Positions 1-64,000 are shown, counted from the first letter of the stretch. The stretch is DNA of 64,000 nucleotides from an uncultured Verrucomicrobiota bacterium (GCA_964541905.1 CAZIRU010000001.1:2870-66869); one strand, 5' to 3'. Translations and numbers: made by a program. The notes: generated by a model from the letters alone, not told the origin.

Positions 1-61
1 AGAGCCACCCCAAGCAGATGCGCGCGGCGCGGGGAGCGCCGGCGGGAGGACGAGGCGTCTT

Positions 62-850
62 TCATGCGTGGACGGCCTTGCGCGACAAGGTGATGTCGGT
101 AAAATTGTCGGACTGGGAAAGATCCACCTCTCCCAAACGCGCAAGCTCCAAAATAGCCACAAACAACGCCGCCATCCGCGGAAGATTGCTATTGGCGGAC
201 TTCAATAGCGCGGCGAAGCTTTGCGAGGGCGCGGACTCGAAACGCGCAAGGATCTCCTCGATGGCTTGCGAGACTGTGTAGGGATCGAGCGCGATCTCGC
301 CAATCGCCACACGCTCCAGCAGACGCCGCATCAAGGCCCCATAGCAGCCCATCACCTCGAAACGATCGAAGGGTTTTAAGGGGCGCTCCAACTCGACGGA
401 GGCGCGCAGGCAGGGGTAGGAAAGGGATTGAGTTTCGATGGCTTTATCAAGCGCCTCGGCTTGGGTCTTGAGCTTTTGGTAGTCGAGCAGCTGGCGGATA
501 AGCTCCGCACGGGGATCGGGCCCGCGGGATTCTTCGGCAAGCAACTCGGAGCTGGCCCGGACAAGATGGCGGGGAAGCAACATCTGGCTTTTGATGCGCA
601 AAAGCTCGGCCGCCATCACAAAATATTCGCCCGCCAAGGGAAGTTCCATTTTTCCAAGCGCCTTGAGGGTCGAAAGATATTGCTCGGTCAAAGGCCCCAT
701 CGGCAGATCGAGAATATTGATCTCGTTGAGCTTGACCAAATGCAAAAGCAAATCGAGCGGGCCCTCGAAAATCTCAAGGGAAAGGATGGGATCGTCGCTG
801 GGAAGTAGGCCGTCGTCCATAGGGGTAATCATACCCCAAAAACGCGCCAC
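62..850 (-). CDS. scpA: Segregation and condensation protein A (ScpA)
   Basis: Translation carries the ScpA kleisin signature LDLLLHLVKLNEINILDLPMGPLTEQYL; 262 aa. Confidence 0.8.
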   Translation of the reverse strand: MARFWGMITPMDDGLLPSDDPILSLEIFEGPLDLLLHLVKLNEINILDLPMGPLTEQYLSTLKALGKMELPLAGEYFVMAAELLRIKSQMLLPRHLVRASSELLAEESRGPDPRAELIRQLLDYQKLKTQAEALDKAIETQSLSYPCLRASVELERPLKPFDRFEVMGCYGALMRRLLERVAIGEIALDPYTVSQAIEEILARFESAPSQSFAALLKSANSNLPRMAALFVAILELARLGEVDLSQSDNFTDITLSRKAVHA

Positions 851-899
851 AGCAAGGGAAAAACAAGCCCTAGGGAGTCTTAACGAAGTGGCGCTGCGC

Positions 900-2981
900 C
901 TAGAAATTCAGCCAGCGGAAGCGAAGGGTAAAACGCGTGTCGCTGTCGCGCGAGTCGTTGGTGCGGCGCTGGAGGCCGTATTGGAGCAGCCAGCCGCTGC
1001 GCAGACGCTGCTGGAGACCGTAGAAGGCGTCGCTAAGCTCGTGAAGCTCCACATCATAGGTCATGTCCGCAAAAAGCGTCAGACGATCCGTCAGCTTTTG
1101 GCTCAAAAAGAGCGCGTACTGGTGGATGTCGTCCTCCAAATAGCGCGAGGAGAAAGTCGCCGAACGATAGTCGCCATCGCGCAAGGTGGCGTAAAGACGG
1201 TGCTCCTGCCACTTTTGCTCGTCCCAGTTCAGACGCGCGAAAACCCCAAACGAAAGCCACGCGCAGGGAGACGCTTCGGAGAGAATGTAAAAGCTGTCCC
1301 AGCGCGGGTGCGCGTCCGCCGTCGTCGCGGGAGTCTCGAAATTGTAGTCCTGGTAGAGCTCGAGGGTCAGAAGCTCGCGGGTCGGAAAACCGCGGCCCTT
1401 GGGATTGCGCGTGAGGAGACTTTGCTTGAGGCCAAAACGCACGAGATTCAAAGAGTCGAGCTGGTCGGCATTGGCCATGTAAAAGAAATCGGTCGGGCGC
1501 AGATTGGTATCGAAGACGCGCGCGTCAATCGCGGGGATTTCGGCGGAACCAGCCGAGGCGCGGGGCATATAGCGATATTGCACGATCGGTTGGACGAGGT
1601 GCTTGAGGCCGTTGATCTCCCAAAGGGGGGCTTGCACGTCGTAGTTTTTAAAAAGGCTCCATTGGGAGTCGAAACCCAACATCCAAAGCCCCCGATCAAC
1701 CGAAGAGGCGGTGGACGTCGTTTCGTCGTAGTAGGTGTAGCGGCCCGAAACAACTGGCGTAAACTGCCACCAAGGTTTGAGCGCCGTCGGGCGATCGAAG
1801 GTCAGGATGCCATCGTAGCGATTGTAGTCGAGCGCCTCGCGTTCGCGGTGGGAGAAGGAATTGTAGAAGCTCCAGTATACACCCGTGTGGCCAAGCGCCG
1901 TAGGGAGGCGGTCAATGCGCAGCTCGGGGAGCTTTTCGGTGACGGAGTCGAAGTTGTTGGGATCGTAGCCGGCAAAGAGGCTCAAATAAGCGTCTTGGAG
2001 CGGCAGCACCGCCTCGACAAAGCTCTCGGGCGCTTGCGACCGGCCATAGGCACCCGGGCGGAAATCGCGCAAGACCTCGGAGTCGCTCCAGTACTGCGAC
2101 TGCGCGGTCAGCTCAACGCGCGAGAGGGTCTGCTTGTGCTTTAACTCCACAAAACCGCGCTCTTCGCCGATCGCAATATCGCGGACGTCCTCGCCGCGCT
2201 CGCCGCTATCCGAAATATAGCCGGTATCCACGGAGGTGGAGCTTGTCGGGGTCTTGTAGGCAACGCGCGGGCCCACGAGGAAGCCGCGCTTGGAGTAGTA
2301 GTCCAAGTTGGCGCCCACGCGAAGGCGTTCCGTGGCGGAGTAGAGGCTCTCGGTCCGCAGGAAAAGTCCGTTGCGGCCGCTGTGCCCCGCTTCGGTTTCG
2401 AATTCAAAGCTCTCGCGGTTGGGGACGCGGGCATTCAGGAAAGGCAGAGGCAAAAGCGGCACCGCCCCCGCCTTGAGCAAGGCCGCGCCCACGTTCACCC
2501 CCGTCGTGCGATCCCCCGGGCGCAAGGTCATTTTGGTGACGTAAAGATTGGGCTGGATGGAGCCTGTTTGCGACGTGTGCACCGTCGCTTGGCGGATGAC
2601 AAACTTGCCGGAAGTGCCGCTTATGTGCTTGCCGGTAATCATGTAGGGGAAAAAGCCCATGCGAAAGTCGGCGGCGGAAAATTGTTTGGTCGTCAAATCG
2701 TAAGACGCCTGCGCGGCTACCAGGCGCGACCCCTTCAAATTGAGCCGGACGTTGCCGGTGGCGGTGGCTTCGTTCTTTTCTTTGCTGAAGCGGATTTCGT
2801 CGGCGATGAGGGTCAGGTCTTCGTGGACAAAGGTCGCGTTTTGACGCGCCACAAGGGTATTGGTGATGCCATCGAACTCGATGGGCAGATCGGAAGAAAG
2901 ATTGGTTTGGGCCTGAAGGGCTGCAGAAAACGACAAAAACACCGCAAGAAACCGGTATGCTCGGAAATTCATAGGGGACAT
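900..2981 (-). CDS. lptD: LPS-assembly outer membrane protein LptD (OstA family)
   Basis: N-terminal signal peptide (LAVFLSFSAALQAQ), OstA-like N-domain (GNVRLNLKGSRLVAAQASYDL), long C-terminal region rich in aromatic/beta-strand residues; 693 aa. Confidence 0.65.
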   Translation of the reverse strand: MSPMNFRAYRFLAVFLSFSAALQAQTNLSSDLPIEFDGITNTLVARQNATFVHEDLTLIADEIRFSKEKNEATATGNVRLNLKGSRLVAAQASYDLTTKQFSAADFRMGFFPYMITGKHISGTSGKFVIRQATVHTSQTGSIQPNLYVTKMTLRPGDRTTGVNVGAALLKAGAVPLLPLPFLNARVPNRESFEFETEAGHSGRNGLFLRTESLYSATERLRVGANLDYYSKRGFLVGPRVAYKTPTSSTSVDTGYISDSGERGEDVRDIAIGEERGFVELKHKQTLSRVELTAQSQYWSDSEVLRDFRPGAYGRSQAPESFVEAVLPLQDAYLSLFAGYDPNNFDSVTEKLPELRIDRLPTALGHTGVYWSFYNSFSHREREALDYNRYDGILTFDRPTALKPWWQFTPVVSGRYTYYDETTSTASSVDRGLWMLGFDSQWSLFKNYDVQAPLWEINGLKHLVQPIVQYRYMPRASAGSAEIPAIDARVFDTNLRPTDFFYMANADQLDSLNLVRFGLKQSLLTRNPKGRGFPTRELLTLELYQDYNFETPATTADAHPRWDSFYILSEASPCAWLSFGVFARLNWDEQKWQEHRLYATLRDGDYRSATFSSRYLEDDIHQYALFLSQKLTDRLTLFADMTYDVELHELSDAFYGLQQRLRSGWLLQYGLQRRTNDSRDSDTRFTLRFRWLNF

Positions 2982-2997
2982 TTTGTCGGAAAGTGTT

Positions 2998-4074
2998 CTA
3001 CTTCACAAGCTCGAACGTTCCGTTTTTGACATTCCAAATTTGCCACGAAGCCCCCGAAGGCGGAAGCGCTGTCCCAGTTGCGAAGATTTGCAGGCCCTCA
3101 AGCGAACCCCAAAAATGTTCCTGACGCGTGCGGTCGAGCTCAAGGAGCAGATCGTCGGCCAGAAGCAGAGGCGCAAGCGAGAGCTTTTCGCGCAGGATTT
3201 GCAAAGACGCAAGCTTCAGCGCCAAAACAAGCGAGAACTTTTGGCCTTCCGAAGCGTAGGCGGACGCCGGATGGCCGCTCAAGAGAAGCTCGAAGGAGTC
3301 GCGCTGGGGGCCGTAAAGGGTGTGGCCAACGAGGTTCTCCTTGGCGCGGCCCGTGCGCCACTTCTCAGCAAGAGTGTCCAAAGGAGTGCTGGGAGTGTAA
3401 ATAAAAGAGGGAGCTTCGTCGCTGGGGGCGAAACGTGCATAGACGGACGGAAGTGCCGCCGAAAGTAGCTCCGTGGCGCGCGTACGGAAGCGGATAAGCG
3501 TGGAAGCTTCGGAGAGTAATTGCGCCTCGAAGGCATCGAGCTGCGCATGATCGGCGGCAGAAAGAGTCGAGTCGCGGCCCAAAATGCGATTGCGGGAACG
3601 GAGCGCCTCCATATAGCCTGCAAGCGCTTCGGCGTAGGGAGGGTGGAGCTGCGCCAGGAGACTGTCGATTTCGTCGCGGCGCGCCGAGGGGCCATCGTAA
3701 ATAAGCGCGCGGTCGGCCAAGCTCAAGGGCACGACCGGAAAGAGCCCCGCAAGCTCGCGAGGGGAACGCAGGGTCTTTTGATCGTGGCGCAACTCAAGCG
3801 AGTCGGCGGAAAGGCAAAGACCCACCGAAGTGGCGTGGAGCTTTTCGTGATCGAAAGTCGCGCGAAGCACCGTACGCGGGGCTCCCTGGGAGATAAGCGG
3901 CGCGCGTTGGTGAGTGCGAAAACTGCGCGCGGAGACGACGAACGCAATGGCCTCGAGGAGATTCGTTTTGCCCTGCGCGTTGGGCCCCAAGAAAAAATGC
4001 CGAGGGCCCTCGAAGGAAAGCTGCGCCGCCGGAATATTGCGGAAAGATTCAAGCTCGAGGGAAAGAAGGCGCAC
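2998..4074 (-). CDS. recF: DNA replication and repair protein RecF
   Basis: N-terminus MRLLSLELESFRNI with Walker A GPNAQGKTNLLEAI, typical RecF; 358 aa. Confidence 0.85.
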   Translation of the reverse strand: MRLLSLELESFRNIPAAQLSFEGPRHFFLGPNAQGKTNLLEAIAFVVSARSFRTHQRAPLISQGAPRTVLRATFDHEKLHATSVGLCLSADSLELRHDQKTLRSPRELAGLFPVVPLSLADRALIYDGPSARRDEIDSLLAQLHPPYAEALAGYMEALRSRNRILGRDSTLSAADHAQLDAFEAQLLSEASTLIRFRTRATELLSAALPSVYARFAPSDEAPSFIYTPSTPLDTLAEKWRTGRAKENLVGHTLYGPQRDSFELLLSGHPASAYASEGQKFSLVLALKLASLQILREKLSLAPLLLADDLLLELDRTRQEHFWGSLEGLQIFATGTALPPSGASWQIWNVKNGTFELVK

Positions 4075-4083
4075 GAAAATAAG

Positions 4084-4851
4084 TTACGGGATGGTGAGGG
4101 TTTGGCCGAGCTTTAAACGCGCAGGATCGGGAAGCGTATCGCGGTTGGCTTCCGCAATCTCTTTCCAACGCGCGCCCGAACCGTAAACCTTTTTGGCGAT
4201 TACGAAAAGCGAGTCCCCCTGCACCACCGTGTATTGTCGCGCAGACGAAGAGGCCGATGTAGAAACGGCCGAGGCGGAAGCGGGAGCGGGAGCGCTCCCC
4301 TCCGGCGCACTCGCAGAGGTCGAAAGCTCGGTCAAGCTCCGGCGGGCTTGCTCGACATCCTTGTAGTGCTCGACCTCCGCACGCACCTGCATGAGCTCCG
4401 CCTTGAGCGATTCGTTTTCGGTGCGGGTTTTGTCGAGAAGCTCTTTCAAGTCGAGCTTGTCCACCTCGCCCCCAAAAGGAGACGCCGGAAGGCTGCGCGC
4501 AAACTCTTTTTTGGCGGTCACAATTAGCGCGCGCACCCGTTCGGCAGGCTCCGGCGAGGGCTTGGAACGCAGGTATTCGTTGAAGTGATAGATGGCCAAA
4601 ATCGGCTCGCCAAAACGATTCAAATAGAGCAGCCCCGCCTCAAGATGGCTCTCGGGGGCCTCCTGCCGCTTTTTGATGACGCTCAAAAAAGCCTCGAGGG
4701 CTTCTTCTGGACGGCCTTCCTTGAGGCGCTGCTGGCCCCGACGATAGGAAATCTCTTCCTTTTCCGCCAAAAGCGCGCCGCGCGAAGGAAAACATCCCGA
4801 CAGAAACACTGCCAGCAAAAAGAGCGTCAAAATTCTGGGCCGAAAAGGCAT
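4084..4851 (-). CDS. Secreted LysM domain protein with TPR-like region
   Basis: C-terminal LysM motif (YTVVQGDSLFVIAKKVYGSGARWKEIAEANRD); probable start at internal ATG 4851 giving signal peptide MPFRPRILTLFLLAVFLSGC; ORF track extends to 4986. Confidence 0.6.
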   Translation of the reverse strand: MPFRPRILTLFLLAVFLSGCFPSRGALLAEKEEISYRRGQQRLKEGRPEEALEAFLSVIKKRQEAPESHLEAGLLYLNRFGEPILAIYHFNEYLRSKPSPEPAERVRALIVTAKKEFARSLPASPFGGEVDKLDLKELLDKTRTENESLKAELMQVRAEVEHYKDVEQARRSLTELSTSASAPEGSAPAPASASAVSTSASSSARQYTVVQGDSLFVIAKKVYGSGARWKEIAEANRDTLPDPARLKLGQTLTIP

Positions 4852-5222
4852 GAATGACACCTTAGCAGCGATGCAAATCTTTTTCAAGATTCTCTTGAAG
4901 GTAAGCTTGAAACAAAATAGTGCAAACAGGGCGCGGAAAAGCACTTCCCCAACCGTCTTTTTACGTTTGGCGTACCGAGCGCGCAACCAAAGCTTGCGAG
5001 GGTGAAAATCAATAAGAGATGCTTATAATGGCTATTAGTTTTTTTGAAAAGAAAGCAGATTTTTTAAAAAGGGCTTTTCTTTGTGAGGCTTTCGGTCCAT
5101 AACAAAACCCCAGCCGATAGTGGTTGGAGCGAAAAAGACACACTACATATAGTATTGCCCTAAAAATCGCCCCTCAGGCCGCTCCAACACGAAGGCAACC
5201 CTCTTTAGCCTTTTTAAAATTT

Positions 5223-7451
5223 ATGATTTCCACTGACCGCTCTGCCGATTTTCAAGCGTTCCTGGCTTCCAGGACCGATCTTTTCACCCAGGTGAAAAAG
5301 CGCGATGGCCGCTTTGTCGCTTTTGACGCCCGTCGCATCAAAAACGCGATCCTCAAAGCGGGAAATGCAACTGGAGAATTTGGCGAGGATATCGCCCTGA
5401 GGCTGACGACGAAAACGGTCAATATGGCTCTCTCGATTATTTCGGACGCCACACCCTCCGTCGAGCAGCTGCAAGATGTCGTTGAGGAAGTGCTGCTGGA
5501 CTCCCCCTACAAAAAAACCGCTCGCGCGTATATCGTTTATCGCGAGCAACATGCGCGCTTGCGCGAGATTCAGGACGCTACGGATGTCAGCCGGATGGAG
5601 CAATACATCGAAAAACTCGACTGGCAAGTAAAGGAAAATTCCAACATGGCGTTCTCGCTCCAAGGCCTCAACAATTATCTTTCCAACTCCATTAGCCAGA
5701 GCTACTGGCTCAATAAGATTTATACTCCCGAAATCAAGGCCGCGCATGAAGAGGGCGACTTCCATCTCCATGATTTGCAGCAGCTTTCGGTATATTGCGT
5801 GGGTTGGGATTTGTTTGACTTGCTCCAGAAGGGCTTCCGCGGCGTGCCCGGAAAGATTGAGACACGGCCTGCCAAGCATCTTTTGACAGCCCTCGGACAG
5901 GCGGTTAATTTCTTCTATACGCTCCAAGGCGAGGCGGCTGGCGCACAGGCGTTCTCGAGCTTTGACACGCTCTTGGCTCCCTTCATCTATTATGACAAAC
6001 TCGACTTCAAGAGCGCCAAACAGGCCTTGCAGTATTTCATCTATAACATGAACGTCCCCACGCGCGTGGGTTTCCAGACGCCCTTCACAAATATCACCTT
6101 GGACCTGCAGTGCCCCAAGCACTACAAGGACACCCCCGTCGTAATTGGCGGAAAATTCATGGACAAGACCTACGGAGAGTTCCAGAAAGAGATGGATATT
6201 TTTAACAAGGCGCTCTTTGAGGTCATGACCGAGGGAGATGCCGGAGGCCGCGTCTTTACCTTCCCGATTCCAACGATCAATCTCACAAAGGACTTCAATT
6301 GGGACAACCCGAACCTCAAGGGTTTGTGGGAGATGACCGGTAAATACGGCATCCCGTACTTTAGCAATTACATCAACTCTGACATGTCGCCCGACGATGC
6401 ACGTTCGATGTGCTGCCGGTTGCGCATTGACAATCGCCAACTGGAAAAACGCGGCGGCGGTCTCTTTGGCGCGCATCCGCTCACGGGTTCCGTGGGGGTC
6501 GTGACTCTCAACATGCCGAGGCTCGCCAAGCTCTCTAAAGACGAAATCGATTTCCAAGAACGCCTTGGGCGCTTGATGGATTTGGCGCGCGAAAGCTTGG
6601 AAATAAAACGGAAGTTTTTGGAGCGCCTCACGAGCGCGGGATTGTATCCCTATACAAGCTTCTATCTGCAAAGCATGAAGGAGAAGACGGGATTTTATTG
6701 GAAAAACCACTTCTCGACCATCGGGCTCTTGGGCATGAACGAGGCGTGCATAAATATTCTCAAAGAGGATATTTCAACGGAAAAAGGCCACGCCTTTACC
6801 GAACGCACCCTCGAATTTATGCGCGGAAGGCTCATCCAGTATCAGGAGGAAACGGGAAATCACTATAACTTGGAGGCCACTCCGGCCGAAGGGACGTCTT
6901 ATCGCTTGGCCCGCAAGGATCGCGCCACCTTTGGCGACGATACCGCCTTTGCCAATCCGGGCTCGAAGCACGTTTACTACACGAACTCGACCCAATTGCC
7001 GGTCAACCACACCGACGATATTTTTGAGATCCTCGGGCATCAAGATTCCCTCCAAACCAAGTACACAGGCGGCACCGTCGTCCACTTGTTTTTGGGGGAA
7101 AATATTTCGCACACCGAGACGGTTAAAAAACTCGTGCGCAAAATCGCCGAGGGACATCACCTCCCCTATTTCTCGCTAACGCCCACCTTCTCGGTATGCC
7201 CAAATCACGGCTATCTCTCCGGCGAGCACGCCAAGTGTCCTCATTGCGAGGCCTCGTGCGAGGTGTATTCACGCATCGTCGGCTATCTGCGGCCAGTGCA
7301 TCAATGGAACGAAGGCAAGCAGGCCGAGTTCGCGCTGCGACGCCCGACGAAAATCGCGGCAGTTGAGGCCAAACTGGACGTCGAGGCCGAAGAGGTCCTC
7401 ACAAAAACAGCCGACGTGGAAGCCTGCCCATGCGAAGCCCTAACAGCCTAG
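5223..7451 (+). CDS. nrdD: Anaerobic ribonucleoside-triphosphate reductase (class III RNR)
   Basis: N-terminal ATP-cone (VKKRDGRFVAFDARRIKNAI), C-terminal Cys cluster CPNHGYLSGEHAKCPHCE and glycyl-radical motif RIVGYLRP; start chosen at ATG 5223 (ORF track starts 5124). Confidence 0.9.
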   Translation: MISTDRSADFQAFLASRTDLFTQVKKRDGRFVAFDARRIKNAILKAGNATGEFGEDIALRLTTKTVNMALSIISDATPSVEQLQDVVEEVLLDSPYKKTARAYIVYREQHARLREIQDATDVSRMEQYIEKLDWQVKENSNMAFSLQGLNNYLSNSISQSYWLNKIYTPEIKAAHEEGDFHLHDLQQLSVYCVGWDLFDLLQKGFRGVPGKIETRPAKHLLTALGQAVNFFYTLQGEAAGAQAFSSFDTLLAPFIYYDKLDFKSAKQALQYFIYNMNVPTRVGFQTPFTNITLDLQCPKHYKDTPVVIGGKFMDKTYGEFQKEMDIFNKALFEVMTEGDAGGRVFTFPIPTINLTKDFNWDNPNLKGLWEMTGKYGIPYFSNYINSDMSPDDARSMCCRLRIDNRQLEKRGGGLFGAHPLTGSVGVVTLNMPRLAKLSKDEIDFQERLGRLMDLARESLEIKRKFLERLTSAGLYPYTSFYLQSMKEKTGFYWKNHFSTIGLLGMNEACINILKEDISTEKGHAFTERTLEFMRGRLIQYQEETGNHYNLEATPAEGTSYRLARKDRATFGDDTAFANPGSKHVYYTNSTQLPVNHTDDIFEILGHQDSLQTKYTGGTVVHLFLGENISHTETVKKLVRKIAEGHHLPYFSLTPTFSVCPNHGYLSGEHAKCPHCEASCEVYSRIVGYLRPVHQWNEGKQAEFALRRPTKIAAVEAKLDVEAEEVLTKTADVEACPCEALTA

Positions 7452-7504
7452 GCGCGAGGAAGGCAAAGAACTCGAGCGGCAAGCGGGAGGCGTAGAATTA
7501 TTTT

Positions 7505-8185
7505 ATGAAAATTGGCGGGCTTCAAAAGCTCTCTCTTATTGATTTCCCCGGACATCTCGCGGCGGTTGTCTTTACGCAGGGCTGCACGTGGAGGTGTCCC
7601 TTTTGCCATAACGCGGCACTGGTTGTGCCGGAGATGTTTGCGGCACCCATGAAGGAGGAGGAGGTTTTTGCTTTCTTGGAGTCGCGCAAGGGACAGCTGG
7701 ATGGAGTGGTTATTACGGGAGGCGAGCCCACGTTGCAGCCAGATTTGGGAGAGTTTCTCCAAAAGATCAAGGCCTTGGGCTATGCCGTAAAACTCGACAG
7801 TAACGGCGCTCTCCCGCAACGGTTGGAGGCGGTCTTGAAGCCTGAATGGGTGGATTATGTGGCGATGGACCTCAAGGCGGGACTTGCGCATTATGCGGAA
7901 GCCGTCGGAGTAAAAGTTGATACGCGTGAGGTTGAGCGTTCGATGGAAATCATCCGCAAAGCGGGAATCCCGTATGAGTTCCGCACAACGGTCGTGCCTG
8001 GGCTGCCGATTGACCCCGAAGAAGTAGCCCTCCTCTTGCGCCCCGGCGAAAAATTTTTCCTTCAGGCCTTCCGCGCAAGCGAAGGGGTGGCGGATGGACG
8101 TCTTAAGGCGGAACTGGACCCTTTTGCAAAAGGCGCCATGCTCAAAAAGCTTGAGTGTCGCGGACTGGAAGTGGCGTGGAGATAG
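7505..8185 (+). CDS. nrdG: Anaerobic ribonucleotide reductase activating protein (radical SAM)
   Basis: Radical-SAM CxxxCxxC motif CTWRCPFCHN; directly downstream of nrdD. Confidence 0.85.
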   Translation: MKIGGLQKLSLIDFPGHLAAVVFTQGCTWRCPFCHNAALVVPEMFAAPMKEEEVFAFLESRKGQLDGVVITGGEPTLQPDLGEFLQKIKALGYAVKLDSNGALPQRLEAVLKPEWVDYVAMDLKAGLAHYAEAVGVKVDTREVERSMEIIRKAGIPYEFRTTVVPGLPIDPEEVALLLRPGEKFFLQAFRASEGVADGRLKAELDPFAKGAMLKKLECRGLEVAWR

Positions 8186-8189
8186 AAAA

Positions 8190-8217
8190 GGGCCCACCAA
8201 AAATGATGGGCCCTTTT
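8190..8217. terminator. Bidirectional rho-independent terminator between nrdG and the convergent MCP gene
   Basis: GGGCCCA-(10 nt loop)-TGGGCCC followed by TTTT on plus strand; the reverse complement also ends in a T-run. Confidence 0.6.
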
Positions 8218-8251
8218 AAAGCGGGGGTCCCTTGCAGGCCCCCTTTGAGCA

Positions 8252-9880
8252 CTATTTCTTAGCCGTTTGGAAAGTAAGACGATCCTTCGCCTTGGGCTTG
8301 GCCGTAGCAGCGACCCTTGCCGAAGCGACCACTCTTGCGGCGGACGAGGTGGCCGAGGTGGCGTGCTCCTTGGATTTGCCACGGACGAGCTCCTGAAGCT
8401 GCTCGACGGTTTCGCGCAAGACCATCGCCTGAGAGTTGAGCTCTTCGGCGGCGGCCGCGCTTTCTTCCGCGCCGGAAGCGTTGGACTGCGTGACCGTTTC
8501 CATCTGGCTGACGGCTGTGCTGATTTGTCCAATGCCTTGGCTTTGCTCGCGGCTGGCTTCCGCGATCTGGGCCACTTGGGTATCCACTTGATGGACCTTG
8601 CTGACGATTTCTTCGAGCTTGGTCGAAACTTCTTTGGATTTTTCAACCACCGACTCCACGGCAGCTATCACCTTTTCGTTGGAAGCCACGCCATTGTCGG
8701 AACGCTGGACCGCCGTTTCGATCATTGCCGCAGTCTCTTTGGCGGCCTTAGCTGAGCGCTGGGCCAAATTGCGAACTTCGTCGGCCACGACCGCAAAGCC
8801 CGCACCAGCCTCCCCTGCCCGCGCCGCTTCTACGGCGGCGTTGAGGGCGAGAAGATTCGTCTGGAAGGCGATCTCATCAATAGTCTTAATGATGTTGGAA
8901 ATATCCTGACTGGCCTCTTTGATGGCGCCCATCGCCGTCTTCATCTCGGTGCTGGCCCCGCGAATAGCCTCGATCGAGCGCGACATCTCGGCCGTGCTTT
9001 GCGCCCCCGCCTCAGCTGCCTTGCGGGTGGCCTGCGCCACATCCTTGGTCTGCTGGGCCGTCTCGGCATTGCGCTCAGTCGTCGAGCTGATCTCGGTAAG
9101 AGAGGCGGAAGTCTCCTCAATGGAGGCCGCCTGTTCGCTGGCTCCCTCGGCAAGAGATTGCGACGAAGCCGAAACCTGATCGGCCGCAGCAGTCACCTGA
9201 GAAGCCCCTTCATCCAACGCTCCGGCAATGCGGCCCAACACCTTGTTGAGCTCGCGGGTGATAACGACCGCAAAAAAGATGCCCAAAACCAGCGAAATCA
9301 AACTGACAATAATTGTGGCAGTATTCGCGATAGTGGCCAAATGATCGGTATTCCCTGCGGATTTTTTGGCAAGGGTAAGATTTCGCGTGAGCATCTTGTC
9401 CATTTGCGCCATGTACTTTTCGTAGGCGACTTTGAGTGGTACCATAGCCGTCAGGGCCTCGGCGGTATTGCCCTGTTTCTGAGCCTCAATCACAACGGCC
9501 CGCGTGCGCGCGTATTCTGCGCGCAACTCCAGTAGCTCTTCAAAGTTCTTTTTATCCTCTGGATCGATAATGGCCTTTTCGTAGTTCTCATAGTCCTCGG
9601 TCAGGGTTTCGGCGATCTGCGCCATAATCTTTTCCTGTTCCGCGATATTGGTCTTATCACCATTCACCAGAATGCGCATGACTGCAATATGCGCATCGGG
9701 CAACATGCCGGTGATATTCGACATGGCAACGGCGCTGGGCAGATAGGTCTTGTCAAGGTCTGAGGCCTCGCGAGAGATCTTGCCAAGTGAGATGAGAGAA
9801 ACGGCCGCCAAAACGGCGACGAGCACAAGCACCGTGGCAAAGCCGAAGGTGATTCTTTTTCCAATAGTCCAGTTTTTCAT
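8252..9880 (-). CDS. Methyl-accepting chemotaxis protein
   Basis: N-terminal TM segment, HAMP region, highly Ala/Ser/Glu-rich coiled-coil signalling domain ([32 protein letters not shown]); 542 aa. Confidence 0.85.
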
Positions 9881-10148
9881 GATATTCCTTTTTACAACCC
9901 CTTTTACGGGGAGATTTCGATCGACCTTAGCACTAAATTTTGCGCTTTTTCAAACCTTTAAAAAAATCTAATGAAAGACATTAAGCGTAATTATCCGCAT
10001 GTGTTGCAATACAATGACGATAAGCGAGATGCGAGATTTTTAGGGTTCGGGTTGGCACGCGGCAAAAACAAGCCTCATCTACCCAAAAAGACGCACTCGC
10101 GCGCTATAAGAAGCCATATCATAGAGTAATATGCCGCCCGATCTGAGC

Positions 10149-11648
10149 TTATGCGTGGCGACTAAGCTGGGCTTGGAGCAACTCAACCGTCCGTTTGATA
10201 TTCATGTCCTGCTCCATCATGTTCTCAACCGCCTTGCAGGCGTGAATCACCGTTCCGTGATCGCGGCCGCCAAAGTGCTCGCCGATTTCCTGAAGCGCAT
10301 GGGAAGTCAAAAGGCGGCAAAGATACATAGCGACTTGACGCGGGAAGGCAATGCCAGAAGGCCGACGTTTGCTTTGCATGTCGGAAGGGCGCAACTTGTA
10401 GTACTCGATCACTTTTTGCTGAATCTTTTCGATCGTCAGCTGGGCTTGCGCCTCCTCTTGAAGGATGTCCTTGAGCAGGTGCTCCACCTTGGGAAGATCG
10501 AGCACGCCGTTCATGAGATTGGCGTAGCTGGAAACGCGCGTGAGAGCCCCTTCCATCCGGCGCACGTTGCGGGTGATCGCGCGCGCCAAGAAGGAAATAA
10601 TCTCGTCGGAAATTGAGATGCCCAAAAGTCCCGCCTTGCGGCGCATGATCGCCACGCGGGTCTCGAAGTCGGGGACTTGGATGTCGGTAACCATCCCCCA
10701 CTGGAAGCGCGAAACCAAACGCGCCTCAAGCTTGGAAATCTCGCCGGCAGGACGATCGGAGGTCAGACAAATCTGCTTGTTGCCCTCGAAGAGCTCGTTG
10801 AAAGTGTGGAAAAACTCCTCCTGCGTGCGGTCTTTGTCGGCCAAAAACTGGATGTCGTCGATCAGGAGAATGTCCGCTTGGCGGTAATGCTTGCGGAACT
10901 TGGGGAGAGAATGCGTTTCGATGGCGTGGATGAAATCGTTGGCGAACTTTTCGCAGGAAAGATACATCACATTGGCCGACGGGGTGTGGTCGAGAACCGA
11001 ATGCGCAATCGCCTGAAGGAGGTGGGTTTTGCCCAAGCCCGAGTCGCCGTAAAGGAAAAGAGGATTGTAGGCGCGCGCGGGGCTTTGGGCCACCGCAACC
11101 GCCGCCGCATGGGCAAGCTGGTTGGCTCCGCCGACGATGAAGTTCTCGAAAGTATAGCGCGGGTTGATCTGTATCCGAGGCTTTTGTGAAGCAGCCCCCA
11201 GCGGAGGCACCGGCAAACGCGAACGAGCGTCGGCGGCTCCCATGGAGCGCTCGAGGGGCAAAAAAGAGGCCGGAGCAGAAGGGCTCGCCGCAGGAGCAAC
11301 GGCAGTTTTTTCGTCGAGGGTGGTCAGCTTGACCGAAACGCCCTGCCCAAAAAGCTGCGCATATTGCTTTTTTATCAAATCGAGATAATTCTGCTCTATC
11401 CACAAAGCCGCAAAGTCGCTGGGCACCGAAAGAATAACGCCATTGGGGCTCTCCTCCAAACAATGCAAATTGTTGAACCAAGTCTCCATGATGTCGGAGG
11501 GAAAAATGCCTGAAAGGTATCTTAAAACCGTCGCCCAATGGGACGAACCCCCGGCCACGCCACCTGTATAGCCATCCTCCAAGACAGGCGCAAAGCGCTC
11601 CGACTTCTTCTTTTTATTCACATTCGATACAGCTGAGGACGTAAGCAT
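10149..11648 (-). CDS. dnaA: Chromosomal replication initiator protein DnaA
   Basis: AAA+ Walker A LFLYGDSGLGKTHLL, sensor motifs and C-terminal DNA-binding domain (VIHACKAVENMMEQD); start placed at ATG 11648 (ORF track extends to 11729). Confidence 0.95.
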   Translation of the reverse strand: MLTSSAVSNVNKKKKSERFAPVLEDGYTGGVAGGSSHWATVLRYLSGIFPSDIMETWFNNLHCLEESPNGVILSVPSDFAALWIEQNYLDLIKKQYAQLFGQGVSVKLTTLDEKTAVAPAASPSAPASFLPLERSMGAADARSRLPVPPLGAASQKPRIQINPRYTFENFIVGGANQLAHAAAVAVAQSPARAYNPLFLYGDSGLGKTHLLQAIAHSVLDHTPSANVMYLSCEKFANDFIHAIETHSLPKFRKHYRQADILLIDDIQFLADKDRTQEEFFHTFNELFEGNKQICLTSDRPAGEISKLEARLVSRFQWGMVTDIQVPDFETRVAIMRRKAGLLGISISDEIISFLARAITRNVRRMEGALTRVSSYANLMNGVLDLPKVEHLLKDILQEEAQAQLTIEKIQQKVIEYYKLRPSDMQSKRRPSGIAFPRQVAMYLCRLLTSHALQEIGEHFGGRDHGTVIHACKAVENMMEQDMNIKRTVELLQAQLSRHA

Positions 11649-12126
11649 GGCGTGTTCGCGTGAGATTCTCTTGCGAGGAAGAGATAAGGGCAAGCGAAAT
11701 TGTTTGAAAAATAAAGAAATTTTGCACAAGAAAACTACAAAGTGCTTGTGAACATGTACTTGCGAAAATAAAAAGCGTGAACAAGCCGTAAAAAGGCAGC
11801 TTCAGGCTAAGCATTGGAATAAAAAGCACTCAAAGCGGGCTTCTCCGCAGAAAAAGCGAAGCGAGCAAGCGGGATGTAAGTTATTCACAGGTTGTAAACA
11901 CCATCATTTCGTGGCCGTAAACAGCGTGGAGCCCCACGGGGAAACCCGTGGTTCCTTGCGTTACCCACGCAAGGTGCGACATCACGCCGTAGTCAGAAGT
12001 AAACTTGCCACATTCATCAACGCCTAAAGGCGTGGTCTTCTGCGGAGGCGGATAAATACGGCACAAACTCAATCCGCAGGGGGCGAAAGTATCGACAAGC
12101 CTTCGCGCGCTGTTTTAGAGTGCATC

Positions 12127-12696
12127 ATGATCGCGCGGCTAAAAGGAACTTTGTGGGAGAGCCAGCCCTTTCGGTTGGTGGTGGACGTGGGAGGCGTGGG
12201 GTATGCCGTGTGGGTTCCCATTCTCGAAAATATGCCCAGCTTGGGAATGCCGATAGAGCTTTTCACCCATGCCATTTACCGAGAGGACGCCGCCACGCTT
12301 TATGGCTTTTTGGAGCGCGCGCAGCGAGACCTTTTTGTAACGCTGGTCGAGAAAGTTTCGGGAATCGGGCCTAAGACCGCTCTGGGGCTTTTGGCGCACT
12401 TGGGTTGCGAACGGGTTTGGGCGGCAATCGAGGAAGGCAATGTGGCCGCGCTGACCGCCGCCCCCGGAATCGGCAAGAAAACCGCCGAAAGACTGGTTCT
12501 GGAAATGCGAGGGCTCTCCGCCATAAAAGAAAGCGCCCAAACATCCTCAGCCGTAACAGACGCCATTGCGGCTCTGGTCAGTCTCGGCTTTGGAACGACC
12601 GAAGCTCAAAAGAACATCGGCAAATTGGCGGAAAAAATGCCCAAGGCCAGCACAGATGAACTCTTGCGCGCCGCCTTGCGACCGACAAAAAATTAA
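12127..12696 (+). CDS. ruvA: Holliday junction DNA helicase subunit RuvA
   Basis: N-terminus MIARLKGTLWESQPFRLVVDVGGVGYAVWVP and HhH motifs (GIGPKTALGLL, PGIGKKTAERLVLEM). Confidence 0.85.
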   Translation: MIARLKGTLWESQPFRLVVDVGGVGYAVWVPILENMPSLGMPIELFTHAIYREDAATLYGFLERAQRDLFVTLVEKVSGIGPKTALGLLAHLGCERVWAAIEEGNVAALTAAPGIGKKTAERLVLEMRGLSAIKESAQTSSAVTDAIAALVSLGFGTTEAQKNIGKLAEKMPKASTDELLRAALRPTKN

Positions 12697-12714
12697 GATT
12701 GAGCAACGAGGGTC

Positions 12715-13455
12715 TTGCGGCATAGGATGTCCCTTATGACTGAAGAAGCAACTGCCGAAGCCGCTTTGCCGGCGGAGGACCTCGAAAAAGCATTAAAGCG
12801 TTGCCGTCCGGAGGTTTTGCAAGCCGCACAGGCGTATCGCAAAGAAGGTCGGTTGGAGCTTTTGCCAAAGATTGTCGTCGGGGTAATCGAGAGATATGTA
12901 GAGCCCGAACGCCGGTCGCTTTTTGAAAATGGCAACATTCAGCAGCTGCGGTTGCACGAAGATTTGGGCCTGGATTCGCTCGTGATGGTCGAGGTGGTGA
13001 TGACGCTCGAAGAAGTCTTGGGCAAACCGATTCCCGATTCGGAAATCCAAGGGCTCTATACGCTAGGAGACACGCTTGCCTATGCCCACGCGAAAGCAAG
13101 CGGAGCGCCGCTGCCCGTGCCTCCCGAACGGCTGGGAGCCGAAATGCTGCCGGTACTCCTTGGAGGAGAAGAACCCCTCGTTGGAAACGTAATCCTCTGG
13201 ATGAACGCAGCCGAAGGGACTTACATCGGGCAAGCTCCCGCTGAACCCAAAGCACTCATGGATGCGGCCGCGCAACTGGCAAAAGTTTGGGCGCAGCGCA
13301 AAGAACAGCTGCCCAGCCTAACACCGGAGCTCTCCGGCGGGAAAATCGAAATCCAAGCGGAGCTGCCCGTCGCACTGAGGCTTGTCAAAGGCTCGCATAC
13401 CGACATCTTTTATCGGCAAGCGGGAACCCCTCCCAAACTGCTGGGACATCTGTAG
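12715..13455 (+). CDS. Acyl carrier protein domain fused to an uncharacterised C-terminal domain
   Basis: Phosphopantetheine attachment motif EDLGLDSLVMVEVVMTLEE in the N-terminal ~100 aa, followed by ~140 aa without a recognisable motif; stop is 8 nt before the KAS ATG. Confidence 0.5.
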   Translation: MRHRMSLMTEEATAEAALPAEDLEKALKRCRPEVLQAAQAYRKEGRLELLPKIVVGVIERYVEPERRSLFENGNIQQLRLHEDLGLDSLVMVEVVMTLEEVLGKPIPDSEIQGLYTLGDTLAYAHAKASGAPLPVPPERLGAEMLPVLLGGEEPLVGNVILWMNAAEGTYIGQAPAEPKALMDAAAQLAKVWAQRKEQLPSLTPELSGGKIEIQAELPVALRLVKGSHTDIFYRQAGTPPKLLGHL

Positions 13456-13463
13456 GAGCGCCT

Positions 13464-14720
13464 ATGGAGAGAATTTTTATCACCGGAGTGGGTACTGCCT
13501 GCAGCATCGGTTCAAGTTATGCCGAAGTTGGCCGCGCCTTGGGCGAAGGACGCAGTGGTATTGTACCTACGCGCTTCCCGCAAGAGTATAAAGCCGAGCG
13601 CTTTGGTTTGTTTGCGCCCGTGGTGGACTTTAACACGCGTGAAGAGTCGCCCGAGGACTGGACCGGTCCGAACGGCTTTTCGCTGCCGATGGAAGTGATG
13701 CGGAGCATTCCCCCGAGCGGCCTTTATGCTTTTTGGGCAGTCCAAAATGCGCTTAAAGAGGCTGGCTTGGAACCTCAAGATGTTACGGACGGAAAAACCG
13801 GCCTTTATAGCGCCTCGGCGGGTTCTTCAAAGATGATGTATCAGCACCTCAAACGCATGTATGAGCGAGGGGTGATGGCCTCGTCCCCGCTGGGGGTTCT
13901 CTCAAGCGTCGTCGGAACGCTCAATTTTCATTTGGCAGCTTTTTACAAAATTACCGGCCCTACCTGCGGATTCGCCTCGGCGTGCGCGTCCTCCGGCCAT
14001 GCGCTGGGCTTTGCTTTTGACACGCTGCGCGCCGAAGGCGCCGAGCGGATGATTGTCTTGGGGGCTGAAGATGACACGCCGGAAACCATCCTGCCCTTTG
14101 CTCCCATGCGCGCGCTGGCGCAAGGGGCAAGTCTCGATGATTTTCACGGGCCTTTTGATGCCAAACGCAACGGCTTTGTAGGCACCGGCGGGGCCGTGGC
14201 GATGATTTTGGAACGCGAAAGCGTTGCAAAAAAACGAGGCGCCCGGCCCCTCGCAATTATGGAAGGCTGGGGACAGGCGACCGACGGTTATCATCCGGCA
14301 AAACCCCACCCCGAAGGAACGGGGCTCTTGGAAGCCATGAAAAATGCTTTACGGCAAGCCGGACGACAAGCCAGCGAGATTGATTACATCAACGCTCACG
14401 CAACCGGCACGCCCTTGGGAGACGCAGCTGAAGTCAAGGCGCTTGAAGCTCTTTATCCGGAAGGCTCTCCACACATCTCGAGCACAAAAGGACAGACCGG
14501 ACACGGCCTTTCCTTGGCCAGCGTCCTCGAGTCGGCCATTGTCATTTGGGCCTTGCGCAGTCAATGCGTCCCTGGCACAAGTGGCCTAAAAGAGCTTGAC
14601 GGAATTTGTAAAAAGCTCAGTATTCAGGTGGCAGCGCAACCGCTGGAAATGAAGGTCGGCATGACCAACTCGAGCGGCTTTGGCGGGGCCAATGTTTCGA
14701 TAATCTTTTCCAAGGCATGA
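13464..14720 (+). CDS. Beta-ketoacyl-ACP synthase (FabB/FabF/NodE-like KAS)
   Basis: Active-site Cys region GPTCGFASACASSGHA, His motifs NAHATGTPLGD and GHGLSLA; start at ATG 13464 with upstream GGAG. Confidence 0.8.
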   Translation: MERIFITGVGTACSIGSSYAEVGRALGEGRSGIVPTRFPQEYKAERFGLFAPVVDFNTREESPEDWTGPNGFSLPMEVMRSIPPSGLYAFWAVQNALKEAGLEPQDVTDGKTGLYSASAGSSKMMYQHLKRMYERGVMASSPLGVLSSVVGTLNFHLAAFYKITGPTCGFASACASSGHALGFAFDTLRAEGAERMIVLGAEDDTPETILPFAPMRALAQGASLDDFHGPFDAKRNGFVGTGGAVAMILERESVAKKRGARPLAIMEGWGQATDGYHPAKPHPEGTGLLEAMKNALRQAGRQASEIDYINAHATGTPLGDAAEVKALEALYPEGSPHISSTKGQTGHGLSLASVLESAIVIWALRSQCVPGTSGLKELDGICKKLSIQVAAQPLEMKVGMTNSSGFGGANVSIIFSKA

Positions 14721-15931
14721 GCGGGGCGTTTTACAGGCTTTTGATCCTGACCGCATCGACCGGCGGCGGCCATGATGCCCGTGCTGAGGCATTATGCGCG
14801 TGGGCGCGCGCCTTCTATGACGACAAAGTGGATATTCGCGTGCTCAGGCCGCTCGAGGGTGAAGCAACGCCACTGGGGAATCTTGGCGTGGGCCTTTACA
14901 ATCTTATCCAACGACGCGCGCCCTTTTTGCATCACGCGTATTTTTCGCTCATCGAAGTCTTGGGCGATTTGCAAGGACCTTGGTTCTTCGGGCGCAAGGA
15001 ATATGAACGAACCTTGAAGGAATTTAAGCCTCAGCTGGTCGTGAGTTTGCACGATTTTCTTAACAAGGGCTACTTTGAACTGGCGCGAGAGATTTTGGGA
15101 GAAAAAGTGCGCTGCGTGACTTATTGCGGGGAATACGGCACCGGCAAGGGATTTAGCAAGCATTGGGTTTCGACAGCCGCCCACAAATGGATCGGCCGAA
15201 CTGAAGGCGCCCTGCGCGCTGCGTATCGCAGAGGCATCCGTCCCGAGGCAATGGAACGTTTTACTTTTTTCCTGCCTCCAGATGAAGTAGCCGCCCTCAA
15301 AACGCCTCCCTCACGCAAGGCTCTCCGGCTGGATAACTCCATGCTTACGCTTCTTTTTGCCAGTGGACGCAATGGCGCGATCGACAACGTGCGCTATCTG
15401 AAAGCCCTTCTACCCTATCGCGACAAAGTGCAGGCTATCGTTGTCTGCGGCACCAATGAACGGCGGCGGCGCGAGGCCGAAGAATGGCATCACGAGACGC
15501 AATTCCCGATGATTGTGGAAGGCTACTCCTCACGGCTGAGAACACTTACGCAGCTCGCCGACGTGGTCATTTTCAAGGGCGGGGCAAATACGGCTACGCG
15601 CGCGTTTTTTGAGGCGTGTCCAATGTATTTCGACGCGACGGGGGGCGTAATGCCGCAGGAGAGGCTGACGGTGGATTTTTTTGTAAATAACGGCGCAGGC
15701 GCACTTGTGCGCTCGCCCAAAGAGCTTGCCGCAAGAGTGGAAGCGGAGCTGGGCGGGGCGGGACGCCTTTCCGGGATGCGGCTGCGGCTGCAAGCCTTGC
15801 GCGAGGCTTATCGGTATCCGGAGGCGGCAGAGTTTTTTGACGCGCTTTTGAGCTGGGGCTTTTTCCGCGAGGAGACGCGGCGGGCGATTCTGCAAGGAAT
15901 GTCTGAAGAAGAAGTGGGCGCACGCGTATAG
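14717..15931 (+). CDS. Glycosyltransferase, MGDG-synthase-like (GT28-type)
   Basis: N-terminal LILTASTGGGHDARAEAL resembles the MGDG synthase/UgtP N-domain; overlaps KAS stop by 4 nt (operonic). Confidence 0.6.
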   Translation: MSGAFYRLLILTASTGGGHDARAEALCAWARAFYDDKVDIRVLRPLEGEATPLGNLGVGLYNLIQRRAPFLHHAYFSLIEVLGDLQGPWFFGRKEYERTLKEFKPQLVVSLHDFLNKGYFELAREILGEKVRCVTYCGEYGTGKGFSKHWVSTAAHKWIGRTEGALRAAYRRGIRPEAMERFTFFLPPDEVAALKTPPSRKALRLDNSMLTLLFASGRNGAIDNVRYLKALLPYRDKVQAIVVCGTNERRRREAEEWHHETQFPMIVEGYSSRLRTLTQLADVVIFKGGANTATRAFFEACPMYFDATGGVMPQERLTVDFFVNNGAGALVRSPKELAARVEAELGGAGRLSGMRLRLQALREAYRYPEAAEFFDALLSWGFFREETRRAILQGMSEEEVGARV

Positions 15932-15995
15932 GAGGGGGAACAAAAGTGCGCGAGTTTTTTTTGGTAAAATGGATGAGGTTGTGGTAGCGTAAGTC

Positions 15996-17189
15996 ATGCG
16001 GGTGGCGCTTATTTATACTTCGTTCCCCAAAGACTCCGAGACGTTTTTGCAGAGGGAAGCGCGCGAATTTTTGAAGCTGCAAGGGGAGCGCGACGTGGAA
16101 TTTCAGTTCTATTCCCTTTGGGGAGGTAAAAAAAACTTTGAAGGTCACGCCGTGCAGAGGCTGGGGACCGGCGGGATTTTGAAGGCACTCGCGCGCGGGA
16201 TTCTCCTGACCTTCACGAGGCCCTCGATGTGGAAACTTTTCTGGCCAAGGGAAAAATGCTCGTGGGTAGGCTTTTGGGAAAATGCGCTGGGGCTCGCCGG
16301 AGGCGTTGTCTGGGCGCGCGCGCTCGCGCAAGCCGATTGGGTTCATGCCCAGTGGGGAGGAGCCCCCGCCATGTGCGCCTTTGCGGCATCAAAACTCACG
16401 CGCATGAGGTATTCGATGGGGCTACACGCCTACGACTTGTGGGAAAAGGGTGGAAATGCGTTTTTGCGGCAAAAAGTCGAGAAGGCCGAGGCGATTTTCT
16501 CATCGAATGACGCCGCCTTTGAAGAAGTTCGGCGGCGCTTCTCCAGCAAAGAAGCGTGCAGAATTCGTCGGGGGCTTGCGGCGGAACTTTTGGAGAAAGA
16601 GATTCCCCGGCGGCAACGGCAAATGCCACTCGTGCTCGGCATTGGAAGATTGGTCGAGAAAAAAGGGTTTGCGGATTTTATAAAAATCGCGGCGGCGCTT
16701 AAAGATCGCGGGATCGCCTTCGAGGCGGAAATTATCGGAGACGGGCCGCTGCGGGAAAAACTGCAAAGACAGAATGAATGCGCCGGCGCTCCCGTTACGC
16801 TGGCCGGTTGGCGCAACGAGGCCGAAGTCCGAGCGCGGCTCTCAGAGGCGGAACTGATGCTTTTCAATGGGCAAGTAGCCAAAAATGGCGATCGCGACGG
16901 CTTTCCCAATACAATCGGCGAGGCCTTTGCTGCCGGCACGGTCGTCATTGCCAACGATGTCTCCGGCGTCGCCGAAGGAGTCTTTGACAACCAAACCGGA
17001 AAGCTTATGCAAACGCGCGAGATTGGCGCGTGGGCGGAAACCATCCAAGCGCTTTTGGCAGACGCGCCGCTTAAAGAACGACTGCGGCAAAACGCGCAAA
17101 AGTGGGCCCGCGCCAATTTCAATGCGCGCCTGAATGCCGAAGAGTCCCTAAAGCACTTTGACCGCCTCGCGAAAAGCCCGCTCGACTAA
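15996..17189 (+). CDS. Glycosyltransferase family 4 (group 1)
   Basis: C-terminal GT4 signature GDRDGFPNTIGEAFAAGTVVIANDVSGVAEGV. Confidence 0.65.
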   Translation: MRVALIYTSFPKDSETFLQREAREFLKLQGERDVEFQFYSLWGGKKNFEGHAVQRLGTGGILKALARGILLTFTRPSMWKLFWPREKCSWVGFWENALGLAGGVVWARALAQADWVHAQWGGAPAMCAFAASKLTRMRYSMGLHAYDLWEKGGNAFLRQKVEKAEAIFSSNDAAFEEVRRRFSSKEACRIRRGLAAELLEKEIPRRQRQMPLVLGIGRLVEKKGFADFIKIAAALKDRGIAFEAEIIGDGPLREKLQRQNECAGAPVTLAGWRNEAEVRARLSEAELMLFNGQVAKNGDRDGFPNTIGEAFAAGTVVIANDVSGVAEGVFDNQTGKLMQTREIGAWAETIQALLADAPLKERLRQNAQKWARANFNARLNAEESLKHFDRLAKSPLD

Positions 17190-18317
17190 ATCCATATCCT
17201 CGTCGGTATGCGCCGCCGAAATGGCCGTGCGAAGCAAATCTTTGCCGGGAGGAACCGCCGGAGAAAGACTCATCACCGTAAAAACACCGCACTCAAGCAG
17301 CTTCTTCCAGAACGAAAAAACCCTTTGGCGGGAACCCAGCACGATGGGCGTCGCAGGCGTCTGCGAGCCCCAGTAGTCGAGCTTGAGCTCATCCAAAAGC
17401 GCATGGAAGCGCCGCGTATTGGCCCAAAGCCGCGCATGATGCTGCGGCTCGGCTTGAAGCACCTCCAAGGCCGCCAAGGCACACGCCGCCGAAGCCGGAG
17501 GGATGGCCGCGCTAAAAATGAGCGGGCGGCCATGCGTGCGCAAATATTCGATGAGTTCGCTGCTGCCAGCCACAAACCCGCCCACGCTTGCCAAAGACTT
17601 GGAAAGTGAACCGCAAAGCAGGTCGATCCTATCCCCAAGACCAAGCGCTTGCGCGGTGCCGCGGCCTTCGGGCCCCATCACTCCCAAACCATGTGCATCG
17701 TCCAAAACCACAAGCGTGCGCTCCTCGTCCACCGAAGCAAGCAGCTCGGGCAATGCCGCAACATGCCCCTCCATGGAATAAACGCCCTCCACCACGAGCA
17801 TTTTGTCGCGCGGGGCTTCCTCGGCGATGAGGATCGAGCGCAAGTCCTCGGCGCTGTTGTGCGCAAACCGGACAACCTCGGCGCCAGAAAGCGCCACGCC
17901 GCTCATTAGCGACGAATGCAAATTGCGGTCAGCCAAAATAAGATCTCCCTTTTGCGCAAAAGTGCTCACCGCCGACATGCAGGCCAAATAGCCCGCCGAA
18001 AAAACATGGCAGCGCTCCTTCCGCAAAAAACACGCAAGGGCTTCTTCCAGCTGGCGGTGGTAGGCGCGCGAACCATTGGCCATGCGCGAACCCGTGGGGC
18101 TTGACCCCCACTCGCGCAAGGCTTTCTCGCCCGCCTCGATCACTTTCGGATGCCAGCACAATCCCAAATAATCGTTGCTGGAAAGCATGACGTATTCGCG
18201 ACCCTCCAGCCAGACGCGCGAAGCCCTTTGCCGCTCGAAGGTCTTGTAATAAGGAGCGTAGAAAAGCCGCAGCTTTGTCGCATCGTCGGAATGAAATTTT
18301 TTGAGGATGGGACGCAT
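17148..18317 (-). CDS. Alpha-oxoamine synthase family PLP-dependent acyltransferase (serine palmitoyltransferase/BioF/Kbl-like)
   Basis: PLP-lysine motif LCGSLSKSLASVGGFVAG and AOS fold landmarks (VMLSSNDYLGL, LVVLDDAHGLGVMGPEGRG). Confidence 0.75.
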   Translation of the reverse strand: MRPILKKFHSDDATKLRLFYAPYYKTFERQRASRVWLEGREYVMLSSNDYLGLCWHPKVIEAGEKALREWGSSPTGSRMANGSRAYHRQLEEALACFLRKERCHVFSAGYLACMSAVSTFAQKGDLILADRNLHSSLMSGVALSGAEVVRFAHNSAEDLRSILIAEEAPRDKMLVVEGVYSMEGHVAALPELLASVDEERTLVVLDDAHGLGVMGPEGRGTAQALGLGDRIDLLCGSLSKSLASVGGFVAGSSELIEYLRTHGRPLIFSAAIPPASAACALAALEVLQAEPQHHARLWANTRRFHALLDELKLDYWGSQTPATPIVLGSRQRVFSFWKKLLECGVFTVMSLSPAVPPGKDLLRTAISAAHTDEDMDLVERAFREAVKVL

Positions 18318-18364
18318 AAAGACAAAAGCAGGGCAAAAAATGATTTAAAGCCCAACCCGAAGGC

Positions 18365-19387
18365 TTAAGCAAATAGTTTTTGCGCCACGACCGTCCAGCT
18401 TTTGGCCGCCGCAAACTTTTGTGCCGCAAGCGAAAACTCCCTCCAAGCGCGCTCATCCCGCGTCAGCTGCAAAAGCGCATCCAAAAACGCGCGGCGATCT
18501 CCCGGAGGAATCAGAAGTCCCGTGCGGCAATGCTGAAGCGCTTCGCCCACGCCTCCGCAGTCGTAGGCTATCGCCACGCAGCCCATCGCCGCCGCGTCCA
18601 AAAGCGCCAGTCCATAGCCTTCCATCCGGTTTTTGAGCGTCACGGCCGGCAGAACAAAAAATGACGCCCGCGCGTAAAGCAAGCTCAACTCGCCTTCGGC
18701 CACATCTCCCAAAAGACGCACCGGAAGGCCCGCCGAGAGTCTCTGCAGCCTTTGCGCATAGGCCCGATCGCGCGACGGTCCGGCAATATCGTAGGAAAAC
18801 TCCGGCAGCAAACCGCCAGCCATTGCTTCGAGAATCTCATGCTGGCCCTTGCGCGGATGGAGTCGGCCAACGGTTAAAAGGCGTTTTTCTTCGCGCAAGC
18901 CATCAATGAAGGTCAAGCCCGACGAAGGAGCGGCTCCCGTGACCACCAGCTTTTCGGCGACGTGCGGCACGACTGATAGCGCCAACTCGGCCACCGCCCG
19001 CGAAAGTGTGTAAATTTGCTCGGCATGCTCCAACAACTCGCGAAAACGCCGCATGTGGCCAAACGAGAGAATTTCAGAGCCATGCAAAATCAACCGGATG
19101 CGCCGCGAAAGCGTCCACTTCCACGCCCACAACGCTGCACGGATCGCCGCCGCCTCGGCTAAATAGACAACCTCGGCCTCTATCTGGCGCAAAGCGCGGG
19201 AGGCCCGATAGAGATTCGCAAGCGATTGGCTGTGATCGCAGGGCAAGACCACATCCGCCGTCGAAGTCGGCGCCACCAAGAGAGGGCGAATCCCCAGCGC
19301 GCCCGCAGCCTCAAGGCTATAGCGCAAAAAAGATGCCACGCCCCCGACGCGAGGGAAGGCTTCCAATGTTACAAGAGCTACTTGCAC
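18365..19387 (-). CDS. Glycosyltransferase family 4
   Basis: GT4-like C-terminal half (EGYGLALLDAAAMGCVAIAYDCGGVGEAL); co-directional with the AOS gene. Confidence 0.65.
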   Translation of the reverse strand: MQVALVTLEAFPRVGGVASFLRYSLEAAGALGIRPLLVAPTSTADVVLPCDHSQSLANLYRASRALRQIEAEVVYLAEAAAIRAALWAWKWTLSRRIRLILHGSEILSFGHMRRFRELLEHAEQIYTLSRAVAELALSVVPHVAEKLVVTGAAPSSGLTFIDGLREEKRLLTVGRLHPRKGQHEILEAMAGGLLPEFSYDIAGPSRDRAYAQRLQRLSAGLPVRLLGDVAEGELSLLYARASFFVLPAVTLKNRMEGYGLALLDAAAMGCVAIAYDCGGVGEALQHCRTGLLIPPGDRRAFLDALLQLTRDERAWREFSLAAQKFAAAKSWTVVAQKLFA

Positions 19388-19417
19388 CCGACGAGTTTAT
19401 CGAATTATCCTTTGGCT

Positions 19418-20185
19418 ATGCGACCGAAATTTAAAAACGCGCTCGTCACCGGAGGAAGCTCCGGTTTGGGCCGCGCGCTGGCAGAGAATCTGCAAAAAGA
19501 AGGTGTGTCGGTATCGGTCGTTGCAAGGAGGGCCGACGGGTTGCCCAAGGGAACTCGTCATTGGCAGGCCGACTTGGCAGACGCCGCCCAGCTGGCAGCA
19601 CTGGAAGGGCTCATTCGAACGGAGGCTTTTGATTTGATTATCAATGCAGCCGGAAGCGCCGAAATAGTCGAGGCGGAAAGAATCTCGCCGGAAGAAGCCC
19701 AGCGAGCATGGCAGCTGATGGTAGAATCTCCGCGAAGGATCGCCGCAGCAGCATTGCCGGAGCTCCTCAAAAGCAACGGTGCGCTTGTCAACATCAGCTC
19801 GCTCGCCGCTGAATTTCCGATTCCTTATCTCTCGCTTTACAATGCTGCCAAGGCGGCCTTGAGTGCGCAAACGCTCTCTCTTGGCGACGAGCACCCCCAT
19901 TTGCAGGTCTTGGACGTCCGCCCAGGAGATATTTGCACGAGCTTTGGCGCAGCATGGCAAGCGCAAGGCCCCCTAAAAAAACAAATCCTTCACCTGCGCA
20001 AAATGATGGATGCAGCGCCGAGGCCCGAACGAGTAGCGCGGCAAATCTTGCGGGCTCTCTATGCGGGCCGCAAGGGGACTCTTAGAGTGGGTGGCTTTTG
20101 GCAGGCGGCTTTTCTGCCCTTCTGCGCGAGGCTTGTCCCTGAGTCGTGCGTCAATTTTATCAGAAAAAAATATTTAAACGCCTGA
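19418..20185 (+). CDS. Short-chain dehydrogenase/reductase (SDR)
   Basis: Rossmann motif ALVTGGSSGLGRALA and catalytic YxxxK (YNAAKAAL); start at ATG 19418 (ORF track extends upstream into the neighbouring gene). Confidence 0.7.
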   Translation: MRPKFKNALVTGGSSGLGRALAENLQKEGVSVSVVARRADGLPKGTRHWQADLADAAQLAALEGLIRTEAFDLIINAAGSAEIVEAERISPEEAQRAWQLMVESPRRIAAAALPELLKSNGALVNISSLAAEFPIPYLSLYNAAKAALSAQTLSLGDEHPHLQVLDVRPGDICTSFGAAWQAQGPLKKQILHLRKMMDAAPRPERVARQILRALYAGRKGTLRVGGFWQAAFLPFCARLVPESCVNFIRKKYLNA

Positions 20186-20188
20186 GTT

Positions 20189-21283
20189 ATGCGCGTGGTA
20201 ATCTATCAGGATTTTTTGAGGCTGGGCGGAACCGAGCGACATAGCATCGCTCTCGCACAGGCCGCCATGCAAGCCGGGCACGAAACAACTCTTTTGACCA
20301 ACCGCCCCGGGGGGCGCGCAGCTAGGGAAGCTAAAAAGGCAGGACTGACGCCACTTGCTCTACAAGCCTTTGATTCATTCTGCGATGAATGGGCCCCCAA
20401 TCGCGAAAAAGTGCTCGCCCGGCTTCGTCCGGATGTCCTCGTATGCATGGGGAACGTAGCCAATGGCGAACTTGGCAAGCTAAAGGCCCAAACTCAAAAA
20501 ATGTCCACCCGCCTGATAGGAACCGCGCGTACGGGCAAGCGGCTCGGGCAAAAATTACGCAAAGCCTACGCGGCCGCCGACGCAATTATCTGCAACAGCC
20601 ACGCCTTGGAAAACCTGCTCCTCTCCAGCGGGATCCGCGCGCCCATGATTGTCATCGGGAATGCCTTGTTAGCAAACCCGCGCAGCGATCCGGCCGCACG
20701 AATGCTCTTGCGTCGCAAAATGTCCGCCGGCGAAAACACAACGGTCGTCTTGTGTTTGCAACGGATGATCCCCGGCAAACAGCAACAAAAGCTGATGGAA
20801 AACTTTTTCTGCGCCGCACACGATTGCGATGCCCAACTCTGGATCGTTGGCCACGGGCCCTCCTATTGGCCTTTGAAACTTTACGCGCGCATCCTCGGCG
20901 AGGATAAAATCAAGGTGCTCAGGCAGGAGCTTCCAGTTGAAAACTATTACAATGCCGCCGACATGGCTGCCACCACCTCTCACGAGGATTCGCTGCCCAA
21001 TTTTCTCATCGAAGCGCATGCTTTTGGGCTGTGCGGGGTTTGCGAGGACTACGCCGGCTGCGGGGAAGTCGTGGTCGGAGGGCTGACCGGCTACGTTTGC
21101 CCCGTGGATGATACGGCCGAATACGCCTCGGCGATGCGCGAGCTTATTTTAAGCCCCCAAACGCGTCGCTTCATGGGCGAGACCGCCCGCACTATCAGCT
21201 TCCGCTTCAATCGGGAACAGCTCCTGAAAAGGTTTTTGCGGGTTATCGAAACAGTTGGCGCAAAAAACAATTCCAATGCCTAA
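20189..21283 (+). CDS. Glycosyltransferase family 4-like
   Basis: GT4-type fold indicators (EDSLPNFLIEAHAFGLCGVCEDYAGCGEVV); 364 aa. Confidence 0.55.
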   Translation: MRVVIYQDFLRLGGTERHSIALAQAAMQAGHETTLLTNRPGGRAAREAKKAGLTPLALQAFDSFCDEWAPNREKVLARLRPDVLVCMGNVANGELGKLKAQTQKMSTRLIGTARTGKRLGQKLRKAYAAADAIICNSHALENLLLSSGIRAPMIVIGNALLANPRSDPAARMLLRRKMSAGENTTVVLCLQRMIPGKQQQKLMENFFCAAHDCDAQLWIVGHGPSYWPLKLYARILGEDKIKVLRQELPVENYYNAADMAATTSHEDSLPNFLIEAHAFGLCGVCEDYAGCGEVVVGGLTGYVCPVDDTAEYASAMRELILSPQTRRFMGETARTISFRFNREQLLKRFLRVIETVGAKNNSNA

Positions 21284-22208
21284 AAAACCTCTATGGATCG
21301 TTGTGCGGCCGGATCGTCTGGGGGATTGCATTGTGTCCTCGGCGCTTCTTGCAGACGTCCGCTGCGGGCAGGAAAAGGCGAATTTTGTCTGGTGCGTTCC
21401 CGAGGCGTTTCTTCCTCTTTGGGAAAAAGCGCCCTATCCCATACTTGCGCTCGAGGCTCTGCCGGATTTTTGCCGGAAGGAAAAAGCAAACGGCACTCCC
21501 ATAAAAGCCGTTTTTTTGAACCCCAAAAGGGAAATCGAGGCCCAGCTCTGCGGCTGTGAAGTTTTTTCTTGGGGCAAAACCCTCAAGGACCATCGCAAAC
21601 GCTGCGAAAAGCCCGAGGCGGCATATGCCGCCGAACTTCTACGAGCAGCAGGGCTCGAGGCGCAAACCGGTCTGCCGCAGCTTTTCCCCGCAACCATCGC
21701 CTCAAGCTCATTTGCCAAGCCTTACGTCCTCTTTCATGTGGGTGCGCACGGTCGCAAGGCCAGTCTGCCGCCAACGCTTATCGAGGAACTTACGCTTTTG
21801 CTTGGCGAACGAGGCATCAAGGCTATCTGGCTGGGCGTGGATCAAACACAGCCCGATTTCCGTAACCTCGCCGAACGGGCTCAACGCACGCATACGCGGA
21901 CACTCGGAAGCCGCTTGCCCATCAAAGAGCTCCTTGCGTGGATTGCCGGAGCGAAGGCCATACTCGGGCGCGATAGCGGCATCGCGCATCTGGCAGGCGC
22001 ACTGGGCGTGCCAACCGTAGCGCTTGTAGGCCCTGTGGCAAAAACGCTCGCGCTGCGCCGTTGGGCAGTTCGAGGCGCCCATACCAAAAATCTAGAGCTC
22101 CAAATCAACCCTCGTTGGTACGAAACTGATAAGGCTTATCAGGCGCGCTACTTCGGTTGCGCCACAAGCGATCCGTTTTTGCACGCGCTCGACGAACTTT
22201 GGCATTGA
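21276..22208 (+). CDS. Glycosyltransferase family 9 (LPS heptosyltransferase-like)
   Basis: GT9 signature GRDSGIAHLAGALGVPTVALVGP; N-terminus PLWIVVRPDRLGDCIVS typical of heptosyltransferases; start ambiguous (21255 or 21276). Confidence 0.7.
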   Translation: MPKKPLWIVVRPDRLGDCIVSSALLADVRCGQEKANFVWCVPEAFLPLWEKAPYPILALEALPDFCRKEKANGTPIKAVFLNPKREIEAQLCGCEVFSWGKTLKDHRKRCEKPEAAYAAELLRAAGLEAQTGLPQLFPATIASSSFAKPYVLFHVGAHGRKASLPPTLIEELTLLLGERGIKAIWLGVDQTQPDFRNLAERAQRTHTRTLGSRLPIKELLAWIAGAKAILGRDSGIAHLAGALGVPTVALVGPVAKTLALRRWAVRGAHTKNLELQINPRWYETDKAYQARYFGCATSDPFLHALDELWH

Positions 22209-22241
22209 AGAACACCGATAGTTTAAGAGAGAATCACGCGT

Positions 22242-23510
22242 ATGCGTTTGAGTTTATTTCTACTTGTCGTGGCAACGGCGCCTTCTGTTTTTTCACAGAG
22301 TCGTTCGCTTACGACCGAAATTTTCCCGGAAATCGAAAAACTTTATCAGTTGGCCGATGAAGACAGCACCGCCGCGCAACTGCGTTCTCTCAATGAAAGG
22401 GAGGCTTCTTATCTTTCGAAAATCGATCATGCGCCGCTGTGGCCTAAACTTGAGGCCAGCAGCAACTTCAGCTATCGCGTGGAGGACCGCGCCGATTTCG
22501 ATTATCTGGTAGAGCACACTGACTATAATTCGACAGCGACACTTTCGTATCCGCTTTATCACTGGGGAGCCCTGAGGGCGCAAGCCAAACAAGGAAGGGA
22601 GACCCTTCGGCAGGCTTCGATTAAAAATGAAATGGACCTTCTGGATCAGCACGCCAAAATCCGCGCACTTTACTGGCAACTGCTTATTGCCCAAAAACGT
22701 CTCTCCATCACCCGCGAAGAGATGCAAGCTTTGCTCAACCAAACGCCAGGAGAAGAAATCTCGCCCATTGCCGAAGAAAGTCGCACGCTCGACAGGACTG
22801 AACGCCAACTGACGCTCCAAGAACTCGAAGGCAAAGTGGATGCGCTCGCAGGCGAGTTGCAAAAACTTTTAGGTTCGCGGCCGGAATTAAGTTTTTCTTT
22901 TGCGGGCTTCCCCGAGGCGCTCTCCATCCCCGAAACATGGGATGCGGAATCGCTGCGCAGCACACTGGAAACAAAAAAATACGAAAGCCGCGCCGCTGAA
23001 AAAAAGGCCGAAATCACGCGGAGCAAGGCCTTGGGGCTGCCACGGATTGATTTAGTCGGCGCTTTCTATCAGGACTTGGTCGATGGCGTAAATGTTTCGA
23101 GTTCTGTGCAAAGGAATAACTATTTGATTGGCATACGCGGCCGCTGGGAACTCTTCAACGGCTGGAAGACATCGTCAGAAGTGGCTCTTTCGCGGATACG
23201 CCACCGCAGAGAGAGTGAATATGCCAAAGAAACCATCCGGCAGGCGCGAGAGAAGCTTGAGCTCGACCTGCGCGAACTAAAAATTCTCGAAGCGCGCTAC
23301 CAGATTGCGCGGGCGCGCTTGAAGCTGAACGAAGCACAGCTTTCTTCGCAAACAGAGCTCTCCAAACAGGGGCAAGTTTCCAACGAGGCAATCCAAGCCA
23401 TGCAGCGCAATCGCGCGGCGGTGGAGATAGCAGCATTGGAGTCTCTCACGCGCTTCCTCGATCTTTATGAAAAAATTCAAAACATATTTGCGCTTCCTGA
23501 AAACGCCTAA
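22242..23510 (+). CDS. TolC-like outer membrane efflux protein
   Basis: Signal peptide MRLSLFLLVVATAPSVFSQS, coiled-coil-rich repeats typical of outer membrane factor proteins; first gene of an efflux operon. Confidence 0.65.
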   Translation: MRLSLFLLVVATAPSVFSQSRSLTTEIFPEIEKLYQLADEDSTAAQLRSLNEREASYLSKIDHAPLWPKLEASSNFSYRVEDRADFDYLVEHTDYNSTATLSYPLYHWGALRAQAKQGRETLRQASIKNEMDLLDQHAKIRALYWQLLIAQKRLSITREEMQALLNQTPGEEISPIAEESRTLDRTERQLTLQELEGKVDALAGELQKLLGSRPELSFSFAGFPEALSIPETWDAESLRSTLETKKYESRAAEKKAEITRSKALGLPRIDLVGAFYQDLVDGVNVSSSVQRNNYLIGIRGRWELFNGWKTSSEVALSRIRHRRESEYAKETIRQAREKLELDLRELKILEARYQIARARLKLNEAQLSSQTELSKQGQVSNEAIQAMQRNRAAVEIAALESLTRFLDLYEKIQNIFALPENA

Positions 23511-24609
23511 GGGGCTTCTGGCCATAGCGGTCGCGCTTTTGGCGCTGTGGCTTGCTGCAGGGTTTTTTTCGCCGATAGTGGATGTGGCGCCTGTAAAAAA
23601 ACAGAGCGCCCTTTGGGCTGTCACGGGAACGCTCAAAGTCATCGCCGCGCGCGAGGTCGTGGTCAAAACTCAGGTAGACGGGCGCTTAACGCAATTGAGC
23701 GCTCTTGAAGCCTCAGGGAAACGGTCACTCAAAGCGGGCGAGGTATTCGCCGCGCTGGATTCAACCGCGTTGGATCGCGAGATTGCCCTCTATCAAGCGC
23801 GCAAAGATACCACCGAAAAACAGATTGAAATCGGCAGCGACAACGAACTGGAAATTATCAATCTCCGAGGCGACCTAAATACCGCGGAAACGCTTTTTGC
23901 CAATGGCCAGCTCTCCAAAAACGAACTCGACCGGCGGCGCCGTGCGCTCGAAAAGCTGGAGCGCGCTTGGCAAAAAGAGCATCTAGACCTTGAACGCGAG
24001 TTGGCCGACGCGCAGTACGAGCTCCAAAGCCGCTTGGATAAGAAAGCCAAAATGGAGTTGCGCAGCCCCATTGACGGTGAAATGTGCGCACTTTACGTCG
24101 TCGAAGGCCAGGTGTTGCCACCAGAGTGTCCGGTTGCGCTTATTCGATCCAAAGAACTTTCGCTGGAGGTAAGCCTTTCCGAAGAAGATTTTCCGGGAAT
24201 CGAAGTCGGCCAGCGCGCCACTTTGAGCTTTACCGGCATTGGCGGCACGTTCCAAGGGCACGTCACCGCTCTCGCCGCTTACGGCAATCCTGAGACACGC
24301 CGCCGCAGCGCTTTCGTAAGCCTCGAAACCCCAAGCGAGTTGATCGTCCCTGGCTCGACGGGATACGCCACTATCATCAAAGCCGAACGCGCCCAGGCTC
24401 TCACCATCCCACGCCGCGGACTTTTCGGCAATACCGTTTTTGTGCATTCGTGGGGACACCTGCATCGGCGCATCGTGCAGCTCGGCTATCAAAGTTTTTC
24501 GACCATCGAAATCGTTGGCGGGCTTTCCGGCTGGGATAGCGTTGCGCTCGCCGGCGACGTGGAGTTGCACGATGGCATGCGCGTCAAAACCCGCCGCGTC
24601 AAACCCTAA
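23467..24609 (+). CDS. HlyD/MacA-family periplasmic adaptor (membrane fusion protein)
   Basis: N-terminal TM anchor, coiled-coil segment and beta-barrel-like C-terminus; position between TolC-like and ABC permease genes. Confidence 0.7.
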   Translation: MKKFKTYLRFLKTPKGLLAIAVALLALWLAAGFFSPIVDVAPVKKQSALWAVTGTLKVIAAREVVVKTQVDGRLTQLSALEASGKRSLKAGEVFAALDSTALDREIALYQARKDTTEKQIEIGSDNELEIINLRGDLNTAETLFANGQLSKNELDRRRRALEKLERAWQKEHLDLERELADAQYELQSRLDKKAKMELRSPIDGEMCALYVVEGQVLPPECPVALIRSKELSLEVSLSEEDFPGIEVGQRATLSFTGIGGTFQGHVTALAAYGNPETRRRSAFVSLETPSELIVPGSTGYATIIKAERAQALTIPRRGLFGNTVFVHSWGHLHRRIVQLGYQSFSTIEIVGGLSGWDSVALAGDVELHDGMRVKTRRVKP

Positions 24610-24615
24610 CCGCAC

Positions 24616-25859
24616 ATGGCCCCCACCCTTCTTATCGCCTGGCGTTTTCTGCGCGCGCAAAGCCGTGCGGCCGCCATGGGAGTCATGGGTATCGCGCTGG
24701 GGGTCGCCTTCTTTGTCCTTACTCAGGCTCAAACAAAAGGCTTCGAGGAATTTTTCATCAAGACTATTTTGGGAACCAACGGCGCGGTGCGCATCACCGA
24801 ACGCTACCAAAACCGCCACGACTATATCAGTCTTCAAAGCTCTTCCGGTCAGGAGCTCGGCGACTATCAGCTCAGCAACCGCACCTACCAGCGCGGGGTG
24901 GACTATCCGGAGGCCATCCGCGCCGAACTCGAAAAAATACGAGGCATCTCGGGCATTTCAGAAATCGTCGAAGGCGCCGGCGAGTTGGAATTTTCAGGGC
25001 AAAACTTTCGCGTAGCGCTCAACGGCATCCGTCTTTATGATCATCTACGCGTAAGCGCATTGAGCTCACAAATCATCCAGGGTTCTTTGCAAGACTTCGA
25101 CTCGGAGTCGCTTCCCATTGTCATCGGCGCACGCCTCGCCAAGCGGCTCCAAGTTGAAATTGGCCAAAAAGTGATGCTACGCTGTGGCTCGCAGACCGCC
25201 CAAGGACGACTTATTGCGGTCTTTGAAACAGGCGCAGGCGAGATTGATCTGGAGCGCATCTATCTGCCTCTGGGCCCAGCCCGAACGCTCTTGCGGCGGC
25301 CTTTTGGAGGAAGCGTCCTGCAGCTGGCCCTGAGCGATCCTGAAAATGCCGAGACTCTCGCGGCAAATATCCGCACGACTCTTTTCTATCACGCCACCGG
25401 CTGGAAAGAACGCGAAAAGGTTTGGCTCGACGTCTTTTTAGCGCTGCGGGTTTCCTCTGGAATCACCGTTTGCAGCATTCTAGTCATCGCCGCCATGGGA
25501 ATTTTCAATACCCTCAGCATGATGGTGCTCGAAAAGACCCGACAAATCTCAATCCTCATGGCGATGGGCTATTCCGGCGGCGACATCCGCACAATCTTTC
25601 TGCTGCAGGGCGCATTTTTGGGGGCACTGGGGTGTACAGCGGGAGTCGCGCTGGGGGTATTGGCGACGGCCATTGTGGAGCGTCTCCCCATCCGCATTCG
25701 GGGCATTTTTTCGACGGATCACTTTGTCGTGAGTTGGGATCTCTCGCATTATCTGCTGGCTATCGCGCTTGCAGTTGCGGCGGTGGTTTTGGCAACCCTT
25801 TGGCCGGCCTTGCGGGCTGCGAAGCTCCATCCGGCTAACGTCCTCAGAGGAGGTGCCGA

Positions 25860-25863
<4 letters not shown>
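24616..25863 (+). CDS. ABC transporter permease, FtsX/MacB/LolC-E family
   Basis: N-terminal TM helix, large periplasmic domain, C-terminal FtsX-type helices (SILMAMGYSGGDIRTIFLLQGAFLG). Confidence 0.7.
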
Positions 25864-26528
<665 letters not shown>

Positions 26529-26550
26529 AACGTCTGCGGCAAATTTCGGC

Positions 26551-26580
26551 TTGAAAAACGCCGCCTAGCCCTGCTATACT
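26551..26580 (+). promoter_or_regulatory. Putative sigma70-type promoter of tRNA-Lys
   Basis: TTGAAA - 18 nt - TATACT ending 10 nt before the tRNA 5-prime end. Confidence 0.4.
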
Positions 26581-26590
26581 AGACCTTTCC

Positions 26591-26663
<73 letters not shown>

Positions 26664-26757
26664 CCACCTTCGCCGCGGCTACGGCGGACTGTACCAGAAA
26701 AGCTTTTCAAGTTTTTTCGATTGCCATGAGCACGACGTTTTTCAAGGATGAGCACAA

Positions 26758-27648
26758 ATGAATCCCTTGCTCATCGTCGGTTCGGTCGCCATCGACACCA
26801 TCCGCACACCCCAAGGCACAGCCTCCGACCAACTGGGCGGCTCGGCCACTTTCGCAGGACTTGTCGCGCGTCATTGGGTTGAGCCTGTTTTGCTCTCTGC
26901 GATAGGCGGAGATTTTCCCGAAGCGCTTCTGAGGCGCATGGAGGCAGCTAGTCTTAATCTCTCGGACCTTACGCGCGAGGAGAACGCCAAATCCTTCCGC
27001 TGGGAGGGCCTCTACGACGAAGGGCTGGGCCTGCGCGAGACGACCGGCCTTGAGCTAGGTGTGATGGCGACCGCCAAGCTCCGAACTCCCGACCTTTCGA
27101 GCATCCGTTTTTGCATGATGGGCAATTACCATCCCGCCCGCGAGCTGGAGGTCCTCGAAAAGCTTCCCGAGGGCTGTTTTATCGGCACCGACACGATTGA
27201 AGCGTGGATAAAATTCGAGCGCGAAGCCCTGACGGGTCTTTTCCGCCGCTCCAGTCTCATCTGCATCGATACCGACGAACTCGCCAAATTCACCGAGGAA
27301 CCGGACGAACTAGTGGGAGTCGAAAAGCTTTTCGAGTTGGGCGCGCGCTGGGCGGTCATCAAATACGGAGCCCACGGCAGCTCGCTTTATGGCTCCCAAG
27401 GCGAACGCTTCCGCTGTGGTGCCTACAAGACCCAAGCGCGCGATACAACAGGGGCGGGCGACACCTTCTTGGCAACTATCTTGGCACACTTGGCGGCCAC
27501 AGGCCGCGCCGATTTCGAGACCCTTCAAGAGGGCATGAAGCTCGGGGCCGCCGCCGCCAGCATCACCGTCGAAGCCTTTGGCGTGGATAGCCTAATAAAG
27601 GCGAATAAAGAGGATATTGAAAGGCGAGCAACATTGCTCGAAAGTTAA
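26758..27648 (+). CDS. PfkB-family carbohydrate kinase
   Basis: Ribokinase-family anion-hole motif TTGAGDTFLATILAHLAATG near C-terminus. Confidence 0.7.
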   Translation: MNPLLIVGSVAIDTIRTPQGTASDQLGGSATFAGLVARHWVEPVLLSAIGGDFPEALLRRMEAASLNLSDLTREENAKSFRWEGLYDEGLGLRETTGLELGVMATAKLRTPDLSSIRFCMMGNYHPARELEVLEKLPEGCFIGTDTIEAWIKFEREALTGLFRRSSLICIDTDELAKFTEEPDELVGVEKLFELGARWAVIKYGAHGSSLYGSQGERFRCGAYKTQARDTTGAGDTFLATILAHLAATGRADFETLQEGMKLGAAAASITVEAFGVDSLIKANKEDIERRATLLES

Positions 27649-27652
27649 CCGC

Positions 27653-29821
<2,169 letters not shown>

Positions 29822-29825
29822 ATTT

Positions 29826-31634
29826 TTAAGCGTAGAGCGTGATAATCTTTTTGAGCGTTTCGAGGTGATTGCTGCGGATGGAAATAAAATCGTCCATACC
29901 GGCTGCCCGATAGGCGGGCTCGTATTCTGCGGCGGGCTGCCCCGCCAAATAAACCTGCATCTGCGGTGATGCCGTTTTGAGCGCCTTGGCAGCCTCTGGC
30001 ACAAGAGCCGGATAAAGCTCATCGGTCGAGCAAATGACCGCCACCTTGGCGCCGCTTTCTGCAGCGGCCCTCGCCGCCTCGGCGGACGTCTCAAACCCCT
30101 TGGGATAAATCACGTTAATCCCCCCCGCCTCCAAAAACGCCTGCACAAAATCCGCGCGCGCCTTGTGTTCGCGCAAGGGCCCCATCGTGCAAAGAAACAC
30201 TTTCGGCTTAACGGTGGCCGCCGAGGCGCGCAACTCTTCGTAGGGAGCGCTCAGCCGGAACACGGCCGCGCCAGCTTTCGCCAAAGAAACCTCTCCTATC
30301 GGCTTTTCGTCCACAACCGCATAAAGATTCGTCCCCACCAGCACGTCGCGGCGCTGGCCAAAACGCTTGGCGCGCTCGGCGGCAGCCGCGGCAATTTCCT
30401 TTTGCAAGGCACCCGAACGCACTTGCGCCAAAATGCCGCCCTGTTTCTCGCCTTCCTGAAAGAGCTTCCAACTTGCCTCACCGAGTTGCGTCGTCAGCGT
30501 TTCAATAAAATACGCGCCTCCCGCCGGATCCACGATTTTGTCCAGCTCGCACTCCTCGCGCAAAATAACCTGCGCATTGCGCGCCAAGCGCTGCGAGAGG
30601 ACCTCCGGCGTCCGAAACAGGCGATCAAAAGGCTCCACGGAAAGGCTCTCGACGCCCCCAACCACGGCCGCAAAAGCCTCCATCGAGGCTCGCAGAATAT
30701 TAACGTGCGGATCGTAGAGCGTTTTATTCATCCTCCCCGTGCGCGCGTGCAGGCGTGGCGGGATATTTTTGAGGCCATACGCCTCAAGCAAGTTCGCCCA
30801 CAGCACCCGCGCGGCGCGAAACTTGGCCACCTCAATAAAGTAATTCTGCCCGACGGAAAAGCACCACCGCGTGCGCGCAAGCACCGTCTGCGGCGGCACG
30901 CCCTCTGCTTCCAGCTGTCGAAGCATCTCGACGGTTGCTCCGAGCGCATAACTTAACTCCTGTACAGCCGTGCCTCCCGCATCCGCGATGCCCACAGCCG
31001 AGATTCCCATCACAGCCATTTGCGGGAAAGTGTTTGCCTTAAAAATTTCCGCAAGCTCCGCAAAAGAACAGGCCGTCCCTCCGCGCAGTTCTTCGGCCAC
31101 CGCGTCCAGCTCAAAGCCTCCCTTAAGCGTTGCCGCATCCACTCCCACCCGCGCCGCATAGGCCGCCAAACGCCCGATAAAGTCTTGTGCCTCGGCTACC
31201 GGCAAACATTTCCAATAAAGCGGCACCGCGCTCAAGACAATATCGCGGAAGGCCGCATCAAAATTTGCCTCGGCCTTAAAGCCGCCCGCCGCCATCAAAA
31301 GCGCCGTCTGTCCGTGATTCAAAGCCTCCAGCGCCAATTTGTTCCATTCGCTGGGGCTGGTGGCAAAAATCTCCTGCGCAATCTGCCAACCTTCGGCCAG
31401 ATACGGCGCAGCGGTTGCGCCCCGCGCAAAGTTTCCCCACCCGGGCAGTTCCGCTCCGGCGCCGCATTTTTCCGCATCGGCGGCATTGTAAATGGGCTGC
31501 AATAAAATCCCCTCGGGAGTTTGCGTGCAGAGTTTTTTCTCAAAGGGCGCTCCCGCCAATGTTTCCTCGGCGGCAGCCCGCCAAGCCTCATAGCCTGTTT
31601 TCTCAAAGTCCTCAAACAAAGACGTTTCTTTCAT
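29826..31634 (-). CDS. mutA: Methylmalonyl-CoA mutase small subunit
   Basis: MCM-like fold without the canonical B12 His motif, immediately upstream of and co-directional with mutB; 602 aa. Confidence 0.8.
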
Positions 31635-31995
31635 AAACTTCCCGAAAGTAATTCTCTACGGCCCTAAAAGCAATCCCCACAAGAGCGTGTTTAGAATCTA
31701 TTTGGCAGTATTGTTGGGATGATTTTGGCGTTTTGGCAAGGCCAAACCCCGATGAAATCGGGGTTCTTCGAGTGAGCAACACGGGCTAGAAGCCCGAAAT
31801 GCGAACGAGAAACGCCGCCAAAACACAAAAGCGCCCAACCCGAAGGGCGCCGCTCATTATTGTTTATCAGCAAATTATGCGGCGCAATATGGCGAAGAGA
31901 TTCTGAACACGCTCTAAGCCCCTGCCAGCGCATTTCAGCCGCTTGACTGTCGCTTTTTCCTTCTCTTTGCGCGGCGTTTGGGCTAGAATGGTTCT

Positions 31996-32460
31996 ATGGG
32001 TCCGATTTTTTGCGTCTGCACAGGGAACATCTGCCGTTCCCCGATGGCGGAAGCTTTTCTGCAGAAGGCGCTTGCGGACGCCGGAGTCGAGGCAGAGATT
32101 CATTCGGCGGGAATTTGCGCCTACGAGGGTTCCCCGGCTTCGACCTATGCGGTTAAGGCAATGGCCGAAAAAGGCTACGACCTTTTGGCCCATCGCAGTC
32201 AGCCGCTCACCCGCTCGATTATGGAGAGCGCCTCGCTTGTTTTGGTGATGACTACCATGCACAAAATCGCGATCGAAGAAGAATACGGCCAGCTCCCAAC
32301 CCCCGTACGCCTCTGGAGAGAACACCGCGAGCACGGCAAAGAGGTCGCGGATCCTTGGGGCGGCAATTTACAAAGCTATATAGCGGTCCGGGATAATATC
32401 TCCGAGGCCGTTGGCGACTGGGTCGAAATTGTAAAAAAGATGAAAGCGGAGGGAAAATAA
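31996..32460 (+). CDS. Low-molecular-weight protein-tyrosine phosphatase
   Basis: P-loop CVCTGNICRS (CX5R) and DP motif VADPWGG. Confidence 0.85.
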   Translation: MGPIFCVCTGNICRSPMAEAFLQKALADAGVEAEIHSAGICAYEGSPASTYAVKAMAEKGYDLLAHRSQPLTRSIMESASLVLVMTTMHKIAIEEEYGQLPTPVRLWREHREHGKEVADPWGGNLQSYIAVRDNISEAVGDWVEIVKKMKAEGK

Positions 32461-33149
32461 TGCAACTCGGCGAAGGTGTAGAGGTTTTAACAATTTCACA
32501 GGAAGGGCTTTGGGCATTTTCAAAACCCGCGGGAGTCCTTTCACACCCGAATAAGGCCGGAGAAGAAGCTCGCAGCCTCATCATTGCCCCCTACGATTTC
32601 AAAACGGAAGCCTATCAGACAGACGAAGGCCCCTTTTTTTTACTGCATCGGCTCGACGGCCCCACCAGCGGCGTGATCCTCGGCACTCCCAACGCAAGTC
32701 TTGCCGAAAAGGTCAAAGAGCTTTTGCGCTCACAGCGCGTCAAAAAAACCTATGTCGCGATCGTCGCTAATCTGCCGCAGAAAAAACAAGAACTTTGGCG
32801 CGACAAACTCACCAAACACCGTGATATCGAAGGACGCGGAGTTCGCGGAGCCATCGGCGGCGGCGCCCCTGCCGAGACCCAAATGCACGTCTTAAGAACT
32901 TTTCAAACCCCTATCCCTTCGGCACTTCTGGAATTACGCCCCCTGACGGGCCGCACCCACCAACTCCGCATCCAATGCGCCCAACGCAAACTCCCCATCG
33001 TTGGCGACGCCACCTACGGCAATTTTGCACTCAACCGCCAGCTCAAGGCCAAACGTCTGCTTTTACACGCCGCGCGCGTAGAGATACCCTCGATGAATTT
33101 CGAGATTGAGTGCGAAGAAGACGCCATTTTCCGCCGTTGGGGAAAATAA
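32460..33149 (+). CDS. RluA-family pseudouridine synthase
   Basis: Catalytic motif HRLDGPTSGVIL and GRTHQLRIQ; start overlaps the upstream stop (TAATG). Confidence 0.8.
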   Translation: MQLGEGVEVLTISQEGLWAFSKPAGVLSHPNKAGEEARSLIIAPYDFKTEAYQTDEGPFFLLHRLDGPTSGVILGTPNASLAEKVKELLRSQRVKKTYVAIVANLPQKKQELWRDKLTKHRDIEGRGVRGAIGGGAPAETQMHVLRTFQTPIPSALLELRPLTGRTHQLRIQCAQRKLPIVGDATYGNFALNRQLKAKRLLLHAARVEIPSMNFEIECEEDAIFRRWGK

Positions 33150-33224
33150 TGCGAAGCGTTCTTGATTTTCAGTATTTTCTGGTTAATAATTGTCTATTAC
33201 TTGCGCTGTAAAAAGGAATTTCCC

Positions 33225-34172
33225 ATGTCTGTATCCAAACGTAAAAAAATCATCTCCACCGAGCCGACTTTGCGCCGCAGAGGCGGGATTCGATACTTTC
33301 TTGGCGGCTGCGACCCAAAATTCTCGCGCCGCAGCGCCCTTTTTGCCGCCGCTTCACTCCTACTGGGCGGCTGGAAGTACGTCCTAAATCAGGCGCCTTC
33401 CGCCTCCTCCGCAGCGGTTAAGCCGATTAAAACAGCCTCGGCCATCACCCGCCGCGATTTTCTCAAAGCCAGCGCCCCAGAAGCTCCAGAAGCACCTCCT
33501 CCCTCCGCCGAACCGACAAACGAAAATCCTTCAACTTCAGCTGTTTCCGAAAAGCTTGGCAAAGAAATCGAGACTTTGCAGCCCTACGAAGAGGCCCGCA
33601 TTTCTCTCGACGAAAAGGCGGTTATTGCGGGTATTCTTGTCGGAGAAGCCGGCGGCGAAGGTCTTCGTGGCATGCAGGCCGTCATGAATGTCATCCAAAA
33701 CCGCGCGGGCTGGAACCAAGATTGTTTTTACCAAGCCGCCATCCAGTATCGGCAATTTAGCGCCGCCAACGATGTAACCGACGCCTATGGCGCCGGCAAC
33801 ACGGCCCCCGTTGAAGCGTTCACGGCCAAAACGGGGATCCTCGTACAGCATCCGCAATACAAAAACGCCCTTCTACTCACTGAACTGGCCTGTCGAGGCA
33901 CGCTTCCAGACATTACCGATGGCGCGGATCACTATTACTCGCTTCTGGTTTTCAAAAATGGGAAAAAGCCCTACTGGCATAAGGATATTTACGAAAAATC
34001 GTGGCAACAAATTGGCAACCATATGTTTGGAGACTCGGCAAAGGTTTATCGAAGCCACTCGGATGAGATAGAAAAACGCCGCACCCATGCCGAAGAGCAT
34101 TCCGAAGTCTTTTTGCTCGAGTCGGGCCTCGCCTTCCACGACATTGTAAAAACGGTAGGGCTTAAGCACTAA
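33225..34172 (+). CDS. Secreted SleB/CwlJ-like cell wall hydrolase domain protein
   Basis: Hydrolase_2-like pattern AVIAGILVGEAGGEGLRGMQAVMNVIQNRAG...QYRQFSAAND; N-terminal hydrophobic segment; Ala/Pro-rich linker. Confidence 0.55.
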   Translation: MSVSKRKKIISTEPTLRRRGGIRYFLGGCDPKFSRRSALFAAASLLLGGWKYVLNQAPSASSAAVKPIKTASAITRRDFLKASAPEAPEAPPPSAEPTNENPSTSAVSEKLGKEIETLQPYEEARISLDEKAVIAGILVGEAGGEGLRGMQAVMNVIQNRAGWNQDCFYQAAIQYRQFSAANDVTDAYGAGNTAPVEAFTAKTGILVQHPQYKNALLLTELACRGTLPDITDGADHYYSLLVFKNGKKPYWHKDIYEKSWQQIGNHMFGDSAKVYRSHSDEIEKRRTHAEEHSEVFLLESGLAFHDIVKTVGLKH

Positions 34173-34176
34173 TAGG

Positions 34177-36666
34177 CTAAAACAGTCCCATTTGCGCCTC
34201 GTCGCGCTTTTCGGATTTGGCTTTGGGAGCTTTGGCGGTCGCTTCGAGCGTCTCCAGCAGTTGATTAGCCCGCGCGATAATCGACGCAGGCAGCCCCGCC
34301 AACTGCGCCACATGCACGCCGTAGCTGCGATCGGCCGTACCCGGGACAACTTGGCGCACAAATATAATCTTATTGCCCCATTCTTTGACGGCGACCGTAT
34401 AGTTACGCAATCTTGGCAAGCTCTTCTCAAGCCGCGTCAGCTCATGATAATGCGTGGCAAAAAGCGTCCGAGACCCTTCGCGCGGGTGCGCATGCAGATA
34501 CTCCACACACGCCCACGCAATCGAGAGACCGTCATAAGTGCTTGTCCCTCTGCCAATTTCGTCCAAAACGATCAGGCTTTTTGGGGTCGCCGAACGTAAA
34601 ATATACGCCGTCTCGGTCATCTCGACCATGAAGGTCGATTCGCCTCGCGCGAGGGCATCCGACGAGCCAATCCGCGAGAAAATCCGATCCGCCAGCCCTA
34701 TTACGGCAGATTTTGCCGGAATAAATGACCCCACCTGCGCCATGAGCACTATGAGCGCTACCTGGCGAATATAAGTACTTTTCCCGGCCATATTCGGCCC
34801 GGTAATAAGCAAAATTTGCTCATTTTCCGACGCCATCCGCGTATCATTGGGCACGAAACGCTCATTTCCGTCCTCGCTTGCCGCAAGCGCCTGCTCCACA
34901 ACCGGATGGCGCCCCTCAACAATCTCCAAGCGCGCATCTTCGGTCAAGATGGGCCGCACATAGTTCCACTTGCGCGCATTAAAGGCAAAGGCGCAAAGCA
35001 AATCGCACCAGCTCAGGGCCGTTGCGGTTTGGCGGAGCGTATCGGCATGGGCAACGACCTCCGCCACAAGCCCCTCGAAAAGTTCAATTTCGCGCCGGAT
35101 GGCATCTCCCTCGGCCGAAAGGATCTCCTTTTGGCGCTCCTGCAACTCGGGAGTCACAAAACGCTCGCCATTCACCGTGGTTGAGCGCCGGATGTAATCG
35201 GTTGGGACACGCGCGAGGTTGGCCTTGGTAATTTCGATAAAAAACCCAAAATTCTGGTTGTAGCGCACCTTGAGGCTTTTTATCCCCGTGCGCTCCTGCT
35301 CCTGACGTTCCAGCTCGGCAATCCAAATCTTGTGATTGGCCGAGAGCGATTTGAGACGGTCCAGCTCGGCATCGAAGCCCGGACGAATGGCCCCACCCTC
35401 CGCAAGCGCATTATTGGGTTCCTCTTCCAGCGCCGCGCCCAGCCGCGTACAAAGAGCGGCATGCGGGTCTATGGCGCTCGAAATCCAGCCGACCGCCCCC
35501 GCCTCAAAGCGCTCCACCTGGGCCTTCAGCCGCGGAAGCGCCCGCAAAGTATCGCGCACGGCAGCCAGCTCCCGTGGAGTGCGCAGACGATTTTGCAGCC
35601 GTCCCAAAATCCGCTCCAGGTCGCGCAAAAGCGAAAGCAATTCGCGTAACTCGCGCAAGCCTTCGGGCTGAGAGGCAAAAGCCTCGACTGCCGCAAGTCG
35701 CGCCAAAAGAGTCGCCTTGTCACAGGAGGGCGCGCGCAACGTTCGCTCCAAAAGACGCCCGCCCGCAGCGGTCATGGTGGCGTCCATCGCATTTATGAGC
35801 GACCCCTGCCGGCCGCCATCGAGCGCGCGGAAAATTTCGAGCTGGCGCGCCGTATTGGCATCCAAAAGCAGCCGATTTTCGAAGCGGTGGAGCTTGAGCT
35901 CGCAAAGATTGGCCGGAGCCGCGCAAAGAGCCTGTTTGGCGTAAGAATAAAGGGCACCCGCAGGCCCAATCGCAGGATGGTCGTCGGGGAGCCCAAAACC
36001 CTTCAAAGTCGCAACGTGAAGGGCTTCGCACAAAATTCGCTTGGCGCCCAGAGGCTCGAAAAAGCTCTCTGGCAGCTCCGAGACCGAAAGCGAGGGCAGA
36101 TTTTCGATGAGTCGCTCCTTGATACCGGCGGGCAGGCCCGTTTCGGGGATGATGAGCTCGGCAGGCTGAAGCAGCGTCAAATAGGTTAGAAAGTCGTCAA
36201 TCGAGGCATGCGCGGCAGCCGCCCACTCGCCCGTTGAAAGCTCCATCCAGCTGGCCGCAAGGGTAAGTCCCGTGGAGCTTTTAGAGACAGAAAGAGCCAA
36301 AAGATATTGATTGTGAGAGGCTTCGAGATGTTCGGCATTTATCGCAGTGCCAGGGGTAAAAACGCGCGTCAGGGCGCGCTGGACAAGTTTGCCCGGACGC
36401 GCCTCTTCGAGCTGGTCGCAAACCGCAACCTTTTTGCCTGAATCAAGAAGCCTCTTGATGTAGCCCTCGGCGGCGTGGTGGGGAATACCGGCCATGGGGC
36501 GCTCGTGGCGGGCGGTGAGGGTCAGGCCGAGGATATTAGCCGCCATGCGCGCATCATCGTCGAACATCTCAAAAAAGTCCCCAAGCCTGAAAAGCAGGAG
36601 CGTTCCGGGCGCCAATTTGGCCTTAATCTCCTTGTATTGCCGGAACATGGGGGTGTCGTCGGACAT
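34177..36666 (-). CDS. mutS: DNA mismatch repair protein MutS
   Basis: Mismatch-binding N-domain (TPMFRQYKEIKAKLAPGTLLLFRLGDFFEMFDDDA), Walker A GPNMAGKSTYIRQ, Walker B LIVLDEIGRGTSTYDG. Confidence 0.95.
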   Translation of the reverse strand: MSDDTPMFRQYKEIKAKLAPGTLLLFRLGDFFEMFDDDARMAANILGLTLTARHERPMAGIPHHAAEGYIKRLLDSGKKVAVCDQLEEARPGKLVQRALTRVFTPGTAINAEHLEASHNQYLLALSVSKSSTGLTLAASWMELSTGEWAAAAHASIDDFLTYLTLLQPAELIIPETGLPAGIKERLIENLPSLSVSELPESFFEPLGAKRILCEALHVATLKGFGLPDDHPAIGPAGALYSYAKQALCAAPANLCELKLHRFENRLLLDANTARQLEIFRALDGGRQGSLINAMDATMTAAGGRLLERTLRAPSCDKATLLARLAAVEAFASQPEGLRELRELLSLLRDLERILGRLQNRLRTPRELAAVRDTLRALPRLKAQVERFEAGAVGWISSAIDPHAALCTRLGAALEEEPNNALAEGGAIRPGFDAELDRLKSLSANHKIWIAELERQEQERTGIKSLKVRYNQNFGFFIEITKANLARVPTDYIRRSTTVNGERFVTPELQERQKEILSAEGDAIRREIELFEGLVAEVVAHADTLRQTATALSWCDLLCAFAFNARKWNYVRPILTEDARLEIVEGRHPVVEQALAASEDGNERFVPNDTRMASENEQILLITGPNMAGKSTYIRQVALIVLMAQVGSFIPAKSAVIGLADRIFSRIGSSDALARGESTFMVEMTETAYILRSATPKSLIVLDEIGRGTSTYDGLSIAWACVEYLHAHPREGSRTLFATHYHELTRLEKSLPRLRNYTVAVKEWGNKIIFVRQVVPGTADRSYGVHVAQLAGLPASIIARANQLLETLEATAKAPKAKSEKRDEAQMGLF

Positions 36667-36726
36667 AGGAAAGAGCGTAACAAATTAAGGGGCGGGAGTA
36701 AAGGAAAAGAGAGGGAGAATATTACC

Positions 36727-37488
36727 TTAGTTTGAATTTTGGAGGATCTGTTTCTTATAGAAATAGTCTTTTAAAAATGAATCCGAAACGTCTCTTTCTT
36801 CAAACATATAGATGCGCTGAGATGCCTGTTTGGCTAATTCCCTATTCAACTGACAAATAATTGTCGTTTGATTCTTGAAAACAATAGGCTCGTCTGTCTT
36901 AACTGCAATAAAAGCCTCCTTAGGCCCTAGCGGCAGTATAATCCGACATTTTGTGGCAAGTAAATCATTTGGCTTAAAGATAAGAGGATCATCGCCAATA
37001 ATAAGCCGATGCTTGCTTTTTCTGAAATCAAAAAAGCAAAACGCAAATGGCATCAGATCTTCTATGTTCTTCTCGTTAATAAGCTCTTTCAATTGATATT
37101 GCGAAAGTTTCTTTATTTGCTCAGCTGTAAGCATCGGAAGTCCTCTTAAATATTTTTCTCTAAGAATTTTTAATTTAGAGGGGTTTCTTAGCAACATATA
37201 CAAAACAAATCCAGCCCACATCTTTTTCTCTTCACCGAAATTCTTTATCTCAACAAGTCCATCTTTTCTCAACGACCTAATCTTTTCCAAAATCTTAGCC
37301 GCCTTGTCATCTAATTCTTTAAAGAAACCTTCAGTACTCCCATACAGATCTTCTTCAAAACAAATACCCTTGGGCCCCTTAGGTAATGATTTCCCATAGT
37401 CTTTATGGAAAATGCAGATGTTATTTCCTTTCGCTGGGTTTCGCCAGCTTTCTAGTATAAATCTTGGAATATAATGATCTTTGGCCAT
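36727..37488 (-). CDS. DUF4238-like protein on a low-GC islet (candidate single-gene anti-phage defense)
   Basis: Low-GC ORF (about 35% GC by eye) in a ~60% GC background; N-terminus MAKDHYIPRFILESW matches my recollection of the DUF4238 HY-x-P-x-F signature; Lys/Glu/Ile-rich composition typical of foreign genes. Confidence 0.5.
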   Translation of the reverse strand: MAKDHYIPRFILESWRNPAKGNNICIFHKDYGKSLPKGPKGICFEEDLYGSTEGFFKELDDKAAKILEKIRSLRKDGLVEIKNFGEEKKMWAGFVLYMLLRNPSKLKILREKYLRGLPMLTAEQIKKLSQYQLKELINEKNIEDLMPFAFCFFDFRKSKHRLIIGDDPLIFKPNDLLATKCRIILPLGPKEAFIAVKTDEPIVFKNQTTIICQLNRELAKQASQRIYMFEERDVSDSFLKDYFYKKQILQNSN

Positions 37489-37641
37489 CTCTCTATTGTA
37501 TCACACCTTTTAAAGTTTTCAAAAAACAAGAGTTTCGGAGCTGCTGAGATCCTCCGCGCTTACGCAAAAAACAGCACACCCAAGAAGGAGGTCTCTCGCG
37601 GGTAAGCTGATCTGATTTTCTAAAGGCTACCGGAAAGCGAA

Positions 37642-38697
37642 TTATCCTTCGTCCTCGTAACCCTCGGCGGCTCGCGCGTTCGGGTGATCGGCCTTCGGTT
37701 TTTCCATGCTCGGGCGGGCGTAAAGGCGCTCATGGGGGGCTTCGGGGAAAACTTCGTCGGCGCGGGGCAAGAACCAGTCCTTCCCTAATTGTAAAAGCTC
37801 GTCGGGCGTCCGAGCTTCGCGCATGCACTTGAGAAAAATCCCATTCGGATCAACCGAAAGCCCAAGGAAATTCAAGTAGCCCTTCATGGGGCCTATGGAG
37901 GCGCAATTTTTTACAATCCAACAGAAGTAGTCGTAGGCATCGGCAAAGGTTGACGCCTTGAAGGCGCGGCCTTCACGAAGCGCGGCAGCTTTGGCGAAAA
38001 TCCACGGATAGCGAATCGCCGCACGCCCCACCGAAACACCCCAAGCCCCCGTTTCTTTTACAAGTGTAAAACCTTGCGATGCCGTCTGGATGTCGCCATT
38101 GAGGATAACCGGGCACGGAGCCGCCGCAACAATTTGGCGCGCCAACTCGAAACGTACAGGGGCGTGGTAGCCATCCGCAACGGTCCGCAGGTGCACCGTA
38201 CAGAAGTCAACCTGATATTTATCAAGGAGTTGCAAAACACCCTGCCAAGCGTCCGGCTCGCGGAAACCCAGACGCAATTTGACGCTCAAGGTCAAAGGAG
38301 GTGCTACCGCCTCGCGCAAGGCCGCAAGGATGCGCTCAACCGTCTCCAGCTCGCGCAAAAGGCCGCCACCTACATTCTGTTTGTAAATTTTCGGAGCCGG
38401 ACAACCTAGGTTGAGATCAACGCCAGAAACAGGCAGCTTTTGCAGGAATTCAGCGCCTTTCTTAAAATATTCCGGTTCGCGGCCAATCAATTGAGCAATG
38501 ATGCGACATTTTGTCCCATACTCCTCGATGAAGGAAAGCCAGTCCTTATCCCACGCGGTATGCTCGTGGACCCGAACGTATTCGATGTGAAAGAGTTCTG
38601 GAGCGCCAACTTGCGCGATATAGCGCCCGAGGCGCACAAAATCGCACATCGGCGCCAAAGAAAAAGGACTTTGCAGATCGAAGGGCGGCGGGCGCAT
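37642..38697 (-). CDS. tRNA-dihydrouridine synthase (Dus family)
   Basis: TIM-barrel Dus motifs SLAPMCDFVRLG and DLNLGCPAPKI; start at ATG 38697. Confidence 0.8.
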   Translation of the reverse strand: MRPPPFDLQSPFSLAPMCDFVRLGRYIAQVGAPELFHIEYVRVHEHTAWDKDWLSFIEEYGTKCRIIAQLIGREPEYFKKGAEFLQKLPVSGVDLNLGCPAPKIYKQNVGGGLLRELETVERILAALREAVAPPLTLSVKLRLGFREPDAWQGVLQLLDKYQVDFCTVHLRTVADGYHAPVRFELARQIVAAAPCPVILNGDIQTASQGFTLVKETGAWGVSVGRAAIRYPWIFAKAAALREGRAFKASTFADAYDYFCWIVKNCASIGPMKGYLNFLGLSVDPNGIFLKCMREARTPDELLQLGKDWFLPRADEVFPEAPHERLYARPSMEKPKADHPNARAAEGYEDEG

Positions 38698-38736
38698 TAG
38701 ACAAAGCTTAGACGAAAAAAACGATAGCGGCAATTC

Positions 38737-39186
38737 TCAAGGACGCGGGCGCTTGAGAGTCAGCTTGTGCATAAGCGCCGTCGCATCCTCGACCTTCTCG
38801 AGAAGACTAGCGGCAGCCATGATCGGCTTGCCGGCATTTAACGCCAAAACCATCGCATCGGAAGGTCGCGCGTCCACTTCGACAATCTTTGTGCCCAGCT
38901 CGTTATCCATTTTGAGAATAATGCGTGCGTAAAAGGTTGTACCAAGCGCATCGTTTATTACCATGCGCTCGAAAGAAATGCCAAAACCTGCGCAAATATT
39001 GGTCATCAGGTCGTGGGTAAGCGGACGTTCCTTTTTGACGGTACTCAAGGCCAACGAAAGCGATTGGCCCACCGACGAATCAACATAGATGACGAAAATC
39101 TTTTTGGGCGCGCCCAAAAAGACCGCACAGCCTTCGGCGGCGGGTGCCACGGCTTTGATGGAGACTTCGAGCGAGTCGTTTTGCAT
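38737..39186 (-). CDS. Bifunctional nuclease family protein (BFN/DUF151)
   Basis: Motif VDARPSDAMVLAL typical of the BFN domain; 149 aa. Confidence 0.55.
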   Translation of the reverse strand: MQNDSLEVSIKAVAPAAEGCAVFLGAPKKIFVIYVDSSVGQSLSLALSTVKKERPLTHDLMTNICAGFGISFERMVINDALGTTFYARIILKMDNELGTKIVEVDARPSDAMVLALNAGKPIMAAASLLEKVEDATALMHKLTLKRPRP

Positions 39187-39228
39187 GGAAAGACCTTAGC
39201 GGAATTTTAGGCGGAGGGCAAATAAGCA

Positions 39229-39258
39229 TTGAGGCCGCAAAGGTGTTGGGCTTAGAAT
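39229..39258 (+). promoter_or_regulatory. Putative sigma70-type promoter of tRNA-Val
   Basis: TTGAGG - 17 nt - TAGAAT, 10 nt upstream of the tRNA. Confidence 0.4.
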
Positions 39259-39268
39259 GGCTGGCAAC

Positions 39269-39341
39269 GGACGGCTAGCTCAGCGGTTAGAGCATCTGCT
39301 TTACACGCAGGGGGTCAGGGGTTCGAATCCCTTGCCGTCCA
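39269..39341 (+). tRNA. tRNA-Val (anticodon TAC)
   Basis: Acceptor GGACGGC/GCCGTCC, D-arm GCTCAGCGGTTAGAGC, anticodon loop TTTACAC, T-arm AGGGGTTCGAATCCCTT. Confidence 0.85.
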
Positions 39342-39458
39342 AACTTCCAATATGCAAGGGACTCCGATGAGAAGCCCTGAAAGGGGTTTGATGAATTGCA
39401 GCAGCAATTCAGACGCGAGCCTTGGCGAGCGCTCGAAGAGCTCGGCCCGCAGGCCGAG

Positions 39459-39476
39459 TCAATCCCTTGCCGTCCA
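39459..39476 (+). repeat. Direct repeat of the tRNA-Val 3-prime end (att-like scar)
   Basis: AATCCCTTGCCGTCCA at 39461-39476 is identical to tRNA positions 39326-39341; preceded by a perfect hairpin CTCGGCC-CGCA-GGCCGAG (39441-39458). Confidence 0.55.
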
Positions 39477-39485
39477 GTTTTTGCC

Positions 39486-40016
39486 ATGAGTGACCCGCGT
39501 TTTGATTTTTTTGTGGCCAAATGCGCCTTGTGTGGGGTGGAGCCCTCAAAGCGATGGGTTTTTGTAAGCATCCAAGAGGAACGGCTGTACGCCTATGAAG
39601 GCGAAAAAATCGCACGAGAATTTGTTTGCAGCACCTCCGCCAATCCGCCCAGCTGCGCCTATGGCTCGAACGGCACGCCTCTAGGGCTTCATCGCGTGGC
39701 GGAAAAAATCGGAGAGGGAGCGCCAGAAGGGACGATATTCGTAAAAAGGGAGAATACGGGGAAAATCTTTGAAAAACCGGAGCCCGACACTCCCAATCTT
39801 ATTACCAGCCGCATCATGTGGCTGGAGGGCTTGGAAGCAGGGAAAAACAAGGGAGAACATCGGGATTCGTACGCGCGTAAAATTTACATTCACGGCACGA
39901 ACCACGAGGCAAAAGTGGGCACGCCCTTTAGCGGAGGCTGCATCAACCTGAAAAATAATGATGTTATCGAGCTTTTTGGCTGGGTCGGCGAAAATGAGTT
40001 GGTGCTGATAGATTGA
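39486..40016 (+). CDS. L,D-transpeptidase (YkuD domain)
   Basis: Catalytic motif IHGTNHEAKVGTPFSGGCINLKNND; start ambiguous (ORF track 39396; ATG 39486 preferred because the upstream part overlaps the repeat and hairpin). Confidence 0.65.
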   Translation: MSDPRFDFFVAKCALCGVEPSKRWVFVSIQEERLYAYEGEKIAREFVCSTSANPPSCAYGSNGTPLGLHRVAEKIGEGAPEGTIFVKRENTGKIFEKPEPDTPNLITSRIMWLEGLEAGKNKGEHRDSYARKIYIHGTNHEAKVGTPFSGGCINLKNNDVIELFGWVGENELVLID

Positions 40017-40023
40017 AACTGCC

Positions 40024-40533
40024 TTAAAACTGTACGGCAGCGATCGCGTCGCAATGAGGGAAATTCTCGAGGGGCGTAAGCGTAAAACGCGCGGCGTCAA
40101 AAACAACCCAAGCTCCGTCAAGTTCCAACAGAAGCCAGCCTGTGGGCAACTCTGGCTGTAGCGCACGCTTTTGCTCGTCGGCAACAAGAATGGCCACCGC
40201 CGCTTCGGAAGAACGACGATAGCGGCGCAAAAGCCAAAGCGAAAGCTGGGTCTTGCACAGCTCGGCGTATTGCCGCTCGGAAAAACCGGGGGAGATCCCC
40301 CTTAAACCGCGCCCCTTGAGATAAGACGAAAACTCGGGAAGAAAATCCTCCGTGAACGCCCGAGCCGAAAGACCTTCGTAATTTCTATCGAAAAAACGCC
40401 ACTGCGCCCGCGGGAAAAAGCGACGCAACTGCTGATAAACGTCGCCCTGCGCGCGTTTCTCGGAACAAAAAGCCGGCGCAGCCATAAAAAGCTGCGCCAG
40501 CATCAAAAACAGTAGCCCAAAAGAAAGTCGCAC
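40024..40533 (-). CDS. Hypothetical secreted protein
   Basis: Signal peptide MRLSFGLLFLMLAQLFMAAPAFC; no motif recognised. Confidence 0.35.
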   Translation of the reverse strand: MRLSFGLLFLMLAQLFMAAPAFCSEKRAQGDVYQQLRRFFPRAQWRFFDRNYEGLSARAFTEDFLPEFSSYLKGRGLRGISPGFSERQYAELCKTQLSLWLLRRYRRSSEAAVAILVADEQKRALQPELPTGWLLLELDGAWVVFDAARFTLTPLENFPHCDAIAAVQF

Positions 40534-40538
40534 GCTTA

Positions 40539-42554
40539 CTAATTCGACTTGGGCGCGCCTTTCTTAATTGCGGGAGCCGGCGTAAATGCCGAACGAGCCG
40601 CGCGGGAAGGAATATTCGGCCGCAAGAGCGCCGGCTTGGCAGGTCCCTTGGGGGCCTCAGGGAACATCCGCGGCTGGCCGGCTTCCGGAGCCGCTGCGGC
40701 TTCAAAGGAGCTCGTGAGCCCCCTTGTCCCGTAGACCTCCTCCTTAAGCTGCTCGACATAGCGACGGAGCTGGTCGGCCTGAGTGGAAAGCTGGGCGGCT
40801 GCACCCGCAGACTCCTCGGAAGTGGCGGCGTTTTGCTGGATGACTTGATCGAGCTGGCTAACCGCCGTATTGATCTGGTCGATGCCTGCGGCCTGCTGGG
40901 TGGAAGCCTGTTTGACCTCTTCGGAGTGACGGCTGACGTCCTCAACCTGGGTGGCAATGGTATTGAAAACCTTGGTCACCTCTTCGAAGAGTAGCGTTGC
41001 TTCGCCCAGGCTCTTGATGACCTCGTCGGAAGCAACAACGCCCGCTTTGGAGCTTTCTGCCGCCTGGCCAATAAGCTGGGTGGTCTGTGTAGCGTTGCTG
41101 GCGGAGCGCTGGGCCAACTGACCCACCTCTCCCGCAACAACCGCAAATCCCGCGCCCGCTTCGCCCGCGCGGGCAGCTTCAACCGCCGCATTCAGCGAAA
41201 GCAGGTTGGTCTGGAAAGCAATCTCGTCAATTGTCGAGGCCACAACCGCAACCTCTTTGGAGGATTGACTAATGCGACTCATCGCTTCGCGCAGCGCACT
41301 GCCAGCCTCGCGGATGAGCGTCAATTTGCCTTCAAGCTCGTGCATCTTGGAAAGACCTTCGCGGGAAGCCTTATTGGCCTCGACCGCACGCTCGCTGACC
41401 TGTTCGACAGCGGTCGTATTCGTTTTGACCATCGAGGAAATCTCTTCCATCGAAGCCGATGTTTCCTCGACCGTGGCCGCTTGCTCGGAAGAGGCTTCAG
41501 CCAAAGCCTGCGAAGAAGAGGCAATCTCGCCAGAGGCAGAGCCTACTGACTGGCTGGAGGTCGCAAGACCTTCGATGACAGTCTGGATATTACGGACAAT
41601 GGAATTCGCCAAAAGCGCAGCAAAGATGGTCGCTATAATAACCGCAATGACTAGCACCGAAATAATGGAGCGCATCAATACATTGTTGCGCTCAACGGTT
41701 GATTTGTTGAGGGCCGCCTCGTCTTCTAAGGCGCTCATGCGCAACTGCACGCCAAGTTCCAGAATTTTGGCACCAACGGGAATAGTTGTACCATTGATGA
41801 TTTCCCACTTTTCAAATGCGTGCTTCACCATATCGCCGAAATAGCCTTTGTAGGAGGCGTATTCGGTTTTGAAAGATTGAAGGGCTGACTCATGCCCGTG
41901 CTTTCCCGCATACTGCTCTCCCTTCTGCACCATCTCATCGACCTTTTTTAGCTCCGCAAGGGCCGCATCGCGTGTTTCAACCGAATTTGAACTCATGAAC
42001 CGTAAAACGCCTATGCGAGCTTCTGCCATCAGCATCCGTAAATTGGCACAAGCCTCAATGTATTCGGGATCTTGAGAGCCCCTAACCTTCTCGACAAACA
42101 GACTTACAGCCGTCCAGACGGGAGCTCCCTGCTTAAACAATAATGCCTCGGACTTCACATACTCTGCCGTTACAAAGCGCAAGCGCGCCGAAGCATTCGT
42201 GTAAGTCTGCAAGGCCGCATGGATCTGGTCCAACTTGCCCTGATGCGCCTTGGCTTCAGCCATCTTTTCGACTGTTGCCAACGATTCGGCAACCACTTTA
42301 TTGAATGATTCAACTTTTGCGGCTGTCGCGTCGTCGTTGGTCCTGTAGAAGGCCATATTCTGAAGTCGCGCGTTCAGAATATTGGATTCTATGGCGCTTG
42401 CCTGTTCAACGAGGCTAACATAGCGACCGTAGGTGCCAAATGCCTGCACGTTGTTCCAGAGGGCATAAATGCCGACGGCTCCAACTATCAAGAGAGCCGA
42501 CAGCAGTATGGAGGTGTTGGTCCACAAACGAACCTTTAATGATTGTTTTGACAT
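40539..42554 (-). CDS. Methyl-accepting chemotaxis protein
   Basis: N-terminal TM, periplasmic sensor, HAMP and MCP signalling domain ([32 protein letters not shown]); start at ATG 42554. Confidence 0.85.
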   Translation of the reverse strand: MSKQSLKVRLWTNTSILLSALLIVGAVGIYALWNNVQAFGTYGRYVSLVEQASAIESNILNARLQNMAFYRTNDDATAAKVESFNKVVAESLATVEKMAEAKAHQGKLDQIHAALQTYTNASARLRFVTAEYVKSEALLFKQGAPVWTAVSLFVEKVRGSQDPEYIEACANLRMLMAEARIGVLRFMSSNSVETRDAALAELKKVDEMVQKGEQYAGKHGHESALQSFKTEYASYKGYFGDMVKHAFEKWEIINGTTIPVGAKILELGVQLRMSALEDEAALNKSTVERNNVLMRSIISVLVIAVIIATIFAALLANSIVRNIQTVIEGLATSSQSVGSASGEIASSSQALAEASSEQAATVEETSASMEEISSMVKTNTTAVEQVSERAVEANKASREGLSKMHELEGKLTLIREAGSALREAMSRISQSSKEVAVVASTIDEIAFQTNLLSLNAAVEAARAGEAGAGFAVVAGEVGQLAQRSASNATQTTQLIGQAAESSKAGVVASDEVIKSLGEATLLFEEVTKVFNTIATQVEDVSRHSEEVKQASTQQAAGIDQINTAVSQLDQVIQQNAATSEESAGAAAQLSTQADQLRRYVEQLKEEVYGTRGLTSSFEAAAAPEAGQPRMFPEAPKGPAKPALLRPNIPSRAARSAFTPAPAIKKGAPKSN

Positions 42555-42722
42555 ATAAACTTTGGTTTGAAACCTACCCGATCCTTCACCAAGCATTACG
42601 GGAAAATACATTCGTTGTTAAGAAAAATTTAATCAAGTTATTAGAGAAATCTATTGAATCCTAATTTCATCCAATTAATAATTTCTGGATCATGCGCGCA
42701 ATACAGCTTAGTCTATTCTTCC

Positions 42723-43760
42723 GTGCGCAAATACTTTCTTAAACGCCTTTGCTTTATCCCCCTGACGCTCTTTGGGGTGACCCTGCTGGTCTTTGCGCTT
42801 ACGCGGATGGTCCCGGGAGGGCCTCTCGAACAAGCGCTTATGCAGGCGCAACTGGGGAATACCGAAGGTCGCGCAACGACCCGCACGGGAGTCGGTCAGG
42901 CGGCTCTTTCGGAAGAACAAATTGAGCAATTGCGGTCGTATTACGGACTGGACAAGCCGTGGTATGCCGCCTATGCAAGCTGGCTGGGGAAAATCACGCG
43001 GGGAGATCTGGGAGAGAGCACGCGCTACAATGAGCCAGTCGCCGGCCTCATTGCGGCCCGGCTGCCCATCTCGGCCTTTTACGGAATTTTGACGCTGCTT
43101 ATTACCTATGGGGTATGCGTGCCGCTGGGAGTCCTCAAAGCGATTAGGCACCGAAGCGCGCTAGACAAGGGGACCTCGGCAATTTTGCTTTTGGGGTATT
43201 CGTTGCCAAGTTACGTCATCGGGAGCCTGCTTGTGGTACTGTTGGCCACGCGCGGAGGGATGTTTCCTTCGGGAGGATTCGTCGGCCCTAACTTTGACGA
43301 GCTGAGCGCCTGGGGAAAGGTGGTTGATCTGGCGTGGCACGCCGTTTTGCCGATGAGTTGCTATCTGATGGGGGGGCTCGCGATGCTTACGATGGTCGTC
43401 AAAAACTCAACGATTGAGGTTTTGGCTGCCGACTTTATGCGCACCGCTGCGGCCAAAGGGATGCCCTCGCGCAAGGCGCTCTTCCGGCATGCGCTCCGAA
43501 ACGCGCTGATACCTCTGGCAACCAACTTCGGCCAAAACATCACGCTTTTTGTTTCGGGATCGTTTTTTATAGAGACGCTCTTCGACATTGATGGCTTTGG
43601 GCTTCTGGGCTACACGGCAACGCTTGAGCGCGACTATCCTGTCGTCATGGCGATCTTGCTTATTGGGGCACTGCTAATGCTTGTAGGAAATGTCATTTCT
43701 GACTTGCTGGTAGCGGCGGTCGATCCGCGCGTGAGCTTTGAAAGGAATGCGAATGGCTAG
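42723..43760 (+). CDS. Peptide/nickel-type ABC transporter permease (OppB/DppB/YejB-like)
   Basis: N-terminus YFLKRLCFIPLTLFGVTLLVFAL typical of OppB-family permeases; probable GTG start at 42723 (ORF track ATG 42654 lies in the AT-rich promoter region). Confidence 0.75.
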   Translation: MRKYFLKRLCFIPLTLFGVTLLVFALTRMVPGGPLEQALMQAQLGNTEGRATTRTGVGQAALSEEQIEQLRSYYGLDKPWYAAYASWLGKITRGDLGESTRYNEPVAGLIAARLPISAFYGILTLLITYGVCVPLGVLKAIRHRSALDKGTSAILLLGYSLPSYVIGSLLVVLLATRGGMFPSGGFVGPNFDELSAWGKVVDLAWHAVLPMSCYLMGGLAMLTMVVKNSTIEVLAADFMRTAAAKGMPSRKALFRHALRNALIPLATNFGQNITLFVSGSFFIETLFDIDGFGLLGYTATLERDYPVVMAILLIGALLMLVGNVISDLLVAAVDPRVSFERNANG

Positions 43761-44781
43761 CCGCTTTCGAGAGGTCTTTTGGAGGCAAGGGGGCGTGGCG
43801 TTTGTCCTCTGGGCCGCCATTACTGTTTTGTCGCTTTTTGCGGAACTGTGGATAGGCAATCGCGCACTTTTGGTGGGCTATCGCGGCAAGCTTTTCTTCC
43901 CGCTTTTGCAAGGGCAGCTTGCCGGGCGAAATTTTGGAGAGAATTACGATTATGAGGCGGACTATCGAAAGCTCGCGCAAAAGTTCTCCGAAGAAAAAAC
44001 AGGATTCGTCGTTTTGCCGCTCATCCCTTACAACCCCACCGAAAATGCGTTGCAAAGCTATCGACCCGATGGCTGGGCCCCCACGCCTCCCGACTTTGCG
44101 CATCGGACGCTTTTGGGAACAGATCCGCTGGGACGCGATATTTTTGCGCGGCTTGTTTACGGATACCGCAACGCGCTTGTTTTTGCGGCACTCTTTTTGG
44201 CGGGGCTTTTTGTCTTTGGGACGCTTTTGGGGATCACCTTCGGATATTATGGCGGCGCTTTTGATTTCCTGGGGCAGCGCCTCATTGAAATCTGGAGCAA
44301 TATCCCCTTTATATATGTGGTAATGATCGTGGCGTCGATCATCACGCCAAATCTTTTGTGGTTGGTCTTTATTTCGCTCCTGTTTGGTTGGACGGGCATC
44401 GCGGCTTTTGTGCGCACCCTCGCCTTTCGCGACAAAACCCGCGACTTTGTTCTGGCAGCGCGCGCGGCTGGTGCTTCGGATTGGCGGATTATCACGCGCC
44501 ACCTGTTGCCGCAGCTAATGACGATCCTCTTGACCTTTTTGCCGTTTCAGGCAGTCGGAGCCATCACCACCCTCACGTCGCTGGATTTTTTGGGCTTCGG
44601 TCTACGCCCGCCAGAGGCAAGCTGGGGGGAGCTTTTACGGACGGGTTCGGCCGCCCTGCACGCGCCGTGGATTGTCGTCTCGGTGACGGTTGCGATGGCT
44701 CTTATTCTTATTTTACTCACCCTTATCGGCAACGCCCTGCGCGAAGCTTTTGACCCCAAAGCCATCTTGAGATACAAGTAG
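43738..44781 (+). CDS. Peptide/nickel-type ABC transporter permease (OppC/DppC/YejE-like)
   Basis: Multi-TM permease; overlaps the upstream permease gene by 23 nt. Confidence 0.75.
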   Translation: MKGMRMASRFREVFWRQGGVAFVLWAAITVLSLFAELWIGNRALLVGYRGKLFFPLLQGQLAGRNFGENYDYEADYRKLAQKFSEEKTGFVVLPLIPYNPTENALQSYRPDGWAPTPPDFAHRTLLGTDPLGRDIFARLVYGYRNALVFAALFLAGLFVFGTLLGITFGYYGGAFDFLGQRLIEIWSNIPFIYVVMIVASIITPNLLWLVFISLLFGWTGIAAFVRTLAFRDKTRDFVLAARAAGASDWRIITRHLLPQLMTILLTFLPFQAVGAITTLTSLDFLGFGLRPPEASWGELLRTGSAALHAPWIVVSVTVAMALILILLTLIGNALREAFDPKAILRYK

Positions 44782-44784
44782 CCT

Positions 44785-46668
44785 ATGTGTTTTTTGTGCC
44801 CAGTCATTCTTGCCAGCGCCGCGCTTTTGGCGGGCTGTGCGCCGCAGATGGTTCAAGAACCCAATGACGCATTGGCAGAAGCGGAGGCGTATTATCAGGC
44901 GCATCCGGAGTTTTTTATTTTTGCCGCGCCCAAAGATCTGCCCAAAGATTTGCGTTGGCAGCGGGCCGAAGGCGTTGCTCCTTGGGCAGACTCGCGAGCG
45001 GTAGTCGGAGGAACGCTGCGCGATTTTATCGCCGACTTTCCCCGTACGCTGCGCGTGGTCGGCCCCGACTCCAACGGCAGTTTCCGCAGCGTCATTTTGG
45101 ATTCCAATGCGCTTTCGCTGCTTTCGCTCCACCCCAATGACCCGGAGGTGGCGCTACCTTCGCTCGCAAAAGAATGGGCGGTAAGTGACGATAAAACGAC
45201 GGTCTATTTTCGTTTGGACCCTGACGCGCGGTTTAGCGATGGGGAAGAAATCACCTCCGCCGATTATTTCTTTGCGTTTTTCTTTTTCCGGAGCCCGCAC
45301 ATCCATGACCCGTGGTATAACAACTTTTACGCGACGGAGTACAAGGCCATCACCCGCTACGATGATTTTACCATAGCCATCACGCTTCCGCGCGCACGCC
45401 CAGACTTCTTGGAAAAGGCCGGAGGGTTGCGGCCGATGCCGCGGCAATTTTACGCGGAGCTTGGCGACGACTATCCCAGCCGCTATCAATGGAAGTTTGA
45501 GCCCACCACCGGTCCCTACGAGGTTCGGCCTGCGGATTTGCGCAAAGGGCGCTCGGTCACGCTCCGGCGCGTCAAAAACTGGTGGGCAAATGAAAAGCCC
45601 TTCTTGGCTCATCGGTTCAATCCAGAAAACCTCATTTTTACCGTCGTCAGAGACCCCAACAAGGCATTTGAGCTTTTCTTGGCCGGGGAGATCGACATGT
45701 TCTTTTTGAACTTGCCCGAGTATTGGTATGATCGTGCGCCAAAGGCTCCCGCCGTCAAAGGCGGCTATATCCAGCGCGCAACGTTCTATAACGATCTGCC
45801 GCGCCCAACGTGGGGACTTTATCTTAACGTGGGGGACGCGCTTTTAAAAGACGTACACGTCAGGCGCGGTTTGGCTGCGGCGCTCAACTGGGAACGCGTC
45901 CTGTCGTTTTTCTTTCGTGGGGATTATGAACGGCTACCCGGCTACGCGCAGGGCTATGGCAAATTCACCAATTCCCACATCCAACCGCAAAATTTCAACT
46001 TGGAGCTGGCAGCAAAAGAATTTGCGCTCGCGGGCTTTGCGCAACGCGGAAACGACGGGATTTTGCGAAGCGCGGACGGCTCGCGGCTTTCAATCACGCT
46101 CACCGCGAGCGAAGGACCCTTAAGCGGCGCGCTCATGATTTTGAAAGAGGAGGCGCTCAAGGCGGGCGTGGAACTCAATCTTGAAATCCTCGACCCCACG
46201 ACCGCGTTCAAGAAAACCAGCGAGAAAAAACATCAGGCGGCCTTCATGGGATTTGCCGTCTCGGCCGAGCGCTTCCCGCGTTATTGGGAGATGTTTCACG
46301 GCGTGAACGCCAAGCCTCAAACAAACAATTTATGCAATCTCGACGATGCGGAAATTAACGCCCTCATCGAACGCTACGACACCTCCACGGACGAAGAGGA
46401 AATCCGGAAAATCTCATGGGAGCTGCAAGAACGCCTTGACGCGCAGAGCTGTTTTATCCCCGCCTTTATGCGGACGAATTATCGTATGGGCTTTTGGCGC
46501 TGGGTGCGCTTTCCGGAAGGCTTTGACGTCAAGACGGGTCTGGGAGCTTCGGATCTGCTGTGGCTGGACGAAGCCGCTCAAGAAGAGACGTTCCGCGCAC
46601 GCAACGAGGGCCGGACTTTTGAAAACACTCCCCTTATTTTTGACCAATGGAAAAACTCCTCGAAATAG
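44785..46668 (+). CDS. ABC transporter substrate-binding lipoprotein, family 5 (YejA/OppA-like)
   Basis: Lipoprotein signal MCFLCPVILASAALLAGC; large (627 aa) solute-binding protein within the permease/ATPase operon. Confidence 0.7.
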   Translation: MCFLCPVILASAALLAGCAPQMVQEPNDALAEAEAYYQAHPEFFIFAAPKDLPKDLRWQRAEGVAPWADSRAVVGGTLRDFIADFPRTLRVVGPDSNGSFRSVILDSNALSLLSLHPNDPEVALPSLAKEWAVSDDKTTVYFRLDPDARFSDGEEITSADYFFAFFFFRSPHIHDPWYNNFYATEYKAITRYDDFTIAITLPRARPDFLEKAGGLRPMPRQFYAELGDDYPSRYQWKFEPTTGPYEVRPADLRKGRSVTLRRVKNWWANEKPFLAHRFNPENLIFTVVRDPNKAFELFLAGEIDMFFLNLPEYWYDRAPKAPAVKGGYIQRATFYNDLPRPTWGLYLNVGDALLKDVHVRRGLAAALNWERVLSFFFRGDYERLPGYAQGYGKFTNSHIQPQNFNLELAAKEFALAGFAQRGNDGILRSADGSRLSITLTASEGPLSGALMILKEEALKAGVELNLEILDPTTAFKKTSEKKHQAAFMGFAVSAERFPRYWEMFHGVNAKPQTNNLCNLDDAEINALIERYDTSTDEEEIRKISWELQERLDAQSCFIPAFMRTNYRMGFWRWVRFPEGFDVKTGLGASDLLWLDEAAQEETFRARNEGRTFENTPLIFDQWKNSSK

Positions 46669-47636
46669 AAAACCTCTCGGTCGGCTTTGAGACGCCGCGC
46701 GGGATGATGCGCGCCGTCGAGGGCGTTTCGCTGCAAATAGGACAGGGCGAAACGGTCGGGCTTGTGGGCGAGAGCGGTTGCGGCAAAAGCGCGACGGCGT
46801 TTTCGGTCTTGCGGTTGCTACCGCAGCCGATCGGAAATATTTTAAGCGGGGAAATCCGGCTGTGGGATAAAACGCAACCGCGCGACCTTTTAAAGATGGC
46901 AGAAAAACAACTCTGCGGCGTCAGAGGCAAGGAGATCTCAATGATCTTTCAGGAGCCTATGAGCGCACTCAATCCCGTCATGCGCATTGGCGAACAAGTC
47001 GCCGAGCCACTACTGCTGCACGAAAAGATTTCAAAAAAAGCCGCGCTTGAAAAAGCAGAGCGAATGCTCGAACGGGTGGGAATCGCCAACGCAAATAAAC
47101 GGTTGCGCGACTATCCGCATGAGCTCTCCGGAGGTCAACGCCAGCGCGTACTCATCGCCATGGCACTCATTTGCCATCCGCGGCTTGTCATTGCCGACGA
47201 ACCTACGACCGCGCTTGACGCGACCCTACAAACGCAAATCTTGGAGCTGCTCGCGCAACTTCAGCGCGAGGAGGGTTGCGCAATTTTATTCATCACGCAC
47301 GATTTGGGATTGGTTAGAAAATTTTGCGAGCGCACCTATGTGATGTATGCAGGGCAGATCGTCGAAGAAGGCACAACACATGCGCTTTTCGGATCGCCGC
47401 AACATCCTTACACGCGAGCGCTTTTAGCCGCGCGTCCCAGCGAACGCAATGCCCCAAAAACGCTTCTGCCAACGCTTCCCGGACGACTGCCAACCTTTTG
47501 GGAACTCACCTCAGGCTGTCGTTTTGCACCCAGATGTGTATTTGCAAAGGTAGCGTGTCAGGCCCCGCAAATGTTGCAAAACTGCGTTCGATGCTGCCGC
47601 AGCGACGATCTTGAGGAGAACGGAGGGCTTAAGTGA
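46647..47636 (+). CDS. ABC transporter ATP-binding protein (OppD/DppD-like)
   Basis: Walker A GESGCGKS, signature [15 protein letters not shown], Walker [12 protein letters not shown]. Confidence 0.85.
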
Positions 47637-48409
47637 AAACACTTTTGAAAGTCGAAAATCTTTCGGTGGATTATGCCGGCAAGGGTGGTTTTCTTTCTGC
47701 GGCGGCGCAGCCTTTCCGCGCGCTCAAGAACGTCAGTTTGGAAATCGGAGAAGGCGAGACGCTGGGGCTTGTCGGTGAGAGCGGCTGCGGCAAATCCACG
47801 CTGGCCAAGGCCATTTTACGGCTTTTGGAGCCAACGGAGGGTCGAATCGTTTTTGACGGGACAGATATCACGGCATTGCGCGGAGCAAAACTGCGGCCCT
47901 ATCGGCGCGAGGTGCAGATGATTTTTCAGGATCCCGCCGACTCGCTCGACCCCAAACATACCCTCGCCCAAATTCTTGCCGAACCGCTCGAAATTCACCG
48001 CCTTGGCAATCGCGCCGCGCGCATAGGCGAACTTATGGAACGTGTGGGACTGCCACAGGAATTCCTCGCGCGCTACCCGCACGAGCTCTCCGGCGGGCAA
48101 CGCCAGCGCGTGGGAATAGCACGCGCGTTGGCGCTTGCGCCGCGGCTTATCATTTGTGATGAACCCGTTTCGGCGCTCGACCTTTCCATCCAAGGGCAAA
48201 TCATCAATCTGCTCCTTTCTCTTCAAAAAGAGTTGCGCTTGAGCTTTCTTTTTATTTCGCACGATTTGAGGCTTGTGCGACATTTTAGTGATCGCATGGC
48301 CGTTCTTTATAACGGCGAACGAGTCGAATATGGCGAGGCCGAAGCAATCTATAGCCATCCGCAACACCCCTATACCCAGCGGCTTCTGGAAAATTTGATG
48401 CTCTCTTAG
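47633..48409 (+). CDS. ABC transporter ATP-binding protein (OppF/DppF-like)
   Basis: Walker [15 protein letters not shown], signature [15 protein letters not shown], Walker [12 protein letters not shown]. Confidence 0.85.
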
Positions 48410-48460
48410 GACCGAGCCAAATCTCTTGCAAAAAGCTCGGCCGCATCTTAACCTCAGCGC

Positions 48461-49456
48461 ATGTCGCGACGCATTTTGGTAGTTGGAGGAGCTGGATACA
48501 TCGGCTCGCACATGGTACGCAGACTTGTTGCCGCCGGCGAAGAAACAGTCGTGCTCGACAACCTAAGCAATGGGCATCGAGCCGCGGTCGCAAAGGAAGC
48601 GCGCTTTTATGAAGGCGACTTGGGAAATCGCGAATGGGTCGCCAAACTTTTGAAGGCCGAAGGCATTACGGACGTCATGCACTTTGCCTCCTACATCAGC
48701 GTAGGCGAATCGGTCGGCGAGCCGCTCAAGTATTACGACAATAACGTCGGCAACACCATCCGGCTACTGCTGGCGATGCGCGACGCGGGGGTGACGCGTT
48801 TCGTTTTTTCCTCGACGGCGGCCACCTACGGCAATCCTCAAAAGACGCCCATCGCCGAAGATCACCCACAAGCCCCCATCAATCCTTACGGCGAAACAAA
48901 GCTCGTTATCGAAAATCTCCTGCGCGACATGGCGGCACAAAAACAAATCTCCTACGCGGCGCTCCGCTACTTCAACGCCTCGGGAGCCTCCTCGGATGCA
49001 ACGATTGGCGAAGATCATCGTCCCGAAAGCCACTTGATCCCCCTTCTTTTGCAGGTGGCGCTCGGACAACGCGAAAACAATCCCATCTTCGGCGACGACT
49101 ATCCCACGCCCGATGGCACCTGTTTGCGTGACTATATCCATGTGGAGGACCTTGCGGAGGCGCATTTGCGCGCGCTCAATCTTTTGAGAGAACCTGGGAC
49201 GCGCCTTGAGCTTAACTTGAGCACAGGGAAGCCCTCTTCCGTCAAAGAAATCGTGGAGGTTTGTCGGAAGATAACCGGCCACTCGATTCCGATCGTCGTG
49301 CACCCGCGACGCGCCGGCGATCCGGCGATTTTGACCGCAGACGTCTCCAAGGCTAAAACAATCCTAGGGTGGGAGCCCCAGCATGAGAAGCTTGAGGAGA
49401 TTGTTTCGAGCGCGTGGGCCTGGCATAAAAGCCACCCGAAGGGGTATAAAAAATGA
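48461..49456 (+). CDS. galE: UDP-glucose 4-epimerase
   Basis: N-terminal Rossmann VVGGAGYIGSHMV, catalytic YxxxK (YGETKLVIE), overall GalE layout. Confidence 0.9.
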   Translation: MSRRILVVGGAGYIGSHMVRRLVAAGEETVVLDNLSNGHRAAVAKEARFYEGDLGNREWVAKLLKAEGITDVMHFASYISVGESVGEPLKYYDNNVGNTIRLLLAMRDAGVTRFVFSSTAATYGNPQKTPIAEDHPQAPINPYGETKLVIENLLRDMAAQKQISYAALRYFNASGASSDATIGEDHRPESHLIPLLLQVALGQRENNPIFGDDYPTPDGTCLRDYIHVEDLAEAHLRALNLLREPGTRLELNLSTGKPSSVKEIVEVCRKITGHSIPIVVHPRRAGDPAILTADVSKAKTILGWEPQHEKLEEIVSSAWAWHKSHPKGYKK

Positions 49457-49899
49457 AAATTCAAGCCACAATTAACCGTGTTTATGCCGACTGGTTCGCC
49501 GTTGAAATTCCGAACCAGGCTGTTTCCGCTTCGCTGGAAGTTTTTCGCAAAAACGTTCCTAATGCGGAGAAGCTCATCTCACAGAAGATCAAGCGCGACA
49601 AGAGCAAAATTCATCATCTGACGGTCATAGCTCCTCCGGAACTGAAACATTTAAAAGCGCGCCGGCAACTTCCTTCTCCAAACACTTATCAAAATAGGCT
49701 TTTCGAAATAGAAATGCTTGGAATCGGTTACGCCCGTTCCTTTTTCGCAAAAACCTATTTTATTGTCTGTGCCTCCGAAATGCTCCAAGCTTTCCGCAAG
49801 AAACTGGGCCTTTCTGAGGCGACCTTTCACATTACATTAGGTTTTTATCCACACGACATCTACAACGTTGCCAAATCAAAAGTTCTTTGGCCCTCGTAG
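49453..49899 (+). CDS. Hypothetical protein with two H-x-T-x motifs (2H phosphoesterase-like)
   Basis: Motifs HLTV (about aa 54) and HITL (about aa 127), spaced as in the LigT/CPDase 2H superfamily; lower GC than neighbours; start overlaps galE stop (ATGA). Confidence 0.35.
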   Translation: MKIQATINRVYADWFAVEIPNQAVSASLEVFRKNVPNAEKLISQKIKRDKSKIHHLTVIAPPELKHLKARRQLPSPNTYQNRLFEIEMLGIGYARSFFAKTYFIVCASEMLQAFRKKLGLSEATFHITLGFYPHDIYNVAKSKVLWPS

Positions 49900-50637
49900 C
49901 TACGCCACTCTTTCGCCAATCGGATCAACGACCTCGACAGGCATCCCCAAGGCTGCATAGCGCGCCTGAAGCGCTTCGGCATCATTGCATTGACGGCTGA
50001 GGTGCGCCAGATGAATTTGCCGCCAATTCGGATTGCGTTCCGTCGTCAAAAACTCAAATGCCTCGTCATTGGAAAGATGGCCGTGCCGGCCCTTGATGCG
50101 CTGCTTGAGAAAAAACGGGCGCTTGGTATCGGCCTCGAGCATCTCGGGGGAATAGTTGGACTCCAAAACCAAAATGGTCGCGCTACGCAAAACGGCCTTG
50201 ATGGGTGCGCTCAAGTGGCCCAAGTCGAGCGCCCAGACAAGCCGCTCGGCCCCGTCATCGAGCGAAAAGCCGACCGGATCGGTGGCATCGTGCGGGATTG
50301 GGAAGCTCTCTGCCGAAAGCCCCTCGACCTTAAAACTCATGGGAGCCTCGATGAGCTTCCAATTGAGCCCTTTCGACTTCGCCGCGGCCAGCGCTGTTCC
50401 GCGCGTAGCGTAGATGGGCGTATTCAGAGCGGCAAAACCGCTAAGTCCCGAAACATGGTCGGCGTGCTCGTGGGTAACAAAAATCGCCGCGATATCACGA
50501 GGGGAAAGGCCCTCCGCCTCAAGAGAAAGCGAGATTTTTCGGAAAGAAAGCCCGGCATCGAACAAAAAGCGCGCAGAACCCGCTTCGACCAATGCGCAAT
50601 TTCCCGTCGAAGAGCTGGCCAAAAATTTTACGCGCAT
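49900..50637 (-). CDS. MBL-fold metallo-hydrolase
   Basis: Metal-binding motif VTHEHADHVSGL and downstream His/Asp residues. Confidence 0.75.
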   Translation of the reverse strand: MRVKFLASSSTGNCALVEAGSARFLFDAGLSFRKISLSLEAEGLSPRDIAAIFVTHEHADHVSGLSGFAALNTPIYATRGTALAAAKSKGLNWKLIEAPMSFKVEGLSAESFPIPHDATDPVGFSLDDGAERLVWALDLGHLSAPIKAVLRSATILVLESNYSPEMLEADTKRPFFLKQRIKGRHGHLSNDEAFEFLTTERNPNWRQIHLAHLSRQCNDAEALQARYAALGMPVEVVDPIGERVA

Positions 50638-50685
50638 GCAGGAGAGCCTAAAGAACGCATCCAGACTTGTCGATTTTTAAATTTT

Positions 50686-51963
50686 TTACGCGCGCGGCAA
50701 ATGCTCCCAGCCCTTCCAGCTTTTTACAAATTCCTCCAGCACCACCACTGAACGCGCAGGCCCGTCCTCGCCGCGGACGCGTGGCATAAGGCCCTCGGCG
50801 GCGAGTTTATATTTTGGCGACTCTTCCAGCTCGCGAACGGCATCCGGAAGCCTTTCGGGCCAACGCGTTTTAGGAATTTTGACTCCCACCCCCAAACGAC
50901 GCACCTCGGAAGCAAAGAAAGGCTGATCGGCAAAGTGCGGAACGACAATGTGCGGCTTGCCGGCAAACATGACGCTAGCCGTCGTTCCTGCTCCGCCGTG
51001 GTGAATGACGCATGAAGCAAACTTGAAAAGCTGGTCGTGCGAAACCTTGCCCACAATTTTGATCTCCGGACGCACTTCGGGAAGCGTAAGTCCCGCCCAG
51101 CCGCTTTGAAGAATGAACTTTTTACCGACCGGCCAATGTTTAACAAAACGCCGCATCACCTGCTCAACCTTCCCAAAGCTCACCGAGCCAAAGGTCAAAA
51201 CAGGCACCTGTTCGCCGCCGCAAAAAACCGTCAGTTCTTTTTCCATCTCTGCGCTCTCAGCCGCCTGCCAGCGCAGGTATCCCGTAAAATGATAGCGCGG
51301 GTCTTCGATGCCGCGACGATCCCTAAGCACCTTTGAAACCGCAACGATGCCCAGAGGGGCCGGATCGGTAATCCAGCCTTTGAATGGAGGCAAGTGGCGC
51401 TGCTCGAGAAAAGGCGCTAGGGCGTTATTGACAATGCTATCGATCAAGTCGTTGGTGGCGGCCCAAGTGCGACGATTGTAGGCCTGTTTGAGGTGGGCCG
51501 GAATGCCGCGTGGCGCCGGAGGAAAGCCCTCCATCGGGAAAAGCTTGGTGGGAATAAAGTTATGGCAAAAGTAAAAGACCGCGAACGGTTTGTTTTGCTC
51601 TCTAGCGATAGCGCCAAAAGAGGGAAACATGTAGGACGTCACCATGGCATCACAGCCCTTGAGCGCTTCGCTAAGCCGATCGAACATCTCACCCAAGAAG
51701 GGCACCGCGGCCTTGTAAAGATTCCTTAACTGCAAGACCGGCAAGGGTGTGCGCCCCTGCTTGGCCATAAAATCCGAAAATTCTTCCTGGCTCCAGTAGG
51801 GCGGCACCGAATAAAACGCCAAGCCCGCTTTCTTAACCTCCGCCTCATAAAGCGGAGGCGTTGCGAAAATCACCTGATGACCGTGTTCCATAAGAGCACG
51901 CCCATAGGCAATGATGGGATACACATCCCCCGTGGAACCAAAAGCCGTCAGAAGAACTTTCAT
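50686..51963 (-). CDS. Glycosyltransferase family 1 (MGT/UDP-glycosyltransferase-like)
   Basis: Donor-binding region HHGGAGTTASVMFAGKPHIVVPHFADQPF; N-terminus MKVLLTAFGSTGDVYP. Confidence 0.7.
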   Translation of the reverse strand: MKVLLTAFGSTGDVYPIIAYGRALMEHGHQVIFATPPLYEAEVKKAGLAFYSVPPYWSQEEFSDFMAKQGRTPLPVLQLRNLYKAAVPFLGEMFDRLSEALKGCDAMVTSYMFPSFGAIAREQNKPFAVFYFCHNFIPTKLFPMEGFPPAPRGIPAHLKQAYNRRTWAATNDLIDSIVNNALAPFLEQRHLPPFKGWITDPAPLGIVAVSKVLRDRRGIEDPRYHFTGYLRWQAAESAEMEKELTVFCGGEQVPVLTFGSVSFGKVEQVMRRFVKHWPVGKKFILQSGWAGLTLPEVRPEIKIVGKVSHDQLFKFASCVIHHGGAGTTASVMFAGKPHIVVPHFADQPFFASEVRRLGVGVKIPKTRWPERLPDAVRELEESPKYKLAAEGLMPRVRGEDGPARSVVVLEEFVKSWKGWEHLPRA

Positions 51964-51967
51964 AAGT

Positions 51968-52471
51968 CTAGTTTAACACCTTTTTTGCATCGTCAAACCT
52001 TATTTTTTGACCGACGAGGATCCCCTTTCCCCTAAAGTCGCCGGACGGGAGCTCCAAGGCATAAATCACGGTTCGATAGCGCGAGACAATTGGCGTTTCG
52101 TCAAAAGGCTTCATCCGATGGATTTCGCGCAAAACGCCCGCCTGATCGAAAAAGCCCACCTCAAGCTCAAGAGGAGTGTTTTTCATCCAAAAGCTCGCCC
52201 TTTGCGGCTTGGGTAATACAAAAAGCATCCCATCAAAAGGAGCGACCGTTTGGCGCTGCATAAGCCCCCGCTCCAGTTGGGGCATCGTCCGCGCAACCTC
52301 TACAAAAAGTTCTTTATCGCCAACATGAATGCGAGCCTGCTCGAAGGAAATAGCTCCGGCATGCGGCTCGGAGGAGGGCTGCAGGTAATCGGACATGGGC
52401 GGCTTGGGTGTCTCTGCGCGCAAAAAAGCCGCGCAAGCCCCCAAGAGAAAAACCGTTGTAACAAAGCGCAT
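51968..52471 (-). CDS. Secreted DUF192-like protein
   Basis: Signal peptide plus motifs FDGMLFVLP and FWMKNTPLELEVGFFD typical of DUF192. Confidence 0.5.
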   Translation of the reverse strand: MRFVTTVFLLGACAAFLRAETPKPPMSDYLQPSSEPHAGAISFEQARIHVGDKELFVEVARTMPQLERGLMQRQTVAPFDGMLFVLPKPQRASFWMKNTPLELEVGFFDQAGVLREIHRMKPFDETPIVSRYRTVIYALELPSGDFRGKGILVGQKIRFDDAKKVLN

Positions 52472-52492
52472 ACGGAGAGTATAAATAACTGT

Positions 52493-53617
52493 ATGAGTTT
52501 TGCACGCCTAACTTATGCCCCCACCGAAAAGAACGCCGATGCGTTTTATATCGCTGGGATAAACGTCGCCGATGCCTTTATAGGGCTGGAATTCGGCGGC
52601 AAATTTTACGCAGTGACACGCTCGCTGGAGCTGGGGAATTTCAAAAAACACAGCCGCGTTTCGAGGGTTTTCTCTTACGAGGCCCTCAAAAAGGAGCTTG
52701 GGATCTCGGCGAGCTTGGGCGGAATACTCGCCAGAGTTCTTGAGAAAATCGGCGCTTCGGGCATCGAGGTGGGGCAGGATTTTTCGGTCGGGCTTTTTCA
52801 AGAGCTTCGCCGCAACGTCAGGGCACGCATCGCCAAGGGAGCGCTCTTCCCCGAACGCATCATCAAATCCGTCGCCGAACAGACCGAAATTCGCAAGGCC
52901 AATAGCATCCTCGCGGAAGGCTTCGCGCTGGTAGCCGAGACGCTTCGCAGCGCTCAAATTCGCAAGGGAAAGCTCTTTTGGAAGAGCCAAGCGCTTACCA
53001 GCGAACTTTTGCGCAAACGCTTACAGCTCTTCTTTTTTGAAAAAGGGCTCTTGCCGCCGTCTGATCTCATTGTCGCCGGAGGCGCTCAGGCATGCGATCC
53101 TCATTGCAGCGGCTTTGGCCCGCTCAAGCCCCGCGAACTTATCGTCGTGGATCTCTTTGCTCCGCTGCAAAAAACACACCTTTGGGGGGACATGACGCGC
53201 ACCTTCATCAAAGGCACGCCCTCCCCCGCCCAAGCGGCCCTTGTCGAGGCAGTCGCCGCAGCTCAAAAGTGGGCGATCCGCTCGCTAAAGCCCGGCGCAC
53301 GCGGTCAAAAAATCCATGCGGGAGTCGAAAGCCTCTTTGAGGCGGAGGGATACCACACCCGTCGAAGAGCAAAAGGCTACGAGGGGTTTTTTCACGGGAC
53401 CGGCCATGCCCTTGGGCTTGAATGCCACGACAATAGCGGCTTTGACAATGGCCTTTCCACCCGCCCAAAGCCCCCCTTGCGCGTGGGTGAAGTCTTAACC
53501 GTCGAGCCCGGGCTGTACTATCGCGAAATCGGCGGCTGCCGCATCGAGGACAATGGCGTGGTAACGCAAGAGGGTTTTCGCCTCCTTTCCAAGGCCCCCT
53601 ATGAATGGGTATTATAA
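52493..53617 (+). CDS. M24-family metallopeptidase (Xaa-Pro aminopeptidase/prolidase-like)
   Basis: Pita-bread metal ligand motifs HGTGHALGLECHD, VLTVEPGLYY, GGCRIEDNGVVT; start at ATG 52493 (ORF track starts 52250, overlapping the convergent DUF192 gene). Confidence 0.8.
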   Translation: MSFARLTYAPTEKNADAFYIAGINVADAFIGLEFGGKFYAVTRSLELGNFKKHSRVSRVFSYEALKKELGISASLGGILARVLEKIGASGIEVGQDFSVGLFQELRRNVRARIAKGALFPERIIKSVAEQTEIRKANSILAEGFALVAETLRSAQIRKGKLFWKSQALTSELLRKRLQLFFFEKGLLPPSDLIVAGGAQACDPHCSGFGPLKPRELIVVDLFAPLQKTHLWGDMTRTFIKGTPSPAQAALVEAVAAAQKWAIRSLKPGARGQKIHAGVESLFEAEGYHTRRRAKGYEGFFHGTGHALGLECHDNSGFDNGLSTRPKPPLRVGEVLTVEPGLYYREIGGCRIEDNGVVTQEGFRLLSKAPYEWVL

Positions 53618-53665
53618 AAACCCTTTAGCCTCGCATTCTCCAAATCCTTTGCCTAGTATAGGCTA

Positions 53666-54469
53666 ATGGAGCCGGACCCTCGAAATCTCATAAGTCGCTG
53701 CAAAACAAATCCATCTGACGCAGATTGCCGCAAAAAGCTTTCCCTCTGGCTCACACAGAGCATACACAACAGGAACGCGCACAAGACCTCGCAAACCGAC
53801 CGGATTGGCACACTCCTTCAGCTCCATACGGCCGGAGTCTTGGTCTTTCACAAACACTCCGAGGCATCCTCACGGCTAGGAAGCCTCTTTTTAAGAGATA
53901 CGACAAAGGTTCCTTTTGAATATCGGCGGCTCTTTTTGGGGCTTGGACATTTTCTGCAAGGCGCCACACTCTCAAATTACACCCGTAGCGTACAAGAATA
54001 TACGAAAGCGGCACGCCTGCCTGTTATCGAAGAATATCTCTCTTCCACGCATCATATAGCTCCCAACGCAGAGCTTCGTCGCGCGATGCGTCTGGGGCTT
54101 ATTTTTGGCGCCGATGTTTTTTCCATCCAAGCGCTGGGCGCCGCACATTGGGCGGAAAGCGAATGGCTCGCCCAAAAGGGCGCTATTGCGCGCGCAAAAT
54201 TATATTGGCATGAGCATAGCATTTTTTTAAAACGGTGCGGCCTGGCTGCGGAAACATACTTGCAATCCCCCGAAACGCTCCAGAGCCAGAAGGGCCGCTT
54301 GGAGGCAGAACGCGACACGCAATTCCGCCGCCTGCTTGGTGAAAATTTTCACATAGGCATGCACAAAGGCACTTTTGTCTATAAGCCCAAGCTTTGGGCA
54401 CGGGACGTCTCGCGCACCGATGGCGAGCGAGTTGGCCCGCTCAGCAAAAACTCGGAACCCAATCTTTAG
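53666..54469 (+). CDS. Hypothetical protein
   Basis: 267-aa ORF with no recognisable motif; convergent with ligA (4-nt overlap). Confidence 0.35.
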   Translation: MEPDPRNLISRCKTNPSDADCRKKLSLWLTQSIHNRNAHKTSQTDRIGTLLQLHTAGVLVFHKHSEASSRLGSLFLRDTTKVPFEYRRLFLGLGHFLQGATLSNYTRSVQEYTKAARLPVIEEYLSSTHHIAPNAELRRAMRLGLIFGADVFSIQALGAAHWAESEWLAQKGAIARAKLYWHEHSIFLKRCGLAAETYLQSPETLQSQKGRLEAERDTQFRRLLGENFHIGMHKGTFVYKPKLWARDVSRTDGERVGPLSKNSEPNL

Positions 54470-56484
54470 CTGTTTTCTTGCAGCAACCTTTTGAACGCTT
54501 CTTCGTCGAGAATCGCCACGCCTAGCGTCCGAGCTTTTTCGAGTTTGCTACCTGCGCGCTCACCTGCAATTACCGCGTCGGTGTTTTTGCTGACAGAGTC
54601 CACGACCTTGCCCCCCATAAGCTCCAGCCGCTCCTTGGCTTGTTCGCGCGTAAATTCGTGCAACTCGCCCGTCAACACGAACTTCTTTCCCGCCAAGGGG
54701 CCCTCGCCATTGCGCCGCACCTCGCGCGCAATTGTATTGACGCCATATTTCTTCAGTTGCACCAATAGCTCTTTGTTTTTTTCATCGGCAAAATACCCTG
54801 CAATGCTTTTGGCCATGCATTCTCCAATGCCATCCATCTCCAAAAGGCTCTCCGCCGCCGCACTGGCGAGAGAATCGAGGCTACCAAAATGTGCCGCGAG
54901 CTCTTGGGCGACTGTTTCGCCGACTTGCGGAATCCCCAGCGCGTGCAAGAGCCGCCAGAGGTCGTTTTGCTTGCTTTTTTCGATCGCAGAAAGGAGATTG
55001 AGCGCCGACTTCTCAGCAAACCCCTCAAGCGAAAGCAGTTCGCGAATGCCGAGGGCATAAAGATCCCCCGGCGTTTTGACAAGCTCGCGGCCGACAAGCT
55101 GCGCCACGACCGCTTCGCCCAGCCCATCAATCGCCATGGCGTTGCGGCTGGCAAAGTGTTCAAGCGAACGCTTGCGCTGCTCGGGGCAGTCGGGATTGGG
55201 GCATCTCCACGCCACTTCATCTTCAACGCGCATCACAAGGGCCCCGCAGCTTGGACAACTTTTCGGGAACTCGTAGGGAACGCTCTCCATCGGACGTTTT
55301 TGCAATACGACCGCCACAACCGCCGGAATCACCTCGCCCGCTTTTTCGATAACGACGGTGTCGCCCACGCGGATATCTTTGCGCGCGATTTCGTCGGCAT
55401 TGTGCAGCGTCGCGCGCGCAACCGTGCTGCCGGAGAGCTCTACGGGGTCAAGTTCCGCCACAGGAGTCAGCACCCCTGTGCGACCCACCTGGATTGTGAT
55501 GGCACGCAGCTTGGTTTCGGCGCGCTCGGGAGCATATTTATAAGCGAAAGCCCAACGCGGCGAACGCGCGGTAAAGCCTGCGTCAAGCTGTTGCGCAAAA
55601 GAGTTGAGCTTAATGACAGCGCCGTCCGTTGGATACAAAAACCCCTTCCGGAGCGCATCCAGCTCTTCAATTTTTGCCCACGCCTCTTGGATGCCAGCGG
55701 CTTTCCACCAATGCGCCTGCGCCGGAAATTCATGTGCGGCAAGAAACTCCAAAAGCTCGCTTTGCGAGGCAAACTGCTCGCGTCCCGCGCCTAAAGCGTA
55801 AAAGACCACACGCAACCCCCGTTGCGCCACTTCCGAGACATCGTCCTTGAGCTTGAGCGTTCCCGCAGCGAGATTTCGCGGATTGGCGTAGAGTTCCAAT
55901 CCAGCCTCCTCGCGCTCGGCATTTATCTTCTCAAACTGCTCATGCGTCAAATAAACCTCTCCGCGCAATTCGACAAGTGATGACATTTTTTCGATTGGCC
56001 ATTCGCGCGGCACACTCGCTATCGTCAAAAAATTTTGCGTAACCACTTCGCCCTCTTCCCCGTCCCCGCGAGTAACGGCGCGTACAAGTTTGCCATTCTC
56101 GTAAACCACCGAAATGCTCAGCCCGTCCACCTTTGGCTCCACCACATATTCAAGCGACACACCCTCGTGGGCCAGCGCGCGGCGCAATCGGCTATCAAAC
56201 CCCTCCAACTCCTCTCGCGAGTAGCTATTTTCTAGGCTTAACATTGGCGTTTTGTGCCGAACGGTGGGCATCTCTCCTGTCAGGTCGCTGCCAACCCCTG
56301 CCGTTGGAGACGCTGCCGACTTGAGCTGCGGATGCGCCGTCTCCAGAGCTTCTAACTGTTTCTTGAGGAAATCGTATTCCATATCGGCCATCGCCGGACG
56401 ATTTTCCTTATAATACAGCCGATCCATCTCCGCTATTTGCTCGCGGAGCTTTTTTATTTGGCGTTCGGGAGTCAGCTTGGCCAT
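54466..56484 (-). CDS. ligA: NAD-dependent DNA ligase LigA
   Basis: Adenylation domain with active-site lysine in VVEPKVDGLSISVVYENG, Zn-finger Cys cluster (CPSCGALV...CPNPDC), HhH and C-terminal BRCT; start at ATG 56484. Confidence 0.95.
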   Translation of the reverse strand: MAKLTPERQIKKLREQIAEMDRLYYKENRPAMADMEYDFLKKQLEALETAHPQLKSAASPTAGVGSDLTGEMPTVRHKTPMLSLENSYSREELEGFDSRLRRALAHEGVSLEYVVEPKVDGLSISVVYENGKLVRAVTRGDGEEGEVVTQNFLTIASVPREWPIEKMSSLVELRGEVYLTHEQFEKINAEREEAGLELYANPRNLAAGTLKLKDDVSEVAQRGLRVVFYALGAGREQFASQSELLEFLAAHEFPAQAHWWKAAGIQEAWAKIEELDALRKGFLYPTDGAVIKLNSFAQQLDAGFTARSPRWAFAYKYAPERAETKLRAITIQVGRTGVLTPVAELDPVELSGSTVARATLHNADEIARKDIRVGDTVVIEKAGEVIPAVVAVVLQKRPMESVPYEFPKSCPSCGALVMRVEDEVAWRCPNPDCPEQRKRSLEHFASRNAMAIDGLGEAVVAQLVGRELVKTPGDLYALGIRELLSLEGFAEKSALNLLSAIEKSKQNDLWRLLHALGIPQVGETVAQELAAHFGSLDSLASAAAESLLEMDGIGECMAKSIAGYFADEKNKELLVQLKKYGVNTIAREVRRNGEGPLAGKKFVLTGELHEFTREQAKERLELMGGKVVDSVSKNTDAVIAGERAGSKLEKARTLGVAILDEEAFKRLLQENS

Positions 56485-56867
56485 TAGAAAATCTTTGTTT
56501 GAAGCAATTTTCGATACCCCTTGATCTGGTAGAGTCCCCACGCAAGCGCCGCCCCTCCGATACCCCACAAAGCGTCATCCACGTTGGACGACCGCCCGGG
56601 AATCCAATACTGGACTACCTCAATAAGAACCGCGACGAGCGCGCAACCGGCCAAAACCGGCCACCCACGCCATTTTTGAGATAAAAGCGTCGCGAGCGCG
56701 CCAAGATAAATGGCATGCGCCGCCTTGTCCATGTAGGGCCACTGCATAGGCTTGAATTGCGAAATATCCCCCGTCGTCCCCGCAAAGATGGCCACCAACA
56801 GAACTCCCACCCATATCCAAAAACTGGCATCTTTGAAGTTCAGCATAGGGAAGGAGTTTAGCCCCAT
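56484..56867 (-). CDS. VanZ-like membrane protein
   Basis: Small multi-TM protein (WIWVGVLLVAIFAG...ALVAVLIEVVQYWIPGRSSNVDDALWGIGGAALAW); start uncertain (56867, 56846 or 56948); its stop overlaps the ligA start (TAATG). Confidence 0.5.
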   Translation of the reverse strand: MGLNSFPMLNFKDASFWIWVGVLLVAIFAGTTGDISQFKPMQWPYMDKAAHAIYLGALATLLSQKWRGWPVLAGCALVAVLIEVVQYWIPGRSSNVDDALWGIGGAALAWGLYQIKGYRKLLQTKIF

Positions 56868-56963
56868 CGCGCCTCCAAAGCAATCTCCAAGCCCCTCCTC
56901 TTGCCGCCTCCGTGCGCGCAACCTTGACTTTCTATCTCGCCTATGCAATAATAGCTCTTCTTG

Positions 56964-57037
56964 CGGGCTGTAGCGTAGCCTGGTAGCGCGCTTGCATGGG
57001 GTGCAAGAGGTCGCGAGTTCGAATCTCGCCAGCCCGA
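56964..57037 (+). tRNA. tRNA-Pro (anticodon GGG)
   Basis: Acceptor CGGGCTG/CAGCCCG, D-loop AGCCTGGTA, anticodon stem CTTGC/GCAAG with loop ATGGGGT, T-arm GCGAGTTCGAATCTCGC; TTGACT-17-ATAATA promoter-like element upstream. Confidence 0.8.
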
Positions 57038-57052
57038 AAATCTTTCATCTCT

Positions 57053-57439
57053 ATGCCCAAAGAAATAAAGCTCGTCATTGAAATTAAAAGGTCAGCCTCA
57101 GACGTATTTCAGTTTACAACCAATCCGCAAAATACGCCTCTTTGGATAGATTCTATCGTAGTTGAAAAAGCTTCAGAGTTCCCGCCCAAAACAGGAACTG
57201 TTTACAAAAACAAAGGCAGCGAGGATGTTTGGAGTACCTATGTTGTTGTAGATTGCCAGCCCGATAAGCTCTTTGAGCTGGCCATGACAAATTCAGACTA
57301 TCACGTCCGCTACACTTATACGCCATTGGACGCAGAAACCACTTTATTGGAATATTTCGAGTGGGTGGATCAAGGAGAGCTTCAAGCCCCCTTCACTAAC
57401 GAAACACTACAAAAGTTAAAGAAAGTAATTGAAGCATAG
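57053..57439 (+). CDS. SRPBCC-family small protein
   Basis: 128-aa ORF starting immediately after tRNA-Pro; mixed beta/alpha pattern consistent with SRPBCC/polyketide-cyclase-like fold; lower GC than core genes; assignment by fold-level resemblance only. Confidence 0.4.
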   Translation: MPKEIKLVIEIKRSASDVFQFTTNPQNTPLWIDSIVVEKASEFPPKTGTVYKNKGSEDVWSTYVVVDCQPDKLFELAMTNSDYHVRYTYTPLDAETTLLEYFEWVDQGELQAPFTNETLQKLKKVIEA

Positions 57440-57669
57440 CAAGCTTTCGAATCTGGGGCCTTGAGCTTTTTCACGGATGGAAAATAGGCATTGACGAGCC
57501 GCCTTCTGCGCGACAGAATATCAGCCATGGGAAAACTTAGCGATTTACTCTCTCCAAATAAAAGCTGGGGTGTCCAGACTGTGCAAGATTTTGTGCGCCT
57601 GCCCGGGCTCATCACTCCGCTTATGTTTGCTGCTCCGAGCTTGCGCCGCTCACTATAAACGATTTTGTA

Positions 57670-57942
57670 ATGCTCGATTTGCTCCATGCGGAAGCACATC
57701 GCATCATTCTTTGGTGTGGAACCTCCGGCCAAGAAAGCGCCGCAATTGCCAACATTGATAGGGCTATCGGCAAATATTCCTTCGGCGGCTCAAGACCAAG
57801 CGATGAAATATTAAAAGTTTCTCGCTGGCTGGCTTGCAAAGATCCTAATGAGGCCAAGGCGTTCTGGGCCGACTTGTTCGCCAAAAACAGAGTAAACTTG
57901 AACACCCTTGAGGAGGACGTTGCCGCGAGAATCGCATCTTAG
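57670..57942 (+). CDS. Hypothetical protein, possibly 3-prime part of a frameshifted gene
   Basis: 90-aa ORF; an upstream 44-codon ORF (57527-57658) in another frame may be its disrupted N-terminus; overlapping minus-strand ORFs make the call uncertain. Confidence 0.25.
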   Translation: MLDLLHAEAHRIILWCGTSGQESAAIANIDRAIGKYSFGGSRPSDEILKVSRWLACKDPNEAKAFWADLFAKNRVNLNTLEEDVAARIAS

Positions 57943-57988
57943 TCCTCAAGCTCGACTTCGCTGGGGACTTCCCCTACCCTAGGATGAA

Positions 57989-58603
57989 ATGCCTCTCGTC
58001 CAGCAGCTCAGCCCCTCCAAAAAGCTTTCCATGCGCTTGGGAGTGCTTCTTTTCCGACTTCTGCTTTTGACTTTGCGCGTAAGGCTCTCCGAGAACGCCC
58101 TCGCCTTTAAAAATTCGAATCCCCGCCGATCTCTTATCCTCTTGTGGCACAATCGCTTAGCTTTGGCCCTCGCGGCTTTTTCGAGCCACGGCCCAGCGCT
58201 TCCCTTAACAGGACTCGTGAGCGCCTCGGCGGATGGTGCCATCCTCGATTTTGTCATGCGCGCCTTTGGCATCGAGACGGCCCGCGGCTCCTCTTCGCGT
58301 CGCGCCGTCGAGGCCACGCGGGAGCTTTTCGAGGCACTCGAACAAGGCCGCAACATTGTTATTACCCCCGACGGCCCTCGAGGCCCCTGCTATCAAGTCA
58401 AGCCGGGCGCCGCACAAATCGCCTCGGAACATGTCGAGCAAACCTACATTTTGGGCCTCAAAGTTTCGCGCGCGTGGAAGCTGCGCTCGTGGGATGGCTT
58501 TCTTGTGCCCAAACCCTTTGCGACGGTGACCGTCGATATTGCCGCCGCAGGCGAACGCACGCCCGAAGCGCTCAAAAACGCCCTCGACCAGCTCAATAAC
58601 TGA
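57989..58603 (+). CDS. DUF374/lysophospholipid acyltransferase-like protein
   Basis: Motifs LILLWHNRLALA and NIVITPDGPRGP resemble the DUF374 family often linked to Kdo-lipid A genes. Confidence 0.5.
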   Translation: MPLVQQLSPSKKLSMRLGVLLFRLLLLTLRVRLSENALAFKNSNPRRSLILLWHNRLALALAAFSSHGPALPLTGLVSASADGAILDFVMRAFGIETARGSSSRRAVEATRELFEALEQGRNIVITPDGPRGPCYQVKPGAAQIASEHVEQTYILGLKVSRAWKLRSWDGFLVPKPFATVTVDIAAAGERTPEALKNALDQLNN

Positions 58604-58654
58604 CAAAAAAGCCGCCAGCAAGCGCCGACGGCTTTGAAAGTTGGCTGCGCGGCC

Positions 58655-59077
58655 CTAGAATACCGGACGGAAAACAACCTTTGACCCCGCTTTGGCCTGG
58701 ACATTGCTGCCCTGCTGCCAAACTTGGTCGTTGAGGAGGACCTTGAATTCGAGATTCTCTTTACTGTCGCTCGTCCATACCCACGTGCGGTTTTGATATT
58801 CCATCGGCTGGCTTTTCTCCCAGCTTAAGCCGGCCCCCTGCCCGCGGATGCTGAGGCTATTGCCATAGCCCACGTCGATCTGGGCAACCACTTGGGTGGC
58901 GCCGGAAGTTGACTTGGAGGCTTTCGGCGCAAACGGGTTCATTTTGGAAAAGTTGGACTTCTGCGATTGCGGTTTTTCGGGCAGTTCGGCAACAGCAATA
59001 GAGCTTTGGCAGGAGGATCCTGCTTGGGAGGCGCAGCAAGAAGATTTCTTGCTATTGGATTTTTTAGGAGCTGGCAT
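58655..59077 (-). CDS. Hypothetical protein with Lys/Ser-rich N-terminus
   Basis: N-terminal low-complexity basic region (PKKSNSKKSS...) and Trp-containing beta-rich C-terminal half; no family recognised. Confidence 0.3.
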   Translation of the reverse strand: MPAPKKSNSKKSSCCASQAGSSCQSSIAVAELPEKPQSQKSNFSKMNPFAPKASKSTSGATQVVAQIDVGYGNSLSIRGQGAGLSWEKSQPMEYQNRTWVWTSDSKENLEFKVLLNDQVWQQGSNVQAKAGSKVVFRPVF

Positions 59078-59178
59078 AAGATTCTATTGGGTTTATCGTC
59101 TTTTAAACACCCCTACGGCCAATTTGGCAAGCGATTTCGAGAGATTTTCTTTGGGAAGTTCCGACCGGAGGGGGCTAT

Positions 59179-59412
59179 TTAGAGCTTCTTGTATAAGTTT
59201 GACACAGTCGTATTTAAAACTTTTGCAAAAACAACAACCTCTCTATCAAGCACGTTTCTGAATTGAGATTCTATTTGGGCCATCGTATCGCGAGTTATAT
59301 CCAGCCCATTTAGCTGGCATTTTACAGCCAACTCGCGCTGCGTAAGCCCAATAGCAATTCTATGCTTGCGGATTATCGGGCCGACAATATTTCGGTCTTT
59401 TTTCTTTTTCAT
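59179..59412 (-). CDS. XRE-family helix-turn-helix transcriptional regulator
   Basis: HTH_XRE pattern IRKHRIAIGLTQRELAVKCQLNGLDITRDTMAQIE; 77 aa; AT-rich context. Confidence 0.6.
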   Translation of the reverse strand: MKKKKDRNIVGPIIRKHRIAIGLTQRELAVKCQLNGLDITRDTMAQIESQFRNVLDREVVVFAKVLNTTVSNLYKKL

Positions 59413-59492
59413 AGCGATTCGCCAATGTTATCAGAGAATCACTATTGACTTGTGAACGTGGAATCACACAATGGAATTACTTCCAGCGAAGT

Positions 59493-59621
59493 ATGAGTTT
59501 CATAACGGCCATAAAATGTATCGCCTCTATATTGTTTTGGAGCTTTATTGTGCTCCTAATTATAGCGGTACTTTTGTTTCCTTTCTATCTGATAGGATAT
59601 TTTCACAAGGACGATGATTGA
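59493..59621 (+). CDS. Putative small hydrophobic peptide (42 aa) divergent from the XRE regulator
   Basis: MSFITAIKCIASILFWSFIVLLIIAVLLFPFYLIGYFHKDDD: one TM helix with acidic tail; not in ORF track (below 60 aa); could be a chance ORF in AT-rich DNA. Confidence 0.25.
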   Translation: MSFITAIKCIASILFWSFIVLLIIAVLLFPFYLIGYFHKDDD

Positions 59622-59652
59622 CTTGTTTTTGGGGCCGACCCACGCTTTGCTT

Positions 59653-59741
59653 ACCAGCCGCATTGACAAGATCTCCCCTTTGCCTTTAGGCTATTTATCT
59701 CTTTAGCGGGGTCTTAGCTTTCGTTGGTAGAGCGACTGGTT
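59653..59741 (+). repeat. Degenerate partial duplicate of tRNA-Ala upstream region plus 5-prime half
   Basis: About 89 nt matching 59827-59914 with roughly 6 differences; includes TTGACA and the tRNA 5-prime half through the anticodon stem (GGGGTCTTAGCT...GAGCGACTGGTT). Confidence 0.7.
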
Positions 59742-59881
59742 GATTCGGCCCGCCGGCCTCACCCCTTCGGGGCGCTCCGCTCACGCTGCGCGTCTGATGG
59801 CGTACTCGCCATCATCGCCAAGGCTCACCAGCCGCATTGACAAGACCGCCCCTTTGCCTTTAGGCTATTCATCTCTTTAGA

Positions 59882-59954
59882 GGGGTCTTAGCTCAGTTGG
59901 TAGAGCGACTGGTTCGCAATCAGTAGGTCAGGGGTTCGAATCCCCTAGGCTCCA
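59882..59954 (+). tRNA. tRNA-Ala (anticodon CGC)
   Basis: Acceptor GGGGTCT/AGGCTCC with the G3:U70 pair characteristic of tRNA-Ala, D-arm GCTCAGTTGGTAGAGC, anticodon loop TTCGCAA, T-arm AGGGGTTCGAATCCCCT. Confidence 0.85.
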
Positions 59955-59964
59955 CAGAGCTTCT

Positions 59965-60363
59965 CTACACTTCCAGCAGGATTTTCTCGACCTTCTTCGC
60001 TTTGTTGCAGGTTCGTTCTACGCCCCTCGTCGCCTCATTGAAGCTTCTCTGATCTATTCCGAGGGCCTTCACCCAATCCGAAACACGCTTGAAGGGAATT
60101 TTACGGTCTAATGCTGCCGGAAGATGAATGCAGCTCGAACGCCCACCCGCTTGTACGGAAGGCAATTTACCAGCCAGCTTGTCCGGCAGCTGCAACCTTA
60201 CACCCTTCCCTGCTGGAATAATCGCAACACCGAGGCTTCCCAAAATTTGTTGCACTCTTTCTCGCTTTATTTGAATGGGTAAGATATGCACTATTGTAAA
60301 GACAATTCTAGAGCTTTTTAGAAAAATTCTCTCAAATTCTACCCTACCCTCTCCGCAAGCCAC
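59965..60363 (-). CDS. Hypothetical protein adjacent to tRNA-Ala
   Basis: 132-aa ORF, no motif recognised; 25-nt overlap with the glyQS start makes its true start uncertain. Confidence 0.25.
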   Translation of the reverse strand: MACGEGRVEFERIFLKSSRIVFTIVHILPIQIKRERVQQILGSLGVAIIPAGKGVRLQLPDKLAGKLPSVQAGGRSSCIHLPAALDRKIPFKRVSDWVKALGIDQRSFNEATRGVERTCNKAKKVEKILLEV

Positions 60364-61853
60364 CCCGCCAGCTCCTCAACGTTAATTCTCTCCTGTTGGG
60401 TTGTGTCACGGTCGCGAAGGGTGACAGTGCCGTCCTCCAAAGTCTGGAAGTCCACCGTCACACACCAAGGCGTCCCGATTTCGTCCTGACGGCGGTAGCG
60501 TTTGCCCACGTTGCCCGAGTCGTCGTAATCGGTGCGGAAACGCCCGCGCAATCGGGCAAAAATCTCCTCAGCCTTCTTCGTGAGCTCCGGCTTATTTTTA
60601 AGGAGCGGAAAAACCGCCACTTTATAGGGCGCAATTGAGGGCTTGAGGCGCAAAACCACGCGTTTTTCGCCATCCACCTCGTCCTCGGCATAGGCCGAGA
60701 GCAGCACCACCAAGACCGCCCGATCAACCCCCCACGAAGGCTCAATCACATGGGGCGTATAGCGGCGCTTTTGCGCCTCGTCAAAATACTCGATCGGCTT
60801 GCCAATTGCTTTGCCGTGAGCGTCCAAATCAAAACTCCCGCGCGCGGCAATCCCCATAAGCTCTTGTTTTCCAAACGGATACGCAAAGAATAAATCCGTG
60901 CAAGCTCGGGCGTAGTGCGCAAGCTCTTGCTTTTCGTAGGCATGTTCGCTCAAGCGCGTGGGGTCCACGCCTATCGAAATATACCAAGCCTTCGCCGCCG
61001 CAACCCATTCCGCGTAAGCCTTTTGCCAAGCCGCCTCCGAATCGTCCACAAAATACTCGATTTCCATCTGCTCAAACTCGCGGCTACGATAGATGAAATT
61101 GCGCGGAGTAATTTCATTGCGAAACGCCTTGCCTATCTGGGCAATTCCGAACGGAATTTTTACGCGCGCCGTCTCAAGAACATTCTTGAAATTTGTAAAA
61201 ATCCCGCCAGCCGTCTCCGGCCGCAAATACGCCTCGGCCGTCGCATCCTCCATCGCCCCGACAAAGGTTTTGAACATCATATTGAACTTGCGGGCGGGGG
61301 TCAGGCTCCCGGGCTTGCCGGTGGCCGGCGAGGGAATAAGAGAAATTTGCTCGGGAGTAGCCTCAGTAAAGGGACGCAAGACAATCGGCTCAAGCGCCCC
61401 CTGTTTTTGGGCCTTGCGCTTGATTTTATCCGCCATCTCTTCGGCCTTGCCCTGCGCGTTTTCCTCGTCAAGCAGGCTCACATACCCAAGTGTCTCGCCA
61501 GCAACCACGACCGGAGCAAAGAAGAGCTGGTCCGCCCGAAAACGCGCCTTGGTTTCCTTGTCATCCACCATCGGATCGTTAAAATTCGCCAAGTGCCCCG
61601 AAGCCTCCCAAAGGCGCGGGTTCTGAATAATCGCCGAATCCAACCCCACCATATCGTCTCGGCTGTGGACAAACGTCCGCCACCAATGGGCCTTGATGTT
61701 GTTTTTGAGCTCAACACCCAAGGGGCCATAATCAAAAAAACCGTTCAGACCGCCATAAATTTCGGAAGCCTGAAAGATGAACCCCTTGCGTTTACAAAAG
61801 GAGGTGAGCGTTTCCATGCTCACGGGGCTTGTTTGGACGGCAGTTTCGGTCAT
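60339..61853 (-). CDS. glyQS: Glycine--tRNA ligase (dimeric class II type)
   Basis: Class II GlyRS motifs FQASEIYGGLNGFFDYGPLG and anticodon-binding C-terminus; alternative start at 61817. Confidence 0.9.
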   Translation of the reverse strand: MTETAVQTSPVSMETLTSFCKRKGFIFQASEIYGGLNGFFDYGPLGVELKNNIKAHWWRTFVHSRDDMVGLDSAIIQNPRLWEASGHLANFNDPMVDDKETKARFRADQLFFAPVVVAGETLGYVSLLDEENAQGKAEEMADKIKRKAQKQGALEPIVLRPFTEATPEQISLIPSPATGKPGSLTPARKFNMMFKTFVGAMEDATAEAYLRPETAGGIFTNFKNVLETARVKIPFGIAQIGKAFRNEITPRNFIYRSREFEQMEIEYFVDDSEAAWQKAYAEWVAAAKAWYISIGVDPTRLSEHAYEKQELAHYARACTDLFFAYPFGKQELMGIAARGSFDLDAHGKAIGKPIEYFDEAQKRRYTPHVIEPSWGVDRAVLVVLLSAYAEDEVDGEKRVVLRLKPSIAPYKVAVFPLLKNKPELTKKAEEIFARLRGRFRTDYDDSGNVGKRYRRQDEIGTPWCVTVDFQTLEDGTVTLRDRDTTQQERINVEELAGWLAERVG

Positions 61854-62022
61854 AGGTGCGCATTATAGCGCACCCGTGGCCCCAACGTCAATCGGCTTGC
61901 GAAGGCACGGCGCGGTTCACGAGATTATACAGTTTCTTTCGTACAATGGGTTGCGCGCCATACAGAATATTAATTCTTTTTAGCTCATTTTTGACGCTTT
62001 TTTACAATTGTGAAACCCTGTC

Positions 62023-62053
62023 TTGACAGTTCGCCAGGTTGGGTGTATATAAT
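62023..62053 (+). promoter_or_regulatory. Putative sigma70-type promoter and ribosome-binding site of kdsB
   Basis: TTGACA (62023-62028) - 17 nt - TATATA/TATAAT, then AAGGAA 3 nt before the ATG at 62062. Confidence 0.45.
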
Positions 62054-62061
62054 AAGGAAAT

Positions 62062-62823
62062 ATGTTGGCTATTATAGTCCCTGTGCGTCGGGCTTCGACG
62101 CGCCTGCCCGATAAGCCGCTTTACCCGATCGCGGGCAAGCCCCTTGTCCTTCATGTAGCTGAACGCCTCAAAGCCATTGCCGGCGAAATCCCGACTTACT
62201 TCGCCGTTGATAACGAGGAGGTTATGTCAGTTCTGGAACAGGCTGGGTTCAAGGCCATCATGACCGATCCAGAGCTGCCCAACGGCACCTGCCGCATCGC
62301 AGCGGCCAACAAACAAATCGGCGCTACGCAAATAATTAACTGTCAAGGAGATGAGCCGCAAATTCAGCGTGTGCATATTGACCTGCTTGCCGACAGCCTC
62401 AAGCGCGGGGCTCCCATGGCCACTTTGGCGCTCAATTCTTTTACAGACGAGGAGCTCTTAAACCCCAACCGGCCGAAAGTCGTCGTGGGGGCTTCGGGAC
62501 AGGCGCTTTACTTTAGCCGCTCGATTTTGCCCTACGATCGCTCGGCAAAGGATGGCGTCCTTTCAGCCGACAGCCGGAACCTTGCCATGGGGCGCATTGG
62601 TTTGCATCAGGGCTTTTACGCCTACACCTCCGCGTTTTTGGAGCAATATGTAAATTTGCCGGCAACTCCCTTGGAGCAGATCGAAAAGCTTGAGCAGCTC
62701 CGCGTGATTGAGCACGGCTATCCGATCATGGTGCGCTTTAATAATTTCCCGACGCAGGGCATTGATACGATAGAAGATGTGAGGGCCTACGAAAAAAAAT
62801 TTGAACGGGTGGTAGTGGGGTAA
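62062..62823 (+). CDS. kdsB: 3-deoxy-manno-octulosonate cytidylyltransferase (CMP-Kdo synthetase)
   Basis: N-terminus IIVPVRRASTRLPDKPL and downstream motifs consistent with KdsB. Confidence 0.85.
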   Translation: MLAIIVPVRRASTRLPDKPLYPIAGKPLVLHVAERLKAIAGEIPTYFAVDNEEVMSVLEQAGFKAIMTDPELPNGTCRIAAANKQIGATQIINCQGDEPQIQRVHIDLLADSLKRGAPMATLALNSFTDEELLNPNRPKVVVGASGQALYFSRSILPYDRSAKDGVLSADSRNLAMGRIGLHQGFYAYTSAFLEQYVNLPATPLEQIEKLEQLRVIEHGYPIMVRFNNFPTQGIDTIEDVRAYEKKFERVVVG

Positions 62824-62888
62824 GCGCTGCCGCCCGGGGGGAAAGTTTAGCACTAGCAAAAAATATCCCTTAGGGATAAGATGCCGCC

Positions 62889-64000
62889 ATGACAGAAGTT
62901 GAAACCGAAGCGCCCCTTACAGATTCCCTTATTCCTCGATACAGCACACCCGCCGAAGTAAAGCCTGAGGATGCTTTTGTTGGCGATCTTTTCAACCGAA
63001 AACCTTTAGCAGAACGGCTTATCCATCTTATCGGAAGAATGAAAGATGGGTTTGTACTCTCGGTTGATTCAGGCTGGGGTTCAGGGAAAACGTATTTTGC
63101 CAGACACACGGTTGCTTTGATGAAAAAACAACCAGAGGATAAAAAAGACACCAAGACTAAAGTTGTCTATCTCGATGCTTTCAAAAATGATTTTTTAGAA
63201 GAACCGTTTTTGCTTATAGCGGCGGAGATTTTAAAAGCCATCGGTAAAAATGATGAAGCCGAAAAGGCTATTGGACGCATTATTCGTTCAGGGATGTTAG
63301 TTACTGGAAAAGAAATAGGATTACAGCTCGTCAAACATTGGACTGGCGCCGATCTTCAAGATGCTATTGATAAAGTTACAGATCAGATAGAAAGAGACAA
63401 AGATATAGCCACACAACTCAAAGAAAGATACGAAGCCGCAACATCAACCATCACGGATTTCAAAACCGAACTCAACAAGGCGCTGCAAGGCAAACAGCTT
63501 GTTATTTTCATTGATGAACTTGACCGCTGCAAACCCCCATTCTCCGTAAAACTTCTTGAGTATCTCAAGCATCTCTTCGACGTTAAGGGTCTTGTCTTCG
63601 TTTTAATGATTAATCGAGAAGCCCTCGTCAGTTCTATCGCAGGCGTTTACCACCTCGACAAACCAGCCGCCAGCGAGTATCTAAACAAGTTTATAAATCT
63701 AGATTTCAAGATCCCTGTAATTACTACAAGCAACTATAAAAACAAAGGTTCTGATGATTATATTGCTTTCTGTAGAGCTTTTTTTCAAAGAAATTTCAAA
63801 CAGGACACCCAGGCAAAACAGCTAGATCATTTTATACAATCCTTTTCATATTTTTGTGAGTATTATAAACTTCCTCTTAGAAAAATAGAGACGGGAGCAA
63901 TAAACTGGATCACAATCACTCCGCGTTTCGAAGAGACCAATAAGGGCGTTTGTGAAGACATTTGCTTTCGCCGAATAAGTCTATGTTCTTGGTTTGTCGC
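62889..64000 (+). CDS. KAP-family P-loop NTPase, 3-prime truncated by window end
   Basis: Open frame from ATG 62889 to the window end (370 codons, no stop; not in ORF track). Walker A VDSGWGSGKT, Walker B LVIFIDELDRC; low GC (about 40%). Confidence 0.6.
   Translation, partial: MTEVETEAPLTDSLIPRYSTPAEVKPEDAFVGDLFNRKPLAERLIHLIGRMKDGFVLSVDSGWGSGKTYFARHTVALMKKQPEDKKDTKTKVVYLDAFKNDFLEEPFLLIAAEILKAIGKNDEAEKAIGRIIRSGMLVTGKEIGLQLVKHWTGADLQDAIDKVTDQIERDKDIATQLKERYEAATSTITDFKTELNKALQGKQLVIFIDELDRCKPPFSVKLLEYLKHLFDVKGLVFVLMINREALVSSIAGVYHLDKPAASEYLNKFINLDFKIPVITTSNYKNKGSDDYIAFCRAFFQRNFKQDTQAKQLDHFIQSFSYFCEYYKLPLRKIETGAINWITITPRFEETNKGVCEDICFRRISLCSWFV

Follow-up and report, generated by a model that had tools for sequence, protein, structure and literature searches.

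At the right-hand end of a 64,000-nucleotide stretch of DNA from an uncultured Verrucomicrobiota bacterium (the whole of which we call the window), the base composition falls abruptly behind the core gene kdsB, and the last reading frame, which encodes a KAP-family P-loop NTPase, runs off the end of the sequence. The question raised by this locus is whether the frame opens an accessory or defense island that continues past the window, as a preliminary description of the sequence had proposed, or whether it is a gene that stands by itself, and what the encoded protein is then likely to do.

Results

A compositionally foreign frame directly follows kdsB

The left border of the low-GC DNA is formed by kdsB (CMP-KDO synthetase), a core gene at 62062–62823 on the + strand whose identification holds, because the ORF scores above both NCBIfam cut-offs (220.8 bits vs. 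193 for NF003952 and 186.1 vs. 155.2 for TIGR00466) and also matches Pfam CTP_transf_3. After a spacer of 65 nt (62824–62888), the KAP gene begins on the same strand at the ATG at 62889, which is the first start codon past an in-frame TAA at 62877–62879, and it continues to the window end at 64000 without a stop, just as described previously; we count 370 codons in this part, which are codons 1–370 of 511. The drop to about 40% GC said to occur right after kdsB is also real, with 400-nt intervals going from 0.54 at 62400–62799 to 0.375–0.45 from 62800 on, compared with 0.55 for the whole window. For the complete KAP gene, GC is 0.406 and GC3 is 0.377, whereas the neighboring genes have a GC of 0.55 and a GC3 of ~0.63–0.66 (0.545 and 0.632 for kdsB), and the view of the frame as compositionally foreign stands.

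Translation and family alignment place both nucleotide-binding motifs on the + strand, Walker A (the P-loop, VDSGWGSGKT) at residues 59–68 (63063–63092) and Walker B (LVIFIDELDRC) at residues 204–214 (63498–63530). Both had been read correctly from the DNA, except that the Walker A form is strictly xGWGxGKT (S-G-W-G-S-G-K-T) and not GxWGxGKT. In an alignment of the complete protein (P0001) with 26 homologues, 23 positions are invariant and P0001 keeps all 23, including W63, G64, G66, and K67 in the P-loop; D209, E210, L211, D212, R213, and C214 in Walker B; P216; and R331. The last of these, encoded at 63879–63881 (+) within the family motif LSLRDIE, is the sole invariant residue of the helical domain beyond the NTPase core, and from its place in the alignment we suggest a possible function as sensor 2 or as an arginine finger.

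The protein belongs to the KAP family and is of the PDC-S20 type

The frame lies far above chance expectation, since even the fragment visible in the window matches Pfam with an E value of 6.5e-37 and PADLOC with an E value of 5e-69. For the complete protein, Pfam KAP_NTPase (PF07693) gives E 8e-37 and 127.4 bits against a cut-off of 20, aligning residues 37–286 with profile positions 1–236 of 293, and together with the Walker motifs this bears out the KAP P-loop NTPase identity first proposed. The matches to PADLOC PDC-S20 and to PHROG phrog_8614 are far stronger than that to Pfam and end at residue ~352–381. All four PDC-S20 profiles are matched (E 1.5e-68, 6.5e-60, 3e-36, and 1.5e-32), the best of them over 70% of its length (positions 8–333 of 464) and 65% of the protein, and phrog_8614, annotated as "unknown function," is matched with E 4.6e-59. 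The HMM search suggested in the preliminary description therefore returns KAP_NTPase above its cut-off and PDC-S20 as the best match among the defense profiles. The PDCs are unpublished candidates put forward by PADLOC through "guilt-by-embedding," most of which are experimentally unvalidated (PMC12988326); for PDC-S20 we found neither a mention nor an experimental validation in the literature that we searched.

The low-GC DNA beyond kdsB is a single gene

A Logan contig of 14,136 bp (L003) overlaps the window from 59899 to 64000 with 0 mismatches in 4102 bases, and therefore we take it to be the same locus. On this contig, the KAP gene occupies 2991–4526, with DNA identical to that of the window, and it encodes a complete protein of 511 aa that is 100% identical to the window fragment and forms a singleton cluster; with its stop codon, the gene reaches window-equivalent position 64424, which is 424 nt past the window. 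Only 14 bp beyond the stop lies a convergent gene for DNA-alkylation repair (the DNA_alkylation gene; L003 4541–5359, window-equivalent 64439–65257), followed by a NUDIX gene (L003 5356–5853, window-equivalent 65254–65751), a 5′–3′ exonuclease gene, a secretin gene with four small genes, an acetyl-CoA carboxylase carboxyltransferase gene, and others. These downstream genes have host composition, and the 16 L003 genes other than the KAP gene span a GC range of 0.48–0.58. No integrase was found near the KAP gene on L003, and the PADLOC defense profiles gave no meaningful match to the downstream genes, the sole match being that of PDC-S07 to the Nudix box of the NUDIX protein. Thus, the extension of the sequence that the preliminary description called for shows the end of the gene and no effector neighbors, and the partner or effector genes expected just outside the window are absent from L003, where DNA_alkylation, NUDIX, exonuclease, and secretin genes are found instead.

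To what extent the KAP gene is an insertion can be seen from relatives of the host. Named kdsB homologues all come from Opitutales and related Verrucomicrobiota at ~48–52% identity, and metagenomic relatives are 65–80% identical, which is consistent with an Opitutales-like genome within the Verrucomicrobiota. The metagenomic kdsB orthologues keep the same position beside DNA_alkylation (kdsB identity to that of the window is 79% for L004, 71% for L005 and L006, and 67% for L007). In relatives' contigs without the KAP gene, kdsB directly adjoins the convergent DNA_alkylation gene with gaps of 91, 27, and −4 bp, and the 5′–3′ exonuclease gene is the next after DNA_alkylation, with L004 also having the same secretin cluster. 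This adjacency, seen in three related Verrucomicrobiota contigs, represents the empty site, and therefore the KAP gene is a lineage-specific single-gene insertion in a convergent spacer. The insertion consists of one gene, is ~1.6 kb long, and brings no partner genes.

These data bear directly on the idea that a multigene accessory or defense island opens with the KAP gene and has its partners past the window end. Such an island would account for the abrupt onset of low GC behind kdsB and its persistence to the end of the window, and partners are known for some KAP NTPases, among them QatA (Qat), which is weakly matched by the protein, and RdrA (RADAR), which resembles it in fold. Against it, the frame stops on L003 424 nt past the window and is followed by convergent genes of host composition, relatives that lack the KAP gene have the same downstream genes in the same order, and no neighbor is conserved across 48 clusters of KAP loci (see below). 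An early stop followed by core genes is what the preliminary description had itself named as the outcome that would overturn its island, and the locus has one low-GC gene flanked by kdsB, DNA_alkylation, NUDIX, and 5′–3′ exonuclease genes, all at host GC. A chimeric L003 is unlikely because the contig matches the window perfectly and relatives have the same gene order on both sides of the insert. We consider the island extremely improbable and conclude that the sharp GC drop at the window edge reflects the insertion of one gene at a site that is cleanly empty in relatives.

The borders of the insert are simple. The initial ~18 nt of the kdsB/KAP spacer are GC-rich and host-like and AT-rich sequence takes over at about 62842, which puts the left junction within these 65 nt. 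Both flanking proteins keep an intact C-terminus. There are no direct or inverted repeats or target-site duplications at the insert borders, and the sole 10-nt exact repeat lies inside both genes and not at the junctions.

Some variation was also seen around this site. The NUDIX slot is empty in L004 and L007 and is taken by a glyoxalase-family gene in L005, so the stretch beside the KAP insertion is itself a small variable spot. Compared with its counterparts in L004 and L005, the DNA_alkylation protein of the window genome has ~30 additional aa (LPPIEKVPPQRRPKGVLPATSRALCVAGQRR) inserted, and that of L007 has a different, larger insertion close to the same place. On one further contig (JGI 3300075153, P0129), there are two tandem kdsB-like genes of 250 aa each, both matching CTP_transf_3.

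The hairpin in the kdsB/KAP spacer is probably without meaning

A hairpin had been reported in the spacer, 15 nt upstream of the ATG. It exists, with its core at 62865–62877, at a distance of 11 nt and not 15 nt; the full palindrome is TATCCCT-T-AGGGATA at 62864–62878 (or TATCCC-TTA-GGGATA when drawn with 6 bp). When the spacer was folded and compared with shuffled sequence, there was no excess stability on either strand (z = 0.02 on the + strand and 0.51 on the − strand). A terminator scan flagged the hairpin on the minus strand only, where TTTTTT follows it, and such sites number 2 compared with 2.1 in shuffles. The 15-nt palindrome occurs once in the window, and no sigma-70-like promoter was found on the + strand of the spacer. 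From the fold z-scores, the wrong strand, the chance frequency, and the single copy, a role as a regulatory or terminator element is unsupported, and the hairpin is probably not meaningful. In L004, by comparison, a strong hairpin of 16 bp (−28.3 kcal/mol, z = −4.78) is present in the kdsB/DNA_alkylation spacer (3228–3268) and is probably a genuine convergent, bidirectional terminator, and the same fold test reveals no hairpin comparable to it at the junction in the window genome.

The protein is soluble and has an intact NTPase core with a divergent tail

The AlphaFold2 model of P0001 has a mean pLDDT of 73.8 and a pTM of 0.72, with a confident P-loop core. Past the strand that follows Walker A and ahead of that of Walker B, the model places an alpha-helical insert at residues ~97–202 (63177–63494, +) with five helices (106–118, 122–138, 141–151, 156–166, and 171–199), with low confidence over 137–156. 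Helix insertions within the P-loop domain had been named as something to look for, and this one is soluble and amphipathic and does not span the membrane, whereas the transmembrane helices of membrane-bound relatives occupy the same position. No segment of transmembrane grade was found in P0001 with Kyte–Doolittle windows of 19 residues; the top window (1.68) is a conserved core strand with charged residues (LVFVLMINRE), and the insert reaches maxima of 1.04 and 0.74. The possibility that the protein lacks a KAP-specific insert and matches a housekeeping ATPase does not describe what we find. Profile searches detected no nuclease, TIR, protease, membrane, or other recognizable effector domain in P0001.

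A search of PDB sequences with the family profile gave nothing meaningful, the best match being to XPD with an E value of 0.009. In the fold search, the nearest solved fold is that of RdrA, the RADAR ATPase (PDB 8fnt, 8fnu, and 8hr8), at 11–14% identity, and distant structural relatives including RdrA rings and ORC/Cdc6 are found at 10–14% identity.

Beyond the NTPase core, the model is confident for a helical domain at residues 289–384, poor at 413–491 (pLDDT <50), and again confident for the terminal helix, which aligns with the ...IDL motif at the C-terminus of the family. The C-terminal ~160 residues lie outside the PDC-S20 and PHROG profile matches and have no significant similarity to 261 family members (best E 0.017). 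A word-indexed search of a 5.8-billion-protein set with residues 353–511 returned no match, a null result that is weak because the parent protein, although present in the database, was missed as well.

Another possibility is that the gene was transferred in the past and is now a relic without current function, decaying or inactive. The lack of close relatives of P0001, which forms a cluster of its own, and the lack of a detectable homologue of its C-terminal ~160 aa would fit with decay, as would a composition that has not drifted toward that of the host and the lack of a promoter-like site on its strand. However, 511 codons are intact in DNA of 40% GC, where stops arise easily, the family-invariant residues are kept 23 out of 23, and the terminal helix is confident and aligns with the family motif; the unchanged composition fits equally well with a recent acquisition. 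A relic is very unlikely.

Homologues are widespread, mobile, and without a conserved partner

A phmmer search of 1.84 billion representatives gave 12,396 matches at E ≤ 1e-3, 6,673 at ≤ 1e-10, and 318 at ≤ 1e-30, so that the family numbers ~12,400 representatives when counted at 50% identity clustering. The best non-self matches are 36–43% identical, with alignments ending at query residues 277–441. No closer relative of P0001 was found in JGI metagenome contigs, and a scan of genome contigs for close relatives yielded just two distant matches at 29–32% identity.

The contexts of the homologues are varied. One (P0003) lies within a type I restriction-modification operon, hsdM-hsdS-x-KAP-x-hsdR, with a resolvase adjoining; one from Iodobacter (P0004) follows an MNT/HepT toxin–antitoxin pair; one (P0014) sits beside an integrase/AlpA/DUF927 island; and one from Geoanaerobacter (P0020) comes after a TIR protein. 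Relatives are present on 5 phage records, 55 plasmid records, and 381 IMG/VR loci. In a match from a Vibrio prophage, the KAP gene is ~3 kb from the integrase, and the cI-integrase slot of P2-related Vibrionaceae prophages is described as a defense hotspot (PMC9122126). When 84 loci (median protein length 446 aa) were grouped into 48 clusters at 70% identity, one of which holds 23 of the 84, no neighbor family occurred in more than 9 of the 48; the recurrent neighbors are integrase, CI repressor, CII/CP76, GPD baseplate protein, and DNA methylase. On 54 contigs of ≥20 kb, viral copies are shifted toward the ends of the contig in comparison with uniform placement (median relative distance 0.29, KS p 0.004), and we give this bias little weight because many of the loci are related prophages. 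These contexts support a stand-alone, mobile, defense-associated gene. With no neighbor conserved in 48 clusters and the window copy alone among core genes, the single-gene character of PDC-S20 applies here, and the mobile and defense association originally ascribed to the family is upheld by PDC-S20 and phrog_8614 and by the prophage, plasmid, and restriction-modification contexts.

Other low-GC patches in the window

Several other dips in GC content occur within the window. On the − strand, a lone gene of low GC (~0.36) at 36727–37488 encodes a 253-aa DUF4238 protein (Pfam E 1.3e-25) and lies between mutS (34177–36666) and a dihydrouridine synthase gene (37642–38733), both of which are at 0.55–0.6 GC; it has no PADLOC match and looks like a single-gene insertion of the same kind as the KAP gene. 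A patch at 59000–59800 with a GC of 0.40–0.44 contains an ORF on the − strand (59179–59412) for a 77-aa helix-turn-helix protein (HTH_31/HTH_3) with weak PADLOC "Control_protein" matches (E 4e-4), just upstream of tRNA-Ala(cgc) at 59882–59955, and may be the remnant of an integrated element. A further dip, to 0.445 at 56964–57600, comes directly after tRNA-Pro(ggg) (56964–57037), with which the listed start of an SRPBCC/Polyketide_cyc2 ORF (56996–57439) overlaps.

Discussion

The anatomy of the locus is very probably that of a lone, horizontally acquired gene for a 511-aa KAP NTPase of the PDC-S20 type, a well-bounded example of the PDC-S20/phrog_8614 type in an under-studied phylum. As to what the protein does, we lean slightly toward a role in defense. 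Against that role stand the unvalidated status of PDC-S20, the position of this copy among core neighbors, outside any defense island or recognizable mobile element, and the transmembrane helices, long C-terminal effector regions, or both of the KAP defense proteins that have been validated, which this protein lacks. In addition, function is not simply transferable from homologues, as the nearest are only ~36–43% identical.

The main competing explanation is that the protein is an ATPase of a mobile element or of the cell with a role other than defense, for example as a regulator of complex assembly, in phage or plasmid maintenance, or as an addiction-type selfish gene. The association of the family with defense loci would then reflect shared residence in variable regions, which would sit well with the "unknown function" of phrog_8614, the unvalidated status of PDC-S20, and a copy with core neighbors, no defense genes nearby, and no effector domain found. 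KAP NTPases were also first proposed as general regulators of the assembly of NTP-dependent complexes (as cited in 10.1101/2022.08.21.504612 and PMC13001434). On the other hand, one homologue is inside a type I restriction-modification operon, many occupy the cI-int slot of prophages, in which known defense systems are found (PMC9122126), the patchy distribution across phyla at low identity is typical of defense genes, and three independent experimental reports now place single-protein P-loop NTPases of the KAP/YobI families in phage defense (PMC12632615, PMC13586616, PMC13001434). A non-defense role is thus possible but unlikely. Taken as a whole, we think it reasonably likely that the gene encodes a lone, horizontally acquired, soluble KAP NTPase acting as a stand-alone protein against phages or other mobile elements by a mechanism of the kind sketched below.

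That mechanism, considered in its specifics, is tentative and rather doubtful. The N-terminal NTPase, in which Walker A, Walker B, and the family-invariant residues are intact, would serve as an ATP-driven switch, and by analogy with RdrA rings and ORC/Cdc6 the protein might assemble into an oligomer. The all-helical, fast-diverging C-terminal half (~290–511) could be the part that recognizes a component of the invader; this sensor role is speculation because the model has low confidence there (pLDDT <50 over 413–491). The output would come from the ATPase assembly, which could sequester or remodel a phage or host complex or could consume nucleotide, and we assign the output to the assembly itself because the protein has no nuclease, TIR, protease, or membrane module. 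A bolder version, in which the protein is a one-protein immune system in Verrucomicrobiota, for example as a ring that uses ATP to trap the replication or packaging complex of a phage directly or to take it apart, and in which the lineage collects singleton defense genes, seems to us improbable. If it were true, this would be an immune route different from those of PifA and Tmn (membrane), RADAR (deaminase partner), and STAND/Avs (fused nuclease or protease), and the kdsB/alkylation-repair junction together with the DUF4238 gene would show that this lineage gathers defense genes as scattered singletons and not as islands. The PDC-S20-type family is large, and phage defense by single KAP proteins has been shown only recently. 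A soluble member without an effector would be a reasonable candidate for learning how an ATPase alone yields immunity, while opening no new category.

Comparison with known systems

Several known defense systems share parts of this protein. RdrA, the nearest solved fold, is ~800–850 aa long and has the adenosine deaminase RdrB as its partner. No RdrB gene adjoins the KAP gene of the window, and the PADLOC RdrA profile does not match P0001 at E ≤ 0.01; given these results and an identity of 11–14%, we rejected membership in RADAR. QatA of QatABCD is also a KAP-type NTPase and shares the core alone with P0001, the match being confined to residues 152–282 (PADLOC E 2.1e-11; NCBIfam 38.8 bits vs. 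a cut-off of 600), and with QatB, QatC, and QatD absent nearby, membership in Qat was rejected as well.

Transmembrane helices are typical of many KAP members but do not strictly define the family. The F-plasmid protein PifA is a member that lacks them; it excludes T7 and acts with membrane depolarization and nucleotide leakage (PMC13001434). P0001 likewise has no transmembrane helices, and it gives no sign of membrane association; the PADLOC PifA match (E 4.9e-15, 53.2 bits) covers profile positions 24–295 of 720, and because only the NTPase part matches, orthology to PifA was rejected. The related YobI family includes Tmn, which forms a decamer in the membrane and has a phage protein as its trigger (PMC13001434). 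P0001 resembles it in being a single-gene P-loop NTPase with a helical arm, which in Tmn is the sensor, and with an insert at the same position of the P-loop domain. However, Tmn is defined by two transmembrane helices inside the P-loop domain, whereas the insert of P0001 is soluble, and with no transmembrane helices and no match to the Tmn profile, membership in Tmn/YobI was rejected.

Validated defenses that consist of one KAP protein are also known. Single-protein KAP NTPases (EF_KAP and relatives) protect Enterococcus faecalis from phages in a Walker B-dependent manner that is not abortive (PMC12632615), and strong protection is given by Reve, a single-gene system from P4 satellite hotspots whose P-loop domain is of the KAP family (PMC13586616). 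As described, EF_KAP and Reve have the same plan as P0001, one gene with a KAP domain followed by a region without a known domain. EF_KAP, whose protection needs Walker B, carries two transmembrane helices at its N-terminus and a C-terminal region of 322 aa (PMC12632615), and P0001 is set apart from it by description in having no transmembrane helix and a shorter tail.

The closest likeness is to the PDC-S20/phrog_8614 members, which occur in restriction-modification operons, prophage hotspots, and plasmids and with which P0001 shares a ~450-aa architecture of a KAP NTPase plus a helical C-terminal domain and the lack of a conserved partner. P0001 differs from them in its length (511 aa vs. 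a median of 446) and in its ~160-aa tail without similarity, and its identity to other members of the PDC-S20 type does not exceed ~43%. Thus, the protein adds a member to the known KAP/PDC-S20 type, with a divergent C-terminal tail and in an unusual host.
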